Shown here: positions 1 to 64,000 of the stretch, piece by piece
Layout: each line of letters starts with the position of its first letter
How positions within the stretch are numbered: the stretch's first letter is position 1
The notes under the pieces: generated by a model
Seen by the model: the letters and a program-made list of their open reading frames with translations, nothing else
The model's database searches: none
What the model was told of the DNA's origin: nothing
Program-made: the position numbers and the translations under genes
Source: a candidate division WOR-3 bacterium
GTDB taxonomy: Bacteria; Hydrothermota; Hydrothermia; JBDRYB01
Direction of reading: 5' to 3'
Assembly (NCBI GenBank): GCA_039803205.1
Contig: JBDRYB010000001.1
Location: forward strand, 299,413-363,412
DNA: 64,000 nucleotides

Positions 1-809
1 ATTGATGAATATAGGGCAACCTGGGTGTATGTCATTCCCAGGTTTTTGAACATGTGAGCGCCCCAGAAGGGCGAGGAAAGCCCGTTCACGAAGCCCCATA
101 TGACGAAGTAAAGGAGAAAAACCCTGTAATCCTTGTTGGCAAAGGGCCTGAGGAGGGCCGAGGACGCGCGGCCGAACCCCTTCGCGGTCGGCCTCTTTCC
201 CTCGTAGTGAAAGAAGAAGAGCACCAGCGAAACCAAGGCCAATGCGAACGCGAGCACGAAAAGTATGGCGTATCCCTGATACTCTGAGTTCGCTCTCCGG
301 TAGTGGTCCAAGAAGAGGCCAGCACCCAAAGAACCAGCCAAACCAACAGCCGAGAGAAGCCCGGATCGCTTCCCGAAATATCTCCCCCTTATCTCGGCCG
401 GAACCAGGTCAGTGAACCAAGCGAGCCACGCGTTACCGCTCATAGAGCCCGCGGCCAGCGATATTCCAACCAGGAAAACGAATAACCAAGCCTTATCAGA
501 CGAACCCACGGCTATCATGGGAATAGCTGGCGCTAGAACCCAGATTGACCTTGAGATAAAGCCCGTCCAAACGGTCGTCCACTTGCGCTGGCCAGTTGCC
601 TCAACCAGGTAGGCTGAGAGGAAACCAAAAAGGGTTGCCAGAAACGAGAAGGCCCCGAGTATCCCTATCTGGAAATCAGAAGCCCCCAACATCAACGCGA
701 ATGCGATGGGATAAAGCCCTATGGTATATGAGTTGTGAACCGCGACCGCGGCGCCCTCAAAATAGGAGAGGAGTAGGGTTCTCTTAACAGGACGGGAGAT
801 CTCTGTCAA
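1..809 (-). CDS. MFS transporter, 3' end runs off the window start (not in ORF track)
   Basis: Manual translation from TTG at 809: MTEISRPVKRTLLLSYFEG...LMLGASDFQIGILGAF...AWLAWFTDLVPAEIRGRYFGKR; multiple TM segments, open to position 1; TATAAT 8 nt upstream. Confidence 0.85.
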   Translation of the reverse strand, partial: MTEISRPVKRTLLLSYFEGAAVAVHNSYTIGLYPIAFALMLGASDFQIGILGAFSFLATLFGFLSAYLVEATGQRKWTTVWTGFISRSIWVLAPAIPMIAVGSSDKAWLFVFLVGISLAAGSMSGNAWLAWFTDLVPAEIRGRYFGKRSGLLSAVGLAGSLGAGLFLDHYRRANSEYQGYAILFVLAFALALVSLVLFFFHYEGKRPTAKGFGRASSALLRPFANKDYRVFLLYFVIWGFVNGLSSPFWGAHMFKNLGMTYTQVALYSS

Positions 810-948
810 GGCTGAAAATTATAACGAAGGGGTGGCTCGCGGTTCCTCAAATGGCCCCTAATGTGCCCGGAAATCCGGACGGATCTGAGCGAACGCGCGG
901 CCTTGAAACTTCTCCATAATTTGCATTATCCTTTTGGCCGGAGGTAAG

Positions 949-2208
949 ATGGATCTTTTGCTTCTTTTTGGCGCATACATGCCCTACACCGTGGCCGCGG
1001 GCCTCAACTATCCTCACGGGGTAGGGGTGGGAGACATCAACGGGGACGGGCTACCGGATGTCCTGGTCTCGGATACATATGGTTCTCAGGTCTATTGGTA
1101 TGAGAACAACGGCAACTGGGGTTTCACCCGGCACTTCGTTGGCTCGAGCAGTTACCCGCTCTATGTTGACGCTGGGGACATTGACTCAGATGGTGATGTG
1201 GACATCGTTACAGGCGATTACCTGGGCTCCAACATTTATGTATTCTATAACTCAGGCAACGGTTCATCCTTCACATCCCGTGTCCTACCGACATCTGGCG
1301 AGGCCTGGGAGGTTGATCTTGGGGATGTGGACGCGGATGGTGACCTTGACATAGCCACAAGCACAGGCGGAGGGGTTCTCCTGTTCAGAAACGATGCGGG
1401 GCTCTTCACCCAGGTATATGTTGGTTCGCTGAGCTGGCCTCACGGGTGCAGGTTCTTTGACATGGAGGGAGATGGGCATCTGGAGATAGCCTCAACCCAT
1501 CCCTTTCAAGTATTCAAGAACGACGGAGCGGAGAACTTTAGCCTCTATTACCAGGATGCGAGCCTTCAGGAGGGGTGGGGCGTTGGCCCTGCTGACATAA
1601 ACGGCGATGGCTACATGGATGTAGCAGTGAACGATTATTATGGCGGAGCCACATATGTCTATTGGGGAAGCGCCTCTGGCTTCACGAAACAGCCAATAGG
1701 GCTTGCTGGTGAGTCGGAAGGCATGGACATGGGAGAGATAAACGCGCAGACCGGGGTGGACATCGCGGTTGGAGCGGCCTCAAGCTGGGTCATATGCTAT
1801 TACTACAACCCACCCGGCTTCACGGTAGAGATAGTGGATAACCTTTACGACGCCGACTTAGTCGTGATATGCGATCTGAACGGGGATATGTGTCCTGACC
1901 TGGTTGCTTCTGGCCCAATGGGCGGCGCGGTCTTGGCCTACGAGAACAGGAACTGCCCATTTGAGGTCAGTGAGGGGGACGGGAAGGGAGAGCCACAGCT
2001 CAGGATACTTTATGCCGAGCAGGGCCCTCTCGCGTTCCTCGCGGAGTGCTCTGGTGAGCTTGAGATATACGACGCGACCGGGAGGTTGGCCAGGGCATAT
2101 CCCATAGGGGGCTCTAATCAGAGAATAAGCCTTTCCGGCCTTGAACCAGGTGTCTACGCGGCGCGGGTCAAAGGGGTTGGGGCACAGGTTTTCGTTGTCG
2201 GAAAGTGA
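949..2208 (+). CDS. Secreted FG-GAP/VCBS repeat beta-propeller with T9SS-CTD-like tail
   Basis: Repeated GDINGDG/GDIDSDG/GDVDADG loops; C-terminal IYDATGRL...LEPGVY; ATG 949 follows GGAGGT. Confidence 0.8.
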   Translation: MDLLLLFGAYMPYTVAAGLNYPHGVGVGDINGDGLPDVLVSDTYGSQVYWYENNGNWGFTRHFVGSSSYPLYVDAGDIDSDGDVDIVTGDYLGSNIYVFYNSGNGSSFTSRVLPTSGEAWEVDLGDVDADGDLDIATSTGGGVLLFRNDAGLFTQVYVGSLSWPHGCRFFDMEGDGHLEIASTHPFQVFKNDGAENFSLYYQDASLQEGWGVGPADINGDGYMDVAVNDYYGGATYVYWGSASGFTKQPIGLAGESEGMDMGEINAQTGVDIAVGAASSWVICYYYNPPGFTVEIVDNLYDADLVVICDLNGDMCPDLVASGPMGGAVLAYENRNCPFEVSEGDGKGEPQLRILYAEQGPLAFLAECSGELEIYDATGRLARAYPIGGSNQRISLSGLEPGVYAARVKGVGAQVFVVGK

Positions 2209-2278
2209 GGGAAATTCAATTCGGGTAGTCCGGCTATCCGGTGCGAAGGCCGCGCCTAATCCGATATAATTTTAGTCC

Positions 2279-4948
2279 TTGATCCAGCAAAGGTTCGGCA
2301 AGTTTGAGATTCTCTCCTGGATAGGAGGGGGACAGTTTGCTGATGTTTTTCTCGCTCTGGATACCATAATCCAGAAGGAGTTCGCGATAAAGGTCTCGAG
2401 GGCAAAGCAGCGCGAGGCAGAGGCCATGATGGCGGAGGCACGCGTCCTCGCAAGCCTGGATCATCCGAACATCGTCCGTTTTTACTCGGCTGACCTCATA
2501 GAGGAGAGGCTGGTTCTTGTCATGGAATACATACCCGGCCGCAGCCTCCGGAGCCTGCTGGATGAGGGCCCCCTTTCCCTGCCGAGGACCATGAGGATAG
2601 CATCGGGCATCCTTTCCGGGCTCCAATACGCGCACGAGAGGGGGATAATCCACAGGGACATAAAGCCTGAAAATGTGCTTCTGGCGGAGGGCGAAAAGGT
2701 AAAGCTCACGGACTTCGGCCTCGCGGCAATGATATCCAAAGAGAGCTTCTCGGCCTCCATGGCAGGAACCCCCTTATACATGGCGCCCGAGGTCTGGGAG
2801 GGCCACGCCTGCATTCAATCTGACCTTTGGAGCGCGGCCGCGGTTATTTACGAGTGTTTGGCTGGACATCCGCCCTTCTGGGACGAGAGCTACGAGGGCC
2901 TGAGAAAGAAGATGATCTCATCCAAGCCAAAGCCTATCCAGAGGCTGAGCTCCCAGGCCAATCGCTTCCTGTCTAGAGCCCTCGATCCCTCTCCCGAAAA
3001 AAGGCCTCCCTCAGCAAAGGCCATGCTTGATGAGCTTGCAGAATCCCTCTCTGCCCAAACCGAGGCTGTTATAATAACAGGGCCCATAGAGGAACCGAAG
3101 CCAAGGTCGCCAATCCTGGAGGGGCTTTCGGATGAACAGGCTGAGGCTGTCCAGCACGAAGGCCATCTTCTCATTCTCGGTGGTGCTGGCACGGGAAAGA
3201 CCACATGCCTCGCGGCGAGGGCCTCCTGGTTCATCTGCGAGCGCGGCTTTGAGCCAGAATCCGTCTTTCTCTCGACATTCACGGGTCGGGGCTCAGGCGA
3301 GCTCCGCGAGAAGCTCCTGCCCTTTCTCTCTGAGAGCGAGATAAGGAGAATGTGGGTTGGAACCCTGCATTACCTTGCCTCCCGGATATTCTCCGCTGTT
3401 GCGGAACGGGAGGGTTTCCCTGAGGATTTTCTCATAGTTGACCAGGAGAGCTCCCTTAAAATGATGAGGGAAATCGTTGGATCAGAGCGCCAGGCAGGGG
3501 CCGTGCTCAGGGAGATATCCCGGGCAAAGTCAAACCTAGTGGGACCAAAGGCATACAGGGAGGCGGCGAAAACTCCGTGGCAGAACAGGGTTGCTGGTTT
3601 TTACGAGCGCTATCAGGAGGCGCTTACAGCCATGGGAGCCCTGGATTATGACGATGTGATAATTAAGGCCGAAAAAGCTCTCAGGGAGAATCCTGACCTC
3701 AAAGAGGACCTCACCAGAACCTTTCGCCTCATCCTCGTTGATGAGTTTCAGGACCTCAACCTCGCTCAGTTCAGGCTCATACTCGGGCTCACCGGCGGTT
3801 CTGCTTGGTTCACCGCGACGGGCGATCCCCTCCAGGCCATATATGGGTTCCGTGGGGCATCCCCGAGGTTCATAAACGCTTTTGCGGAACGCTTCAATCC
3901 CTATAGGGTCCACCTGAACAGGAGCTACAGAAGCTACGAGGAGATACTCTCGCTCGGCAGAAACCTCATATCCCACAATCCAGACCCTCCCTCTCCGGTC
4001 TTCGCTGTGAGGAGGGCAGAGAAAGAGGTTGTTCACCTCGTTGCTTTGGATGATCCGGAGTCTGAGGCAGGTTTCGTCGCTGACACGGTTGAGAGAATGC
4101 TGGATGAGGGGAGGAATCCGGAGGATTTCGGGGTCCTCTTCAGGACAAACGCGCAGGCTCGTGCATTTGAGGACGCTTTTTCAAGGCGGAGGATTCCCTT
4201 CAACATGGAAGGCGCCTCCAGCTTCTACAGGAGGCCGGAAATAAGGGCATCGCTCGGTTTCCTTCGCTTCATATCAGGGCAAAAGGACAAGGAGGACTTC
4301 GTCCTAATGCTGAGGCACTTTCTCGGGTTCAGGGGCGAGGAGGTAAAGTTGGCTACGCAGGGTTTCAGCCAAAAGTCCAGGCCCACAATGAGCAAGAAGC
4401 TCCCAGAGGATAAGCTATCTGCGCTGGAGGCATTCTGGAAATACATAACGGGTATCGGCCCAGAGGAATACGAGAACCTTACGCCCCAGGAGATCCTGAG
4501 AAGGTTCTATGATTTTACGGGCTATTCAAGGATATTCTCCGAAGCGCATACCCCTGGGAGGATAATGGAAAAAGATAATATTGAGGAGCTTCTCTCCCTG
4601 GCAGGGGGCTTTGGCAGGGGAGGGACCAGGCGGCTCCTCTCCCACATCTCCTTGACGCAGGAGCTTTCCGCTAAGGTAAGGGGTGCTGGAGGGGTGAGGC
4701 TCATAACCCTTCACGGCGCGAAAGGGCTGGAGTTCCCAGTGGTATTTCTCACCGGAATGGCGGACGGGCTTTTCCCATCGGGCTCCGCCATCACAAAGCC
4801 TTCGGAAATGGCCGAGGAGAGGAGGCTTTGCTATGTGGCAATAACGAGGGCGCTTGAGGAGCTTTTCATAACATATCCGAAACACAGCAGGGGGCGGTAT
4901 TTTGAGCCATCCAGGTTCATCTACGAAATGTATGTTGTGGAAAGATAG
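2279..4948 (+). CDS. Ser/Thr protein kinase fused to UvrD/PcrA-family SF1A helicase
   Basis: Kinase motifs [23 protein letters not shown]; helicase motifs [53 protein letters not shown]. Confidence 0.92.
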
Positions 4949-4956
4949 GACGGAAA

Positions 4957-6318
4957 TCACATCTCCTTCAACCGCGCCTTGTAATCAAACCTCTCAAGGA
5001 ATCCCGTGTCAAAATCCCCCCTTCTGAATTCCTCCGATGAGATAACGACATGGTGAAACGGTATGGTTGTCGGAACGCCCTCTATTACGAATTCTTCCAG
5101 GGCCCGCAGCATCCTCGCTATTGCCTCCTCCCTGTCAGAACCGTGTGCTATGAGCTTCGCAAGGAGCGAATCGTAATGTGGTGGAACCCTGTATTCCTGG
5201 TAAATGTGGGAATCAACCCTGATACCCGGCCCGCCTGGCTTGTGCAGGATCCTTATGGTTCCCGGCGAGGGCGTGAAGTCCCTCTCCGGGTCCTCCGCGT
5301 TTATCCTGGCTTCTATGGCGTGACCTCGCATGATGATGTCCTCTTGCTTCATCCTCAATTTTTCGCCTCCGGCTATCCTTATTTGCTCCTTGATTATGTC
5401 AATCCCCGTAACCATCTCCGTTACAGGGTGCTCAACTTGGACTCGCGTGTTCATCTCTATGAAGTAGAAATTTCCGTCCTGATCCATGATGAACTCAACC
5501 GTTCCAGCAGAAACATAGCCAATTGTGGATGCTCCACGCACAGCGGATTCGCCCAGGTGCTTCCTGGTCTCAGGGGATACCACAGGAGAGGGCGATTCCT
5601 CTATGAGCTTTTGGTGCCTGCGCTGGATACTGCATTCCCTCTCTCCAAGATAAACGACATTCCCGTAGGAATCCGCGAGGATCTGGACCTCTATGTGCCT
5701 CGGCCTAAGGATGAGCTTTTCAAGATACAGCCTTCCATCACCAAACGCTGAGGCGGCCTCTGCTCCGGCTGACTGGAACTGCTTCTCAAGCTCTGCCGGC
5801 TCCCTGACTACTCTCATTCCCCTTCCGCCGCCTCCCGCAACAGCCTTCAACAAGACAGGATAACCCGCCCTTTCCGCTACCTCCATCGCCTCATCAAGGT
5901 CGGAGAGGGGCCCATCCGAACCAGGGACAACCGGAACCCCGGCCTTCTTCATTGTCTCTTTTGCCTTTGCCTTGTCTCCCATATCCTCTATCGCCTCAGG
6001 GGAGGGGCCTATGAAGGTAATCCCGTGATCCCTAACCAGCCTTGCGAACTCCGGGTTCTCAGCCAGAAACCCGTATCCAGGATGAATCGCCTCTGCGCCC
6101 GAGACCTCCGCGGCCGCTATTATCCTGTGGTAATGCAGATAGCTCTCCCTTGGCGGGGGAGGGCCTATCTTCACCGAGTAATCCGCGAGCTGGACATGGA
6201 GGGCATTTTCATCCGCGTCCGAATACACCGCGACGGATTCTATGCCCATCTCCCGGAGGGCATATATAATCCTGACCGCTATCTCACCCCTGTTAGCGAC
6301 GAGGACCTTCTTGAACAT
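4957..6318 (-). CDS. accC: Acetyl-CoA carboxylase biotin carboxylase subunit
   Basis: [55 protein letters not shown]. Confidence 0.95.
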
Positions 6319-6359
6319 GGCTTAATTATGGGGCAAGGGCGTGCGCTGGGACAATTCTT

Positions 6360-8117
6360 CTATTGCTTAAGCTCAGCCTCTCTCGCCTTCTCCTCGTATT
6401 CTTTGGCCTTATCTTCCATGCCTATAGCCCTGTAGATCTGTGCGGCGTGGCCGTATATCTCAGGGTCTGGTTTCTCAAGAACCGAGAGGGCCCTTTCTAT
6501 GTAAGCCCTCGCTTTTTCTTTGTCCCCCATTTTGAAGTATATCCACGCGTGTGTATCCAGATAAACCGGATTATCCGGGGATAGCTCCTGGGCCCTCTGG
6601 GAGAGCTTCTTTGCCTTCTCCAGGTCGCCGCCCCTTTCAGCAAGGGTATACGCCCAGTTGTTCAGGACGCCTGCCAGGAAGTTCACTGTGTTCTGATCCT
6701 CTGTCCAAGCAGTGTCAGAGAGGATCAGAGACTCAGTCTGGGAGAAGGCATAATCGGAGACAGCTAGGTCTCCGTATTCGGAATGCCACATCGCAAGCTC
6801 ATACCATGCATAGGGGTCACGAGGGGCTATCTCGGTCTGCCTCCTGAGCAAAGGCTCTATCTCTTTCTCCTTGCCCCTGGATCTGAGAAAGCTCATGAGC
6901 CTCTGAGCCTTTCCCCTGTCCCCTGGCGCGGCCTCTGCGGCCTTCCTGTAATACTTCTCAGCGAGACGGTTCTTCCCTTTGATCTCCATGGCGGTGCCAA
7001 GCAGGGAAAAAGCATCCGGAGAACCCTGATCCGCCACTGCCAAAAGGGTTCTTGAACCCTCGTCCATGTATCCGGTGTATATTTGCAAGAATCCCTTATA
7101 AACCAGGTTCGTTGGAGAGGGGTTCAGCCTTACCGCTATGTCTATCTCCCTCATGGCCTCGGCGGGCTTTTTGAGCTCAAAGAGGCATCGGGCCATGTAG
7201 TAATGGATCTGATCGTCATCGGGGTTGAGCACGGAAGCGCCGCCGAGATACGCCAAGCTGCTCTGGTAATCCTCGTTCTGATAAAGGGCAAGGCCCATCA
7301 CCTTCATGAGGCCCGGGTCAGCCTCGTTCCGGAGCATGGCGGATTCCAGCACCGCTATGGCGCTATCCGGTTTTCCCTCCTTGAGGTAAATCTCAGCAAG
7401 CTTCAGGGACACAACCTTGTCCCCTTCCTTTTCTCCCAGCGCCAAGCCATAGTGATGCTTAGCGTCCTCGTATCCGTTCAACTTGTCGTGCGCCAAGCCC
7501 CATACGAGTTGCAAACGGTAGGATGTCTCTGCGATGTTCAGAAGCCCAGAAATCCCCTCCCCCTCTATTGAAAGGGATTCTGCCCTTTCCACGAGCATCT
7601 CAGCCCTTGGACAGAGCTCCAGCGCCTCGCGTGGCCTATCATACCTTACGAGGAAGGATACATAATCAACGAGGATGCCGGGCGAATCCGGAGCCATCTC
7701 CTCAGCCTTCAGGTAGGCCTTTTCCGCATCATCCTTCAACCCCAAGTTATCAAAGACCATCGCCGCGAGGTGGAGTGCCCCCGGATCCTCCGGGAACCTC
7801 CTCACGATCTTCTCAGCCAAAGAGCGCGTCTTTCGCTCTGAGCCATAGTGGAAAGAGAGCCTCAGGGCGTGCTGGTAGAACAAAGAGGTATCTGGATGCC
7901 TTCTCATGCCCTCTTCTGCTTTCTGCATCGCCTTCTTGCAGAACCCCTGATTCACCATGTAGTCTATTTCCTGGCTGAGATACTTTGGGTCTTTTGTCTC
8001 GGCATAGAGACTATCTAGAACCCTTATGATCCCCTCATAATCCCCGGACCTCATGTGCTCCTCAAGGATCGCTTCCGGGGTCTGAGCCAAGAGCAAAAAC
8101 AAGCGAAGTCCGTTCAT
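6360..8117 (-). CDS. Exported TPR-repeat protein
   Basis: Many TPR helices, LNNWAYTLAE...YLDTHAWIYFK; ATG 8117 overlaps the holA stop (ATGA). Confidence 0.8.
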   Translation of the reverse strand: MNGLRLFLLLAQTPEAILEEHMRSGDYEGIIRVLDSLYAETKDPKYLSQEIDYMVNQGFCKKAMQKAEEGMRRHPDTSLFYQHALRLSFHYGSERKTRSLAEKIVRRFPEDPGALHLAAMVFDNLGLKDDAEKAYLKAEEMAPDSPGILVDYVSFLVRYDRPREALELCPRAEMLVERAESLSIEGEGISGLLNIAETSYRLQLVWGLAHDKLNGYEDAKHHYGLALGEKEGDKVVSLKLAEIYLKEGKPDSAIAVLESAMLRNEADPGLMKVMGLALYQNEDYQSSLAYLGGASVLNPDDDQIHYYMARCLFELKKPAEAMREIDIAVRLNPSPTNLVYKGFLQIYTGYMDEGSRTLLAVADQGSPDAFSLLGTAMEIKGKNRLAEKYYRKAAEAAPGDRGKAQRLMSFLRSRGKEKEIEPLLRRQTEIAPRDPYAWYELAMWHSEYGDLAVSDYAFSQTESLILSDTAWTEDQNTVNFLAGVLNNWAYTLAERGGDLEKAKKLSQRAQELSPDNPVYLDTHAWIYFKMGDKEKARAYIERALSVLEKPDPEIYGHAAQIYRAIGMEDKAKEYEEKAREAELKQ

Positions 8118-9079
8118 TTTCTCAGTTCCAAAAGGAGCGAGAGAAGGCAAAGCCTGGGATCAAGCCTTCGCCTGGGCCCCATTTCCATGTAAAGCTCCTT
8201 GTCCAACAGGACAAAAACATCCCGCTCCGTCAACCCTCTCGCCATGTCCTCGTATTTCTTTACTTTCCATGATAGCCTGACCATGTTTTTTTGGCCGAGC
8301 TTGGCCCAGGCCATCGCCGAGAGCGCCCTTCCAAGAGCAGGGAGCAGGTCCTCCGGTTTCATTCCAACTGCCTGCCATTTATCCACTTCTTCCATCGCCT
8401 CGCTTGCTCTGCCTGCGAGCGCGTTGTCGGTTATCCGGTATTCCGCTGTCTCGGGCTCCTCGCAGAGCAGGTTCCTGATCTCATTGAGGCTATGCAATTC
8501 ATCCTTGTTCAGATATGTCGCCAACTTCACTATTTCAGCCCTTGCCCTTCTCAGATCTCTCGGCAAGGCATCCAGAAGCTCCTTGAAAGCCCCTGAAGAT
8601 ATTCTAACCCCGAGAGACTTGAGCTGGCGGCCAACCCAGGCCGTAAATGTCGGCTCATCAAGGGGCGGCAGCTCCACAAGATAAGCCTTTTGATTCAAGG
8701 TTCCCCAGAGCCGAGCGTTTCTTGAGAGGAACTTGAACGGGTCCTCCTTTTTCTTTATCTCCTTTTCAAAGAGGAGGGCGAGGGGCCTTCGCGGGGTGAA
8801 GCCCGCTGAAAGGAGCATCTCCCAGCCCTTCATCTTCTCGGCTGACCTCACAAAAGCCACGAATGATTCCCCGAAAAGCCCCGTGAATGACCCCCTCATC
8901 ACATCACCGGGCCCTTGCTCATCTCCGTAAAAACGCTTAATCCCCTGCGCGCCTGTTCTCTCGGCGAGCATTTCAAGGAATCTGTCCAGGGGAAGTGTCT
9001 CTTGGCCAACGAAGATGTAAAAAGGCCTCAGCTCCATATTGGGGAAGTCCCTCAGAAACTCAATATGTCTCACATCCAT
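8114..9079 (-). CDS. holA: DNA polymerase III delta subunit (divergent); true start may be GTG at 9073
   Basis: PFYIFVGQE, GLFGE, DLRRARAEIVKLATY pattern and typical size. Confidence 0.7.
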   Translation of the reverse strand: MDVRHIEFLRDFPNMELRPFYIFVGQETLPLDRFLEMLAERTGAQGIKRFYGDEQGPGDVMRGSFTGLFGESFVAFVRSAEKMKGWEMLLSAGFTPRRPLALLFEKEIKKKEDPFKFLSRNARLWGTLNQKAYLVELPPLDEPTFTAWVGRQLKSLGVRISSGAFKELLDALPRDLRRARAEIVKLATYLNKDELHSLNEIRNLLCEEPETAEYRITDNALAGRASEAMEEVDKWQAVGMKPEDLLPALGRALSAMAWAKLGQKNMVRLSWKVKKYEDMARGLTERDVFVLLDKELYMEMGPRRRLDPRLCLLSLLLELRK

Positions 9080-9200
9080 ATTTTATCGCAAGGGGCTGGA
9101 ATGGGACAAGTTTGCGCGCCAGCTCATATTAATTATATCTACCAAACATGGCCCCTCCCCCAGTGGAAAGAGGAAACTCGGAGCCGATATAATCTTCAGG

Positions 9201-10085
9201 ATGCACGCCCTTGTTGCAGAGAACTTAACCAAGCGCTTTGGTGGGTTCACTGCTGTGGAGGGGGTCTCTTTCCGTGTATCAGATGGGGAGATATACGCTC
9301 TCCTTGGCCCAAACGGCGCCGGGAAGAGCACGACCATAAGGATGCTAACCGGGGTTCTCAAGCCAACCTCAGGGAAGGCCCTCGTTGCTGGGTTTGATGT
9401 GGCAAAGGAACCTTACAGGGCAAGGGAAAGGATGGGATACATGTCCCAGATGTTTTCTCTTTACAGGGACCTGAGCGTTGAGGAAAACCTCATGTTTTTC
9501 TGCGGTGTCTATGGTTCGGGGAGAGAGGCTGTTGCCAGGGCAGTTGAGAGAATGGGCCTTGCTCCTTATCTCAAGACCGTGGTCAGGGACCTCCCTTTGG
9601 GCTTCAAACAGCGCCTGGCTCTGGCCGCGGCAACAACCCACGATCCCAAGGTCCTTTTCCTTGACGAACCAACCTCAGGGGTTGATCCCGAGGCGAGGAG
9701 CGAGTTTTGGGACCTGGTTTATTCCTTGAGGGAAAAAGGGACTGCGGTGCTCATAACAACCCACTACATGGAGGAGGCTCACCTCGCTGATAGGATAGGA
9801 ATGATAAGCTCGGGGCGGCTCGTCGCGGAAGGGAGACCGGATGAGCTTTTGGCGCAAGGGCTTGGAAAGAGGTTCTGGCAAATGAGGGCTGAGCCCCTGA
9901 ACAAGGCCCTCGCGCTCCTGAACGAAAAGGGAATTCCAGCCTACTCGTCCGGGGGCCTCGTATTCCTTGAGGCTACGGATCCTGAGGAGCCCCGCTCCGT
10001 TCTGGCGGCAGGAGGAATAGAAATAACTGAGATAGCCGAGAGAAAACCCTCTTTGGAGGATGTATTCGTGGGACTCACAAAATGA
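9201..10085 (+). CDS. ABC transporter ATP-binding protein (ABC-2 exporter type)
   Basis: GPNGAGKST, LPLGFKQR signature, LFLDEPTSGVD, H-loop; start taken at ATG 9201 after TATAAT. Confidence 0.92.
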   Translation: MHALVAENLTKRFGGFTAVEGVSFRVSDGEIYALLGPNGAGKSTTIRMLTGVLKPTSGKALVAGFDVAKEPYRARERMGYMSQMFSLYRDLSVEENLMFFCGVYGSGREAVARAVERMGLAPYLKTVVRDLPLGFKQRLALAAATTHDPKVLFLDEPTSGVDPEARSEFWDLVYSLREKGTAVLITTHYMEEAHLADRIGMISSGRLVAEGRPDELLAQGLGKRFWQMRAEPLNKALALLNEKGIPAYSSGGLVFLEATDPEEPRSVLAAGGIEITEIAERKPSLEDVFVGLTK

Positions 10086-11182
10086 GAGCCGTTATCCTAA
10101 AGGAGATAAGGCACATCCTCAGGGACCCGATATCCTTAACCGTGATCCTGGTTATGCCAATAGCCTATCTTTTCATCTTTCTCTATTCAATAACATTTGA
10201 CATAAAGAGGGTTCCTCTGGGGGTAGTGGATTACCAGAATTCATCCCTCTCCAGGGATTTTCTGAACAACCTCACTGCTCACGGATGTTTTGAACTCAAG
10301 GCTTATTATCCGGATGAGGCCTCTCTAATGCGTGATGTCTCTCTTGGAAAGATCAAGCTGGGCCTCGTTATCCCCCAAGACTTTGACGAGAGGCTCTCCG
10401 CCGGAAGCCTGAGTTATGCTGGGTGGTTTGAAGGGGTCGAGGGAAACTCAACCAACATAGCCAGGGGATACCTCTTCTCCGGGGCCGCGGGGTTCCTCCT
10501 CGGCCAGGCCGAGAAGATGGGCCTCGCGCCTCCCCTGGATGTGAGGCCCCGCTACCTCTATAACCCGATGCTCAGAAGCAGATGGTTCCTTGCCCCTGGC
10601 TTTTCCGCGATAATCCTCATGCTCGTGGCCACCGCGCTTACTGCGCTCTCCCTTGTAAGGGAGAGGGAGGAGGGGAAGGTGGAGGTCCTGAGAACATTGC
10701 CCGTGAATCCATATGCATTCGTGGCGGCAAAGGCGCTGCCGTATGTAGTGATAGGCCTCGTGGACTTCTTCATAACAATAGGAATGGTGAGCCTCATATA
10801 TCGCGTCCCGGTGAAAGGAGGCATCCTTTCCCTCACTGGGTTCACCCTTCTTTTCCTCTTTCCTGCTTTGAGTCTTGGTTTGGTCATATCATCCATAGCA
10901 AGGGCTCAGCGCGAGGCTTGGTTCCTCGCGCTCGCCACAACCCTATTGCCATCAATAATACTGTCTGGATTCATTTTCCCGGTTGAGAGCATGCCGATGT
11001 GGCTCAGGATAATAGCTGAGGCTATGCCAGTGAGGCATTACCTGATTATCCTCCGGAGCGTCATGATAAAAGGAGTGGGCCTGGCCGAGCTTTGGCCCCA
11101 CGCGCTTGTTCTTGGCCTCTATGGAATAGCGCTCTTGGCAATAGCCGGCAGGAGGATGAGGGCATGGCTTTCTCCAGGTTGA
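10082..11182 (+). CDS. ABC-2 type transporter permease
   Basis: KEIRHILRD, LYNP, VREREEG, LSGFIFPVESMP. Confidence 0.9.
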   Translation: MRAVILKEIRHILRDPISLTVILVMPIAYLFIFLYSITFDIKRVPLGVVDYQNSSLSRDFLNNLTAHGCFELKAYYPDEASLMRDVSLGKIKLGLVIPQDFDERLSAGSLSYAGWFEGVEGNSTNIARGYLFSGAAGFLLGQAEKMGLAPPLDVRPRYLYNPMLRSRWFLAPGFSAIILMLVATALTALSLVREREEGKVEVLRTLPVNPYAFVAAKALPYVVIGLVDFFITIGMVSLIYRVPVKGGILSLTGFTLLFLFPALSLGLVISSIARAQREAWFLALATTLLPSIILSGFIFPVESMPMWLRIIAEAMPVRHYLIILRSVMIKGVGLAELWPHALVLGLYGIALLAIAGRRMRAWLSPG

Positions 11183-12237
11183 CTTCCGCGATAAAAAAGG
11201 AGTTCGCCCTCCTCCTCAGGGACAGGCGCCTCCTGGCCCCTATTTTCGTTATCCCTGTCCTTCAGGTCGTGATCCTTAGCTACGGCGCAACCCTCGAGAT
11301 AAAGAGGATTGGGGTTGGGGTATGCGATATGGACATGAGCTCCGGGTCCAGAAGGCTCATCTCAGCGATGGAGGGGACGGGCTATTTCAGGGTGAAGATG
11401 GTTTCTGACCCCAAGCAGATCACGCTGATGCTTGACAGGCGAGAGGCGGTCATTGGGATAGTTATTCCGCACGGTTTCGCTTCCGGAAGAAACAGAGAGG
11501 TTCAAGTCCTCGTTGATGGTTCAAACACCTCGTTGGGTCAGATCGCGCTTTATTATTTCACGGGAGTTATAATGAGCGCCACTGCGAACAGCCTACCCTT
11601 GGACGACAGGGTCCGCGTAATATACAATCCCATGATGAAGAGCTCCTGGTTCATGGTTCCGGGCGTCGTGGGGCTCGTTCTCTTGGTCTTCACCATGCTC
11701 CTTACTGCGATAGCGGTTGTCAAGGAGAAGGAGCACGGGACCCTTGAGCAAGTGATAGTTTCTCCCATGAGGCCATGGGAGTTCGTTTTCTCAAAGACCC
11801 TTCCCTTTGTTCTGGTTGGGATGGTTCAGGTCTCCCTCGTGCTCACCATCGCTGTTTTGTGGTTCAGGATACCGTTCAAGGGCTCCCTCTTTACCCTGGC
11901 GGTATTCGGCCTTCTCATGCTTATGTCAACCCTCTCCCTTGGGCTTTTCATATCCGTGATAACCAGGACCCAGAAGCAGGCCATGATGACCGCCTACTTC
12001 ATAGCTCCTGTCCTCGTCATCCTCTCAGGCTTCATGATTCCGGTAGAGAACATGCCGAGGCCTTCCCAGATAGTTGCTTGGCTAAACCCGATAACATATT
12101 TCCTTCAGGCGATGAGGGGGATATTTTTGAAGGGCTGGGGTTTCCGGGAGCTTTGGCCCCAGGCTATTGTCCTATTCATCTACGGAACAGTCCTTCTTTC
12201 AATTTCAACTTGGCTCGTCAGAAAGAGGGTTTTGTGA
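11164..12237 (+). CDS. ABC-2 type transporter permease
   Basis: KKEFALLLRD, IYNP, VKEKEHGTLEQVIVSP, LSGFMIPVENMP. Confidence 0.9.
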   Translation: MAFSRLTSAIKKEFALLLRDRRLLAPIFVIPVLQVVILSYGATLEIKRIGVGVCDMDMSSGSRRLISAMEGTGYFRVKMVSDPKQITLMLDRREAVIGIVIPHGFASGRNREVQVLVDGSNTSLGQIALYYFTGVIMSATANSLPLDDRVRVIYNPMMKSSWFMVPGVVGLVLLVFTMLLTAIAVVKEKEHGTLEQVIVSPMRPWEFVFSKTLPFVLVGMVQVSLVLTIAVLWFRIPFKGSLFTLAVFGLLMLMSTLSLGLFISVITRTQKQAMMTAYFIAPVLVILSGFMIPVENMPRPSQIVAWLNPITYFLQAMRGIFLKGWGFRELWPQAIVLFIYGTVLLSISTWLVRKRVL

Positions 12238-13945
12238 AGAGGCTCCTCTCCAGCCTGGTCTTCAGGGTCCATCCGATGTAAACCGGCAGGAGATCCGGAG
12301 GCACATCCTTCATTCTGACCATTTTGCCTCCCTTTATCGCCCTTTTCAGCTCAAATACATAAACCCCATCCGGAACAGGGCATATTTCCCTCTTACCCTT
12401 CTTGGCTGAGAAAACAGCTTTAGCCAGGGGGTCAAGGGCTTTCGGGTAGATCGTCGTGTCCGAGGGCAGCTCCCTGAGCTCTTTTGCCCTCTTTTTCACC
12501 TCATCTGGGTTATCCCCTTCATACGGCAGAAACGCGAAAGAGATCTCCCTGCCTGGTGGTTCGATCAGCTCGTCCCCCACAGGGAAAACCGCCATCTCAA
12601 TGGCCCTGAATGCCCCCACATCATCGCTGACCTTGCGCGAGAATTCTTCTCGGCTCATGCCCATCCTCGCCAGGTCCCGCGATGGGTTCAAGGAAAGAGA
12701 TAATAGCCAATCAGCGAAAGCCACATCCTCTCCCGGAACGATGAGGTTCTTCCCTTTTGTCGTGAGACCCTGTCCCGCGGCATCCGAGAAGGAGCCTTTG
12801 ATAGAACCTCCTCTGTCTTTGGCCTTTTTGGGGGCGCCAGCAGCCTCATATCCCCTCAGCTTCCCCCTGTTCACCTCGTTTCTGAGCCTGGTGTAGTCAA
12901 AATACGATATGCCTCTGGCTCCACGGGAGCGCGCCTCTGCTTCCTCCCAAGCCGCCTCTGCCTCCATCCCTGGCCAAAGGAACCCGATTCCAAAAACAGC
13001 GTCAGGCCTTTTGGATAAGCCGAAACTCAGGTAATCCGAGAAAAGCCCTGTGTCGTTGGTATATGACATCAGAACGAGATAATCCACGATCTCCTCCCAC
13101 CTCCACCAAGACTGCGCCACCCTGAAACCTGCCGCACCAGGATTTGCCCAAACAGCCGCGCTGAGAGTGAGACCCCTTCCCCACCTGTATCCCGAGAGCG
13201 CATCGCTTACGCCTTTTAGAGCTTGATAAACCGCGAGCTCGCGCTCCTCGTTCAGACGCCAGAAACACCATGTGAGATAGCGTTCCTCAAGCGAGAGCCT
13301 CGGATAGCGGACGAGCTCCATCCAGCGAAGCCCCTCGGCTTCCGGAATGCGGAACAGCACGGTTTCATCCCGATCCGGAAGCCCCCACCATGTCCCAGGA
13401 AACCTTATGAAATCAAGGTGAATTCCATCAACGGGATAATCCCTGGCTATCTCACCGCATACCCCGGAGAGCCAAGCCCTCACCTCGGGATTGGCTGGAT
13501 CCATGAAGATCCCGTCCAGGCCGTAAGATCTCCATGTCTCTGGCGAATACTGGAACATAGGCCTTCCGAGGACATCTCTGAGAGACCAGTCCGGATGGCT
13601 ATAGATTATGTGAGAGGTGGATTCGGGAGGCTCGTCCCCAGACCAGACGAGCAAGGAGTTGACCCAAGCGTGGACCCGGATCCCCTTCTGGTGAGCCGCT
13701 TTTATCAGAGAATCGAGGGGATCGTAATCCGGGCCTGAAACCCTTGAGAGGTATTGGCTCCTGGGCAGGATGGAGGACTTGTAGTAAGCGTATCCCCCGA
13801 CAACGGCCTGGTAATAGATGTCAGTTATGCCCATCTCCTCCGCCAGGGAGATTATTCCGGATATTGAGTCGGGCGAGGCGGCTGAGGATGCCCTAACCCA
13901 CATCCCCTTTTGAAACCCGAAAAGAGCCACTGTAAGGATTATCAC
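12218..13945 (-). CDS. Glycosyl hydrolase-like 10 (GHL10) family protein with an uncharacterised C-terminal extension
   Basis: KGMWV, DYDPL, IRVHAW, MDPANPEVR, YPVDGIHLDFIRFP. Confidence 0.8.
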   Translation of the reverse strand: MIILTVALFGFQKGMWVRASSAASPDSISGIISLAEEMGITDIYYQAVVGGYAYYKSSILPRSQYLSRVSGPDYDPLDSLIKAAHQKGIRVHAWVNSLLVWSGDEPPESTSHIIYSHPDWSLRDVLGRPMFQYSPETWRSYGLDGIFMDPANPEVRAWLSGVCGEIARDYPVDGIHLDFIRFPGTWWGLPDRDETVLFRIPEAEGLRWMELVRYPRLSLEERYLTWCFWRLNEERELAVYQALKGVSDALSGYRWGRGLTLSAAVWANPGAAGFRVAQSWWRWEEIVDYLVLMSYTNDTGLFSDYLSFGLSKRPDAVFGIGFLWPGMEAEAAWEEAEARSRGARGISYFDYTRLRNEVNRGKLRGYEAAGAPKKAKDRGGSIKGSFSDAAGQGLTTKGKNLIVPGEDVAFADWLLSLSLNPSRDLARMGMSREEFSRKVSDDVGAFRAIEMAVFPVGDELIEPPGREISFAFLPYEGDNPDEVKKRAKELRELPSDTTIYPKALDPLAKAVFSAKKGKREICPVPDGVYVFELKRAIKGGKMVRMKDVPPDLLPVYIGWTLKTRLERSLFTKPSF

Positions 13946-15087
13946 CTCCCCTTCTCCACATATCTCTCGTAGAGCCTCGCTATGAGGCCGGGGTAAAGCC
14001 TATCCTTTGCGAGGATAACCCTCGCAACTGAGAGATTGAGCCGCTCCTCTCTACGCTTATCGTTTCTGCACATATCTGATATGGTTGCGATCATCTCCGG
14101 CACACGCTTGTCATCAAGGATAAGGAGCATGTCGTTTCCGGCGTCAAAAGCGGCCCTGGTTATCTTGGCGAAATCCTCCTTCGTGAATTCTGTCTGGTAG
14201 TCCTTGCGGACGAACTCTCTCAGGGCAGGAGCCCAGAGATCATCGGTCATCACTATGCCCCAAGGAAGTATGGCGTGGGCATATCCCACTATCCTGGGCG
14301 AGAGGCAGGCTGGGACAGAATCGTAGTCAGGATAAACCAGGCTTGACATCATGACCCCATCAAGCCATGGCGCAACGCGCGCGAAAACCATGAGATCATC
14401 TGCAAAACGTTTCGCGCTGACCCTGTATCTGACCAGAGAGACATCCGAGTTCCATCTTTCCTCGCCGTATCCCGGAAAATGCTTCGCGATAACCAGAACC
14501 CCTCCCTCCTGACACCCCCTCGCGAACTCAGCCCCCTTTTCCGCGACGGTGTCGGGATCCCCAGAGAAGACCCTGAGCATCTTGCGCTGGAGGGCGTTCT
14601 CGCTCCCAGAAACATCAAGGCAGGGAGCCAGGTTCGTGTTCAGGCCGAGCTCCCTCATGTCCCTTCCCAGCTTAAGGGTATACTTATAGACGGAGTCCTT
14701 CGGCCAACTGCCCATCTCAACTGGCGAGGGAGTTGTCTCGTAGCCAGGGATGTTTCTCAGCCGGTTGACCTTTCCGCATTCCTGATCGCAGGAAAGCAGA
14801 GGCGGGATCTCCATGGCGCTCATGAAATCAGAGCAGAGCTTCTGAGTGTATTCAACCGACTTTATGTGGTGCTTGTTGTTCATCACAACGCCGCCAATAT
14901 GGTATTTTGCCGCATATGTGGGGTGCGGCGGAAACGAGAGGAGTATCTGGCCTGCCCTCATCTCCAAGGGGATGGATCGGGCAATCGTCAGAGCGGAATC
15001 AATCTGCGCCTGACTTGGTTGGGGGCCGAGGAGAGCAAGCGCTGTTATTGGCCCGAGCATGGCCAAAAGAATAAGGAAAAAGCTCAT
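13942..15087 (-). CDS. Glycoside hydrolase family 3 N-terminal-domain protein (NagZ-like), exported
   Basis: CDQECGKVNRL, NLAPCLDV, KHFPGYG, MTDDL; start could also be 15129. Confidence 0.82.
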   Translation of the reverse strand: MSFFLILLAMLGPITALALLGPQPSQAQIDSALTIARSIPLEMRAGQILLSFPPHPTYAAKYHIGGVVMNNKHHIKSVEYTQKLCSDFMSAMEIPPLLSCDQECGKVNRLRNIPGYETTPSPVEMGSWPKDSVYKYTLKLGRDMRELGLNTNLAPCLDVSGSENALQRKMLRVFSGDPDTVAEKGAEFARGCQEGGVLVIAKHFPGYGEERWNSDVSLVRYRVSAKRFADDLMVFARVAPWLDGVMMSSLVYPDYDSVPACLSPRIVGYAHAILPWGIVMTDDLWAPALREFVRKDYQTEFTKEDFAKITRAAFDAGNDMLLILDDKRVPEMIATISDMCRNDKRREERLNLSVARVILAKDRLYPGLIARLYERYVEKGR

Positions 15088-15143
15088 CCTGGCGCAATCG
15101 CAGTTGCCCAATTCGCCCAATGAGATCAAAGAGAATGAGGCCT

Positions 15144-15551
15144 CTAGAACCTCTCCAGATAAACCCTCGCCTCCCCTTTCTTTATCTCAATCCGGCTTAT
15201 TCTCGTGTTCCACCGCATCTCAGCGGGGAGCTTGTCCCAGAACTGCGTTATATCAACCCAGAGCAGGTCTCTATCTATCCTTACCCCTTTTCTTATGAAC
15301 CTGACAGCGGTTTTAACGAGGGACAGGGAGCCTTCTTCTTCAAACCTGAAGGAGAGTTCCTTTACATCCCCCCAACAAACCCCCTCTGGGACGAGCCTGG
15401 CTCTCAGCTCCCCTGGCACCAGGGGTGCCTTGACCGAGAGCAAAATGAACCCCTCCTCCAATTCAAGCCGGGCCTCTCTCACGGGGAGCCGGCCCCTGTA
15501 GACATCAAGAAGGAGCCCGATGAATCCCTGGCTCAGGGAAAAATAGTTCAT
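15144..15551 (-). CDS. Hypothetical protein
   Basis: ATG 15551 coupled to the upstream stop; fills the gap in a co-directional run. Confidence 0.55.
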   Translation of the reverse strand: MNYFSLSQGFIGLLLDVYRGRLPVREARLELEEGFILLSVKAPLVPGELRARLVPEGVCWGDVKELSFRFEEEGSLSLVKTAVRFIRKGVRIDRDLLWVDITQFWDKLPAEMRWNTRISRIEIKKGEARVYLERF

Positions 15552-16522
15552 CTTTTCAGGATAACCCTTTTCGTCGTTCCCTCGCATGAGACGGCCATGA
15601 GGATATATGCCCCTGGTCTCAGATCCTCGGTTTCAAGGTTAACAAAGCCCTCAGAGACCACCGAAATTGCCATTCTGCCCCCCGCATCCCACAGGGAAAT
15701 CTCCGCACCGGGAGGGGCTATTATGTGTAGGGATTCGGAGAAGGGGTTTGGGTAGACTTTCACTGGGGGGCCGGGTTTCGGCTCCCGTTCATCCAGGTTG
15801 AGGCCTCCGCATCCGAGCACATACCATATCTCATCTATGTAGATCTCAGTGCCATCCTCAAGGCCATCGTGGTCGTCATCCCCTCCGGCCTCCTGGAGTA
15901 TGAAGGAGTTCAGAAGGGTTCTGGGCCGGTCCTCACACGGCTTGGTGACAACGCTAGCATTTGGATAGTCCTCAAGATACTGGTATCCCCACCCTGCAGC
16001 GGCGATGTATCCGGAGGCTATCGCGAGGCTGTCCCCTTCGTCCTGGTAATCGTTGGAAAAACTGACCTGATGAGGAGGCTGTTCAGGATAAACGAGAACC
16101 CCGTCCCAGATACTCAGAGTTGGTAGATCGTCTATGTTCCCTGATGCCACAGCGCCCATCGCGGACCAAAGGGTTGTCCATCCCGTGTGGGAGCCATCAG
16201 TATCGTAGGTTGAAACTATGAGAGCGCCTCCCCTCTGAACCCAAGCCTCAAGATCATCCCAATATGCGCCGATGCCGGGCATGGAAGCGTGATCCACGAT
16301 GACAAGGTCCCAGCCACCCTCTCCTAGGGCATTTCCGAATCCGACCGGATCCTTGAAATACAGGCTCCATGTCAGGCTTGTCATTCCGGTGAGATAGCTC
16401 AGTGCCTTGACCACCATGAGGTCTGAGGGGTTTCCTACATACTGCGCGTCCGCGTAAACAAGGATATCAACATACTGTCTATGTGGCCACAGGCCCGTTA
16501 TCGCGAAAAGCAACAAGTTCAT
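15548..16522 (-). CDS. Secreted uncharacterised protein with T9SS type A sorting (CTD)-like domain
   Basis: VYPNPFSE...WDAGGR...LRPGAYIL...KRVILKR. Confidence 0.8.
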   Translation of the reverse strand: MNLLLFAITGLWPHRQYVDILVYADAQYVGNPSDLMVVKALSYLTGMTSLTWSLYFKDPVGFGNALGEGGWDLVIVDHASMPGIGAYWDDLEAWVQRGGALIVSTYDTDGSHTGWTTLWSAMGAVASGNIDDLPTLSIWDGVLVYPEQPPHQVSFSNDYQDEGDSLAIASGYIAAAGWGYQYLEDYPNASVVTKPCEDRPRTLLNSFILQEAGGDDDHDGLEDGTEIYIDEIWYVLGCGGLNLDEREPKPGPPVKVYPNPFSESLHIIAPPGAEISLWDAGGRMAISVVSEGFVNLETEDLRPGAYILMAVSCEGTTKRVILKR

Positions 16523-16579
16523 GGTGATATTTTAATACTCAGCGAAGAGGATGTGCAAACGCGTCTCTGGAGCTTTGGC

Positions 16580-17890
16580 CTATATCTTTATCACCCTTGC
16601 CTTACCCTTTAAGCCGCCGGTTGCGTTTCTGGTGTCTATAACCAACCTGGAGTTCCCGAGGATCATCTTCCAGTCTATTCCGGAGTGATCCGTTGTTATG
16701 ACCACCGCATCAGCTGAGGCAAGCACAGAAGGGGTCAAGTCAATGGAGGCCATATCCATTCCCTCCCCCCTGAGATCCGGGACCAAAGGATCGTGGTATG
16801 AAACCTCCGCGCCCTTTTCCAAAAGCATTTTTATCACATCAAGAGCGGGGGATTCCCTCGTGTCCCCGATATCCGGTTTATAAGCCACCCCTATCACTAT
16901 GATCTTTGATCCGTTCAGGGGTTTCCTCTCATCGTTCAGAGCGTTAGCGGTTAGCTCAACCACATGCCTTGGCATTGATGTGTTTATCTCTGAGGCGACC
17001 TCTATCATCCTGGCGTTATAGTTGAGGCTCTTCATCTTCCAAGAGAGATAAAGGGGGTCTATGGGGATGCAGTGGCCGCCTATTCCTGGGCCAGGGAGGA
17101 ACTTCATGAAGCCGAAACCCTTTGTCTCAGCGCCCTCTATAACCTCCCAGACATCTATTCCCAGCAGTTCGCACATTATTGCCAGCTCATTAACCAAGGC
17201 TATGTTCACTGCCCTGAAGGTGTTTTCCAGCAACTTCACCATCTCAGCGGCCTTGGCCGATGACATGGGAACCGCCTTCTTGACCACCTTGTTGTATATG
17301 GCGCAGACTATCTCGGTTGATACGGGATCAATGCCCCCAACGACCTTGGGCGTGTTCTTCGGCCTGTGAACAGGATCCCCCGGATTTATGCGCTCGGGGC
17401 TAAATGTAAGGAAGAAGTCCTTCCCAGCAACGAGGCCCGTCTTCTCCAGCTCGGGTTTTATAACCTCATCCGTTGTGCCAGGATACACGGTTGATTCTAG
17501 GGAAACCACATGCCCCCTTCTCAGGTGAGGGGCAAACGAGCTGACCGCGTTCATCACGAATCCCATGTCGGGGTCCCTCGTTTTTGAGAGGGGTGTTGGA
17601 ACCGCTATGAAAACGAAGTCCGCCTCTCTTAGAACCCCGTAATCAACCGAAGCAGTTATCATGCCCCTTTCCACGAAACCCTTGAGCGTTTCCGTGGGCG
17701 TATCAGAGATGTAGGATACTCCTTTGTTCACCATCTCCACTTTGGCCTGGTCAATGTCAACCCCAATAACCCGGTAGCCCTCCTCAGCGAAATCAACGGC
17801 CAGAGGAAGGCCGACATAGCCAAGGCCAACAACGCCAACGACGGCTGTTCTGTCCTCAACCTTCTTGAGTATCTCCTCGCGCAAGCTCAT
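16580..17890 (-). CDS. UDP-N-acetyl-hexosamine (nucleotide sugar) dehydrogenase, WecC/WbpA family
   Basis: GLGYVGLP, ESTVYPGTT, SPERINPG, KLLENTFRAVNIA, GGHCIPIDP. Confidence 0.92.
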   Translation of the reverse strand: MSLREEILKKVEDRTAVVGVVGLGYVGLPLAVDFAEEGYRVIGVDIDQAKVEMVNKGVSYISDTPTETLKGFVERGMITASVDYGVLREADFVFIAVPTPLSKTRDPDMGFVMNAVSSFAPHLRRGHVVSLESTVYPGTTDEVIKPELEKTGLVAGKDFFLTFSPERINPGDPVHRPKNTPKVVGGIDPVSTEIVCAIYNKVVKKAVPMSSAKAAEMVKLLENTFRAVNIALVNELAIMCELLGIDVWEVIEGAETKGFGFMKFLPGPGIGGHCIPIDPLYLSWKMKSLNYNARMIEVASEINTSMPRHVVELTANALNDERKPLNGSKIIVIGVAYKPDIGDTRESPALDVIKMLLEKGAEVSYHDPLVPDLRGEGMDMASIDLTPSVLASADAVVITTDHSGIDWKMILGNSRLVIDTRNATGGLKGKARVIKI

Positions 17891-18578
17891 GTTTGTATGC
17901 TCCTTCCACCTCCGGCTCGAACAAGGCCGGAGAAATTCCCTGCCTGAGCAGTTTTCTTATCATCTCGCCATGCCTCTTATAATCGCCAGGACTATGGGCA
18001 TCTGATGCCAAAGCATAAATGAGCCCTTCCCTGAGAAAGGCTTCTGCCCTCCTCTTCACCTCACGCCCGTGTGTCCCCAAAAGGCTCCCCGAGTTCATTA
18101 TGGCAAGAACGCCCCTTTCGGTCAAGCGTCTGAGCTTCTCAACCCCCATGTAATAATAGCGCTCAGGATGCGCCAGGAGGGGCAAGAGTCCTCCCTTAAC
18201 CAGATCAGAGAGGTAATCTCCGGCCGCCAGGATCTCATTGACCAGAGGGAGCTCCACGAGGATGGCTTTCGTGCCACCAAGGGTGAGCCCTTCTGGATTC
18301 ACTCCTTCCACAAGAGCGAGCATGTGAACCTCATACCCGATTGCTATACGGATTCCGGTTTTGCCAGCTATAAGGCTGGCTAGCTCCTCAAGTGTTTCCC
18401 TTTTTGGTATATCTGAGGCGTGAAACACATGGGGCGTGGCGAAGACCATATCACAGCCATCCTCCTGGGCCTCCTCTGCCATGCGGAGACTGTCAGCTAT
18501 ATCGCGAGGGCCATCATCAACCCCTGGAAGGAGGTGAGAATGAAGGTCAATCCAGCTCAGATTGAAATTATAATGCAT
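17856..18578 (-). CDS. PHP-family tyrosine-protein phosphatase (CpsB/YwqE-like)
   Basis: DLHSHLLPGVDDG, ATPH, AHPERY, ASDAH. Confidence 0.88.
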   Translation of the reverse strand: MHYNFNLSWIDLHSHLLPGVDDGPRDIADSLRMAEEAQEDGCDMVFATPHVFHASDIPKRETLEELASLIAGKTGIRIAIGYEVHMLALVEGVNPEGLTLGGTKAILVELPLVNEILAAGDYLSDLVKGGLLPLLAHPERYYYMGVEKLRRLTERGVLAIMNSGSLLGTHGREVKRRAEAFLREGLIYALASDAHSPGDYKRHGEMIRKLLRQGISPALFEPEVEGAYKHELARGDTQEG

Positions 18579-18630
18579 TTGCTCGCCTGCTTTCCCCGGA
18601 TGTATAATTTGTCAAGATTAGGAGGCAATC

Positions 18631-19098
18631 ATGAAGGCTAAAGAAATGGGAAAATGGCTGCTCGGGGACCTGCTCTGGGGAACGGGGTTCTATCTTTTTT
18701 CCATAGGGGGGATATACCTCGCTGTGGAGTGGGGAAGAAGCCCATTGTTCGCGAGGCGCGCGACGGTGCTCGGATATGTGCTATACATGCTCATCACCAT
18801 AATCATCGTCCTTCTCGTAGGGATGGGGGCGGCCGGGAAAGAAAGAAAACCACCCGGAAGGAGCCTCGCCACAAAGACCCTCATCTGGGCCGGAATAACC
18901 ATCCCCGTCTCATCGGCGGCATTCGCTCTGTCCGCTCTCTGCCTCTATGCGGCCGGACTGATTCTCGGGGCGAAGATGCCCACCCTCGGTTTCGGTAACT
19001 GGCTGGGCGCGTGGGCCATCATGCTGGCCCTTTCTCTGCTGAAGGTGATGTTTACCATATGGATGAGCGGTATTCCCTCTCAGGAACGACCAGGATGA
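18631..19098 (+). CDS. Small integral membrane protein (about 4 TM)
   Basis: AGGAGG RBS before ATG; four hydrophobic segments. Confidence 0.65.
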   Translation: MKAKEMGKWLLGDLLWGTGFYLFSIGGIYLAVEWGRSPLFARRATVLGYVLYMLITIIIVLLVGMGAAGKERKPPGRSLATKTLIWAGITIPVSSAAFALSALCLYAAGLILGAKMPTLGFGNWLGAWAIMLALSLLKVMFTIWMSGIPSQERPG

Positions 19099-19132
19099 AC
19101 GGGTTGGTGGTGCTGGTTTATACTATTGACCT

Positions 19133-19723
19133 ATGAGGTTCTTTCTCCTTTTGGCCTTTGCAGTTTCGGCTCTCCCGGCTTTCCGTGAACCGCTTCCTGC
19201 AGGATGCACACGCGGCATCTGGACAGAGGGCTTCTTGGGAATGAATTTCACCGGTGGAACAAGGCAGGATGTCTCCCTTTCTGGCTGGGGATTGAATGGG
19301 GGAGCGGGCCTCGGATGGTGGGTCCACCATCACTTTGGGATTCGTGGCCAGTTCCGCTACATGGACTATAACTTCAGGTCCGGAAAGGATGTCTCCCCGC
19401 CCCTCACATATTCTTATATGGGATATGGTTTCTGGGGAGGTATGGTTTTGCGTTTTGCTGGCGAAAACTCCCTAATTATGCCCTACATCGGCGGCGAAGG
19501 CGGTTATCTCAAGCCCTTCCACGGACTCGTCAAGGAGGGAGGAAGCATCCGGAAGATACCTCCTGATTCCCTCGGATCAGAGACCCTTTACGGCGGCCTT
19601 GTGGGCATGTTCTTCAGGCTTCCCAAAAATTCCCTCTGGAAGCTGGAGGCTGGCTACAACCGGATGGGAGATGACTACCTCCTGAACATAAATACGGGGT
19701 TCACATTCAAGGTCTGGTGGTGA
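19133..19723 (+). CDS. Outer membrane beta-barrel protein
   Basis: Signal peptide, alternating G/aromatic strands, PYIGG, C-terminal TGFTFKVWW. Confidence 0.7.
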   Translation: MRFFLLLAFAVSALPAFREPLPAGCTRGIWTEGFLGMNFTGGTRQDVSLSGWGLNGGAGLGWWVHHHFGIRGQFRYMDYNFRSGKDVSPPLTYSYMGYGFWGGMVLRFAGENSLIMPYIGGEGGYLKPFHGLVKEGGSIRKIPPDSLGSETLYGGLVGMFFRLPKNSLWKLEAGYNRMGDDYLLNINTGFTFKVWW

Positions 19724-20322
19724 GAAAGCTCAGGTTTCTTCTGTATGTGATACTTGGCCTTGTCCTATTCTCCGGTCTATCCGTTTGCTGTCTGAACGCT
19801 CTAATGCCCCTCGTTGTTGGCAGGGGGAAGGTTGAGGTTCCGGCTCTCATAGGTATGGATCAAGAGGAGGCCCGGACGGTCCTCAGGAGGATTGGCCTCA
19901 GGATGAGGACGGATACCTCGCTTCCCTCAAGGGATTATCCCGAAGGCACGGTGATGGCCCAGAACCCACCCCCAGGGACGCATGTGAAAAAGGGGAGGAG
20001 GGTCTCGGTCACTCTGAGCGCTGGGGTCAAGAAGGTGGTCATTCCAGATCTTGAGGGCGAGGAAGGGGAGCACGGTAGGGCGATTCTCAGGAAACTGGGG
20101 CTTGGGGTCAGAATCGTGACCATCCAGACAACGGATATGGAGGCTGGCTACATCATTGGGACGAGGCCGAGGTCCGGAACCCAAGTAGATTACGGGGACA
20201 CTGTAACCCTGATAATATCAGCAGGCCTTCCCCAATTCATCCCGGATACCATAATCGCGGAGATAGAGAGCCTTGAAGCTGGTGCGGATTCCGGGAAAAC
20301 GAAGCCGCGAGAGCACCAATAG
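19717..20322 (+). CDS. Membrane-anchored PASTA-domain protein (2 PASTA)
   Basis: N-terminal TM, VPALIGM...GTVMAQNPPPG, IPDLEG...GYIIGTRP. Confidence 0.88.
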   Translation: MVRKLRFLLYVILGLVLFSGLSVCCLNALMPLVVGRGKVEVPALIGMDQEEARTVLRRIGLRMRTDTSLPSRDYPEGTVMAQNPPPGTHVKKGRRVSVTLSAGVKKVVIPDLEGEEGEHGRAILRKLGLGVRIVTIQTTDMEAGYIIGTRPRSGTQVDYGDTVTLIISAGLPQFIPDTIIAEIESLEAGADSGKTKPREHQ

Positions 20323-20395
20323 GTTAGAGGGGATAGCCGAATATACGCAGGGATTATCCAGACTTTTGGCGGACTGAGGTGGGTCCCTATAACCC

Positions 20396-20869
20396 CTACT
20401 TTCTCTTCCTGGCCTCCTCAAGCAGGGGCGCCAGTGCCCTCTCGGCCGCTGTGTTGAAGTCAGGCCCCATGCCTTGGCCCATGTAGAGGACCTCGCCCGT
20501 CTCCGAATCCGTCAGCTTGACGAGAACCGTCCCCCCTGAGAAGGACACAAAGCCCACGATGTCCGCGCCAGTGAGACTCCCTATGCGCCCCGCAGAGGAG
20601 GGGTCAACCGCGCCTGAGACCCCGAATTCCTGTTCCGAGAGCACGCCCTCAACCCGCTTTCGCTCCAGCACGATGAGGTTGCCGACCTTGAGGAGCTGGA
20701 GGGAAACCTGGTTATACGCCGCTTCGTCAAGGAAACCGCCCTCAGAAACGAGAGCGACCCGGTATGTCCTTCCGAAATCATAAGAGGGGGATATAGCCCA
20801 ATCGGAGGGCTTTGTTGTGGCTATACAGCCCACAACCGCCAGCAGTGCTGAGAGTATTGATCTTTTCAT
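20396..20869 (-). CDS. CsgG/HfaB-like lipoprotein
   Basis: Lipobox-like VVGC; VLERKRVEGVLSEQEFGVSGAVD...IGSLTGAD. Confidence 0.72.
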   Translation of the reverse strand: MKRSILSALLAVVGCIATTKPSDWAISPSYDFGRTYRVALVSEGGFLDEAAYNQVSLQLLKVGNLIVLERKRVEGVLSEQEFGVSGAVDPSSAGRIGSLTGADIVGFVSFSGGTVLVKLTDSETGEVLYMGQGMGPDFNTAAERALAPLLEEARKRK

Positions 20870-20911
20870 AGCGCTTTTTTGACCCCCCAAGGAACTCATT
20901 TGTTCCTGCCC

Positions 20912-21325
20912 TTAGCCCCCGAAGGCGTCCTTCGCATCATCTATTATCTCCTCAATGTCCACAGCACCCTTGAGCCTCTCCTTGATCTTATCAAAAAGGC
21001 CCCGTTTGGATGAGGCTTCTGTTTCGGTGGATGTCTCCTCAGTGGCGTCCGGCACATCCTTGGTCAAGAGGGCCTCGCCATCCGCGCCTGAAGTCTCAGA
21101 ATCCGATGAGCCTGATCCGAGTTCTGGCTTCAGGTTTTCCGCCTCATCAAGAAGAGCCTGACAGCGTTTCATAAGATCTGCTAGCTCACCATCCTCATCC
21201 CCTAGAGAGGCCGATACAGAAGTTGTCTTGACGGAAACGCTTATCTTAGCACCACAAGAAGGGCATGTTCCGGTTCCCTGGAACTCAAAGCTTGTTTTGC
21301 AGAAAGGGCACTTGATCTTTGGCAT
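20912..21325 (-). CDS. Zinc-ribbon protein with acidic low-complexity tail
   Basis: CPFC...CPSC; AGGAGGT RBS overlapping the upstream stop. Confidence 0.6.
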   Translation of the reverse strand: MPKIKCPFCKTSFEFQGTGTCPSCGAKISVSVKTTSVSASLGDEDGELADLMKRCQALLDEAENLKPELGSGSSDSETSGADGEALLTKDVPDATEETSTETEASSKRGLFDKIKERLKGAVDIEEIIDDAKDAFGG

Positions 21326-21336
21326 CCTGATACCTC

Positions 21337-22875
21337 CTATTTAATGATGAACTTTCCCCCGATCCCTGGCGCCCTCAGAAAATAAACGCCTGGGCCCAGG
21401 CCAAAGATTGAAAACCTGTTCTCGCCCTCGGTTATCTCGCGAGAGATAACGGTTCTGCCGGCCACATCATAGACCGATAGCCTGCCGGGCTCACTCGCTT
21501 TGATGATAAGCATATACTCCTTGATCCGGAAACCAGCTAGAGGCGAGCCCTCCGAACCCTCCCCAACCGCGGCTTCTATGGCGGCCCTCAGGTTGGGAAC
21601 CCCCCATCCTATGTCGTTGTTCGGGTTCCCCGCGTTTGACGCTGTTTCCATGAGCAATTGCCTTATCTCCATGTTTGTGAGACTTGGCTTTGCCTGGATG
21701 AGTAGGGCCGCGGCCCCTGCTATGAGGGGCGTCGCAAGCGATGTCCCTCCGTAATAATCGTAGGAGCTGAGGCTGTAAGGATCCACAGAATAGGTGGTGT
21801 TGCCCTGCGCGGCAAGCTCAGGCTTTATCCTGCCATCATAGGTTGGGCCCCGGGACGAGAAGTCCGTGACGACCGAGTCAGAATCAACGGCGGCAACGGA
21901 TATGCAGCTGTCCGCGTCCGCGGGGGCGATGAGGGTTCCGGGCATGGGGCCCGAGTTCCCCATGGCCGTAACGCAGAGCAAGCCTCGCTCCGCGGCAGAA
22001 TCCACAGCTACGGTTGTCACCGCATGATCCCCATCAAGGTCAGAGTAATCATACCAATCTATGTAGCCCAGCGAAGAGGAGGTCAGGTCGCAGCCGAGGC
22101 CCTCAAGCCACTCCAGGCCCTGCACATACCAGAGCTCCTCTATGGGCTGTTCGTCTCCCGTGTCCTCTGTCTTCGCGAGAGCGAACTGTGCCCTTGGCGC
22201 TATTCCTATGAACTCCCCTGGCCAGTATCCGCCGACGGTCGCTGAGCAGATTGACCCGTGAAAATCCTGACCCCAGGGGTCTCCCGCTTGATCCCAGACC
22301 ACGGTGTCCCCGTTTATGAAGTCCCAGTGAGCAATAACCCGCATGCTGTCAAACGCGTGGTGTCGGTCTCCTGGCTTGATGTGGAACCCCGTGTCAAGAA
22401 AGCCTATGAGGACGCCAGTGCCGTCATAACCATGCTCGTGCGCCCAGGGAACCTGCATCATAGCGGCTTGATCAAACGAGAGGCCGTATTCCGTTGTATC
22501 CCACTCTGGAGAACGGCCCCCTATCACCTTTACATCAGGGTGAGCCATCTTGGCCACGGGCCTCGTTTCCCTGACAAAAGGTAGTTCCCCTATCTTCTCT
22601 ATGTTCTCGTCGTCAACCCGAAAAACCGCACCGTTCAACCACTTTGAGGAACCGATGAAAATAGGCCCCAATTCCTCTATTCGGGAGATGTAGGGTTGGT
22701 AAACCGGGAGGTCGCCGAACCCGACCGTGAAGTTGTGCTTCAGGCGCCTTGCCTGTGCCCTATCAGAAAGGGAAGCCCAGGCCTTGTCGTAATCAGCGGG
22801 GCCACAGGGGCCTTTGTCCGTGAAGAAAACCCAATAAAAACCACCAAAAAGGACAAGAGAAAAAGAAACGATCAT
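21337..22875 (-). CDS. Subtilisin-family (S8) serine peptidase with CTD-like tail
   Basis: FLDTGF, HGS, GTSLATP catalytic triad; VYDVAGR...LGPGVYF. Confidence 0.92.
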   Translation of the reverse strand: MIVSFSLVLFGGFYWVFFTDKGPCGPADYDKAWASLSDRAQARRLKHNFTVGFGDLPVYQPYISRIEELGPIFIGSSKWLNGAVFRVDDENIEKIGELPFVRETRPVAKMAHPDVKVIGGRSPEWDTTEYGLSFDQAAMMQVPWAHEHGYDGTGVLIGFLDTGFHIKPGDRHHAFDSMRVIAHWDFINGDTVVWDQAGDPWGQDFHGSICSATVGGYWPGEFIGIAPRAQFALAKTEDTGDEQPIEELWYVQGLEWLEGLGCDLTSSSLGYIDWYDYSDLDGDHAVTTVAVDSAAERGLLCVTAMGNSGPMPGTLIAPADADSCISVAAVDSDSVVTDFSSRGPTYDGRIKPELAAQGNTTYSVDPYSLSSYDYYGGTSLATPLIAGAAALLIQAKPSLTNMEIRQLLMETASNAGNPNNDIGWGVPNLRAAIEAAVGEGSEGSPLAGFRIKEYMLIIKASEPGRLSVYDVAGRTVISREITEGENRFSIFGLGPGVYFLRAPGIGGKFIIK

Positions 22876-22929
22876 GTAGAAAGCTTAAAGCTTGAGTGGG
22901 GCCGTTTCCAAATTGTTGAGCGCGGAGCT

Positions 22930-23703
22930 CTATTTCTTCGGTTTCAAAAGGCCCGAATGTTTCTTTGCTGGCTTCGCCTCGTATGTCACATAGACATATA
23001 TCTTGCCCTTTAGGCCGCCGGTTGGTGCGGCTTCAGCCCCACCCATTGCCTTTTCTTCTCTCGGAGCCATAGCGCTGTAGAGGCTCTGCGCGTAGTAGTT
23101 GTAATAATAGTAGCTGTAATCCTGTTCCCCCGGGTTCACGACATACTCGTTTACGCTAATGGGAAGCCCCAGCTCCAGGCCAGATGCCTCAGCGAGGTCG
23201 CTCGCCTTTCCCCTAGCCATTTCAAGGGCCTTGATCCTCGCCTCTTGGATGAAGACCTCAGGGCTATCAACGATGAAGGAGATGTTCTCCAGGCGGACGC
23301 CCTTCATGCTCGTCGCGCTGTCAATGAACTCGCCAAGTCTCTCAAAGTCAGGGGTCTTGAATGACATGGTCTGGTGAACTGTGTATCCCTTGAACTTTCC
23401 CTCCTCATACCAATACCAGTAGCTATACTGGTATCTCTGCTCTGACCAGAACGAGCGCGTGGTTATGTTCTCCTCCTTGACCCCGAGCCTCACGAGCATC
23501 GCTTTGAGTTCCCTGGATCTGTCCTCAACCTTCTTGTATGCCGCGGAGGCGTTTTTGGCGCTATCCTCAACACCCAGCTCAACTTGCGCTACCTGGGGCT
23601 CAGCGGTTATCGTGGCTTCTGCCATCACATAAACGGTTCTCTTTGGCCCTTTCTCACAGGAGAAGCACATTATAAACAGAACAAAAGGAATTAAATGTTT
23701 CAT
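22930..23703 (-). CDS. SIMPL (DUF541) domain protein, probable lipoprotein
   Basis: AEATITAEP, LGVKEENITT, ALEMARGKASDLAEASGLELG. Confidence 0.82.
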   Translation of the reverse strand: MKHLIPFVLFIMCFSCEKGPKRTVYVMAEATITAEPQVAQVELGVEDSAKNASAAYKKVEDRSRELKAMLVRLGVKEENITTRSFWSEQRYQYSYWYWYEEGKFKGYTVHQTMSFKTPDFERLGEFIDSATSMKGVRLENISFIVDSPEVFIQEARIKALEMARGKASDLAEASGLELGLPISVNEYVVNPGEQDYSYYYYNYYAQSLYSAMAPREEKAMGGAEAAPTGGLKGKIYVYVTYEAKPAKKHSGLLKPKK

Positions 23704-23778
23704 GGCGGTAAATTATAATGCCCCAGGCAGATACAGCCTAAAGGAAAAAGCGAGGGGCCCGGATTTATAATTTGAGCC

Positions 23779-24831
23779 TTGAGAAAAGAGGTTAAGGTTA
23801 AGGATATAGGCATTGGCGCTGGGAACCCGGTCCGGGTCCAGTCCATGACATCCACGAGGACAGAGGATGTTGGAGCGACAGTTGCCCAGATAAACGCGCT
23901 ATACGAGGCAGGCGCGGAGATCGTCCGGGTCGCGGTCCAATCCGTTTCCGCGGTGAAATACTTCAAGGAGATAAGGAAGGAGACCGATGTCCCTTTGGTT
24001 GCGGATGTGCACTTTGACCACAGGATAGCGATAATGTGCGCTGAGGCCGGCGCTGACAAAATAAGGATAAACCCCGGGAACATACGCGGGCCCAAGAAGG
24101 TAGAGGAGGTGATTAGGGCGCTCAAAGCAAACCGTGTTCCAGCGAGAATAGGAGTCAATTCCGGTTCCCTTGAGGACGATCTGATAGAGAAGCACGGCGG
24201 CGTTACCCCTGAGGCCCTTGCCGAAAGCGCCCTGAGGTGGGCTGATTTTTTTCTTGAGAGGGATTTTGAGGATTTCGTCTTATCCGTTAAGTCAAGCAGG
24301 GTTCCCGAGACCATTAAGGCATACAGGCTCCTGGCCAGCAAAACCGATCAGCCACTTCATGTTGGGCTCACGGAGGCTGGGCCACTTTGGCCTGGAGCCA
24401 TAAGGAGCTCTGTCGCGCTCGGAATACTCCTTGAGGAAGGGATAGGGGATACCATAAGGGTTTCTTTGACTGGGGATCCGGTTGATGAGGTCCGCGTGAC
24501 TTGGGAGATTCTGAAATCCCTTGAAAAAAGGGCGAGAGGCCCGATGATAATTTCCTGTCCAACCTGCGGGAGGATGAGGGTTGATATACTCCCAATAGTC
24601 CAGGAGATCACGGAAGCCCTCAAGGACCTAAAGGACCCCATTCGCGTAGCTGTGATGGGCTGTGAGGTTAACGGTCCTGGTGAGGCAAGGGAGGCTGATT
24701 TCGGAGTTGCGTCAGGACAGGGTTTTGGGTTAATATTTAGGAAGGGTCGGGTAGTGAAGAGGGTTAAAGCCGAGGACATAACGAAGGCGCTTCTTGATGA
24801 GATAGCCTCATCGCTGGGGCAAGAAGAATGA
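23779..24831 (+). CDS. ispG: (E)-4-hydroxy-3-methylbut-2-enyl-diphosphate synthase
   Basis: VQSMT, LVADVHF, RINPGNI, GDTIRVSL, SCPTCGR, MGCEVNGPGEA. Confidence 0.96.
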   Translation: MRKEVKVKDIGIGAGNPVRVQSMTSTRTEDVGATVAQINALYEAGAEIVRVAVQSVSAVKYFKEIRKETDVPLVADVHFDHRIAIMCAEAGADKIRINPGNIRGPKKVEEVIRALKANRVPARIGVNSGSLEDDLIEKHGGVTPEALAESALRWADFFLERDFEDFVLSVKSSRVPETIKAYRLLASKTDQPLHVGLTEAGPLWPGAIRSSVALGILLEEGIGDTIRVSLTGDPVDEVRVTWEILKSLEKRARGPMIISCPTCGRMRVDILPIVQEITEALKDLKDPIRVAVMGCEVNGPGEAREADFGVASGQGFGLIFRKGRVVKRVKAEDITKALLDEIASSLGQEE

Positions 24832-26054
24832 CATACCTGATGATAGCGGTTCTCATCGGTGCCAAAGGGCCATCAAAGTGGGATGCGCTCCTGAGGCCCT
24901 ATCCGGAGACCCAGGTTGACCCGGATGAATACAGGCTCGGCCCCGGAGATAGCCTGAGAATAACCATTTCCGGCTCCGTGTTCTACACTGCGGATATGAG
25001 CCTTGATGTATCTGGGTGGGTTTCGCTCTACGGGCCAGGAATATCCCTGTCCGCGGCCCAGGCAGGCCTGGAAAGCGAGATAAGCACAGGGCTTCAATCT
25101 CGTCCTTTGGGCACTTTCCTCGGCAAGAAATACCTCTCAGGTATGAGCATATCCGAGGCAACGGACAGCTTGAACAGGTTTTATAAACGGTATTACAAGA
25201 ACATCAATGTGGGGATAAGCCTTCTCTATCCGAGGCCCGTTACCGTAGTGATTACTGGTCAGGTTCTCAACCAGGGAGCAATAACATGCTCAGCCGTTGA
25301 ACGGCTTACTGATGTGATAACAAAGGCTGGGGGCGCCTTGGGCGAGGCCGATCTCACGGCTGTTAGGGTTGAGACGAGCGATGGAACAAAGACATACAAC
25401 CTTTACAAGTATTATCTGGATGGCGACAGGTCCCAGAATCCGCTTCTCTGCAACGACATGAGGATCTTCGTGCCCCAGGCGACCAAGACCGTCTTGGTGA
25501 CCGGCGCGGTTGAGCTCCTGGTAATATACTTCAACGATTCTGTGGAAACGGATGCAGTGAGAAGCCTTGAGGGGGCACGTGTGGTTCGTGTGGCCTGGGA
25601 AGATGGAGACAATGTGAGGAGGGCGATAGATAAGGCGGGTGGGCTTTCACTCAAGGCATCCAGGGAAGGTATAAGCATACTGAGAGGGGGGATAAGGATG
25701 TCTGCGAGCCTTGAAACAAGGGTTGAGCCAGGCGATAGGATTGAGGTCTCAAAGATCCCATCAGAGGTATATGTGTTCGGGGAGGTCCGCTCTCCAGGAG
25801 CTTATCGCTATTCCCCTGGGCTCACATGCATGGATTATGTGAGCATGGCAGGCCCAAACGAAAGGGGATACACGAAGAGGTTCACCATCGTGAGGCCTGA
25901 TGGGTCAAGGGTTTCTGTCAGCCCAAAGGATGTGCCGGAGCCAGGGGATAGGATACTAGTTGAAAGGGTAGCTTTCCTCTGGTATGAGGATTATCTGAGG
26001 GTTCTCGCTACCGTGACCACAATAATAGTCACATGGCTCACCCTGAGAAGGTGA
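24828..26054 (+). CDS. Polysaccharide export protein with SLBB domains (Wza/KpsD-like)
   Basis: YRLGPGD, repeated GQV/GEVRSPG and AGG SLBB motifs. Confidence 0.82.
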   Translation: MTYLMIAVLIGAKGPSKWDALLRPYPETQVDPDEYRLGPGDSLRITISGSVFYTADMSLDVSGWVSLYGPGISLSAAQAGLESEISTGLQSRPLGTFLGKKYLSGMSISEATDSLNRFYKRYYKNINVGISLLYPRPVTVVITGQVLNQGAITCSAVERLTDVITKAGGALGEADLTAVRVETSDGTKTYNLYKYYLDGDRSQNPLLCNDMRIFVPQATKTVLVTGAVELLVIYFNDSVETDAVRSLEGARVVRVAWEDGDNVRRAIDKAGGLSLKASREGISILRGGIRMSASLETRVEPGDRIEVSKIPSEVYVFGEVRSPGAYRYSPGLTCMDYVSMAGPNERGYTKRFTIVRPDGSRVSVSPKDVPEPGDRILVERVAFLWYEDYLRVLATVTTIIVTWLTLRR

Positions 26055-26060
26055 ACGATA

Positions 26061-27782
26061 ATGCTTCTGGTCCTACTCGCTTTTTTGTCCTGGGATTACA
26101 GGACCCTTTTCTACGACATAAGGCTCATCGTGAGGCCGCAGGACCAGAGCATAGAGGGGGATGTTGCCTTGACGCTTGCCTTGGAGCCCGGGACAGATAC
26201 CATCCCCTTTCACCTAACAGCGAACTACACGATTGATTCGGTTCTGGTGAATGGCGCGCGTTGCGTGTTTTTCCGCGACTCGGACACGGTCTTCGTCCCC
26301 CTTTCCACAGCGGCCGATACCTGCACTCTGAGGGTTTTCTATGCCGGACCAACCCTTGACCGAGGCATTCACTTTAGGGATTCCTCATTCTTCAGCTTTG
26401 GCCAGTTCTACGATACGAAGGCCTGGTTACCCTGCAACGATACCCCTTCCGCGAAGGCGCCGGCCCGCTTGGCGCTTACCGGGCCCTCTGGATATTTCAT
26501 CGCGTCAAACGGCGTTCTTGACAGCGTTCGCGATTCTGTGTACTTCTGGAGGGAGAATCATCCTGTTTCGCCTTATCTCCTCCTCGTTGCGGGGGGCCCA
26601 TATGTCAGACTTGACACATCTTTTGCTGGAATCCCCATTTATTACTATGTCTTTCCCGATGATACTGCCAAGGCCAAAGTTTCCTTTAAGCACATCCCGG
26701 ACATGATGAAGTTTTACTCCGATGGCTTTGGGGAGTATCCCTTTCCGGATGAGAAAACCGCATTCGTTGAAACAGAGGATCCCATAGGGATGGAGACCCA
26801 GACCTGCATCATGGTAGGCTCCCACACGATAACGGGCGATCTTTCCAGGGAGTATGTTTTCGCGCATGAGCTCGCGCACCAGTGGTGGGGAGACGCCTTG
26901 ACCCCGCGCTCTTGGGGAGAGATATGGCTCTCGGAGGGCCTCGCTGTGTGGTCAGATTTCTCGTTTACTGAGCACATGTATGGCAGGGACAGCGCGCTGG
27001 CGAGGTGGTTCTGGGCAAGGGACCTGTATTTCCTTGAGGACAGCATCAGGCCCCCTTATCCCCTTCGTGATCCGGATTATTTTACTGGAGCGACCGTGTA
27101 TTACAAGGGTGCATGGGTCATAAGGATGCTCAGATGGGTGATGGGAGACAGCCTGTTTCACGAGGGGCTCAGGTTCTACTACGCGAGCCACCGGGACAGC
27201 CTTGTTGACACGGACGATTTCAGGGGAGCTATGGAGTATATCATGGGCAACTGCCTTCTTTGGTTCTTCGGTGAGTGGTGCGAGGATGTCGGTTATCCTA
27301 GGATCAAATACGAGTGGTGGCAGAAAGGGGATACCCTCACCCTGGTGTTCAACCAGGTTCAGAACCACGGGCCCGTGTTCAGGATGCCGGTTGAGATAAT
27401 GATAACCAGCGCTTCCGATACCGTTCGCGATACTGTTTTTATGGTATACCCATCTGATACATTCAAACTGATCCCCGGGTTTCTCGCGGAGGGCCTCCTC
27501 GTTGATCCGGATTCCTGGGTTCTCATGCGCTCGGAGCTTAGTCTTGAGAGCGAGGAGACCAGCGCTTCTTCCGCTATTGCCTTTCAAACAATTGGAAATG
27601 GGGCTTTGCGCCTGAGAAACCCCCTTGACTATTCCGTTGAGATAAGGGTTTACGATGCCACGGGGCGTCTCGTAAGGCTTCACCGGGCTGAACCGGGAAC
27701 GAGCACCATTACTCTGCCGGGGCCCGGCTTCTACAGGCTCATATGGGAAGGGGGTGCCGCTAGCGCGGTATCCCTCAGATGA
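26061..27782 (+). CDS. M1 family aminopeptidase with CTD-like tail
   Basis: GME, HELAHQWWG...WLSEG, VYYKGA; VYDATGRLV...PGFY. Confidence 0.9.
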   Translation: MLLVLLAFLSWDYRTLFYDIRLIVRPQDQSIEGDVALTLALEPGTDTIPFHLTANYTIDSVLVNGARCVFFRDSDTVFVPLSTAADTCTLRVFYAGPTLDRGIHFRDSSFFSFGQFYDTKAWLPCNDTPSAKAPARLALTGPSGYFIASNGVLDSVRDSVYFWRENHPVSPYLLLVAGGPYVRLDTSFAGIPIYYYVFPDDTAKAKVSFKHIPDMMKFYSDGFGEYPFPDEKTAFVETEDPIGMETQTCIMVGSHTITGDLSREYVFAHELAHQWWGDALTPRSWGEIWLSEGLAVWSDFSFTEHMYGRDSALARWFWARDLYFLEDSIRPPYPLRDPDYFTGATVYYKGAWVIRMLRWVMGDSLFHEGLRFYYASHRDSLVDTDDFRGAMEYIMGNCLLWFFGEWCEDVGYPRIKYEWWQKGDTLTLVFNQVQNHGPVFRMPVEIMITSASDTVRDTVFMVYPSDTFKLIPGFLAEGLLVDPDSWVLMRSELSLESEETSASSAIAFQTIGNGALRLRNPLDYSVEIRVYDATGRLVRLHRAEPGTSTITLPGPGFYRLIWEGGAASAVSLR

Positions 27783-28651
27783 AATACAGGCTCTCTTTGG
27801 GGTTGGCTGTGTTCCTCTGGAGCACCTCTTTCCCCTTTATAAAGCAAGCCCTATCGTTCACCAGCCCAGGCCCTCTTCTGGCAACCCGTTTTATCGTTGC
27901 AGGCTTCGGAGCAATAGCCCTTTTCGCTGTTATTAAAAGGCCTATACCCTGGAACATTCTCGGGAGGAAGGAGATGTGGATAATGGCCCTCTCAAACGCT
28001 CTCGGATTTGCCCTCCAGTTCTTCGGCCAGGACCTGACGAGCGCCTCAAAGGCCGCGCTCTTCATAAACACCTATGTGATATTCGTTGCAATAGCCGCGC
28101 CCATTTTTCTCAAGGAGAGGGTTTCGCTCAGGGTTGGCTTCGGTGTGGTTCTGGGATTCATTGGGGCAGGAATAGCCTCAACTGGCCTTAGCCCCTCGTT
28201 CACCTCAACCGGGAGTTTTTGGGGTGACCTGATGTGCGTGGGCGCGGCCCTTGTTTACACGGTTTACATCGTTCTGTCAAAGAGGCTCGTTGATTCCGGA
28301 TGGGATGTTCTGGCCGTAGCCTTTGGGACCATGGTCCTCACAGCGCCCCTGACACTTCCCTTTTCCTTAATTGGGTTTAGGTCGTTCGGGTTAGCCACGC
28401 TTAGCGCGGGGGCATACCTCGGGTTCTTCTGCTCGCTTTTCCCTTTCATATTTTACATATACAGCCTCAAGGGCATATCAGTGACGGTCTCCTCGGTCAT
28501 GCTTCTCGGAGAGGTGGTCCTCGCTATGGCGTGGAGTTTCATTTTCCTGGACGAGAGGTTTGGCCCGGCCGAGTGGCTCGGAACCGGGCTGGTGCTATCC
28601 GCGATATTGCTGGTGGGAACAAGGAGAACGAAAGAGGTCGTGGCCTCTTGA
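27779..28651 (+). CDS. DMT/EamA family transporter
   Basis: Two EamA repeats, about 10 TM, FLKE and FLDE motifs. Confidence 0.9.
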   Translation: MKYRLSLGLAVFLWSTSFPFIKQALSFTSPGPLLATRFIVAGFGAIALFAVIKRPIPWNILGRKEMWIMALSNALGFALQFFGQDLTSASKAALFINTYVIFVAIAAPIFLKERVSLRVGFGVVLGFIGAGIASTGLSPSFTSTGSFWGDLMCVGAALVYTVYIVLSKRLVDSGWDVLAVAFGTMVLTAPLTLPFSLIGFRSFGLATLSAGAYLGFFCSLFPFIFYIYSLKGISVTVSSVMLLGEVVLAMAWSFIFLDERFGPAEWLGTGLVLSAILLVGTRRTKEVVAS

Positions 28652-28703
28652 ACCCCGAGCGAGAAACCCTCTGAGGCCAAGGACCTATTTCGTTGCGCCG
28701 AGA

Positions 28704-30257
28704 TCACTTGATAAGGAAGGCTATCCGCCAACCCATGGTCCTCGGCCTAAAGATCAGCCTTTTTGTTGCGGTCTTCTCCCCGTAACGCGGGCAGTAGAAC
28801 GCGTCCAGAACAGACCATTCCCCTCCCCCCTCTTCAAGCATCAGGGCATACCCTCCATTTTTTCCGCGCAGGGTAAAACCCTCATCTTTTTGCTCCGGAA
28901 GGACATCAGGCGCCAGCGTGAACCCAGCACACCACGGCCCAGGCTCCGAGATGGAATCCTCAAGGATGAGTCCGTTCTCGGTCAACACGAACCTTCTCTC
29001 TACGGTAGGGCCGAAGAGGTCGTGCCTGAGAACAAAGGCACCGCTTTCCCACCCCGAGAAAAGGGCCCTTTTTCTCCCCTCAAGGGTAAATGGCCTTTGG
29101 GGGTCGCGGATGTGCATGGGTCTCCCCTCAAGCCAGACGAGGTTGTGCGCGGTTTCGGATCTCAGAGCCTCTCTCATGGAATCCGGGCCTGTGTAAAGAT
29201 ATACGCCGGGATCAACGATCAAGGGTTCTCCCATCCAAAGGGCAAACGAACCCAGATCTGAGTGGGTGTGGCCCCCTGGACGGTCAGGGTCATCATCAAC
29301 CCTTGCGACGAGGTGAAGTAACCCCTCTCGCATGACCAAAAAGCCGCCTTCCTGATAATGTGTCGTGCCCCTGGGTTCAGGGACCTCAATACCAAGAGAG
29401 CTCGCGAGCTCAGATAGATATGCGAGGTAATCGGACTCGCGCGGCCTCAGAACCCCACCATCGTCAAAATCGCCGAAGATTGGGAGACTGCCGTCGGGAT
29501 GGCTGATGTCCGCCAGGAAACCGAGGGCTTTCTGGATTACTTCAGGGATCTTTTGACAATTAACCCTCCATTCCCTGGCCAGGGCAAGGTATATAAGCCC
29601 CATTTCAAGAACAAAAGCGCCGTAACCGGGCGAAACCTCCTCATATGTGCCATCGGAAAGAAAAGCATTGGGAAACCTCGCGCTGAATTCTTTTCGGCCC
29701 AGTTCAAACCACCTCTTTGCTTCGTCAAGCTCCCTGAGATACCCCCCGAGGAGAAAAAGCCCCAGAGCCCTCCCGAGAGCGTGATTTGTAGGATCGGGTT
29801 CGGGATTTTTTAGTAGGTGCCTTCCGTGGGCAACGAGCCAGCGGAGGAGCTCGGTTCTCATTTTTGAGCCCAAAGGCCAGCGCGCCCCTTCAAGCAGAAA
29901 ACCCAAATTTATCGCCCTTACCGAAACCTCAAGTGAAGATGCCCAATTGGGGCCGAGCCCAACCGGATTGGCTCTCATCCAGGAAGCAAAGCCTTCTGCA
30001 AGATCCTCCGGCCTCGCCCACCTGAAGCGGGACGGCTCCCATATCGTTCGCAGATCTGAAGGGGCTTTCCTATATTTTATGTATTTGTGATGGATCATGG
30101 GCCAGAGGTGGAGGGGAACCTCTCGCGCTCGGCCTGGCCTATTCCCCAGCGGAAGCTCGGGCAGGCCTGATGCATTAAAGCCCCTTGGCAGACACGGGGG
30201 CCGAGAAAAGAGCCTTTGACTTATGGTCCTTAGGAATGCGGATATGCTCTTTTTCAA
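28704..30257 (-). CDS. Heparinase II/III family protein
   Basis: WEPSRF, NWASSLEVSVRAIN, TNH, GGHTHSDLGSF, VDPGVYLY, AHN. Confidence 0.82.
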   Translation of the reverse strand: MKKSISAFLRTISQRLFSRPPCLPRGFNASGLPELPLGNRPGRAREVPLHLWPMIHHKYIKYRKAPSDLRTIWEPSRFRWARPEDLAEGFASWMRANPVGLGPNWASSLEVSVRAINLGFLLEGARWPLGSKMRTELLRWLVAHGRHLLKNPEPDPTNHALGRALGLFLLGGYLRELDEAKRWFELGRKEFSARFPNAFLSDGTYEEVSPGYGAFVLEMGLIYLALAREWRVNCQKIPEVIQKALGFLADISHPDGSLPIFGDFDDGGVLRPRESDYLAYLSELASSLGIEVPEPRGTTHYQEGGFLVMREGLLHLVARVDDDPDRPGGHTHSDLGSFALWMGEPLIVDPGVYLYTGPDSMREALRSETAHNLVWLEGRPMHIRDPQRPFTLEGRKRALFSGWESGAFVLRHDLFGPTVERRFVLTENGLILEDSISEPGPWCAGFTLAPDVLPEQKDEGFTLRGKNGGYALMLEEGGGEWSVLDAFYCPRYGEKTATKRLIFRPRTMGWRIAFLIK

Positions 30258-30297
30258 AGGGGGAGCCTGGAGGCTTCTTCAAAACGCGAAATACGGT

Positions 30298-32397
30298 TCA
30301 TCCTTCCCTTATCTCCTCCAGGATGTAGAACTCAAGGATGTCCCCCTCCTTGAACTTGTCAAAACCAGAAAGCCGAACCCCGCACTCCTCGCCTTCCCTG
30401 AGCTCCTTCACATCATCCTGGAAATGCTTCAATGAAGCCACCCCTCCATCCCATATCCTCTCCCCATCCCTTATTACCCTTACCTTTGCGCTTCTCGCTA
30501 TTGTGCCAGATTCCACAAAACAGCCAGCAACATAACCTCCGGATACCCGGAATGTCTTGAGAACCCTCGCGGAGCCAATAATCCTTTCGGCGAGCTGCGG
30601 CTCCCTCATGCCCTTGATCACAACGGAGAGATCGTCAAGGAGTTCGTAGATGACATTGTATGTCCTTATGGGAACCCTCGTTTCCTTTGCCTTTGCCCTC
30701 GCAGCCGCGTCAACGGATGTGCAAAAGGCAACGACCATACCTCCCACGGTATCAGCGAGAGCCACATCTGCTTCCGTCACGACCCCAACCCCAGCATATA
30801 CAACCTCAACCTCCACATCCTCAACCGATATGCTTGGGATGGCGTTGGAAACGGCCTCAAGAGAACCCTGGGCATCTGCCTTTACGATCAGGCGCAATTT
30901 GGGTTTTTCCTCCTCTGTCTCACCTTTTATTCTTTGGAGAAGAAGGCTCATCTCGCCCTTTACAAGCGCGTGACGCTTGGCAACAGCCCTCTTCTCCGCA
31001 ATGGATCTCGCCTCCTTCTCATCCGATACAACCTGAAGGATATCTCCGGCCTTTGGAAGCTCTGAAAGACCTTGCAGAACAACGGGTTCAGATGGCCCAG
31101 CCTTCTTGACCCTCTTGCCCCATTCGTTGTAAAGGGCCCTTACCTTTCCGTGAACAGTGCCAACAACGACTGGGTCGCCCAACCTCAGGGTGCCCTTATT
31201 GACGAGAACAGTAGCCACAGGGCCCAGGCCTCTTTCCATTTTTGACTCAAGAACAACAGCCTCCGCGGGACCCTGACTCGTCGTTCTAAGCCTCATCTCC
31301 TCTGCCTTAACGAGTATGCTGTCCAGAAGGGTATCAATTCCTTGGCCTGTTTTCCCCGAAACCGGAACCATTATCGTGTTCCCTCCCCAATCCTCAGGTA
31401 TGAGGTTTTCCTTGCTCAGCTCGCGCTTCACGCGCTCCGGGTCAGCGTTCGGAAGGTCAATCTTGGTTATAGCGACGATTATCGGACAACCGGAAAGCCT
31501 GGCGTGCGCCAGAGCCTCCCTTGTCTGTGCCTGGACGCCCTCGTTGGCCGCAACAACCAGAACCACTATATCTGCGCCCTGAGCGCCTCTTGCTCTTATT
31601 GTCGTGAATGCCGCGTGGCCGGGGGTATCAAGAAATGTTATCCTGTAGCCGCCGTGCTCCACAACATAAGCGCCTATGTGCTGAGTTATGCCTCCAGCCT
31701 CAGCCGCGGCTATGGAGGTCTTTCTTATGCAATCAAGAAGGGTAGTCTTGCCGTGGTCAACATGTCCGAGAACAGCGACAACCGGGGGCTTTGGTTCCGT
31801 CATCTCAGCGGGCGCGCTCATTTCTCTCTCAGGAGCTTTTGGTTCAACGAACTCCACCCTTATTCCGAACTCAGCCGCTACGGCCTCTATGGTCTCAGGG
31901 TCAAGAGTTTGATTGACTGTAGCGAGAACGCCCATGGACATGAGCTTCAGGATTACCTCACCCGATGGTTGTCCCATCATGGAGGACAGCTCACCGACGG
32001 AAAGGGCACCCGGAAGCACGAGCACTGATGGCTCTTCTGTGGCCACCCTCGCGCGCTCCACACGCTCAGCCTCCTTCTGGCGCTTGCGTGCCCTCCTTTT
32101 TTCTCCTGAATAGCGTCCCTTCTGGAAACTGCTCCTGGGAGTGGGCTTCTCTTCAACCGGTTTCTTGCTGGGGTGAGTTCCGTGTATCTTCTTTTTGCGT
32201 TCAAGATCAGAGGCAATGGCCGCTCGTTCCATTCTCAGGCGCTCCCTCAGAGCATCCTCCATTTCCTTGTTAACCTTTCCCTGGGGGGATTTGACATCGT
32301 ATCCGAGACCGACGAGGATAGATATAACGGCTGAGGCCGAAAGCCCCAGCTCGTCAGCTATCTCCTTGACCCTCTTTGGGCCCTTTCTCTTCGTCAC
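30298..32397 (-). CDS. infB: Translation initiation factor IF-2
   Basis: GHVDHGKTTLLD, GGITQHIGAY, DTPGHAAF. Confidence 0.97.
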   Translation of the reverse strand: MTKRKGPKRVKEIADELGLSASAVISILVGLGYDVKSPQGKVNKEMEDALRERLRMERAAIASDLERKKKIHGTHPSKKPVEEKPTPRSSFQKGRYSGEKRRARKRQKEAERVERARVATEEPSVLVLPGALSVGELSSMMGQPSGEVILKLMSMGVLATVNQTLDPETIEAVAAEFGIRVEFVEPKAPEREMSAPAEMTEPKPPVVAVLGHVDHGKTTLLDCIRKTSIAAAEAGGITQHIGAYVVEHGGYRITFLDTPGHAAFTTIRARGAQGADIVVLVVAANEGVQAQTREALAHARLSGCPIIVAITKIDLPNADPERVKRELSKENLIPEDWGGNTIMVPVSGKTGQGIDTLLDSILVKAEEMRLRTTSQGPAEAVVLESKMERGLGPVATVLVNKGTLRLGDPVVVGTVHGKVRALYNEWGKRVKKAGPSEPVVLQGLSELPKAGDILQVVSDEKEARSIAEKRAVAKRHALVKGEMSLLLQRIKGETEEEKPKLRLIVKADAQGSLEAVSNAIPSISVEDVEVEVVYAGVGVVTEADVALADTVGGMVVAFCTSVDAAARAKAKETRVPIRTYNVIYELLDDLSVVIKGMREPQLAERIIGSARVLKTFRVSGGYVAGCFVESGTIARSAKVRVIRDGERIWDGGVASLKHFQDDVKELREGEECGVRLSGFDKFKEGDILEFYILEEIREG

Positions 32398-33704
32398 TTT
32401 ATTTCCTCTCCGGATTCAAGGATGCTCTCTATGACCTCCAGGATCTTTAGGGAGCTCTTCTCGTCCAACCCAACAACCGAATGCAACTGCGCGAGGGTTG
32501 GGATCGAGGTGAATGAAGTGAGGCCCCGGTTCCTCATGGCCGAAAGCACATTCTTCGGAAGCTTTTTCTCCAGGTCTATGAGAGTTACAACACCTGGGAC
32601 GGGCTTATAATCCCGCCGTGTTATTATGTCTACCCTCTTGCCCACCAGGCCAGAAGCCAGCTTGACATTCGCCCCCTCCTCGCCCTTAGCGGACTCAACA
32701 TCCTCGTCCTCAACAACGGCCACTATCCTATCCTCTTCCGGATAGACCGTTATCGGGACAATAGGGGAAAGCGCGTTAAAAGCCAAGCGTATGGTATCTG
32801 GCTCCCATTTTATCACATCTATCTTTTCCCCTCCTATGGCTTTGATTACCTTGGATATTCTGGTTCCCTTGTGCCCAACGCAGGTCCCCACTGGGTCCAT
32901 CATGGGGTCCTTTGACCTTACCGCTACCTTTGAGCGCTTGCCGGGTATCCTGGCGACAGCCTTTATCTCTATCATTCCCTCCATTATCTCGTTTATCTCC
33001 TGCTCCAGAAACCTCCTGAGGAAGTCGTTGTGGGCCCTTGAGAGAATTATCTGGCCTCGTTTACTCTCGTCATCTCCGCCGACAGAGAGGATGAGGGCTT
33101 TCATGCTTGTTCCTTGCCTGTAGCGCTCGCCCGGTATCTGTTCCTCTGGGGGAATAATGCCTTCAGCGCGCACCACCGCGCCCAGTTTGGGCCTGAGGGT
33201 GACGAAGACCCCCTGTTTCGGATCAACCTTCTGGATGTCAACTATCTCCAGCTCCCCTACCCTTGACTGGAACTCCTTGAACACATTGTATTTCACTGCC
33301 TCCCTTATCCGCTGTGTGAAGATGTTCTTTATCCGGTAAACGGTTGAGCGGTCAAGGGACTCAAAGGGAATGGGTATCTGAACCGTTCCGCCTGGTATGG
33401 CGCTCTCCGAGTAGGCCCTTGCTTCCTCAAGGGAAATGAAACATGGTTCCTTTGGTTCCTCTGATTCATCCTGGGCAAGTCTGAATTCAAGGGTAGCTTT
33501 CTCAACATCCTCAACAACCTTCTTCTCTACCCGGATGTCTATCGCCCCCTTTTTCAGGTCTATGTCCACCACGATATTGCAACCAGGGTGGTTCCTAGAA
33601 AGGGCTTTGACTATGGAATCCCTGAGAACCGCAACGACAAGCTCCCTTGATAGCCTTCTCTTCGTGTGTATCTCCGCTATAAAGTCCAATAGGGGCAGTT
33701 TCAT
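32394..33704 (-). CDS. nusA: Transcription termination/antitermination factor NusA
   Basis: S1 and KH domains, ARIPGKRSKVAV, DPVGTCVG, GEKIDVI; lies between rimP and infB. Confidence 0.93.
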   Translation of the reverse strand: MKLPLLDFIAEIHTKRRLSRELVVAVLRDSIVKALSRNHPGCNIVVDIDLKKGAIDIRVEKKVVEDVEKATLEFRLAQDESEEPKEPCFISLEEARAYSESAIPGGTVQIPIPFESLDRSTVYRIKNIFTQRIREAVKYNVFKEFQSRVGELEIVDIQKVDPKQGVFVTLRPKLGAVVRAEGIIPPEEQIPGERYRQGTSMKALILSVGGDDESKRGQIILSRAHNDFLRRFLEQEINEIMEGMIEIKAVARIPGKRSKVAVRSKDPMMDPVGTCVGHKGTRISKVIKAIGGEKIDVIKWEPDTIRLAFNALSPIVPITVYPEEDRIVAVVEDEDVESAKGEEGANVKLASGLVGKRVDIITRRDYKPVPGVVTLIDLEKKLPKNVLSAMRNRGLTSFTSIPTLAQLHSVVGLDEKSSLKILEVIESILESGEEIK

Positions 33705-34111
33705 GTGTCCACCTCCGCCAGGTTTAATCTGGCAAGGTCTCTCACGCTTAGAACCTCTCCCTCAAGGTTTATCTCCTCGTCTGAGACCGATATGAGCCTT
33801 CCCGAGAGGACTCGTCCTCCCCGAGTGACGGCCCTTACCCTCTTTCCTATGGCCCAAACCATCTCCCTCCTGGTTTTCAATTCCCGGTCCAGTCCAGGAG
33901 AAGAAACCTCAAGGGTATACGGCCCTTGAATGGGATAACCCTTATCCAGAAACCTTTCAAGTCGTCTGGAGAGCGCCGCGCATTCCTCCACGCTCACGCC
34001 GCGATCCCCGTCAACAAATACCCTGAGAAAGCCTGGTCCTTGCTCCACGGCAACCAGGACTAGCCCCTGTTCCTCTGCCATCCTCTCAATGATGCTTTCC
34101 AGTTCCATCAA
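33701..34111 (-). CDS. rimP: Ribosome maturation factor RimP
   Basis: LRVFVD, ECAALSR, YTLEVSSPGLDR. Confidence 0.93.
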   Translation of the reverse strand: MMELESIIERMAEEQGLVLVAVEQGPGFLRVFVDGDRGVSVEECAALSRRLERFLDKGYPIQGPYTLEVSSPGLDRELKTRREMVWAIGKRVRAVTRGGRVLSGRLISVSDEEINLEGEVLSVRDLARLNLAEVDT

Positions 34112-35811
34112 GGTATCCTCCCCATTAGCCCCTTTATCCCTTTCACGACCTCTCCAAAACTGAAATCAAACCTCTCCCCAGTTCTTCTGACCTGAACCTC
34201 AACCTTCCCCTCCCTCATCTTTCTCTCTCCTACGACCAAAAGCAAGGGAAAACCTATGAGCTCCGCATCCCTGAACTTGAATCCAGGCGTCTCATCCCTG
34301 TCGTCCAGTATAACATCTACGCCCTCTTTCTTTAGCATATTATAAAGCTCCTCTGCTTCCCGGATAAACTTGTCTCCGGCTATGTTCAGCACGACGAGCT
34401 CATGAGGCGCTATGGCCCTCGGCCAGCTGAGACCCCGTTCGTCAGCAAAAGCATCCGCGGCAGCTGTCATTATCCTTCCGAGGCCTATCCCGTATGAGCC
34501 CATTATCACGGGCTTCAAGGAGCCATCCCTGTCCGTGAACACAACCCCCATGGTCTCGGAGTATCTCGTGCCGAGCTTGAAGATGTGGCCTATCTCTATG
34601 GCGGTTCTCAGTCTGAGGTTTCCCCCGCACCTGCACCTATCCCCATCCTTGACAGCCCGCAGATCGGCAAACCTGTCAACGGCAAAATCCACAAGAGGGC
34701 TAACGCCTACGATGTGATGATCGTTCTCGTTAGCTCCGACAACCCCGCGCTCAACGCCCCTCACGCTTTCGTCAGCTATAACCCCTCCGATTTTGCCTTT
34801 TATCCCAATAGGCCCGACAAAACCGATCTCAGCTCCGAATATCTCCCTTATCTCCTCCGGAAGACCAAGAAGGGGCGTTCCTCCCAGCTCCTTAGCCAGC
34901 TTCGGTTCTGAGAGCTCCTGATCCCCTCTTACCAGGACAACATACGGCACATCTCCCACATAATAGACAAGGGTCTTTATTATCAGGTTGGTTTCTATTC
35001 CGAGAAATCCCGCTACCTCCTCCGCTGTTCTCACATTAGGGGTATGAACCTTCTCCCTGTTTCTGTAGGGGCTATTGGGTTTTTCGGGAACCGGAATTCC
35101 GGTTGCCACATCAAGATTGGCCGAATATCCGCAGGAATCGCAGAGGGCTATTGTGTCCTCTCCGGATTCGGAGAGAACCATGAACTCCTCTGATCCTGTC
35201 CCGCCCATGACACCGGAGGATGCGAGGACCTCCACAAAAGGTAGGCCGCAGCGGGTGAAGATTGCCCGGTATGCCTGGCGATGGAGCTCGTAGGCGTGAT
35301 CAAGCCCCTCCCATGTAGCGTCAAGGGTGTAGCTGTCCTTCATTAGAAACTCTCGCACCCTGAGCAATCCGCCTCGTGGCCTTGGCTCATCCCTGAACTT
35401 GTTCTGGACCTGATACCATATCTGAGGAAGGTCCCTGTGGGACTTTATGTGCTTGCGAGCTATCTCCGATATAACCTCCTCGTGAGTTGGGGCCAGAACA
35501 TAGTCCCTTTCCTTTCTGTCCTTTAGCCTGAACATGTCGGGCCCGAAAGCATCCCAGCGCCCGGATTCCTGCCACAAAGAGGCTGGGTTGAGGGATGGCA
35601 TGAATATCTCTTGGCCGCCTATCTTGTCCATCTCCTCCTGAATTATCCTATATATCTTCTTTATCACGCGCCAGCCAAGAGGCAGAAAAGCGTAGACCCC
35701 TGAGGCTATCTGCTTGATGAACCCTCCCCTGAGAAGGAGCTGGTGGCTACGGGTCTCCGCCTCAGAGGGGGTTTCTTTGAGGGTGTGGATGAAAGCCTTA
35801 CTCCATCGCAT
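34108..35811 (-). CDS. proS: Proline--tRNA ligase (with editing insertion)
   Basis: LAPTHEE, KFRDEPRPRGGLLRVREFLMKDSY, IEIGHIFKLG, MGSYGIG. Confidence 0.97.
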   Translation of the reverse strand: MRWSKAFIHTLKETPSEAETRSHQLLLRGGFIKQIASGVYAFLPLGWRVIKKIYRIIQEEMDKIGGQEIFMPSLNPASLWQESGRWDAFGPDMFRLKDRKERDYVLAPTHEEVISEIARKHIKSHRDLPQIWYQVQNKFRDEPRPRGGLLRVREFLMKDSYTLDATWEGLDHAYELHRQAYRAIFTRCGLPFVEVLASSGVMGGTGSEEFMVLSESGEDTIALCDSCGYSANLDVATGIPVPEKPNSPYRNREKVHTPNVRTAEEVAGFLGIETNLIIKTLVYYVGDVPYVVLVRGDQELSEPKLAKELGGTPLLGLPEEIREIFGAEIGFVGPIGIKGKIGGVIADESVRGVERGVVGANENDHHIVGVSPLVDFAVDRFADLRAVKDGDRCRCGGNLRLRTAIEIGHIFKLGTRYSETMGVVFTDRDGSLKPVIMGSYGIGLGRIMTAAADAFADERGLSWPRAIAPHELVVLNIAGDKFIREAEELYNMLKKEGVDVILDDRDETPGFKFRDAELIGFPLLLVVGERKMREGKVEVQVRRTGERFDFSFGEVVKGIKGLMGRIP

Positions 35812-35919
35812 CAGGCTGAGATTTTAAACCGGGGAGCGATCCTGGTTCAAAGAAGGATGCTGATTGAAGAGCCGGAAACCGAGACCCTATAATCTTCGGC
35901 CGAACGGATTTTTGAAGCA

Positions 35920-37269
35920 TTGCGCCAAGCCATCATTTTCACACTAATTCTCGCGGCTATCAGGCTAGCCGTGGCGCACCTTTATCCGCTTCTTCCGGAC
36001 GAGGCATACTACTGGGTCTGGTCAAGGGGTTTGGCCTTTGGTTATTTTGATCATCCGCCAATGGTCGGGTGGCTGGTTAAGGGGGGGACCATATTCCTTG
36101 GCAATTCCCACTTGGGGGTAAGATCGCTCTTTATCCTCCTATCCGGGTGCGCCGGGTTATTGATATATCTGTTGATAAGAGACCTATCAGAGGATCGCCA
36201 GGGGTTTCACGGGCTTTTGGCCGGGACATCCGCTCTCATGCTCGGCATAGGGGGGCTTCTGGCTGTTCCGGATGTCCCTCTCGTTTTCTTCTGGACACTG
36301 GGGCTTCTCTCAGGGATAAAGGCCCTGAAAAGGCCAGGCTGGTGGTTGATCTATGGTATAGCTCTAGGCGGTGCTATGCTTTCAAAATATAGCGGGGTAT
36401 TTCTTCTAACGGTTCCCTTGGCTTATCTGTTCACAGATAGAAGATTCCTCATAAAACCACAGTGGTGGCTGGGTCTCGGTGTCAGCCTCGCCATCTTCCT
36501 CCCAAACATAATCTGGAACGCGGTGCACGGCTGGGTCTCTTTCGCTTTTCAGCTGGGCCACGGCCTCGGAAAGGGCTTCAATCCCTCGGGGCCTCTTAAA
36601 TACATCCTTGACGCGGCTCTCGTGAACAGCGTTTTTCCCTTCGTTTTTCTTCTATGGGGCACAATAAGGGCCGCCCGGAAATTCAGGGAACCCAGCATCC
36701 TGGCTCTCATCTTCTCGTTCTGGGCTCCGTTCCTCTTCTTCTGGGCCGCCAGCCTCAGGGGGCATGCAGAGGCAAACTGGGCCGCTCCCGCTTACATGAG
36801 CCTAGTGGTTTTAGGGGTTCTTGGACTCGGAACATCAACCAAAGGGTGGGCCTGGAAGGCTTCAGTCGTGTTCGGCCTGGCACTCGTGGGAATCGCATAT
36901 ATCCAGGCTGTTCATCCCTTCTTGCGGATAAAGGGGGATCCCACCGAAAGGGCGAGGGGATGGAAGGAGCTGGCCATGTGCGTTCAATCTGTGAGGGAGG
37001 CCTATCCCGAATTGAGCCTCGCCGCGTCCCGGTATCAGGAGGCATCTGAGCTCTCGTTTTACCTTCCCGGAAACCCGACAGTAAGGGTTGCAAACCCATC
37101 CGGAAGACAGAACCAGATAACCCTCGTCTATCCCCCAGGGCCCGGAGAGGACTTCATATTCGTGGGTGAGCCTGAGGGGTTTTCAAGCGCGGAACTCATC
37201 CTTGAATGCAGAGGGTTGAGGCATTATAATGTGTATCTCGCAAAAGGTTATTCCGTATGCGAATATTGA
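35920..37269 (+). CDS. Glycosyltransferase family 39 (ArnT/PMT-like) membrane protein
   Basis: DEAYYW...GYFDHPPM, PDVPL, LSKY. Confidence 0.88.
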   Translation: MRQAIIFTLILAAIRLAVAHLYPLLPDEAYYWVWSRGLAFGYFDHPPMVGWLVKGGTIFLGNSHLGVRSLFILLSGCAGLLIYLLIRDLSEDRQGFHGLLAGTSALMLGIGGLLAVPDVPLVFFWTLGLLSGIKALKRPGWWLIYGIALGGAMLSKYSGVFLLTVPLAYLFTDRRFLIKPQWWLGLGVSLAIFLPNIIWNAVHGWVSFAFQLGHGLGKGFNPSGPLKYILDAALVNSVFPFVFLLWGTIRAARKFREPSILALIFSFWAPFLFFWAASLRGHAEANWAAPAYMSLVVLGVLGLGTSTKGWAWKASVVFGLALVGIAYIQAVHPFLRIKGDPTERARGWKELAMCVQSVREAYPELSLAASRYQEASELSFYLPGNPTVRVANPSGRQNQITLVYPPGPGEDFIFVGEPEGFSSAELILECRGLRHYNVYLAKGYSVCEY

Positions 37270-38702
37270 TGTTGTGGTTTTTGTCCTCGCCTGATCCCGG
37301 AGCCTTCCAGGTTCACCAAATAGAGATCCAGACCCACGACATCTACGAGACAAGGGGCTTCCCCGGCAACCTCATCTCTTGGCTTCACATTGCCACTGCC
37401 GAAAATACAATAAGGGGTCTTCTGACATTCAAGGAAGGCGATATAATCACCGCGGAGATCATGGAGGAGAACGAGCGTAGACTGAGAGGAACCGGGCTTT
37501 TCAGCAGGGTCTGGCTGGAGAGGCTCAGAGAAGGGGATACCTCAATCGTCTGGGTTGGGACATGGGACCTCTGGTCAAGCTCGTTTTACCTCGATCTCTC
37601 AAGGGAAGGGGGCTTACAGAGGTTTGGTCTCGGACTTATGGAACACAACTTCCTGGGGATGGCAAAGGAGGTCTCGGCTCTGTATCAGAAGGACTACGAG
37701 AGGAACTATTGGGAGGTCTGCTACAGGGACATGGACTTCCTATCCAGAGGCCTTGAGATGGGTCTCTCGGCCCAGATAAGGACCGATGGCCAGCTGGCGA
37801 GCGCTGGGATCGGGAAACCATTCAGAACTGTTGGAGAGAGATGGGCATGGGGCCTCTCCGGCTCCCTGGATTCAAGCAGACTAAAGGTTTATGTTGAGGG
37901 TAGCCCTGTTGATTCAGAGGACTTCTGCATTCATTGGGCAGGCCTGAGGGTATCAAAAAACCTGATGGAGAACGCTATCGCGGCCCCGTTCCTCGATCTC
38001 AAATACTGGGAGAGGAGGGGCAGGGATACTGTTCTGATGAGTGGGGTGGGCGTTGGGTTTGCCTACGAGAGAAGGAACTATTGCAAGACAACCAGGCTGG
38101 ATGGCTTTGGGTATGATGAGGATTTCTTGCTTGGACCAACTCTCAGCCTAGGGGCCTGGATATACACGGAGGGATGGGGTTGTGAGGCCGGGCTTATGGT
38201 TGGTTGGCATCTCGGGGAGCGAGTGTTTTGGGATATGAGGCCTTCGGTGCAGTATAGCCGCGTGAGCGGTCGGGAAATGACCAAGGCAGAATTTACCACC
38301 AAGGCATACCTTAAGCCTCATCCTCAATCAGTGATAGCTGTTTCGCTTTGCTCTGGAAGGATGAGCGGACAACCAGGCCTCACTTCATATGAGTTGGGAG
38401 GCACATCAGGCCTCAGAGGATGGCCAGCTTTCTGGCTGTCCGGCAAGGAGAAACTGCTCGTTCAGTCCGAGCTCAGGCTAATAGGCCCGGAGGTTTTCCA
38501 GTTCTTTGTGCCGGGGATAACATTCTTCTGGGATGGGGGGGACATAGACTTTGGGGACGGGGATTTCGCGTGGGACATTGGCATCGGCCTCCGTCTGGGC
38601 CTCACGAAGGTCTTCAAGTTTCCGAATCTCATGGTAGATGCGGGTTGGCCGTATGGGCGCGGGAACCCGGTTTATTCGTTCAGGACAGCCCAAGGGTTCT
38701 AG
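37257..38702 (+). CDS. Omp85/BamA-TamA-like outer membrane protein (one POTRA plus barrel)
   Basis: ENERRLRGTGLFS, EHNFLG, LGGTSGLRGW, C-terminal Phe. Confidence 0.75.
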   Translation: MRILMLWFLSSPDPGAFQVHQIEIQTHDIYETRGFPGNLISWLHIATAENTIRGLLTFKEGDIITAEIMEENERRLRGTGLFSRVWLERLREGDTSIVWVGTWDLWSSSFYLDLSREGGLQRFGLGLMEHNFLGMAKEVSALYQKDYERNYWEVCYRDMDFLSRGLEMGLSAQIRTDGQLASAGIGKPFRTVGERWAWGLSGSLDSSRLKVYVEGSPVDSEDFCIHWAGLRVSKNLMENAIAAPFLDLKYWERRGRDTVLMSGVGVGFAYERRNYCKTTRLDGFGYDEDFLLGPTLSLGAWIYTEGWGCEAGLMVGWHLGERVFWDMRPSVQYSRVSGREMTKAEFTTKAYLKPHPQSVIAVSLCSGRMSGQPGLTSYELGGTSGLRGWPAFWLSGKEKLLVQSELRLIGPEVFQFFVPGITFFWDGGDIDFGDGDFAWDIGIGLRLGLTKVFKFPNLMVDAGWPYGRGNPVYSFRTAQGF

Positions 38703-38724
38703 AGGCTTCCTTTGGGACGAGCCT

Positions 38725-40389
38725 CTATTTGCCCTCACCCCCCTGAGTCTCTTCCCTAGTGGCTATGCATGAGAACTCAAAAACGGGGGTGAATTTCTGC
38801 GTCACAGTCACATCAACCTGCTCCTGGCCGCAGTTGTAGTTTGAGAAGGTGTAGGATGCTGAGTATGTGTTTGTGAATGGCTGAAAGCTAGCGAGCTGTG
38901 CCTGGCTTATGTCTATCATCCAGGGTATCTTTGCGGGGATGTCCACGAACCCAGAAGCTATTCTGTCTCCCACAACCCTGGCGTTGAAGAGGTCAAATAC
39001 ATCAACAGCGTCATCAACCGCGTTCTTCGCGTATGCCCCTCCGAAATAGAAGCACAGGTTTATTATCTGGACGCGGCTGGGGTCCTCGCCAACCGGGAGC
39101 CCAATTACATATATTGTGTCAACCGTGGGATCTGATAGGTTCCAAGGGTCAAGAAGCCCGCAGTCAGTATACTTGAAGCCTGATACCGTGCCTTTCTCCT
39201 TGAGGGGTTCGTATTTCATTTTTACGAGATTCCCCGAGTACCACCAAGCGTCCTTTGCATTCATGGCCTTGTGGAAGAAATCATTTATGAGATAGTCGCG
39301 ACAGTTCATCATGTAGTGAAGCTCATAGTCAAACGAAAGGGTCATGTTTATATTCTTTGACCTGAAATTCCAGGTGGATGAGACCCGCCAGGCGTAATCA
39401 GCCCTAATCAGGAATGTGTCCGGGCCGAATATGGTTATCTTCTTGTCATCCCTGACCTTGCCATCCAGATAGTCAACCGCCGCCACCTCATACGCGGCTT
39501 TGAGCGGGTTCTTTCCGGCAGAGAAAGCGCTCGGATCCGGAAGCTTATACTGAAATGTCGCTGTCCCGGCCTTTACATAGTCCCAGCGCCAGTTTGACCT
39601 ATCAGATGGTTCGCCCGAGACGATGTTTCCTGGGGAACCCTCCTTGAGCCTCACTGCCAGACGCATGGATTCCCCGAGATACTGAAAAACAGGCCTGTCA
39701 TAGACATTTCGGATGCTACTAATCGTGATGGAGACAGTTCTATCGTGGGACATGGACGCGGTATCCACTGAAACCATGACCTGGGCCTCCGTTGGGGTCT
39801 CTGTCCTCTCTATGATCTGGGAAATGCTCTCGGTCTCGCTTAGCTTCTTTGCCTTGGACTTGCTGAACTCCTTGTAGAGATCATCAACCATCTGGAGAAG
39901 GGCTTGTATGACATTGCGTATATCCTTCTTGTTTATGGTAGCCTTGTTGCGACGGTAAATTGCCCCCGTTGCGTTGTTGATGAGCCATATTCCTGCCAGG
40001 AGCCCGTTCTGATCCTCACCCACTACCAGGTCAATGGTGTATGCGGCCTTTGATCTCATGGTATCATCTTCTATGTGGAGGAAACCGTTGTCCTCGTGGG
40101 TGAAGTATCTGAAGAATTGGGCCCTCGTTATGTCCAGCCTGTAGGCCGCAGGGACATCTATATTCGGGTCCTGGAAGTTCTTCTGGAAGCGCTTGAAGAC
40201 TATTTCCTTGTTCTTCTCAAGCTGCGCGGCATCTATTCCGCGCGAGAGGTATCCGTTCGGATCGACGAACATCTGCATTTTGAAGTTGACCCCGGGCTTG
40301 GCCAAGAGGCTAGCCGGCAACAGGAAAACAAACCCAAGACAATACCCTATAAAAGCCCTATTAATCATCTTTTTCTCCATGACCCGCAT
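38725..40389 (-). CDS. Hypothetical exported protein
   Basis: 554-aa ORF with a classical signal peptide; no motif recognised; start may be ATG 40380. Confidence 0.65.
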   Translation of the reverse strand: MRVMEKKMINRAFIGYCLGFVFLLPASLLAKPGVNFKMQMFVDPNGYLSRGIDAAQLEKNKEIVFKRFQKNFQDPNIDVPAAYRLDITRAQFFRYFTHEDNGFLHIEDDTMRSKAAYTIDLVVGEDQNGLLAGIWLINNATGAIYRRNKATINKKDIRNVIQALLQMVDDLYKEFSKSKAKKLSETESISQIIERTETPTEAQVMVSVDTASMSHDRTVSITISSIRNVYDRPVFQYLGESMRLAVRLKEGSPGNIVSGEPSDRSNWRWDYVKAGTATFQYKLPDPSAFSAGKNPLKAAYEVAAVDYLDGKVRDDKKITIFGPDTFLIRADYAWRVSSTWNFRSKNINMTLSFDYELHYMMNCRDYLINDFFHKAMNAKDAWWYSGNLVKMKYEPLKEKGTVSGFKYTDCGLLDPWNLSDPTVDTIYVIGLPVGEDPSRVQIINLCFYFGGAYAKNAVDDAVDVFDLFNARVVGDRIASGFVDIPAKIPWMIDISQAQLASFQPFTNTYSASYTFSNYNCGQEQVDVTVTQKFTPVFEFSCIATREETQGGEGK

Positions 40390-40674
40390 ATTTTAAGACA
40401 TAAGCGAGGAGCTTTTCAAGCTTGGATCCTCCCCAGAGAACTTTCCGGATTTCCGGCACCTTAGCCCCCTGTTTATATTAGGAGATCAACCGGTATTTGC
40501 GAATTATGAGCTCACAGCTCTACCTATATGCTCACGGCCCTCCCTAGTGATCGCGATCATCACGCACCGTCTCCTTTCATACCCCTCATAGGAGGTGGCC
40601 CATATTCTAATCCAAAGGCCGAATCCGGGCCGATGTGGTTGAAGATCGCCGCGTCTGGCTCTTATAATCTCAGC

Positions 40675-42486
40675 ATGACATTTGGAATTCTTTTCGCTTT
40701 AGCCACCTTGGCCCAGCGAGAGAAGATGACCATAGAGGGCTATATGAGGCCCTTTAGGGAGGCCTTCAGCTCGTATATCTCCGTCGTTTCCGATGCTGAG
40801 GACCTTTATTACTCTGAGCGCTATGAAGCCGCTTTCAACAAGTATAACGCCATACTCAAGGGCGCTGAGAAATCCGACTACAAGATGATAGGCTACATAG
40901 GCATGGCGTGGTGCTATATCGGCCTCGGGAGATACTCTGATGCCCTGAAGATGCTGAAACAGGCCGACCTTTACGCTCCATCTGACCCCAAAACCCACAT
41001 AATGACATTGATGGGGAACGGCATATCCTCCTTCAACCTCGGAAAGTATCCCGAGGCATACAGGTATTTTTCAAGGATAACGGATGATTACAGGGATTAC
41101 CTGGAATACTGGCGAGACGCTTATTATTTCAAAGCCCTATCAGCATATGCGAAGGGCGACTACCCTCAGACGATAACCGATGTGGAGACGATACTCAAGG
41201 ACAGCCTGCATTTCCGGGGATACGAGAAAAGAGCGGATGCTTACATCCTCGGTGGGAAGGCGGCCCTCAATGGCGGGAACTATGAGAAGGCAGTCGCGCT
41301 CCTGAATGGGTTTATTTCCGAGTTCCCCACGCATCCGAAAGCGGGCGAGGCGAGGCTCCTACTCGCTGAGGCAGAGGCATCAAAGGGGAGCTACAAAGCC
41401 GCGATGACCGCATACGAGGATGTCCTCAATACATATCCATACCTGAAGGATCAAGCCCTGGAATCAATGGCTCGGGTATCGGTCAAGTTCGGAGACTACA
41501 TCGTTGGGGACACATCCTTCAGGATAACTCATCCCCTCATGGTTGAGGTCTTTCTCTGGGTCCCCGCTGTTGAAGCGCACAATAAGGGGAATCTCGCTAA
41601 GGCCATGCCCAGGTTCCTCAGGATGGCGAGGGATGTCCCTGAGGACGAGCGATCCGGAAAGGGTCTTGCCCTTATTGGCCAGGCCTTCGCTGATCAGGGG
41701 AGCTACACGAAGGCCGCTGAAATATTCAGGCAGTATATAGTCCAGTATCCAGCTGGGGAAGACATAGCGAAGGTGATGAACCTTCTGGCAAACTGCTACA
41801 TAAAGATGAATCAGTGGCGTGAAGCACTCAAGGTCCTTGACGAGATAATCTACAGGTTCGGCCAGGACGAGAGCCAGAAGGACTTGGTTGATGGCGCGAA
41901 AAAGAAGCTCTCGGCCATAATCAACGAGCACCCCGATGCGGCGGAGGGGCTCTCGTTTAAGACCCCCGGGCTTTCCCAGGATGCCGCTTTTCAGCAGGCC
42001 GCGGCCGCTTACAACCAAGGGGACTACGCCAAGAGCGCGCAGTTGTTCCTTGAGTTTGCGGACAAGAACCCAGGGGATCCGAAGGCCTGCAGGGCTGTTT
42101 TCAATGCTGGATACATTTACTTCCAGGCGAAGGATTACGCGAACGCCGTTTCCGCTCTCTCGCGCTATGTCTCGGGTTGCGGCTCCGGCGAGGACGCCGA
42201 GAACGCATACTTTTATCTGGGGGCCTCGTATTACTTCGCCGGAGACTACGCCAGATCCGCTTCAACCATGGAGGGTTTCGTATCATACTTCCCGGCCTCA
42301 CCCATGAAGCCAAATGCCCTGAAGCTCGCTGGCCTAAGCTACCTTGAGCTGGGAAATCAGTCCCCCTCATACAAGGACAAGGGCATAGAAAGGCTCAAGG
42401 AATCAGCGAGGGTATTCAGGGCACAGGGAAACCCCACCGAGGCTGAGAAGATAGAGAAGTATCTTGAGGGAATGGGGATAAAATAG
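40675..42486 (+). CDS. Exported TPR-repeat protein (YbgF/BamD-like repeats)
   Basis: Serial TPRs with FP/YP turns; ATG 40675 lies 6 nt after TATAAT. Confidence 0.82.
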   Translation: MTFGILFALATLAQREKMTIEGYMRPFREAFSSYISVVSDAEDLYYSERYEAAFNKYNAILKGAEKSDYKMIGYIGMAWCYIGLGRYSDALKMLKQADLYAPSDPKTHIMTLMGNGISSFNLGKYPEAYRYFSRITDDYRDYLEYWRDAYYFKALSAYAKGDYPQTITDVETILKDSLHFRGYEKRADAYILGGKAALNGGNYEKAVALLNGFISEFPTHPKAGEARLLLAEAEASKGSYKAAMTAYEDVLNTYPYLKDQALESMARVSVKFGDYIVGDTSFRITHPLMVEVFLWVPAVEAHNKGNLAKAMPRFLRMARDVPEDERSGKGLALIGQAFADQGSYTKAAEIFRQYIVQYPAGEDIAKVMNLLANCYIKMNQWREALKVLDEIIYRFGQDESQKDLVDGAKKKLSAIINEHPDAAEGLSFKTPGLSQDAAFQQAAAAYNQGDYAKSAQLFLEFADKNPGDPKACRAVFNAGYIYFQAKDYANAVSALSRYVSGCGSGEDAENAYFYLGASYYFAGDYARSASTMEGFVSYFPASPMKPNALKLAGLSYLELGNQSPSYKDKGIERLKESARVFRAQGNPTEAEKIEKYLEGMGIK

Positions 42487-42492
42487 ATACCT

Positions 42493-43284
42493 ATGATCCC
42501 TGATCTCAATCCGAGGCCGATCGCATGGATAACCCCGATCATATCAATCCTTGCGCTTTCCGCGACATGCAAGCCAAAGACCTCACCAGTTGAGGTACCT
42601 ATTAACATAGAAGAACGGTTCGCTGAGGCCATGTCCCTCTACGAGAACGGTCAGTATGCCAAAGCCGCTCAGATCTTCCAGTCCGTTGCTCAATCCCAGA
42701 GAGATGGGTTACACGCTTACACGGACGACGCGGAGTATTATCTAGGGATGTGCTTTCTGATGACGGGGCAGTTTACCGAAGCAAAAGGGGCATTTGAGTG
42801 GGTAATAAAGCATGCCTCATCTGGGGATTTTGCCCCGCTCGCATACATAGGCCTGGCAAGAGCATACCTAAAGGAGGCTCCGCCGGTATACCGGGATCAG
42901 AGCAAAACAACCGAGGAAGCAATTTCTATCTTGGAAACCTTTCTCAGTAAGTATCCGGATCACGAAAAGGCCCCAGAGGCAAAGGCGCTCCTTTCGGAAG
43001 CAAGGGACAGGATGGCCACCAAGGCCATTATGGCAATAAGGGTCTACGAGAACCTTATGAAATATGAGGCAGAGCTCCACTACGCGGATCTTTGCATCCA
43101 GGAATTTCCGGAGAGCCCTCTTGTCTGGCAGGCAAAGCTCTTCAAAGCAAGGGCCCTATATTTCCTATACAGGGATGATGAGGCGCTATCGGTTCTTGGA
43201 GAGATAGAATCCTCTGATGCTAACGGCGAGATAAAGTCAGAGGCAGTAATCCTGAGAAATCAGATCCTCGCGAGAAAACAATGA
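42493..43284 (+). CDS. bamD: Outer membrane protein assembly factor BamD
   Basis: Lipoprotein Cys, DDAEYYLG, RDQSKT...FLSKYPD...ARDRMA. Confidence 0.75.
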   Translation: MIPDLNPRPIAWITPIISILALSATCKPKTSPVEVPINIEERFAEAMSLYENGQYAKAAQIFQSVAQSQRDGLHAYTDDAEYYLGMCFLMTGQFTEAKGAFEWVIKHASSGDFAPLAYIGLARAYLKEAPPVYRDQSKTTEEAISILETFLSKYPDHEKAPEAKALLSEARDRMATKAIMAIRVYENLMKYEAELHYADLCIQEFPESPLVWQAKLFKARALYFLYRDDEALSVLGEIESSDANGEIKSEAVILRNQILARKQ

Positions 43285-43865
43285 AGATAGGCATCTTCGG
43301 TGGTAGGTTTGACCCTATTCACATGGGCCATCTCATAGTCGCACAGGATGTCCTGGAAAGGCTTGGGTTAGACAGACTCGTCTTCCTCCCCTCGTTCCAT
43401 CCTCCACACAAGGGGACCGAGGCCTCATACGAGGACAGGCTTGAGATGATCCGTCTGGGGATAGGCCAGGACAACGGCCTTCTTGAGGTCTCTGACCTTG
43501 AAAGGCGTCTCGCCCTTCCGAAAAGCTACACAGTTGACATACTTGAGGCTCTGAGAAAGGAGATGCACGAGGAGGATGAAGTCACCTTCCTAGTGGGGAC
43601 CGATGAGTTCGCGAACCTGCCGTCGTGGCACAAACCTGAGCGATTGTTTAAGCTGGCGAGGGTCGCTGTTCTCGCGAGGGCGATAAAGACCCCAATAACC
43701 CATGCCCTTGCCCAGCACGCCACATTCGTTCCCAACAGGGTTGTTGAGCTTTCTTCCTCGGAGATAAGGGAAAGAGTAAAGCGAGGGATGAGCATAAGGT
43801 TCATGGTTCCTGAGCCTGTTAGGGAATACATACTCAAGAAGGGGCTATACGCTGGGAGAGGATGA
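43281..43865 (+). CDS. nadD: Nicotinate-nucleotide adenylyltransferase
   Basis: GIFGGRFDPIHMGH, PPHK, SYTVD, LSSSEIR. Confidence 0.95.
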   Translation: MKIGIFGGRFDPIHMGHLIVAQDVLERLGLDRLVFLPSFHPPHKGTEASYEDRLEMIRLGIGQDNGLLEVSDLERRLALPKSYTVDILEALRKEMHEEDEVTFLVGTDEFANLPSWHKPERLFKLARVAVLARAIKTPITHALAQHATFVPNRVVELSSSEIRERVKRGMSIRFMVPEPVREYILKKGLYAGRG

Positions 43866-43877
43866 GGTCCTCAACAG

Positions 43878-44405
43878 CTACCAGCTGGCGTGGAAGGGAA
43901 GGATATCGCTTTCCCTAGGCAATATCTCCACCTTAATATCCTTGCCTCCCGCGAGCTCAAGCGCCCTTTCAACCCATCCGGCTACATTGTGCCTGTATAT
44001 CTCTGGGAGATCAGGGCATCCCGTGATGCAGAAACGCGCCGCGTTTGCCCCATCTGGGATCACGACAACCTTGCCGAAATCGTGATAAAAACCCCAGAGC
44101 GCGTTTGTCCTCTTTATTATGAAAAGTGGACTAGCGAAGAAAAACAGGAGCCTGTGCGGGCCCCTTGAGGCCCTGTCAACCGAGAACCTCCCCATCTCCC
44201 AGGCAACTGTTCCGAAATTCGCGCCCAGGGCCCTCTCCATCTCCTCAAGCACCATGCAAAAAGCCAAAAGCGGATACCAACTGTTCGGCTGAGGGCTCAG
44301 GGGTAATCCAGCGTTCCCGAAGAGTTCCCCCCACCTATCCCCCAGCTTATCCTGGGCAAAGGAAGCCAGCTCTATAACATCATATCCCCTTATGTTCATG
44401 CTCAC
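43878..44405 (-). CDS. H-NOX/V4R-like hypothetical protein (DUF2378-like)
   Basis: SWYP, MGRF, LW..YHDFG, GWVERALELAGGK pattern. Confidence 0.55.
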   Translation of the reverse strand: MSMNIRGYDVIELASFAQDKLGDRWGELFGNAGLPLSPQPNSWYPLLAFCMVLEEMERALGANFGTVAWEMGRFSVDRASRGPHRLLFFFASPLFIIKRTNALWGFYHDFGKVVVIPDGANAARFCITGCPDLPEIYRHNVAGWVERALELAGGKDIKVEILPRESDILPFHASW

Positions 44406-44493
44406 CTCCCGGAGGGGCCAGAAATTATATATTCATCATCCGGCCCGTTTCAAGTTGCAAGCGGATGCGGGATTGCAATAAAATTTTCTCCCT

Positions 44494-44566
44494 GGGGCCG
44501 TAGCTCAGGTGGGAGAGCGCTGGAATCGCACTCCAGAGGCCAGGGGTTCGAATCCCCTCGGCTCCA
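44494..44566 (+). tRNA. tRNA-Ala (anticodon CGC)
   Basis: Cloverleaf GGGGCCG/CGGCTCC with G3:U70, anticodon arm CTGGA-ATCGCAC-TCCAG, GTTCGAATC; no encoded CCA. Confidence 0.95.
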
Positions 44567-44569
44567 CTC

Positions 44570-44642
44570 GCGGCGGTAGCTCAGCAGGTAGAGCGTCAGC
44601 TTCCCAAGCTGAGGGTCGCGGGTTCAAATCCCGTCCGCCGCT
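44570..44642 (+). tRNA. tRNA-Gly (anticodon CCC)
   Basis: GCGGCGG/CCGCCGC stem, TCAGC-TTCCCAA-GCTGA, GTTCAAATC, U73; no encoded CCA. Confidence 0.95.
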
Positions 44643-44777
44643 TATTTATTCATGCAGGCTTCCAAGCTTTTACTCCATAACGGAAAAGCGCGAAAAACAC
44701 CCTGTTTTCGGTCAGTTATGGTCGGTTGGGAAATGGGCCTTTGTTCATCTGAGGCCGTGGGTCGGGTGAGCGAATCC

Positions 44778-45863
44778 TCACTTTGCAAAAACCTTGACCA
44801 ACTGGCCCTCTGCCATTACGAACCAGAGACCATCAGCTAATCTGAGGCCCCTTCCTGGCTCAAGGGTTCCCTGCCAGCCGAGCCTACCCAGCGGATCATA
44901 GGCCGAACATTCAACTGGGGCTTGGCCTGTCCAGAATATCTCTCCTGCCCTAACTATGAGCCTGCCGGGTTCAGGAGCGGCTGGCATGGTTTCGTCTTGG
45001 ACGAGGGACCGGCATCCCTCCCTAACAGCCCATATAGCGTTGCGCCAGAGCTCAACCGCGTCGTTCATGCCATCCCCGTCGGTATCCGCGCCATCCTGCC
45101 ATTCTGCAAGGAGTATTGAGAATAGCACTGTATTGCACGGCCACGAGCCGGCTGGGCCTTTCACCGTTATGAGGGCCTGGCCGTTCTGGTAAGTGGGGGT
45201 AAGTCCGCCCAGGAGAGCAACGGTATCCCCTGGTAGGGAATACTTGTAGGTTCCGTCGCCATCGTCCCACCAATCATCCCAGTAGCCAGTGTAGACTGAT
45301 GGTAGAGGGTTCGGGCCTCCGGGGCCAGTGTAGTTAGTCAAGGGATGAGTGAAATCCCAAAGGTATATGTCATAAGCATAGCCCAAGTCAGTATAGGGAC
45401 CCTGAGCGCCGAGCAGGTTCCAGAGCTGCTGATAAGACCCCTGTTGGTCACCGTCAAGGTCAAACTCGGAGAAGACGAGCTTGCCTCCCGCATTTACCCA
45501 GTTATACATGTCGTCCCAGGCATCCCAACCGAACTCGTAGCAAGCGGGGTGGTCAACAGCGACCAAGTCCCACGGCCCGTTGTTCCACATGTCGTTCAGG
45601 AAGGAGACATACTGACCAGAGCAATTTGACCAGTAGTAAGTGAAGGTATAGCCCAGGTTGGCGTTGAGCCACTGAAGGGCTCTGTATAGGTGGGTCTGGT
45701 CCCATGAGCGCATGAAATCATCAGAGTATGCGACGACCGTCCCGCCCTTGCCGCTTCCGAGGACGACCTTCACTGTCTGGCCCCCCTCGCCGCATGGGTT
45801 TATCCATACCGTAGCGTTGCTCCCTCCTGATGAGAGCAAAACCATAGCTATATTAAAGATCAT
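44778..45863 (-). CDS. Secreted uncharacterised protein with CTD-like tail (paralog of 15548..16522)
   Basis: GGAGG RBS; WDLVAVDH, GGKLVFSEFDLDG; AYDPLGR...LADGLWF. Confidence 0.75.
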   Translation of the reverse strand: MIFNIAMVLLSSGGSNATVWINPCGEGGQTVKVVLGSGKGGTVVAYSDDFMRSWDQTHLYRALQWLNANLGYTFTYYWSNCSGQYVSFLNDMWNNGPWDLVAVDHPACYEFGWDAWDDMYNWVNAGGKLVFSEFDLDGDQQGSYQQLWNLLGAQGPYTDLGYAYDIYLWDFTHPLTNYTGPGGPNPLPSVYTGYWDDWWDDGDGTYKYSLPGDTVALLGGLTPTYQNGQALITVKGPAGSWPCNTVLFSILLAEWQDGADTDGDGMNDAVELWRNAIWAVREGCRSLVQDETMPAAPEPGRLIVRAGEIFWTGQAPVECSAYDPLGRLGWQGTLEPGRGLRLADGLWFVMAEGQLVKVFAK

Positions 45864-45992
45864 GTCAAAACCTCCCTAGCTAATCCAGATGCATAGGTTA
45901 AACCTTAGGATCAAGCTCGTTCAATCTTTGGCTCCCCAATATCCAGCTCCCTGATAACGGCCTGAGCTGTCCGGGATCGTGGTGCAGGGTGA

Positions 45993-46319
45993 TCACCCTT
46001 GCGTTTGGCCCCTCACGGACCTCTCCACCCACCCCAGGTAATCCGGATTCCCTTCTGAGACGGACAGGGCGATTATCTCAGGGACGCTATACGGGTGATT
46101 GGCCTTGGTGAATTCCAAGAGGGCCGGGAACGCTTCTTCTGTCGTTTTTATCACGAGAAGGGCCTCTGTGTCCTCGCACAGATTGCCCTCCCAGCGGTAA
46201 AAGGATTTCACCGAGGGGATGATGTTGACGCACGCGGCCAGGTGGTTCTCAACGAGGGATTTTGCGAGGGCTTCCGCCTTATCCGGCGGTATGGTGCAGA
46301 GAACAACGAAGACCTTCAT
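45993..46319 (-). CDS. cutA: Divalent-cation tolerance protein CutA
   Basis: LAACVNI, SFYRWEG, HPYSVPEII. Confidence 0.93.
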   Translation of the reverse strand: MKVFVVLCTIPPDKAEALAKSLVENHLAACVNIIPSVKSFYRWEGNLCEDTEALLVIKTTEEAFPALLEFTKANHPYSVPEIIALSVSEGNPDYLGWVERSVRGQTQG

Positions 46320-46320
46320 A

Positions 46321-47607
46321 TCACGGATAGATCCTTTCCAACATCCTCGGGAAGGGTATCGCCTCCCGGATGTGGTGAACGCCCGCTATCCAGGCAACGG
46401 TCCTCTCCAAGCCGAGGCCGAACCCCGCGGTTGGAACCCTTCCGTAGCGCCTTATGTCAAGATACCACTGGTAATCCTCTATGGGCATGTTCATGGCCTT
46501 CATGCGCTCGAGAAGGGCATCAGGGTCATCCTCGCGCTGAGACCCTCCTATTATCTCTCCGCGGCCCTCCGGCGCGTAGAGGTCAGTGTTGAGCACAACA
46601 GAAGGGTCATCCGGATCGCGCTTCATGTAAAATGGCTTTATCGCGGCCGGATAATGGGTGATGAAAACAGGCCTATCAAAGGCCAGGGATATTATAGCCT
46701 CTTCATCAGCGCCGAAATCCTCATCTGGTTTAACGGGCTTGCCTGCCTTTCCCACTATCTCCCATGCCTCCCTGAAGGTTATGCGGGGGAAAGGCCTTTT
46801 GACTGCCTCAAGGGGCTTCGTGTCCCTCTCAAGCACGCTCAGCTCCAGCTTGCGTTTCTCCATAACCCTCTCCACGATATAGACGACCATTTCCTCCATT
46901 ATCAGAATTATGTCCTCAAGCCCTGCCCACGCGACCTCGGGCTCAATCATCCAGAACTCGGTCAAGTGCCTCCTGGTCTTTGATTTCTCCGCCCGGAATG
47001 TTGGCCCAGCGCAATAGACCTTTCCGAAAGCGTATGCTCCAACCTCCTGATACAGCTGGCCGGACTGAGAGAGGTAAGCCCGTTCGCCAAAGTAATCAAC
47101 CGGAAACAGGGTTGATGTTCCCTCGCACGCTGATGGCGTCAGTATTGGCGCGTCAAAGCGGACGAAGCCGTGGCCATCCAGCCAATCGGATATGGCTCTC
47201 TCAACCTCTGCCCTTATCCGGAGAAGCGCCCACTGTTTTCTGGAGCGAACCCAAAGGTGCCTAAGGGGCATGAGGAACGCGACCCCGTGCTCCTTCTTTG
47301 ATATTGGATACTCAAAGGAAGGGGAGACGACCCTGAGGTTCCTCACGGTCATCTCGTAGCCGCCCGGCGCTCGTTTATCCTCTCTTATTGTGCCTCTTAT
47401 TTCAACCGAGCTCTCGAGCCCAAGGCTTTCCGCTATCTCAAAATCCTCATCCGGCACCTCGCCTTTGACCAGGACGCACTGCATAAAACCGGTCCCGTCC
47501 CTTACTATTAGAAAGTGGATCTTGCCAGAGGAGCGGAAATTAGCAACCCAGCCCCTGATGAGGACCTCCTGGCCGACAAAATCCCCAGCTCGCTCTATGC
47601 TGAACAT
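46321..47607 (-). CDS. asnS: Asparagine--tRNA ligase
   Basis: RDGTG, LSQSGQLY, FRAEKSKTRRHLTEFWMIEPE, GFGLGLER; start ATG 47607. Confidence 0.93.
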   Translation of the reverse strand: MFSIERAGDFVGQEVLIRGWVANFRSSGKIHFLIVRDGTGFMQCVLVKGEVPDEDFEIAESLGLESSVEIRGTIREDKRAPGGYEMTVRNLRVVSPSFEYPISKKEHGVAFLMPLRHLWVRSRKQWALLRIRAEVERAISDWLDGHGFVRFDAPILTPSACEGTSTLFPVDYFGERAYLSQSGQLYQEVGAYAFGKVYCAGPTFRAEKSKTRRHLTEFWMIEPEVAWAGLEDIILIMEEMVVYIVERVMEKRKLELSVLERDTKPLEAVKRPFPRITFREAWEIVGKAGKPVKPDEDFGADEEAIISLAFDRPVFITHYPAAIKPFYMKRDPDDPSVVLNTDLYAPEGRGEIIGGSQREDDPDALLERMKAMNMPIEDYQWYLDIRRYGRVPTAGFGLGLERTVAWIAGVHHIREAIPFPRMLERIYP

Positions 47608-47707
47608 CCTGAAGATTATAATCCATGCATGCGTAGTTGAAACAACAAGCGTGGATGCTGGATAATATGAAACTGCTCCGCATTCGCGGAGAGTAGTGGA
47701 GGTTATT

Positions 47708-49111
47708 ATGCATACCAAGACAAACCTTAAAGACAGGGTTCACAGGGCCATCGTTGGCGACCCCGCTAATGGGATCGCTGGCCTGCAAGATGACCTCTGG
47801 ACCAACATTATTCCGGACATAAGGCGTAGCCATGGCTCTTGGCTATATGATGCTGGTTCTGGAAGGGAATTCCTGGATTTCAAGTCATTCTTCGCCACAT
47901 CAGCCGTTTCTTACGACCACCCGAAGCTTCTGGACAAGGCTTTCATGGAGCGGCTAGCTTGGGCTGGGGTTCAAAAACCATCCCTGTCTGACATGTGGCC
48001 CCTCGAGATGGCTGAGTTCGTTGAGACATTCCGCAGGGTTGCTGTCCCAGAGGGGTTTTGCCACCTGTTCTTCATTGAAGGGGGCGCTCTCGGGGTTGAA
48101 AATGCCCTGAAGGCCTCCTTTGACTGGAAGGTAAGGCTGAACATGGCCAAGGGCCTCATAAAGAACGATCCACAGGAGGAACCTCGTCCCCTGGGCACAA
48201 GGGTTATAGGCTTTGATGAAGGCTTCCACGGCAGAACAGGCTACACCTTGTCTTTGACCCACACAGCGGATCCCAGGAAATACAAGTATTTCCCGAAATT
48301 TGACTGGTTCAGGGTTAAAAACCCAAAAATCAGGTTCCCATTGACCGAAGAGAGCCTTGAGGAGGTCAAGCGCAAAGAGGATCAGGCCCTTGCCGAGATA
48401 AACGCCATACTGAAGGAGCACCCGCACGATATCGCGGCCATAATAATAGAGCCAATCCAGGCTGAGGGGGGTGACAACCACTTCAGGCCCGAATTCCTGG
48501 TGGCTCTGAGGAGGATAGCTGACGAGAACGACATAATGCTCATATATGATGAGGTTCAGACAGGCCTCGGGACAACGGGCAAAATGTGGTGTTTTCAGCA
48601 TTTCCCGCCAGAGGCGACCCCGGACATGATAGCTTTCGGCAAGAAGGTCCAGCTCGGCGGGATGATGGCGAGGAGCGAAAAATTGTCACGGGTAAAGGAA
48701 AATACCTTTGCGCCACTCCCAGAGAGCAAGAGCAGGCTCAATTCCACATGGGGGGGCAACCTAGTTGACATGGTTCGCTCCCAGAGGATCCTTGAGATCA
48801 TAGAGGAGGAGAACCTGACCGAGAACGCGGCCGCGATGGGCGAGAAGCTCCTTGATGGCATCAGAAACCTCGCGGACATGTTCCCCGGCCTAATAAACAA
48901 CCCGCGGGGGCGCGGCCTCCTTTTGGCCTTTGATGCGGCAACCCCTGAGCTTCAGGGAAAGATATGGCAAGCCCTATACGACGAGGGGCTTCTGTGCCTC
49001 ATCTGCGGCAAGCTCGGGGTTCGCTTCAGGCCCCACCTGGATGTCACGGAAGAGGAGATAAAGGAGGGCCTGAACAGAATAACCAAGGCCTTGGGGAGGC
49101 TCAAAGCGTAA
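47708..49111 (+). CDS. lat: L-lysine 6-transaminase (class III aminotransferase)
   Basis: FFIEGGALGVENALKASFDWK, FHGRTGYTLSLT, EPIQAEGGDNHF, DEVQTG, FGKKVQ, STWGGNLVDMVR. Confidence 0.9.
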   Translation: MHTKTNLKDRVHRAIVGDPANGIAGLQDDLWTNIIPDIRRSHGSWLYDAGSGREFLDFKSFFATSAVSYDHPKLLDKAFMERLAWAGVQKPSLSDMWPLEMAEFVETFRRVAVPEGFCHLFFIEGGALGVENALKASFDWKVRLNMAKGLIKNDPQEEPRPLGTRVIGFDEGFHGRTGYTLSLTHTADPRKYKYFPKFDWFRVKNPKIRFPLTEESLEEVKRKEDQALAEINAILKEHPHDIAAIIIEPIQAEGGDNHFRPEFLVALRRIADENDIMLIYDEVQTGLGTTGKMWCFQHFPPEATPDMIAFGKKVQLGGMMARSEKLSRVKENTFAPLPESKSRLNSTWGGNLVDMVRSQRILEIIEEENLTENAAAMGEKLLDGIRNLADMFPGLINNPRGRGLLLAFDAATPELQGKIWQALYDEGLLCLICGKLGVRFRPHLDVTEEEIKEGLNRITKALGRLKA

Positions 49112-49165
49112 ATAAACCCCCGGCCAGACCGGGAGGTGCGAGGGTTTTATCCGGCCGGGTGGTTA
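49112..49165. terminator. GC-rich hairpin between convergent genes (probable intrinsic terminator, large loop)
   Basis: AACCCCCGGCC...GGCCGGGTGGTT; followed by TTTATTT on the minus strand. Confidence 0.65.
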
Positions 49166-49188
49166 CTGGCACAATATGGTTCGCGTTT

Positions 49189-50763
49189 TTACTCAATCAC
49201 CTTGAGCACTTTTGTTCCTCCTTGATACTTCAGCACCGCAAAGCAAACGCCCTTGGTTAGCTCAAGGCCACCGCGCCCTGGGTTGAATGTGTGGGCCCCT
49301 TGGGTGAGAACGCCGTTATACAGGTTCTGGATGAGCCTGCCTGAGGCGTCGTATAGAGTGAGAGAGATATGGAAAGTTGCTGGCATGAAAAGATAGATGC
49401 CTTTGCCCCTCGGCTCTAGGAGAATCTTCTCCTTCATGATATCTTCTTCCTTTTCCCCTTCATATAAAGGGCTACAGCCTTGCGTATTATTAGGATCATC
49501 TATAGCGAAGATCCGGCTACTATCGGGCATCGCGTCCTGAAGACCAAAAACTATCTCAATGCATCCATCGAGATCTATATCAGCCGCAAAGGGCGAGTGG
49601 ACATCTGTCGAGAAGCCCCCCATGCTCCAGAGTATAGAACCATCCTCTCCGTTGACACATATGAGGGTATTTGTGGGTAGGTCGTCCTGCGAGAGCATGA
49701 TCTCCAATTTCCCGCCATCATTTCCGTCCACATCCACTATGGCTCCTTGGCAGTGTATCCCGGCGGGGAAACCTGTCTTGACCCATTTTTGGGTTCCATC
49801 TGTTCCTCTAAGGCAATAGAGACTCGGGGCCATGGTTCCTATTACCACCTCTATCTGGCCATCAGCGTCAAGGTCTGCTACCCCAGGGGAAGAGTATATT
49901 ATCGCGCCTCCTGTAGAAAAGCTCCACTTAGTTCCCCCATCCGTTCCCGCGAAACAATATATCACTCCGTTTGTGGAAGCCGCAATGACCTCAGCCTTTC
50001 CATCCTGGTCGCAATCATATATGACCGGATAATTCGGGAGATCCCCCATTAAGCTTCCTATTCTCCTAGCCCATTTACGAGTCCCGTTAGAGCCTTCCAG
50101 ACAATAGAGCGTGTCATTGGCGGCTATGACCACATCCAGGTCCAGGTCACCATCGCAATCAGCGACCGCGGGCCCTGCTCGACAATACATGATGGAGGAA
50201 TTGTTCCATATGGGGGTTCCGTTGAGTCCTGAGAGGCAATATACTCCGTTCATGTATGTGCCAAAGAAGACCTCAAGCACTCCGTCTCCATCCAGATCAG
50301 CGGCATTGGGTGAAGCCATTGTGCCTGGCGCAAAGGACCATTTCTCAGAGCCGTCAGAACCTCTGAGGCAATAGAGGTTTTCTCCATAGTCAGAAACGAT
50401 GATCTCAACAGCTCCATCATTATCCACATCAGCAACAACAGGAGTGGAACGCACACTTGAGATGAAGTCCCGTGTCCACTTGCGGGTGCCGTCCAGCCCG
50501 CTGAGACAATAGAGCTTCGCGCGACGGACGCTGGATCCATAGCTTCCCATGATAACCTCTGGATACGGATCCGCATCAACATTTGCGGAGCTTCCGTATT
50601 GCCACTCCACCATGCCCGCTGAGTCCGTTGGCGCACTCCACTGTATTACAGGGCTGGTAATGGCTCCTTTCATGAGCTGCTGCCCAGTATGAGCAGGATC
50701 GCCCGCCCACATGGTCCAGGTCTGATAGGCCTGGCCTACGAACATAGTAACTGCAATAAACAT
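49189..50763 (-). CDS. Secreted DxDGDG/PQQ-like beta-propeller with CTD-like tail (copy 1)
   Basis: Repeats ADxDxDG-xEVx-x-YCLxGxDGxxKW; LYDASGRLIQNLY...GV tail; GGAGGTG RBS. Confidence 0.85.
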   Translation of the reverse strand: MFIAVTMFVGQAYQTWTMWAGDPAHTGQQLMKGAITSPVIQWSAPTDSAGMVEWQYGSSANVDADPYPEVIMGSYGSSVRRAKLYCLSGLDGTRKWTRDFISSVRSTPVVADVDNDGAVEIIVSDYGENLYCLRGSDGSEKWSFAPGTMASPNAADLDGDGVLEVFFGTYMNGVYCLSGLNGTPIWNNSSIMYCRAGPAVADCDGDLDLDVVIAANDTLYCLEGSNGTRKWARRIGSLMGDLPNYPVIYDCDQDGKAEVIAASTNGVIYCFAGTDGGTKWSFSTGGAIIYSSPGVADLDADGQIEVVIGTMAPSLYCLRGTDGTQKWVKTGFPAGIHCQGAIVDVDGNDGGKLEIMLSQDDLPTNTLICVNGEDGSILWSMGGFSTDVHSPFAADIDLDGCIEIVFGLQDAMPDSSRIFAIDDPNNTQGCSPLYEGEKEEDIMKEKILLEPRGKGIYLFMPATFHISLTLYDASGRLIQNLYNGVLTQGAHTFNPGRGGLELTKGVCFAVLKYQGGTKVLKVIE

Positions 50764-50805
50764 CTCAACACCTCCAAGGTTATCTCGTTTCTGTTTCTGG
50801 CAGTA

Positions 50806-50839
50806 ATTATAACCGTGGATGTAATGCAGATGTAACGCA
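50806..50839 (-). promoter_or_regulatory. -10 box (TATAAT) plus two 11-bp direct repeats upstream of propeller copy 1
   Basis: Plus strand GATGTAATGCA (50818) GATGTAACGCA (50829); ATTATA at 50806-50811. Confidence 0.6.
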
Positions 50840-50900
50840 AATTGCGTTGGTTCGTTGTCTTAACTTGATTTTGGCCATTTCTAACCCTTATAATTTTTCT

Positions 50901-52484
50901 ATGGGCGCAGACGAAATTGTAAGGGAAGCCATAATGAGGTTCCAGAAACTAGGTGCTTTGGAAAGATATATTGAGGAAATCAGGAAGGATAGTGGGATTC
51001 TTGCGGCACAAGTGGCTGAGGTTTATCTGGATACCGTAAGACATAGGCACGATATGGCTATTAGAAGAGGTAAAGCGCTCATTGCAAAGACCCATAATAG
51101 CCCGTGGGTGAGAGGGTATCTATTGATGCTACTAGGAGTGAACTACGGAAATATGGGAGAATTAGGCAAATCCGTCAATTGTTTTCAGCAGGCTCTGGGG
51201 ATCGCGGAATTCTTATTGGACCGCGATACCGCGCTCCAGGCCAAGGTTTATCTCGCGGCGAGCCATATTTTCAACTCCGAATACCGCGTTGCCTATAGGC
51301 TTCTTTCTTCTATCCTAAAGGATCTGCATAAGAGCTCCCCTCTATTTTACACTTGCTATTATTATTTTGGGATTTGTGCCCTAGCTACCGGAAACCTAGA
51401 AAAGGTAGCGAAGGCTTACGAGGTATATCTAGAAAGCCAAAAGGACAACATAAGAAGGGCTTACTTCCTGGAGATAATGGCTTTTGTTCTCAGAATAAGA
51501 GGGAAACTCGCTGAGGCCATGGAGACATTCGTTAATTCGGCAAAAGAGCATGTTGAACATGGTTCTGCCTACTCCGTGTATCCTATAGCCAAGGCCCTTG
51601 AGCTCTCCCGACTTGCTGGTTTTGAGCCTGTTCCCCGTGAGCTGTTAAAGAAGGCTCTAGATCTTGCCAGAAGGGGAGGTCTAGGCGAGCAGGCTGCGGC
51701 AGAGGAAATAGACGCGCTCCTCAAGGATGACGACTCCGAGGCCGCTGAGATGCTATACGATGCCGCGAATAACTATCTAAGAGCGCATCAGAACATAGAG
51801 GCCTTGTTTTCGGGCCTGACCGCGGCTTACCTGGCCTGGAAGACGGACAGCCCGGTATTCACTAAAGCCTTGAAGCTTATTGCCTCTCTCATTCCCCTGC
51901 ATCCGGGCTTAAGGAAAGACCCCCTCCTTGGGGATTTCATGTCCGAGGTGGAGCCATTTCTGAGAAAAGCCTTGAGACATGGCCAAGACAAAGATGGCAT
52001 AAAGGCGTATCTTATTGGCGAACTCAGGGTTATGGTAGATGGTAAAGAAGTAAATCTAAGGGGTTGGCGCAACAACAAGGCCATAAAGGGACTCATTTAT
52101 CTCCTCTTATCTTCAAAACACAGGATACCATCGGATCACCTTTTTTATCTGCTCTGGCCCAGGAGGGCATTAAACGAGAGGACGCGATATTACCTATATA
52201 ACGCAATAGCCGCCATAAGGAGAAACCTGGGCCGCCCCGAACTCCTCGTCAAAAAAAGAGACTTTTACCAGCTTGAAGGGGATGTCTGGACAGACTTGGG
52301 AGAACTGGAAAACCTCATAAGACTCGCTGACGCTACACGCGATCCTGCCGAGAGGGAGGAGTATCTCGCCAAAGCAAAAGAATTAGCAAGGGGCGATCTC
52401 CTTCCTGAATTCCCCTATGACAAACACATTGAGGAATACAGGTATTACTATGAGAGGATCAGGCAGAGGCTTGGCCTCCGATGA
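50901..52484 (+). CDS. TPR - winged-helix - truncated BTAD transcriptional regulator (copy 1)
   Basis: N-terminal TPR-like helices; YLIGELRVMVDG...LLWP...IRRNL...VWTDL...GDLLPE. Confidence 0.75.
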   Translation: MGADEIVREAIMRFQKLGALERYIEEIRKDSGILAAQVAEVYLDTVRHRHDMAIRRGKALIAKTHNSPWVRGYLLMLLGVNYGNMGELGKSVNCFQQALGIAEFLLDRDTALQAKVYLAASHIFNSEYRVAYRLLSSILKDLHKSSPLFYTCYYYFGICALATGNLEKVAKAYEVYLESQKDNIRRAYFLEIMAFVLRIRGKLAEAMETFVNSAKEHVEHGSAYSVYPIAKALELSRLAGFEPVPRELLKKALDLARRGGLGEQAAAEEIDALLKDDDSEAAEMLYDAANNYLRAHQNIEALFSGLTAAYLAWKTDSPVFTKALKLIASLIPLHPGLRKDPLLGDFMSEVEPFLRKALRHGQDKDGIKAYLIGELRVMVDGKEVNLRGWRNNKAIKGLIYLLLSSKHRIPSDHLFYLLWPRRALNERTRYYLYNAIAAIRRNLGRPELLVKKRDFYQLEGDVWTDLGELENLIRLADATRDPAEREEYLAKAKELARGDLLPEFPYDKHIEEYRYYYERIRQRLGLR

Positions 52485-52525
52485 TTTTGCCCCACCTTAA
52501 CGCGTAGCCTTAAAATTTTCAAACC

Positions 52526-53572
52526 TTGGGTATTCTCAGTCGGATTCGTTCCATTTTCAGGACGGAGGTCGCTCTGGATCTGGGGACAGCGCATACCCTC
52601 GTCTATGTAAAGGGGAAAGGCATAGTCATCCGGGAGCCATCGGTCGTCGCGGTTGACCTAACAACGGGAAAGCCAATAGCCATAGGCGCTGAGGCAAAAC
52701 TAATGCTCGGAAAGACCCACGAGACCATAATGGCGAAGCGGCCAATAAAGGATGGGGTCATAGAGAACCTCGATCTTGTGAACCTGATGATCTCCTCCCT
52801 CCTATCTAGAGTGATGAGGAACACGATCGCGAAACCCATACTCTATGTCGGGGTTCCCTCAGGCGCTAATGAGGTGGAGCTCAAGGCTGTCAGGGATGCT
52901 GGAGAGGCCGCTGGTGCGAGGGAGGTCTATCTGGTCGCTGAGCCGGTCGCGGCCGCTGTCGGAATGGACTTGCCGATCCACGACCCCACTGGGTACATGG
53001 TCGTTGATATTGGGGGAGGCACAACAGAAATAGCAGTTATATCCCTTGGTGGCATCGTAGCCCAGGCATCCATTCCCATAGCCGGGGACGAGATGGATCA
53101 GGCGATAATCAACTATATAAGGCGCAAATACACGATACTCATAGGCGAGCAGACAGCGGAGAAGATAAAGATAACCATAGGAAATGTTTATCCCACAGAG
53201 GAGGTGCTTGAGCCCATGGAGGTTCGGGGTCAGAGCCTCGTGAACAGCATGCCCCAGGTTGTTGAGATAACGCCCTCAGAGGTAAGAGAGGCCCTAAGGG
53301 AGCCGGTTTCCCAGATACTTGAGGCCATAAGAAGGGCATTTGAGGCCACGCCGCCGGATCTCATGGCGGACATAATAGAGCAAGGCATACACCTTACAGG
53401 CGGTGGCGCTCTCCTCAGGGGTATGGACCTCCTCATAAAAGAGGAGACCGGTCTTATGGTCAAGGTGGTCGAGAGGCCCCTTGAATGCGTGGCAATAGGG
53501 GTGGGAAAGATAATGGAGAATCCGAAAAAATACAGGAGCGTCATCCTCCCTTCCAGGAAACCAAGTAGATGA
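52526..53572 (+). CDS. mreB: Rod shape-determining protein MreB
   Basis: DLGTAHT, EPSVVA, RPIKDGVI, VDIGGGTTE, LTGGGALL. Confidence 0.96.
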   Translation: MGILSRIRSIFRTEVALDLGTAHTLVYVKGKGIVIREPSVVAVDLTTGKPIAIGAEAKLMLGKTHETIMAKRPIKDGVIENLDLVNLMISSLLSRVMRNTIAKPILYVGVPSGANEVELKAVRDAGEAAGAREVYLVAEPVAAAVGMDLPIHDPTGYMVVDIGGGTTEIAVISLGGIVAQASIPIAGDEMDQAIINYIRRKYTILIGEQTAEKIKITIGNVYPTEEVLEPMEVRGQSLVNSMPQVVEITPSEVREALREPVSQILEAIRRAFEATPPDLMADIIEQGIHLTGGGALLRGMDLLIKEETGLMVKVVERPLECVAIGVGKIMENPKKYRSVILPSRKPSR

Positions 53573-53686
53573 AATGTTCCTACGATCTGCGAAGCACGGC
53601 TTTCGGTCTGAAGCCCGGAACCGGAGCGGTCCTTTGTTGTTGACCGCATCCATTCTGCCCCTTGAATTCACAACTGGCAAACGATC

Positions 53687-54385
53687 ATGAGGGACATTTA
53701 TCGCTTTCTCCTGGCCCTATTCGTGGCTGGGCTATTTCTGCTACCGTTTCCGCGCAAGCTAGTCCACAATACCTTGCTGGCAACGCTATATGTGCCTGTG
53801 CTACGGGCTGAGGCCTTTATATTGGACCTTTTTCACCTGAAGTCTGAGAGGGATTACCTTCTCGCCGAGAACGCTCGGCTTTCGGCAGAGCTGGGTAAGA
53901 GATACATTCTATCTGATGAAGGGGGCGATATAGCGAGGCCTCTTAGGTTTGATCCCCCTGACAATCCGGAGAGGATAATCGTGGATGCTGGAAGGAACAA
54001 GGGCCTAAAACCCGGGGATGTCCTAATGAGCGGTGGGGCTCTTGCTGGCAGGATCATCGCGGTTGAGGCCAACACATCCACACTCCTAACCCCGTTTTCT
54101 CCGGATTTTATGGCTGGCGTTCTGGACACCAGAACCATGATCCACGGTGTCCTCGTTGGGGGAACTAGCCCAAAGGTTGATTACATACCCAGCTGGGAGG
54201 ATGTGAAGGCTGGGGATACCCTCGTTACCTCTGGACTTGCTGGGTTTCTGCCCCCTGGCGTCTTGGTTGGGGTTGTTGAGAATGTCTACAGGACTGACAA
54301 ACCATTCCTTGAGGTCAGGGTAAAATTGTTTTATCAGCCGCAGAAGATCAGGGTCTTTACAATAGCCAGGGGAGGCTCGGGATGA
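53687..54385 (+). CDS. mreC: Rod shape-determining protein MreC
   Basis: TM, ENARL coiled coil, GDTLVTSGLAGFLPPG; synteny. Confidence 0.88.
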   Translation: MRDIYRFLLALFVAGLFLLPFPRKLVHNTLLATLYVPVLRAEAFILDLFHLKSERDYLLAENARLSAELGKRYILSDEGGDIARPLRFDPPDNPERIIVDAGRNKGLKPGDVLMSGGALAGRIIAVEANTSTLLTPFSPDFMAGVLDTRTMIHGVLVGGTSPKVDYIPSWEDVKAGDTLVTSGLAGFLPPGVLVGVVENVYRTDKPFLEVRVKLFYQPQKIRVFTIARGGSG

Positions 54386-54816
54386 GAGGGTGGCTCCTCT
54401 GGCTCTACGCGGGCCTTGCAGTCATGTTCGCTGTGATATTCACAAGGATAAGGTTTTCCGGTTTTCCGGAGGCCTCCGTGTCGCTTTTCGCGGCCGCATC
54501 AATGAGATCGCCCTACCCGTTTTCCCTGATCCTGGGCATCGTCCTTGGGCTCCTTACAGAGGGGCTTCATCCTTCGGAACCCTGGGTTACTCCCCTCCTT
54601 TACATCCTTCTTGCCAGCGCTAGCCGCTACGCGAGGGACCAGATGAACCTCCGGGGTTGGCTCCTCGGCCTCTATTTCCTTTTCTGGGGAATAGCCTTTA
54701 GGGTCCTCCCTCCCATTTTTCACGGACAGACAGCGGGCTTTCTTGATGCGGCAGTCGGTTCAGCTCTGACCGCTGTTCTCGCTTATCTCCTTTATCTGCC
54801 ATGGAAAGAAGAATGA
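54382..54816 (+). CDS. mreD: Probable rod shape-determining protein MreD
   Basis: Small multi-TM protein between mreC and mrdA; call rests mainly on synteny. Confidence 0.6.
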   Translation: MRGWLLWLYAGLAVMFAVIFTRIRFSGFPEASVSLFAAASMRSPYPFSLILGIVLGLLTEGLHPSEPWVTPLLYILLASASRYARDQMNLRGWLLGLYFLFWGIAFRVLPPIFHGQTAGFLDAAVGSALTAVLAYLLYLPWKEE

Positions 54817-56495
54817 TCTTGATTGTTGGCTTCTTCGGCCTCGCGCTCGCTGGCGCCCTCAGCAGGGCATTTTTCATGCAGGTCCTCAAGGGCGGTGAGT
54901 TCAGGATGCAGGCTGAGGCAAACTACCTCAGAAAGGTTCCGATCCCGCCGATAAGGGGCAGAATAATGGACAGGAACGGGCTTTTGCTCGCTGGTTGGGA
55001 GCCCCGGTTCATGGCAGTGGCACTATTAGGTGAGGGCGGCCTAGCGGGAGATGAGCTCGAGAAGCTCAGGCTCACCATAGGCGCAGAAAGCCTATCCGTG
55101 AAAAAGAGCTATCTCGGCTACTCCATTCTGGCAAAGGACATCCCATATGAGAAGGCCCTGGGCGTCCTGGAGCGCTCAGAGGACTTCGGTTGGCTGCTCA
55201 TGCTACCCTGCTTCTCGAGGACATACCCTTATAGAGGCCCGCTTTCATCGGTTATAGGTTATGTTGACGCGGATGGGGTTGGAAAGGCGGGAATTGAGAG
55301 GTCTTTTAATGAATACTTGGCTGGCACTCCAGGGGTCAAATACCTCATGGTTGACGCGAGGGGAAGGGTGGTGAAGGAGGACATATACCCAGAGGTTGAA
55401 CCAGCCCAAGGAAAGGACATAACCCTCACGGTTGACGAGCGGTTCCAGGCCGCGGCAGATACCCTTTTCGGGCCATATAGGTCAGGAGCCGCTGTTGTCA
55501 TGAACATAAAGACCGGGGAGATACTCGTTCTCTACACTAAACCGTATGTTGATTCCTGGACAATGGTCTACGGCACATCCGAGGAGAAATCCGCGGCCCT
55601 CTCAGCCCCAGGCTCCCCTCTCCTGAACAGGGCTGTCTCCGGCCTCTACCCGCCGGGTTCAACATTCAAGCCGGTGGTCGCGCTCTGTGGGCTTTCCTCC
55701 GGCGCGATAACCCCTGCCAGCGTTTTTTGCTGTGCTGGCGGCATGCAGATGGGAAACCGGTTTTTCAAGTGCACGGGGTTCCACGGGTGCCTTGACCTCA
55801 TCCACGCGATAGAGCATTCCTGCAATACATATTTCTATTCTGTTGGGATTCGCATGGGGCTCCCCACATTTCTCAGCGAGATCGATCGGATGGGCTTTCT
55901 CAAGAGGAGCTACGATCTCGGGATAGGGGGCGAGAAACCTGCTTTGATCCCGAGCCTGGATTACTACCGAAAGAATTTCGGAAAACAGCTCGGCGGGGTC
56001 ACCCTCAATCTCTCCATAGGCCAAGGAGAACTCCTCCTTACTCCCCTTCACATGGCTCTCGTCGCGGCATTGGTCGCCAGGGGGGAAATGCCCTTGCCCC
56101 ACCTTTTGATGAGGGTCGGGGATGAGAGATATGTTCCCCCTGAGACTCTGAGAATACCATTATCAGATAAGGACAGGGAGGCAGTGAAGAAGGGAATGCT
56201 TCTCGTTGTGGAATCAGGAACCGCGAGGAGCTGCCGGCTCCCTGGATTCAAGTTCGGCGGCAAGACGGGAACAGCGCAGAACCCTCACGGCCAGGACCAT
56301 TCCCTCTTCATATTTTTCGCGCCATACGATGACCCTGAGATAGCTGGCGCTGTGGTTGTTGAGCAGGGAGGATTCGGGGCCAAGGCGGCCGCGCCCATAG
56401 CGCGAGAGCTCATAAGGAGATACTTTGGCCTACCACCGGCTCCGCTCTTCGTGGTTAAGAAACCCTCGGAGGATCGGAAAGAGGAGATAGAATGA
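54801..56495 (+). CDS. mrdA: Penicillin-binding protein 2
   Basis: RGRIMDRNG, YPPGSTFK, SCN, GKTGTAQ. Confidence 0.93.
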   Translation: MERRMILIVGFFGLALAGALSRAFFMQVLKGGEFRMQAEANYLRKVPIPPIRGRIMDRNGLLLAGWEPRFMAVALLGEGGLAGDELEKLRLTIGAESLSVKKSYLGYSILAKDIPYEKALGVLERSEDFGWLLMLPCFSRTYPYRGPLSSVIGYVDADGVGKAGIERSFNEYLAGTPGVKYLMVDARGRVVKEDIYPEVEPAQGKDITLTVDERFQAAADTLFGPYRSGAAVVMNIKTGEILVLYTKPYVDSWTMVYGTSEEKSAALSAPGSPLLNRAVSGLYPPGSTFKPVVALCGLSSGAITPASVFCCAGGMQMGNRFFKCTGFHGCLDLIHAIEHSCNTYFYSVGIRMGLPTFLSEIDRMGFLKRSYDLGIGGEKPALIPSLDYYRKNFGKQLGGVTLNLSIGQGELLLTPLHMALVAALVARGEMPLPHLLMRVGDERYVPPETLRIPLSDKDREAVKKGMLLVVESGTARSCRLPGFKFGGKTGTAQNPHGQDHSLFIFFAPYDDPEIAGAVVVEQGGFGAKAAAPIARELIRRYFGLPPAPLFVVKKPSEDRKEEIE

Positions 56496-57670
56496 GAAGA
56501 TTCCTGCCCCTCATTTTCGCTGGAGCCATATCTGCCTTCTCCTTGGTTGAGCTGTTTTCGGTTGGGAGCGCGCACGCGCTCCGGCAGCTCATCTGGATAG
56601 GCCTAGGAGGGCTCAGCTTTCTGCTCTTTTACAAAGCGATATCTCCCCTAACCCTTCGCCGCGGAGCCGAGATAATCTATTGGGTCTCAGCTATACTTCT
56701 GGTGGCGGTTCTGGTATTCGGTGGCCCGGGCGCGAGGAGGTGGTTTTCGTTCGGAGTCATGAAGTTTCAGCCATCCGAGCTATCCAAGCTTGCGGTTCTC
56801 CTCGTTCTCTCAAAGGCCTTGGAGGAAAGCCCCGTGAGGCCAGAAAGGGTTTTCGTTGCCCTCGGATATTCCCTGTTTGTTTTCATTCTCATATTCATCG
56901 AGCCAGACCTCGCTACAGCAGGAGCGGTTTTCGCTTTAACGACGAGCCTTCTTTTGGTCTCAGGAACCCCCTCCCACATCCTCATGCTCATATACGCGCC
57001 CATTTTCGCCGCGGCCTCATCCTTCTGGCTCTGGAGCTTCATAGGGCTTGTTCTCGTTGTTTTCATTCTCTCAAGGCTCATGAAAAGGGGCTGGGGATAC
57101 ACCCTCGCACTAACGAGCATGGTCATAGGTGTTGGGTTGGCTACCCCGTTGGTCTGGAACGGCGCGCTAAAGGAATACCAACGCAAAAGGATAATCTCTT
57201 TCGTGGCGCCAAAGGCGCAGAGCGCCGCCGCGGGGTGGCAAGCGCTTCAGGCAAGGGTCGCAATAGGCTCCGGCGGGCTTTGGGGAAGGGGATACAGAGA
57301 GGGAACCCAGAAGGGGCTTGATTTCCTTCCAGAGGCTCACACTGACTTTATTTTCGCGGCAATAGGAGAGGAATTCGGGTTTCTGGGCTGCGCTTTGATC
57401 GTTGGGCTTTTTGCCGCTCTCCTCTGGAGCCTAGTCCGGGCCGCAACATTCACGGAGGATCGGTATCTCAGGAACCTCGGGGTTGGAGCGATGACCATAA
57501 TATTTTATCACGCGTGCTTTAACCTGCTCTCTGTCCTTGGCCTCTTTCCGGTCGCTGGCCTCCCGTTGCCATTTGCCAGCTACGGCGGAAGCCACATCCT
57601 GATGGAGTTCTCTCTGCTGGGAATCGTTGCGGCCTCGGTGGAGGAGGAAATGAGGAGAAGGGCATATTAG
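56492..57670 (+). CDS. rodA: SEDS peptidoglycan glycosyltransferase RodA
   Basis: GARRW, FQPSELSK, EPDL, LPEAHTDFIF, PFASYGGS. Confidence 0.92.
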   Translation: MRRFLPLIFAGAISAFSLVELFSVGSAHALRQLIWIGLGGLSFLLFYKAISPLTLRRGAEIIYWVSAILLVAVLVFGGPGARRWFSFGVMKFQPSELSKLAVLLVLSKALEESPVRPERVFVALGYSLFVFILIFIEPDLATAGAVFALTTSLLLVSGTPSHILMLIYAPIFAAASSFWLWSFIGLVLVVFILSRLMKRGWGYTLALTSMVIGVGLATPLVWNGALKEYQRKRIISFVAPKAQSAAAGWQALQARVAIGSGGLWGRGYREGTQKGLDFLPEAHTDFIFAAIGEEFGFLGCALIVGLFAALLWSLVRAATFTEDRYLRNLGVGAMTIIFYHACFNLLSVLGLFPVAGLPLPFASYGGSHILMEFSLLGIVAASVEEEMRRRAY

Positions 57671-57741
57671 CGATCGCGGCGGTGAAAATGGGCGAATCGT
57701 TTTTGAAACCGGAGGACTTTGGCTCTTATAATATCCTTCTT

Positions 57742-57831
57742 GGAGAGGTGGCCGAGCGGTTGAAGGCGGCGGCTTGCTAAGCCGTTGTAGGGAGTATATC
57801 CCTACCGCGGGTTCGAATCCCGCCCTCTCCG
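57742..57831 (+). tRNA. tRNA-Ser (anticodon GCT)
   Basis: GGAGAGG/CCTCTCC stem, GCGGC-TTGCTAA-GCCGT, long variable arm, GTTCGAATC; no encoded CCA. Confidence 0.95.
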
Positions 57832-57866
57832 TTGAGAATCATCTACAGAATTACAAAAACACGAAA

Positions 57867-59432
57867 CTATTCTTTCCCGTAGATTTTCTTCTTCAGTCTT
57901 TCGTAATATTGCCTGTATTCGTCAATGTAGCGGTCGTAGGGGAATTCGGGAAGCAGATCGCCATTAGCGAGTTCCCGAGCCCTGGCAAGGTATTCCTCTT
58001 TTTCGGTAGGATCACGGGTAGCGTCAGCTAGCCTCAGAAGGTTCTCCAGTTCTCCAAGGTCTGTCCAGACATCCTCAAGCTGGTAGAAGTCCCGGTGTTT
58101 GACAAGGAGCTCACGCCTAATGAGATGGGTTCTTATCGTGTTTATGGCAGTATAAAGAAGGCACCTAGATTTTTGGGTATACTTGCGTCTTGGCCAAAGA
58201 AGATAGAAAAGGTGATCGTAGGGTATCCTATGCTTGGGCGAAAGAAGGAGATAGATCAATCCGAGTATAGCCTTGTTATTCCGCCAGGCCTTCAGTCTAA
58301 TATCTTTGTTGTCCACAGTTATCTTGGTTTCTCCTATGAGATACGCTTTTATCCCCGATTTTGGCTCTGTTTCCCTTTGGTTTACGAGGGGTTCTATTTG
58401 TATGAGAAAGTCTCGGAGGAAAGGGTCATGCTTGAGGCCTGGATGCAAGGAAGCCAAAGGGTTAAGAAATTTCAAGGCTTGAGGGAGGGTGGGGCCGTTT
58501 GATCGCCAGGCCAAAAAAGCTGAGGTCAATCCAGCCAAAAACGCCTCTAATGGCTGGTAAGCCCGATAATAGTTCTGAGCGGCCTCAAAGAGCATACAAG
58601 CTGTTTCATCTTCTTCCTGCAAAAGAAGGGCCTTTATTTCCTGGGCTGCGGCCTGCTCGCCCCAGCTTCCAGACCTTGCCAGAGATAGGCACTTCTTAAC
58701 AGTATCCTGAGGGGGTGCATCAAACCCGGATAACCTCGAAAGATTCATGGCCTTGGCACAAGGAAAGGCAGAGTAGGCTGATCCAAGATCCAAAAAGGCT
58801 TGGATTGAACCCAAATAGCTTTCCATTGATTCATCACATCTTCCCATCAACCTCAGGGCAAGACCTTTCATTTCCAACACGCCCGCCAGAAATAGAGGCC
58901 TCCTTCTTAACCTCAAAAGCGATTCCAGGATTTTATTGGCTTGTTCCGGCATTCCACGGATTATGTGTAGGACTGCGAACATGTACAAAGCATCAGGACG
59001 TTCCTCTTCTTTCAGAAATTTCTTTATATCACAGTAAAGCGTTTCGTATTCGGCCTTAAACAACCTGATGGATAGGAGGGACATTTTCGCACTGGTTGCG
59101 GCTTTCCTATGTCCCAAAAGTTCCGCGGCCTCAAGGAACTTGATGAAAAAGCTCTCTGCTCTGTCCATTTCTCCTAACATCCTGTAGGCCATCCCCATAT
59201 TGTCAAACAAATACAAGGCTATCTCGGGTTTATCCGAGACTTTCGCCAACAGCCTCTTTCCCTTTCTCACAACCTCCGCGGATTTAGCCCTGTAAAAAGC
59301 CACCGATACCTCCAGGATACCGGCGGCCAGGGGGTCCTGTGCTTTCAATGTCTCAATATACCTAGCGACCTCAGAAAGCCTACCCATCTTCAGTTTCTTT
59401 ATGCCTTCCTTTATCCTATCCGCGGTGTCCAT
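57867..59432 (-). CDS. TPR - winged-helix - truncated BTAD transcriptional regulator (copy 2)
   Basis: Clear paralog of 50901..52484: GIKAYLIGE, WRNNKAI, YLLLS, HLFYLLWPRR, VWTDLGELENL, GDLLPEFPYD. Confidence 0.75.
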   Translation of the reverse strand: MDTADRIKEGIKKLKMGRLSEVARYIETLKAQDPLAAGILEVSVAFYRAKSAEVVRKGKRLLAKVSDKPEIALYLFDNMGMAYRMLGEMDRAESFFIKFLEAAELLGHRKAATSAKMSLLSIRLFKAEYETLYCDIKKFLKEEERPDALYMFAVLHIIRGMPEQANKILESLLRLRRRPLFLAGVLEMKGLALRLMGRCDESMESYLGSIQAFLDLGSAYSAFPCAKAMNLSRLSGFDAPPQDTVKKCLSLARSGSWGEQAAAQEIKALLLQEEDETACMLFEAAQNYYRAYQPLEAFLAGLTSAFLAWRSNGPTLPQALKFLNPLASLHPGLKHDPFLRDFLIQIEPLVNQRETEPKSGIKAYLIGETKITVDNKDIRLKAWRNNKAILGLIYLLLSPKHRIPYDHLFYLLWPRRKYTQKSRCLLYTAINTIRTHLIRRELLVKHRDFYQLEDVWTDLGELENLLRLADATRDPTEKEEYLARARELANGDLLPEFPYDRYIDEYRQYYERLKKKIYGKE

Positions 59433-59484
59433 TCTGAAAGTCTAAAGATTTTAGCCGATCAAATTCAAGTCTTTCAAGCACTTC

Positions 59485-59526
59485 CTCAGATATGCCTCAG
59501 ATATGTCTCAGATATGTTCTTAGACT
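59485..59526 (+). promoter_or_regulatory. Three 11-bp-periodic direct repeats plus -10-like TAGACT upstream of propeller copy 2
   Basis: CTCAGATATG at 59485, 59496 and 59507; TAGACT at 59521-59526. Confidence 0.65.
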
Positions 59527-59564
59527 ATAGAGATGTTTATAAAGCCAGAAAGGAGTGTTTGGCC

Positions 59565-61091
59565 ATGTCTAGCTTGCTTATAGAAATCATGCTCGTAAGT
59601 CAGATCTATGGAAACTGGCCCATGTGGGGAGGCACGCCCACCCACGAATCCGTCCAGCTCATGAAAGGAGCCATAACAAGTCCTGTGATAAAGTGGAGGG
59701 TTGCAACTGAATACATGGTTGAATTGCAATTCTCAGCCATAGCTGATGTGGATGGCGATGGACATGTGGAGGTGGTGATAAGCTCTGGCGACGGGGCCTG
59801 TTGCCTCCGCGGCTCAGACGGAACCCAGAAGTGGGCTTTAACGATTGGTGGGTGGTCCTCTCCCGCGTTAGCTGATGTGGATGGCGATGGACAGATGGAG
59901 GTCGTGATAGGAAGTCTTGACAACAAGGTCTATTGCCTCCGCGGCTCAAACGGGACCCAAAAGTGGGCCTTCACGACGGGATACTCTGTGATTTCCTCCC
60001 CCGCAATAGCTGATTGCGATGGCGACGGCCAGATGGAGGTCGTGATAGGAAGTCTTGACAACAAGGTCTATTGCCTCCGGGGCTCAGACGGGACCCAGAA
60101 GTGGGCCTTCACGACGGGAGACTTAGTGTGGTCCTCCCCAGCCATAGCTGATGTGGATGGCGATGGACAGATGGAGGTCGTGATAGGAAGTCTTGACAAC
60201 AAGGTCTATTGCCTCCGGGGCTCAGACGGGACCCAGAAGTGGGCGTTCACGACATGGGACGATGTGCTGTCCTCTCCAGCCATAGCTGATGTGGATGGCG
60301 ATGGACAGATGGAGGTGGTTATAGGCTCATATGACCACAATGTCTATTGCCTCCGGGGCTCAGACGGGACCCAGAAGTGGGCCTTCACGACGGGAGACTT
60401 AGTGTGGTCCTCCCCAGCCATAGCTGATGTGGATGGCGATGGACAGATGGAGGTGGTTATAGGCTCAGATGATAAGAAGGTCTATTGCCTCCGTGGCTCA
60501 AACGGAACCCAGAAGTGGGCCGCGTCCTTCCCTTCTTCTGTTCACCTTCCCGGAGCGCTAGCGGATGTTGATGGTGATGGTAAGTTTGAGTTCCTGGTTT
60601 CGCAGCTGGGAGTTAAACCTAACATTGACAACCTCTATTGCCTGAACGCTGAGGATGGCTCTGTGGCCTGGAATATACCCCTGGCCTTTGATGTCCACTC
60701 TCCGTTTGCTGGGGACATAGACAGAGACGGGTGCATAGAGATAATCACGGGTACAAATGAGGCTGATGCCTCGGGTTACCGGATCTTCGCCTTAGATGAC
60801 CCTGCCAACGCTACGGGCTGTGGCCCTGTATATGAGGACATAGAGGAGGATCACGGCTCTGGTCCCATTGATTTCAGATCCATTGATCAGGGCCTTTACC
60901 TTTTCATGCCCTGTGAGGCCCAGGTTTCCCTCTCCCTCTACGACGCTCAGGGCAGGCTCGTTCAGAACCTTTATGAAGGCCTCCTGAGCCCCGGCGGCCA
61001 CACCTTCATCCCAAAAACAGAAACAAAGGGCGTTTATCTCGCGGTTCTAAGGTATCAGGGAGGAATCCAGACTGTAAAGCTCATAAGATAA
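59565..61091 (+). CDS. Secreted DxDGDG/PQQ-like beta-propeller with CTD-like tail (copy 2)
   Basis: Seven ADxDGDG blades; LYDAQGRLVQNLY...KGVYL tail; AAGGAG RBS before ATG 59565. Confidence 0.88.
   Translation: MSSLLIEIMLVSQIYGNWPMWGGTPTHESVQLMKGAITSPVIKWRVATEYMVELQFSAIADVDGDGHVEVVISSGDGACCLRGSDGTQKWALTIGGWSSPALADVDGDGQMEVVIGSLDNKVYCLRGSNGTQKWAFTTGYSVISSPAIADCDGDGQMEVVIGSLDNKVYCLRGSDGTQKWAFTTGDLVWSSPAIADVDGDGQMEVVIGSLDNKVYCLRGSDGTQKWAFTTWDDVLSSPAIADVDGDGQMEVVIGSYDHNVYCLRGSDGTQKWAFTTGDLVWSSPAIADVDGDGQMEVVIGSDDKKVYCLRGSNGTQKWAASFPSSVHLPGALADVDGDGKFEFLVSQLGVKPNIDNLYCLNAEDGSVAWNIPLAFDVHSPFAGDIDRDGCIEIITGTNEADASGYRIFALDDPANATGCGPVYEDIEEDHGSGPIDFRSIDQGLYLFMPCEAQVSLSLYDAQGRLVQNLYEGLLSPGGHTFIPKTETKGVYLAVLRYQGGIQTVKLIR
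59741..60559 (+). repeat. Intragenic tandem repeat, 138-bp (46-aa) unit, near-identical at DNA level
   Basis: AGCTGAT unit starts at 59741, 59870, 60008, 60146, 60284 and 60422, with a degenerate copy at 60560. Confidence 0.92.
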
Positions 61092-61095
61092 TCCT

Positions 61096-61146
61096 AAAAG
61101 CCCCGGCTTACATTCTGCACCTCCCGTTCCTGGCCGGGGCTTTTTA
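61096..61146. terminator. Bidirectional-type intrinsic terminator with large loop
   Basis: AAAAGCCCCGGC...GCCGGGGCTTTTT between convergent genes. Confidence 0.8.
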
Positions 61147-61157
61147 TATGCCCTTCT

Positions 61158-63011
61158 TTATTTGCCCTGGAATCGCGGCGGCCACCCCAATCTTGATTCC
61201 ATCTTCAGCTCATTCTTGAACTGCTCCGTAAAATCTTCGTAAAGCTTCTTGGCCCTTTCTGGCATTTTAAGCCGAATTAGGGCTTTCATGGCCATCTCGC
61301 AAGCATCCTCAGAAAAAGGCCTGATAGAAAGCGCTCTTTCGGCAAACCTCAGAGCCTGCTCTGGTTCCTCATCAAGCGAGTATTCGGCCATTCTGGTATA
61401 AACGAGACTGGTAAGTTCCCTCACCTCATCCCTAATATCCTCCAGGAAACCCGGCCTCCAACCCTCCAAAAAATCTCCCCTTATCAGGCTAAGGGCTTTC
61501 TCGTAAATAGGCCTTGCCTCGCTGGTAGGGGCCGAAGCCTCTACTGCCTTGGCCGTGTTCACGAGGTTTCTGAGTTCATCAAGGTCTGTCCGTATTTCAC
61601 AGCCTATCCACGCGCTGGTATGGGATTTATGAGGCTTTATAGCTACGCCCTGGTTCCTGAGGATGGCCCTGGCAAGAGCCGTGAACTTGTAGTAGTTCCT
61701 TCTCGCCCTTTCCAAAGGAAGGCGTGGCCAGAACTCCTGTATGATCCTCTCCCTTGTCAACTCGCCTTTGGCATGAAGGGCAAAGAAAACGAGAACCTCG
61801 CCTGGTCTCCCCTTCTCAAGATGAAAGCGTCCGCGAGGGGTCTCAATCGCGGGTTGTCCCATAACCAAAAGCTTCATCCTGGCCTGTTTGGAACGAGGGC
61901 TCAGCTTCTCAGCTATTTCTCTCAATTCCATTTTATCCGGGAAAACCGAAAGAGCTAGCATGAAGGGTGTAGGCACGGCGTGGGCTATGTAGGAGATGTA
62001 ACCCCAAAGTTCGTGTTCTTTTGTTAGGTTCATCAATGTTTTAATATCCTCCAGGGAATCGCTTTCCAGACCTAATTTGTTCTTGACCGCTATCTTTGCC
62101 CATTTGGCCCAAAGCATGGCCACCCCAAAACCACGGGTCCTCGCCTCAGCTTCTATCTCTTCTATCCTCATCAACGAATCGCCGTTTTGAGGCAAAACAG
62201 ACTCTTTTATAGCCTTTATCTCAAGCGTTGTTTTTAGTCTTCCTACCCTCGCGGCCGAGTTCTCCCCGAGCTCCAGATATAGATTTGCTCTATCAATGTC
62301 CCCCTCAGTTGCGAAGACGATCCCGAGGGACGCAAGGCAGGTAGAAAGCTCCATGGCGGCACCGTGGGCCTTCCTAACCTCCTCTAATGCTTGATTGATG
62401 TGTCGCTTAGCCCTTTCGTATTCGCCCATGCAGATATAACAGAATCCGAGGATATCGTTTTTCACGGCCTCAATCGGAGGAGTATCCTTGGGGCTGTTCG
62501 TGATGAGCTCCACGGTTTCGCGAAAACGCCCTGTCCCGGCCAGCGCCTCTGCCTTCAAGAGCATAGCTGTGGGATCCGTCAGCTTTAGCCCCTCAAGCAG
62601 TTCCAGGGAGTACTCCGGCTCCCCGCGGACCAGGGCCAAGCGCGCCTTGCTCACAAGAGCCACATCTCTCCACTCCATATCCTCAATCTCTTTCACTAAT
62701 CTGGACGCCTCTTTCAGCCTCCCTTGTTCAAGGAGTATCTCTATGTAACCCCGAAGGAACCAAACATATGGCGTTATATCCCCCTTCTTTATGGAAGCAC
62801 TCTTGAGCTTCTGGATGCCCCTCTTGAGAACCTCGGATTCTCCTATTGGGGCGAAGATGTGGGACATGAATATTAAGGCCTGAGCCGCTCCACGCGGGTC
62901 ATCTTCCCCCAGGCAATCGTTAAAGAGGCTTGCGGCAAAGGAGAGAGCTTCATCCGTTTCGCCCCCTTTCCAGAGGAGCCTAAACTTCTGGGCTTTTTGT
63001 CTGTCTAACAT
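61158..63011 (-). CDS. TPR - winged-helix - BTAD transcriptional regulator (copy 3, complete BTAD)
   Basis: LLVMGQP...IQEFWP...TDLDE...LSLIRGDFLEG...RALSIRPFSEDACEMAMKAL...LYEDF...EL; start ATG 63011, 6 nt after TATAAT. Confidence 0.8.
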   Translation of the reverse strand: MLDRQKAQKFRLLWKGGETDEALSFAASLFNDCLGEDDPRGAAQALIFMSHIFAPIGESEVLKRGIQKLKSASIKKGDITPYVWFLRGYIEILLEQGRLKEASRLVKEIEDMEWRDVALVSKARLALVRGEPEYSLELLEGLKLTDPTAMLLKAEALAGTGRFRETVELITNSPKDTPPIEAVKNDILGFCYICMGEYERAKRHINQALEEVRKAHGAAMELSTCLASLGIVFATEGDIDRANLYLELGENSAARVGRLKTTLEIKAIKESVLPQNGDSLMRIEEIEAEARTRGFGVAMLWAKWAKIAVKNKLGLESDSLEDIKTLMNLTKEHELWGYISYIAHAVPTPFMLALSVFPDKMELREIAEKLSPRSKQARMKLLVMGQPAIETPRGRFHLEKGRPGEVLVFFALHAKGELTRERIIQEFWPRLPLERARRNYYKFTALARAILRNQGVAIKPHKSHTSAWIGCEIRTDLDELRNLVNTAKAVEASAPTSEARPIYEKALSLIRGDFLEGWRPGFLEDIRDEVRELTSLVYTRMAEYSLDEEPEQALRFAERALSIRPFSEDACEMAMKALIRLKMPERAKKLYEDFTEQFKNELKMESRLGWPPRFQGK

Positions 63012-63100
63012 GCTTAAATTATAGAGCTCCCGGGTTTCGGGAAACATTTCTGGAAAGCTTCCATTACAAAATTTAGACCTTGCTCATGTGAGGTGATAAC

Positions 63101-64000
63101 ATGATAAACGCACATATAATCGTAACGGCCTTGATGGGCCAGGTCCTTGGAATCTGGCCCATGTGGGGCGGAGAACCTACCCATAGGTCCGTCCAGCTCA
63201 TGAGGGGAGCCATAACAACCCCCGTGATAAAGTGGGGATTCGGCGCATCCAGCTATGTTGAACGCCAGTTTGCCGCTGTGGCCGATGCAGACGGTGATGG
63301 GCATGCTGATGTTGTTTTTGGTTCAAGGGACGGTAAGGTCTACTGTCTCAGAGGCACTAACGGAACAAAGATATGGGACTTCCAAACCGGAAATCAGATT
63401 GTAGGGGTCGTCGCTTCACCAACAGTAGCTGATGTAGATGGAGATGGTGCTAAAGAGGTTGTCGTTGGCTCTGCGGATAGCTATTTCTACTGCATTAGAG
63501 GAAGTGATGGCGTAACAAAATGGATGTTTCAGGTAACCCCGAATAACTATGTTCTGAGCTCGGCGGCTGTGGTTGACCTCGATAGCGATGGGCATATGGA
63601 GGTTATTTTCGGAAGCAACGACACGAGGGTTTACTGTCTGAACGGCACTGATGGCACCATCAAGTGGACATTTACCACTGGAAATTGGGTCCAGTCCTGT
63701 CCTGCCGTGGCCGACTGCGATGGGGATGGTTCCCTAGAGGTGGTCATAGGCTCCTATGACCACAAGGTCTATTGCCTTGCTGGCTCAGACGGAACCCAGA
63801 AGTGGGCATTTACAACAGGAGGCACAGTGTTCTCATCTCCAGCAATAGCTGATGTTGATGGCGATGGGGCTCTTGAGGTCGTGATAGGTAGTTGGGATCA
63901 AAAAATCTACTGCCTGCGCGGATCAGACGGCACCCAAAAATGGGCCTATACAACCCTGGCTTCAGTGAGCGCCTCCCCTTCCCTGGGAGATGTTGATGCT
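63101..64000 (+). CDS. Secreted DxDGDG/PQQ-like beta-propeller (copy 3), runs off the window end (not in ORF track)
   Basis: Manual translation: MINAHIIVTALMGQVLGIWPMWGGEPTHRSVQLMRGAITTPVIKW...ADADGDG...VYCLRGTNGTKIW; GAGGTG RBS. Confidence 0.88.
   Translation, partial: MINAHIIVTALMGQVLGIWPMWGGEPTHRSVQLMRGAITTPVIKWGFGASSYVERQFAAVADADGDGHADVVFGSRDGKVYCLRGTNGTKIWDFQTGNQIVGVVASPTVADVDGDGAKEVVVGSADSYFYCIRGSDGVTKWMFQVTPNNYVLSSAAVVDLDSDGHMEVIFGSNDTRVYCLNGTDGTIKWTFTTGNWVQSCPAVADCDGDGSLEVVIGSYDHKVYCLAGSDGTQKWAFTTGGTVFSSPAIADVDGDGALEVVIGSWDQKIYCLRGSDGTQKWAYTTLASVSASPSLGDVDA

Follow-up and report, generated by a model that had tools for sequence, protein, structure and literature searches.

The window analysed here is a stretch of 64,000 nucleotides from a candidate division WOR-3 bacterium (genome G000). 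It is a housekeeping stretch, with genes for biotin carboxylase, IspG, IF-2, NusA, tRNA ligases, MreB, PBP2 and RodA. At positions 2279..4948 on the forward strand, a gene encodes a kinase-helicase fusion of 889 residues; it starts with TTG and contains no internal stop codon. Residues 8-256 (2300..3046) form a Hanks-type Ser/Thr kinase domain of the RD type, residues 257-279 (3047..3115) a flexible, fast-evolving linker, and residues 280-884 (3116..4930) an SF1A helicase with motifs Q, I, Ia, II, III, IV, IVa, V and VI, all on the forward strand. Pfam assigns residues 10-248 to Pkinase (PF00069, 188 bits), 283-539 to UvrD-helicase and 544-867 to UvrD_C. The fusion contains no transmembrane-like stretch (maximum 19-residue hydropathy, 1.22). 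Its C-terminus lies 44 residues from the EERRL of motif VI, compared with a median of 113.5 in WOR-3 PcrA (20 of 21 scored), and the gene does not stand out by GC content within the first 20 kb. The original prediction had described one continuous 889-residue reading frame with complete kinase motifs, a short proline-rich linker and the full SF1A motif set, lacking a transmembrane segment, ending soon after motif VI and preceded by its own -10 box in a housekeeping context; on each of these points it proved correct.

The -10 box is a TATAAT at positions 2265..2270 of the forward strand, 8 nt before the TTG. Genome-wide, TATAAT precedes start codons at distances of 6, 7, 8 and 9 nt in 121, 44, 32 and 34 cases, respectively; the count is 43 at a distance of 0 nt and between 1 and 17 at every other distance up to 19 nt. 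A scan for sigma-70 promoters, which requires a -35 box, did not include the TATAAT of the fusion among its predictions. Because the spacing of 6-9 nt is a genome-wide pattern, the element is likely, on sequence grounds, to be a leaderless promoter.

The linker (approximately residues 257-280) contains four prolines per 24 residues. In an alignment of 41 fusions it has no invariant column, its dN/dS is 0.31 compared with 0.04-0.08 in the four other scorable regions, and pLDDT falls below 50 at residues 261-275 of the AlphaFold2 model. The full-length model has a mean pLDDT of 84.4, with both domains predicted confidently, and a pTM of 0.55, so that the placement of the kinase relative to the helicase is not fixed; given this pTM and the low-confidence linker, the model lends no support to allostery between the two domains.

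The kinase domain has the complete Hanks-type motif set (Gly loop, VAIK Lys, αC Glu, HRDxKxxN, DFG and APE). In the 41 aligned fusions, one of which lacks the N-terminus owing to the ORF call, the kinase residues K38, E53, D127, N132, D145 and E171 are invariant throughout (41/41), as are K307, D488/E489, Q519, Y522, R525, R551, H812, R857 and F880 of the helicase; the HRD arginine of the kinase is replaced by glycine in two sequences. The best match of the kinase domain in the PDB by sequence is StkP (E = 2e-37). The fusion is not a PASTA kinase of the PknB/StkP kind, as it has neither a PASTA match nor a transmembrane segment and scores 204 bits against NF033483 (cut-off, 450). The present genome encodes two other Hanks kinases.

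The helicase belongs to superfamily SF1A by its motif set and its four-subdomain fold. Its best match is PcrA (1pjr, E = 3.5e-79) by sequence, and UvrD and PcrA by fold. All helicase motifs and the fold are shared with PcrA, UvrD and Rep (1pjr, 2is1, 1uaa, 9dci), but the fusion differs from them in its N-terminal kinase, in its missing C-terminal tail and in forming a separate clade that coexists with canonical PcrA. It does not reach the cut-offs of the NCBIfam models for pcrA, uvrD and rep (TIGR01073, 372 bits against 911), and its 2B region is shortened and variable, with 151-194 residues between motifs IVa and V compared with 186-207 in WOR-3 PcrA. PcrA itself is an ATP-driven motor that moves 3' to 5' on single-stranded DNA and is recruited to RNA polymerase or UvrB through its C-terminal domain. 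The positions of the fusion equivalent to those which we take to contact single-stranded DNA in PcrA are conserved, and the conserved motifs suggest that the fusion helicase translocates on single-stranded DNA, or unwinds DNA, in the 3'-to-5' direction.

A search of the genome for a separate canonical uvrD/pcrA gene found a PcrA-like gene at G000:C1:404857-406986, which encodes the C-terminal tail and is 32% identical to the helicase of the fusion. In a FastTree phylogeny of 77 helicase domains (32 of the 41 fusions, 21 WOR-3 PcrA and 24 other matches), the fusions form one clade (SH-like support, 100) apart from WOR-3 PcrA. The separate tailed gene and the distinct clades rule out that the fusion is the housekeeping PcrA with an added kinase.

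Contigs from four of four sequencing runs cross the kinase-helicase junction without joints or indels; these are contigs rather than raw reads, all from one study, and two of the runs are possibly the source of the present DNA. Together with the occurrence of the same fusion in relatives, this rules out an assembly artefact or a fusion private to this assembly, the two grounds on which the original prediction could have fallen. A single match to the fusion was found in each of 104 of the 242 genomes of the WOR-3 phylum, representing 43 of 104 genera, and in 80 of the 181 high-quality genomes (E = 1e-95 throughout). In the same class, 30 of 40 sampled relatives carry it, and the 13 own-class rows in the helicase tree group together (97). 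The members of the fusion cluster are labelled candidate division WOR-3 or Ca. Hydrothermae. Between the present genome and one relative (G002) the dN/dS is 0.066, with dS near saturation. These sequence data indicate an old and conserved fusion with intact motifs. It is dispensable across the phylum, as 138 of the 242 genomes have no match at E = 1e-95, and this would also fit a role in defence.

Beyond the phylum, the 150 best rows from 1.84 billion representatives, among which fusions scoring below about 530 bits could not appear, included 34 two-domain members of the family and one distant fusion. Two of ten distant fusion clusters are labelled Thermosulfidibacter or Aquificota, and one of ten 'bacterium JZ-2024 1'. 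A search of genome contigs for related loci found one fusion among 12 loci; none of the 75 metagenome loci listed matches the helicase part, and ordinary kinases dominate there.

The original prediction had also stated that the gene has no partner. This holds at the present locus but not for the family. Among 41 loci, counting the one in the window and 40 more, the only widely shared neighbour of the fusion is a gene for ARPP-1 (PF20208, DUF6569), present at 24 loci. The neighbouring ARPP-1 genes encode 282-337 residues, always lie on the strand of the fusion, and overlap it by 1-8 nt at seven of the 24 loci. In the present genome, the ARPP-1 gene (G000:C1:238351-239277) lies outside the window, on the same contig at a distance of 62 kb, and has its own TATAAT box. 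Its product is a full member of PF20208 (221 bits; cut-off, 27); C112 and Q90 are invariant in 27 of 27 sequences, and the protein also keeps the invariant Arg92, Glu114, Arg117 and Trp118.

Across the 242 genomes, 99 contain both genes, five only the fusion, three only ARPP-1 and 135 neither, although this table overstates the number of independent events because related genomes are not independent; a profile of the cytoplasmic ARPP-1 clade matches in 102 genomes. Five of the eight mismatched genomes have genes cut at contig ends: the fusion is split in two in G089 and G222, and ARPP-1 is fragmentary in G140, G067 and G084. In the other three, a fusion was found and no ARPP-1 (G066, 80% complete; G037, 93% complete), or ARPP-1 ends at a contig edge and no fusion was found (G160). 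Outside the class of the present bacterium, the two genes lie next to each other in 57 of 62 genomes; within it they do so in none of 37. Three families of this class (f2, f5 and f8; 19 genomes) lack both genes at the thresholds used, with weak PF20208 matches in four of the 19. Linkage alone does not explain the joint retention of the two genes, since in all 37 own-class genomes that have them they are unlinked, and yet these three families lack both. The fusion is thus co-inherited with one clade of ARPP-1, even where the genes are unlinked. Across 33 genomes, distances in the fusion and ARPP-1 trees correlate with a Spearman coefficient of 0.74, and the trees have 15 of 30 splits in common; kinship would by itself produce a correlation of this kind, and the ARPP-1 tree does not recover the class of the present bacterium as a single group.

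The structure of ARPP-1 alone is predicted confidently (pTM 0.91). A Foldseek search returned no match at E = 0.001, and the best VIA-align match was a phage baseplate domain (Z = 5.2; r.m.s. deviation, 2.7; 62 residues aligned); judged from the model, ARPP-1 appears to have no clear relative of solved structure.

We predicted the complex between the kinase domain (residues 1-260 of the fusion) and residues 12-309 of ARPP-1 from the present genome. The score was 0.70, compared with 0.00 for the best of three controls. Of the solved complexes, 116 of 157 attained this mark, as did two of 215 mismatched pairs, a calibration that is roughly valid with our own alignments. The runs share at least 79% of contacts, and the pLDDT of the partner is at least 80. 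The predicted interface comprises 17 kinase residues (1-4, 11-19, 22, 24-25 and 41; positions 2279..2401, forward strand) on the N-lobe, at its first strands and on the face with the glycine loop, centred on Trp14 (2318-2320). This tryptophan is shared by 37 of 41 WOR-3 fusions and by 27 of 32 representatives, whereas the 70 other kinase domains (out of 105) that align at the position all lack it. Five of 19 family-specific kinase positions fall in the interface (p = 0.005), an enrichment that is not independent of the prediction because the same alignment was used for the complex model. The ARPP-1 side includes Arg25 and Glu195, which are commoner in the 95 homologues with the highest scores than in the following 25, the two groups being defined by score rank and not by gene linkage.

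The predicted docking site of ARPP-1 is thus the N-lobe of the kinase, around Trp14. We know of no similar complex. A candidate substrate site of the kinase is Ser178 of ARPP-1, which is present in 99% of the 95 top homologues and in 12% of the next 25. Phosphorylation of Ser178 is suggested by this clade-specific pattern, but the residue lies outside the predicted interface. As the modelled contact involves the N-lobe and glycine loop and leaves Ser178 outside, ARPP-1 resembles a subunit with a regulatory or sensor role more than it does a substrate. The single-gene character of the defence considered in the original prediction is not supported, because a cytoplasmic ARPP-1 is co-inherited with it and predicted to bind its kinase.

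The same interface would tether ARPP-1 to the motor, and the two proteins could form a self-contained complex. In it, the helicase would move ARPP-1, acting as a repair enzyme, along DNA, and the kinase would serve as a tether and an on/off switch that works through autophosphorylation and sends no signal outwards. The invariant residues of ARPP-1 and the conservation of Ser178 are in keeping with this, as is the listing of PcrA/UvrD proteins as phosphorylated in several bacteria (PMC4754617). On the other hand, the model places Ser178 outside the interface, and a mere tether would need neither the invariant catalytic set nor the activation-loop Thr164. We regard such a complex as rather improbable.

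A different reading starts from defence. The fusion and ARPP-1 could be a two-protein anti-phage system that has become a fixed chromosomal trait: the helicase would sense phage replication intermediates and ARPP-1 would detect either modified nucleic acid or ADP-ribose made by the phage, with the kinase halting growth. Kinases and SF1 helicases both occur in defence systems, and in Mokosh type I the helicase gene itself contains a kinase (bioRxiv 10.1101/2022.05.11.491447). ARPP was first described in counter-viral systems centred on ARG (PMC9503650). The absence of the pair from whole families would also fit defence, and the related fusions in other thermophilic lineages may reflect transfer. 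The GajB, mad6 and PD-T4-6 profiles of PADLOC match the two domains of the fusion, but these matches look generic, with 372 bits for TIGR pcrA and 251 for GajB.

The original prediction had drawn analogies to Gabija and Mokosh, and as memberships both fail. Gabija resembles the fusion-ARPP-1 pair in having a UvrD-like subunit in a complex of two proteins, as far as its published descriptions were consulted, and GajB profiles match the fusion; however, the partner of GajB is the OLD nuclease GajA. A GajA-type TOPRIM domain (PF20469) is absent from the present genome (96% complete), was found in four of 14 controls, and does not recur beside the fusion, with no GajA match among 117 neighbours. 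We know of no kinase in GajB. Mokosh type I likewise has a single protein, MkoA, that carries both a Ser/Thr kinase and an SF1 helicase, but according to the parts of the report consulted (bioRxiv 10.1101/2022.05.11.491447) its helicase is of the COG1112/Upf1 type and requires a PLD nuclease, whereas our fusion is UvrD-like and its partner is ARPP-1. UvrD families score best on the fusion helicase, and the window contains no PLD nuclease beside it. One of the 117 neighbours matches the DrmC profile, which we take to be of the PLD type. Nor does the fusion belong to the kinases of MADS (mad6) or PD-T4-6: the match to these profiles is confined to the kinase domain, and NF047741 scores 176 bits against a cut-off of 460.

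The neighbourhoods speak against defence as well. PADLOC found no match among the eight neighbours of the two genes in the present genome, ARPP-1 included. At 1e-10, seven of the 117 nearest neighbours from the 39 other loci match; only mad2 occurs twice, each time over part of the profile. There is thus no recurring defence partner, and no nuclease or other effector accompanies the pair. Each genome has a single match, the fusions of the present class group together in the tree, and in this class as a whole the two genes have come apart and both remained. Of 483 viral loci, the best 80 include no fusion. We consider an anti-phage system unlikely, while giving it serious weight.

The motor might also act on RNA-containing substrates, such as R-loops or stalled transcription or translation complexes, with the kinase reporting transcription or RNA stress. 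PcrA-type motors can act on R-loops. However, the fusion lacks the tail of canonical WOR-3 PcrA, through which RNA polymerase is bound, and is not Upf1-like. The proposed ligand of ARPP, any ribose-bearing molecule (PMC9503650), would be compatible with an RNA-linked role, but no RNA-repair gene recurs beside the fusion across the 41 loci. We regard a role of this kind as very unlikely.

The reading that we prefer is that the fusion and ARPP-1 are likely a device by which protein phosphorylation would be coupled to DNA that is damaged or single-stranded. Of the two possibilities raised in the original prediction, a nucleic-acid-sensing kinase for DNA-damage signalling thus still fits best. In its fuller form, to which we give an even chance, the fusion would be a DNA-tracking kinase regulated by ARPP-1, serving DNA-damage signalling as a chromosomal DNA-surveillance device. 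The SF1A motor would be loaded onto single-stranded DNA and travel 3' to 5', independently of RNA polymerase; as the fusion lacks the C-terminal domain of PcrA, recruitment to RNA polymerase or UvrB is not expected. ARPP-1, bound to the N-lobe, would gate the kinase, which would be switched on where motor and ARPP-1 meet. Two steps are the least secure: that the conserved Cys-Gln-Arg-Trp residues of ARPP-1 serve to recognise DNA lesions or adducts that end in a sugar, and that the DNA-bound complex phosphorylates itself as well as repair or cell-cycle proteins. The idea that ARPP-1 reads lesions follows PMC9503650, with its proposal of an SRAP-like role and the contexts with HIRAN and WYL that it describes; the chemistry of ARPP is a published guess there. 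Genes around the pair are for the most part housekeeping ones, and no known repair gene recurs beside it across the 41 loci.

A bolder version is a bacterial DNA-damage checkpoint of new build, in which the motor scans DNA, ARPP-1 captures sugar-ended lesions through its conserved cysteine and acts allosterically on the kinase from the N-lobe, and the kinase sends out a LexA-independent signal; we think this improbable, if worth stating. Of the 104 genomes with the fusion, 65 have LexA, as do 66 of the 138 without it, and the lack of anti-correlation rules out that the fusion replaces LexA/SOS.

Among known systems, YabT of Bacillus subtilis is the one that the fusion would work most like, although the two are built differently. 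YabT is membrane-anchored and, to our knowledge, has no helicase, whereas the DNA-binding part of the fusion is an ATP-driven motor, without a transmembrane segment and with ARPP-1 as partner. The analogy lies in a Hanks kinase tied to single-stranded DNA and chromosome integrity: YabT depends on single-stranded DNA and phosphorylates RecA (PMC4754617). The contexts of ARPP-1/DUF6569 given in the sections consulted of Iyer et al. 2022 (PMC9503650) are ARG systems, HIRAN, WYL and a secreted pair with PF01522; a kinase-UvrD protein is not among them. We found no description of a kinase-UvrD fusion, or of ARPP in a kinase-UvrD context, in open-access PMC and bioRxiv. Among the matches listed, searches for 'ARPP-1' with kinase gave only papers on eukaryotic ARPP-16/19 and on kinases; the anti-phage papers, in the parts consulted, concern HEPN and KKP rather than the fusion, and a paper on WOR-3 genomics does not mention 'helicase'. 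As far as these searches reach, the fusion combines known parts with an orphan partner in a way that is undescribed in open-access PMC and bioRxiv. A pure culture from the class Hydrothermia, strain sy37, has been reported (PMC12542636).

Bacterial kinases that read the state of DNA directly are rare, YabT being the example found in the literature. If our reading is true, the coupling of a kinase to a UvrD-type motor, retained by roughly four in ten genomes of the phylum, would be a new link between DNA maintenance and protein phosphorylation. The checkpoint version, if true, would in addition give ARPP-1 its first molecular function, and the damage-sensing kinases of eukaryotes a motor-driven counterpart. 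The orphan ARPP-1 family gains a specific predicted binding partner and surface, and its function thereby becomes testable with two soluble proteins from hot-spring bacteria.

Three further fusions of a Hanks-type kinase with a UvrD/PcrA-type helicase carry the labels Thermosulfidibacter or Aquificota (P0321, P0326 and P0318). In two of these three proteins Walker B is altered: Asp replaces the catalytic Glu, and because of this substitution the helicase motor may be weakened in them. The kinase is intact in the fusions with the altered Walker B. Substitutions in the kinase were seen in family f4, where the fusions at loci L044 and L046 carry HGD rather than HRD, with Phe at the position of Trp14, the family-specific N-lobe residue at the centre of the predicted ARPP-1 interface. 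Both genomes have kept ARPP-1 (PF20208), the co-inherited partner, despite these variants. A second, distant kinase and UvrD-like fusion, P0334 (963 aa), shares 28% identity with the nearest WOR-3 fusion, lacks Trp14 and is the single member of its cluster; in this protein the same architecture possibly arose independently.

Many WOR-3 genomes, whether the fusion is present or absent, also encode a second ARPP-1 paralogue (L087, L089 and L090), which is about 345 aa long and hydrophobic at its N-terminus. It may correspond to the exported type described in PMC9503650.

In one genome, G204, the gene that directly follows the fusion-ARPP pair on the same strand (L061:4703-5494) matches DrmC profiles; no such gene was seen in the other loci. 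The FG-GAP repeat protein gene upstream of the fusion gene (window 934-2208) is also found in the same-genus genome G002, and at other loci there is no link between this protein and the fusion system.

Neither a LexA DNA-binding domain nor a WYL domain was found in the whole genome that contains the window (G000, 96% complete). Within its class, LexA is present in 21 of the 41 genomes with the fusion, compared with 0 of the 19 without it. Elsewhere in G000, a signalling cluster adjoins a DNA ligase gene (G000:C3:129326-136854, L075). In it, a pair of Hanks kinases in tandem is accompanied by an FHA protein, a PP2C-like phosphatase and a gene resembling a response regulator; the labels of the phosphatase, the regulator and the adjoining ligase were assigned from motifs. 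The PP2C-like phosphatase could serve the fusion kinase.

Across the whole G000 genome, 231 of 1203 TATAAT sites lie 6-9 nt 5' of a start codon, a spacing far commoner than most other distances. Such a box is present at both the fusion gene (window 2265-2279) and the ARPP-1 gene (G000:C1, upstream of 239277). The spacing suggests that leaderless mRNAs are widespread in this organism.
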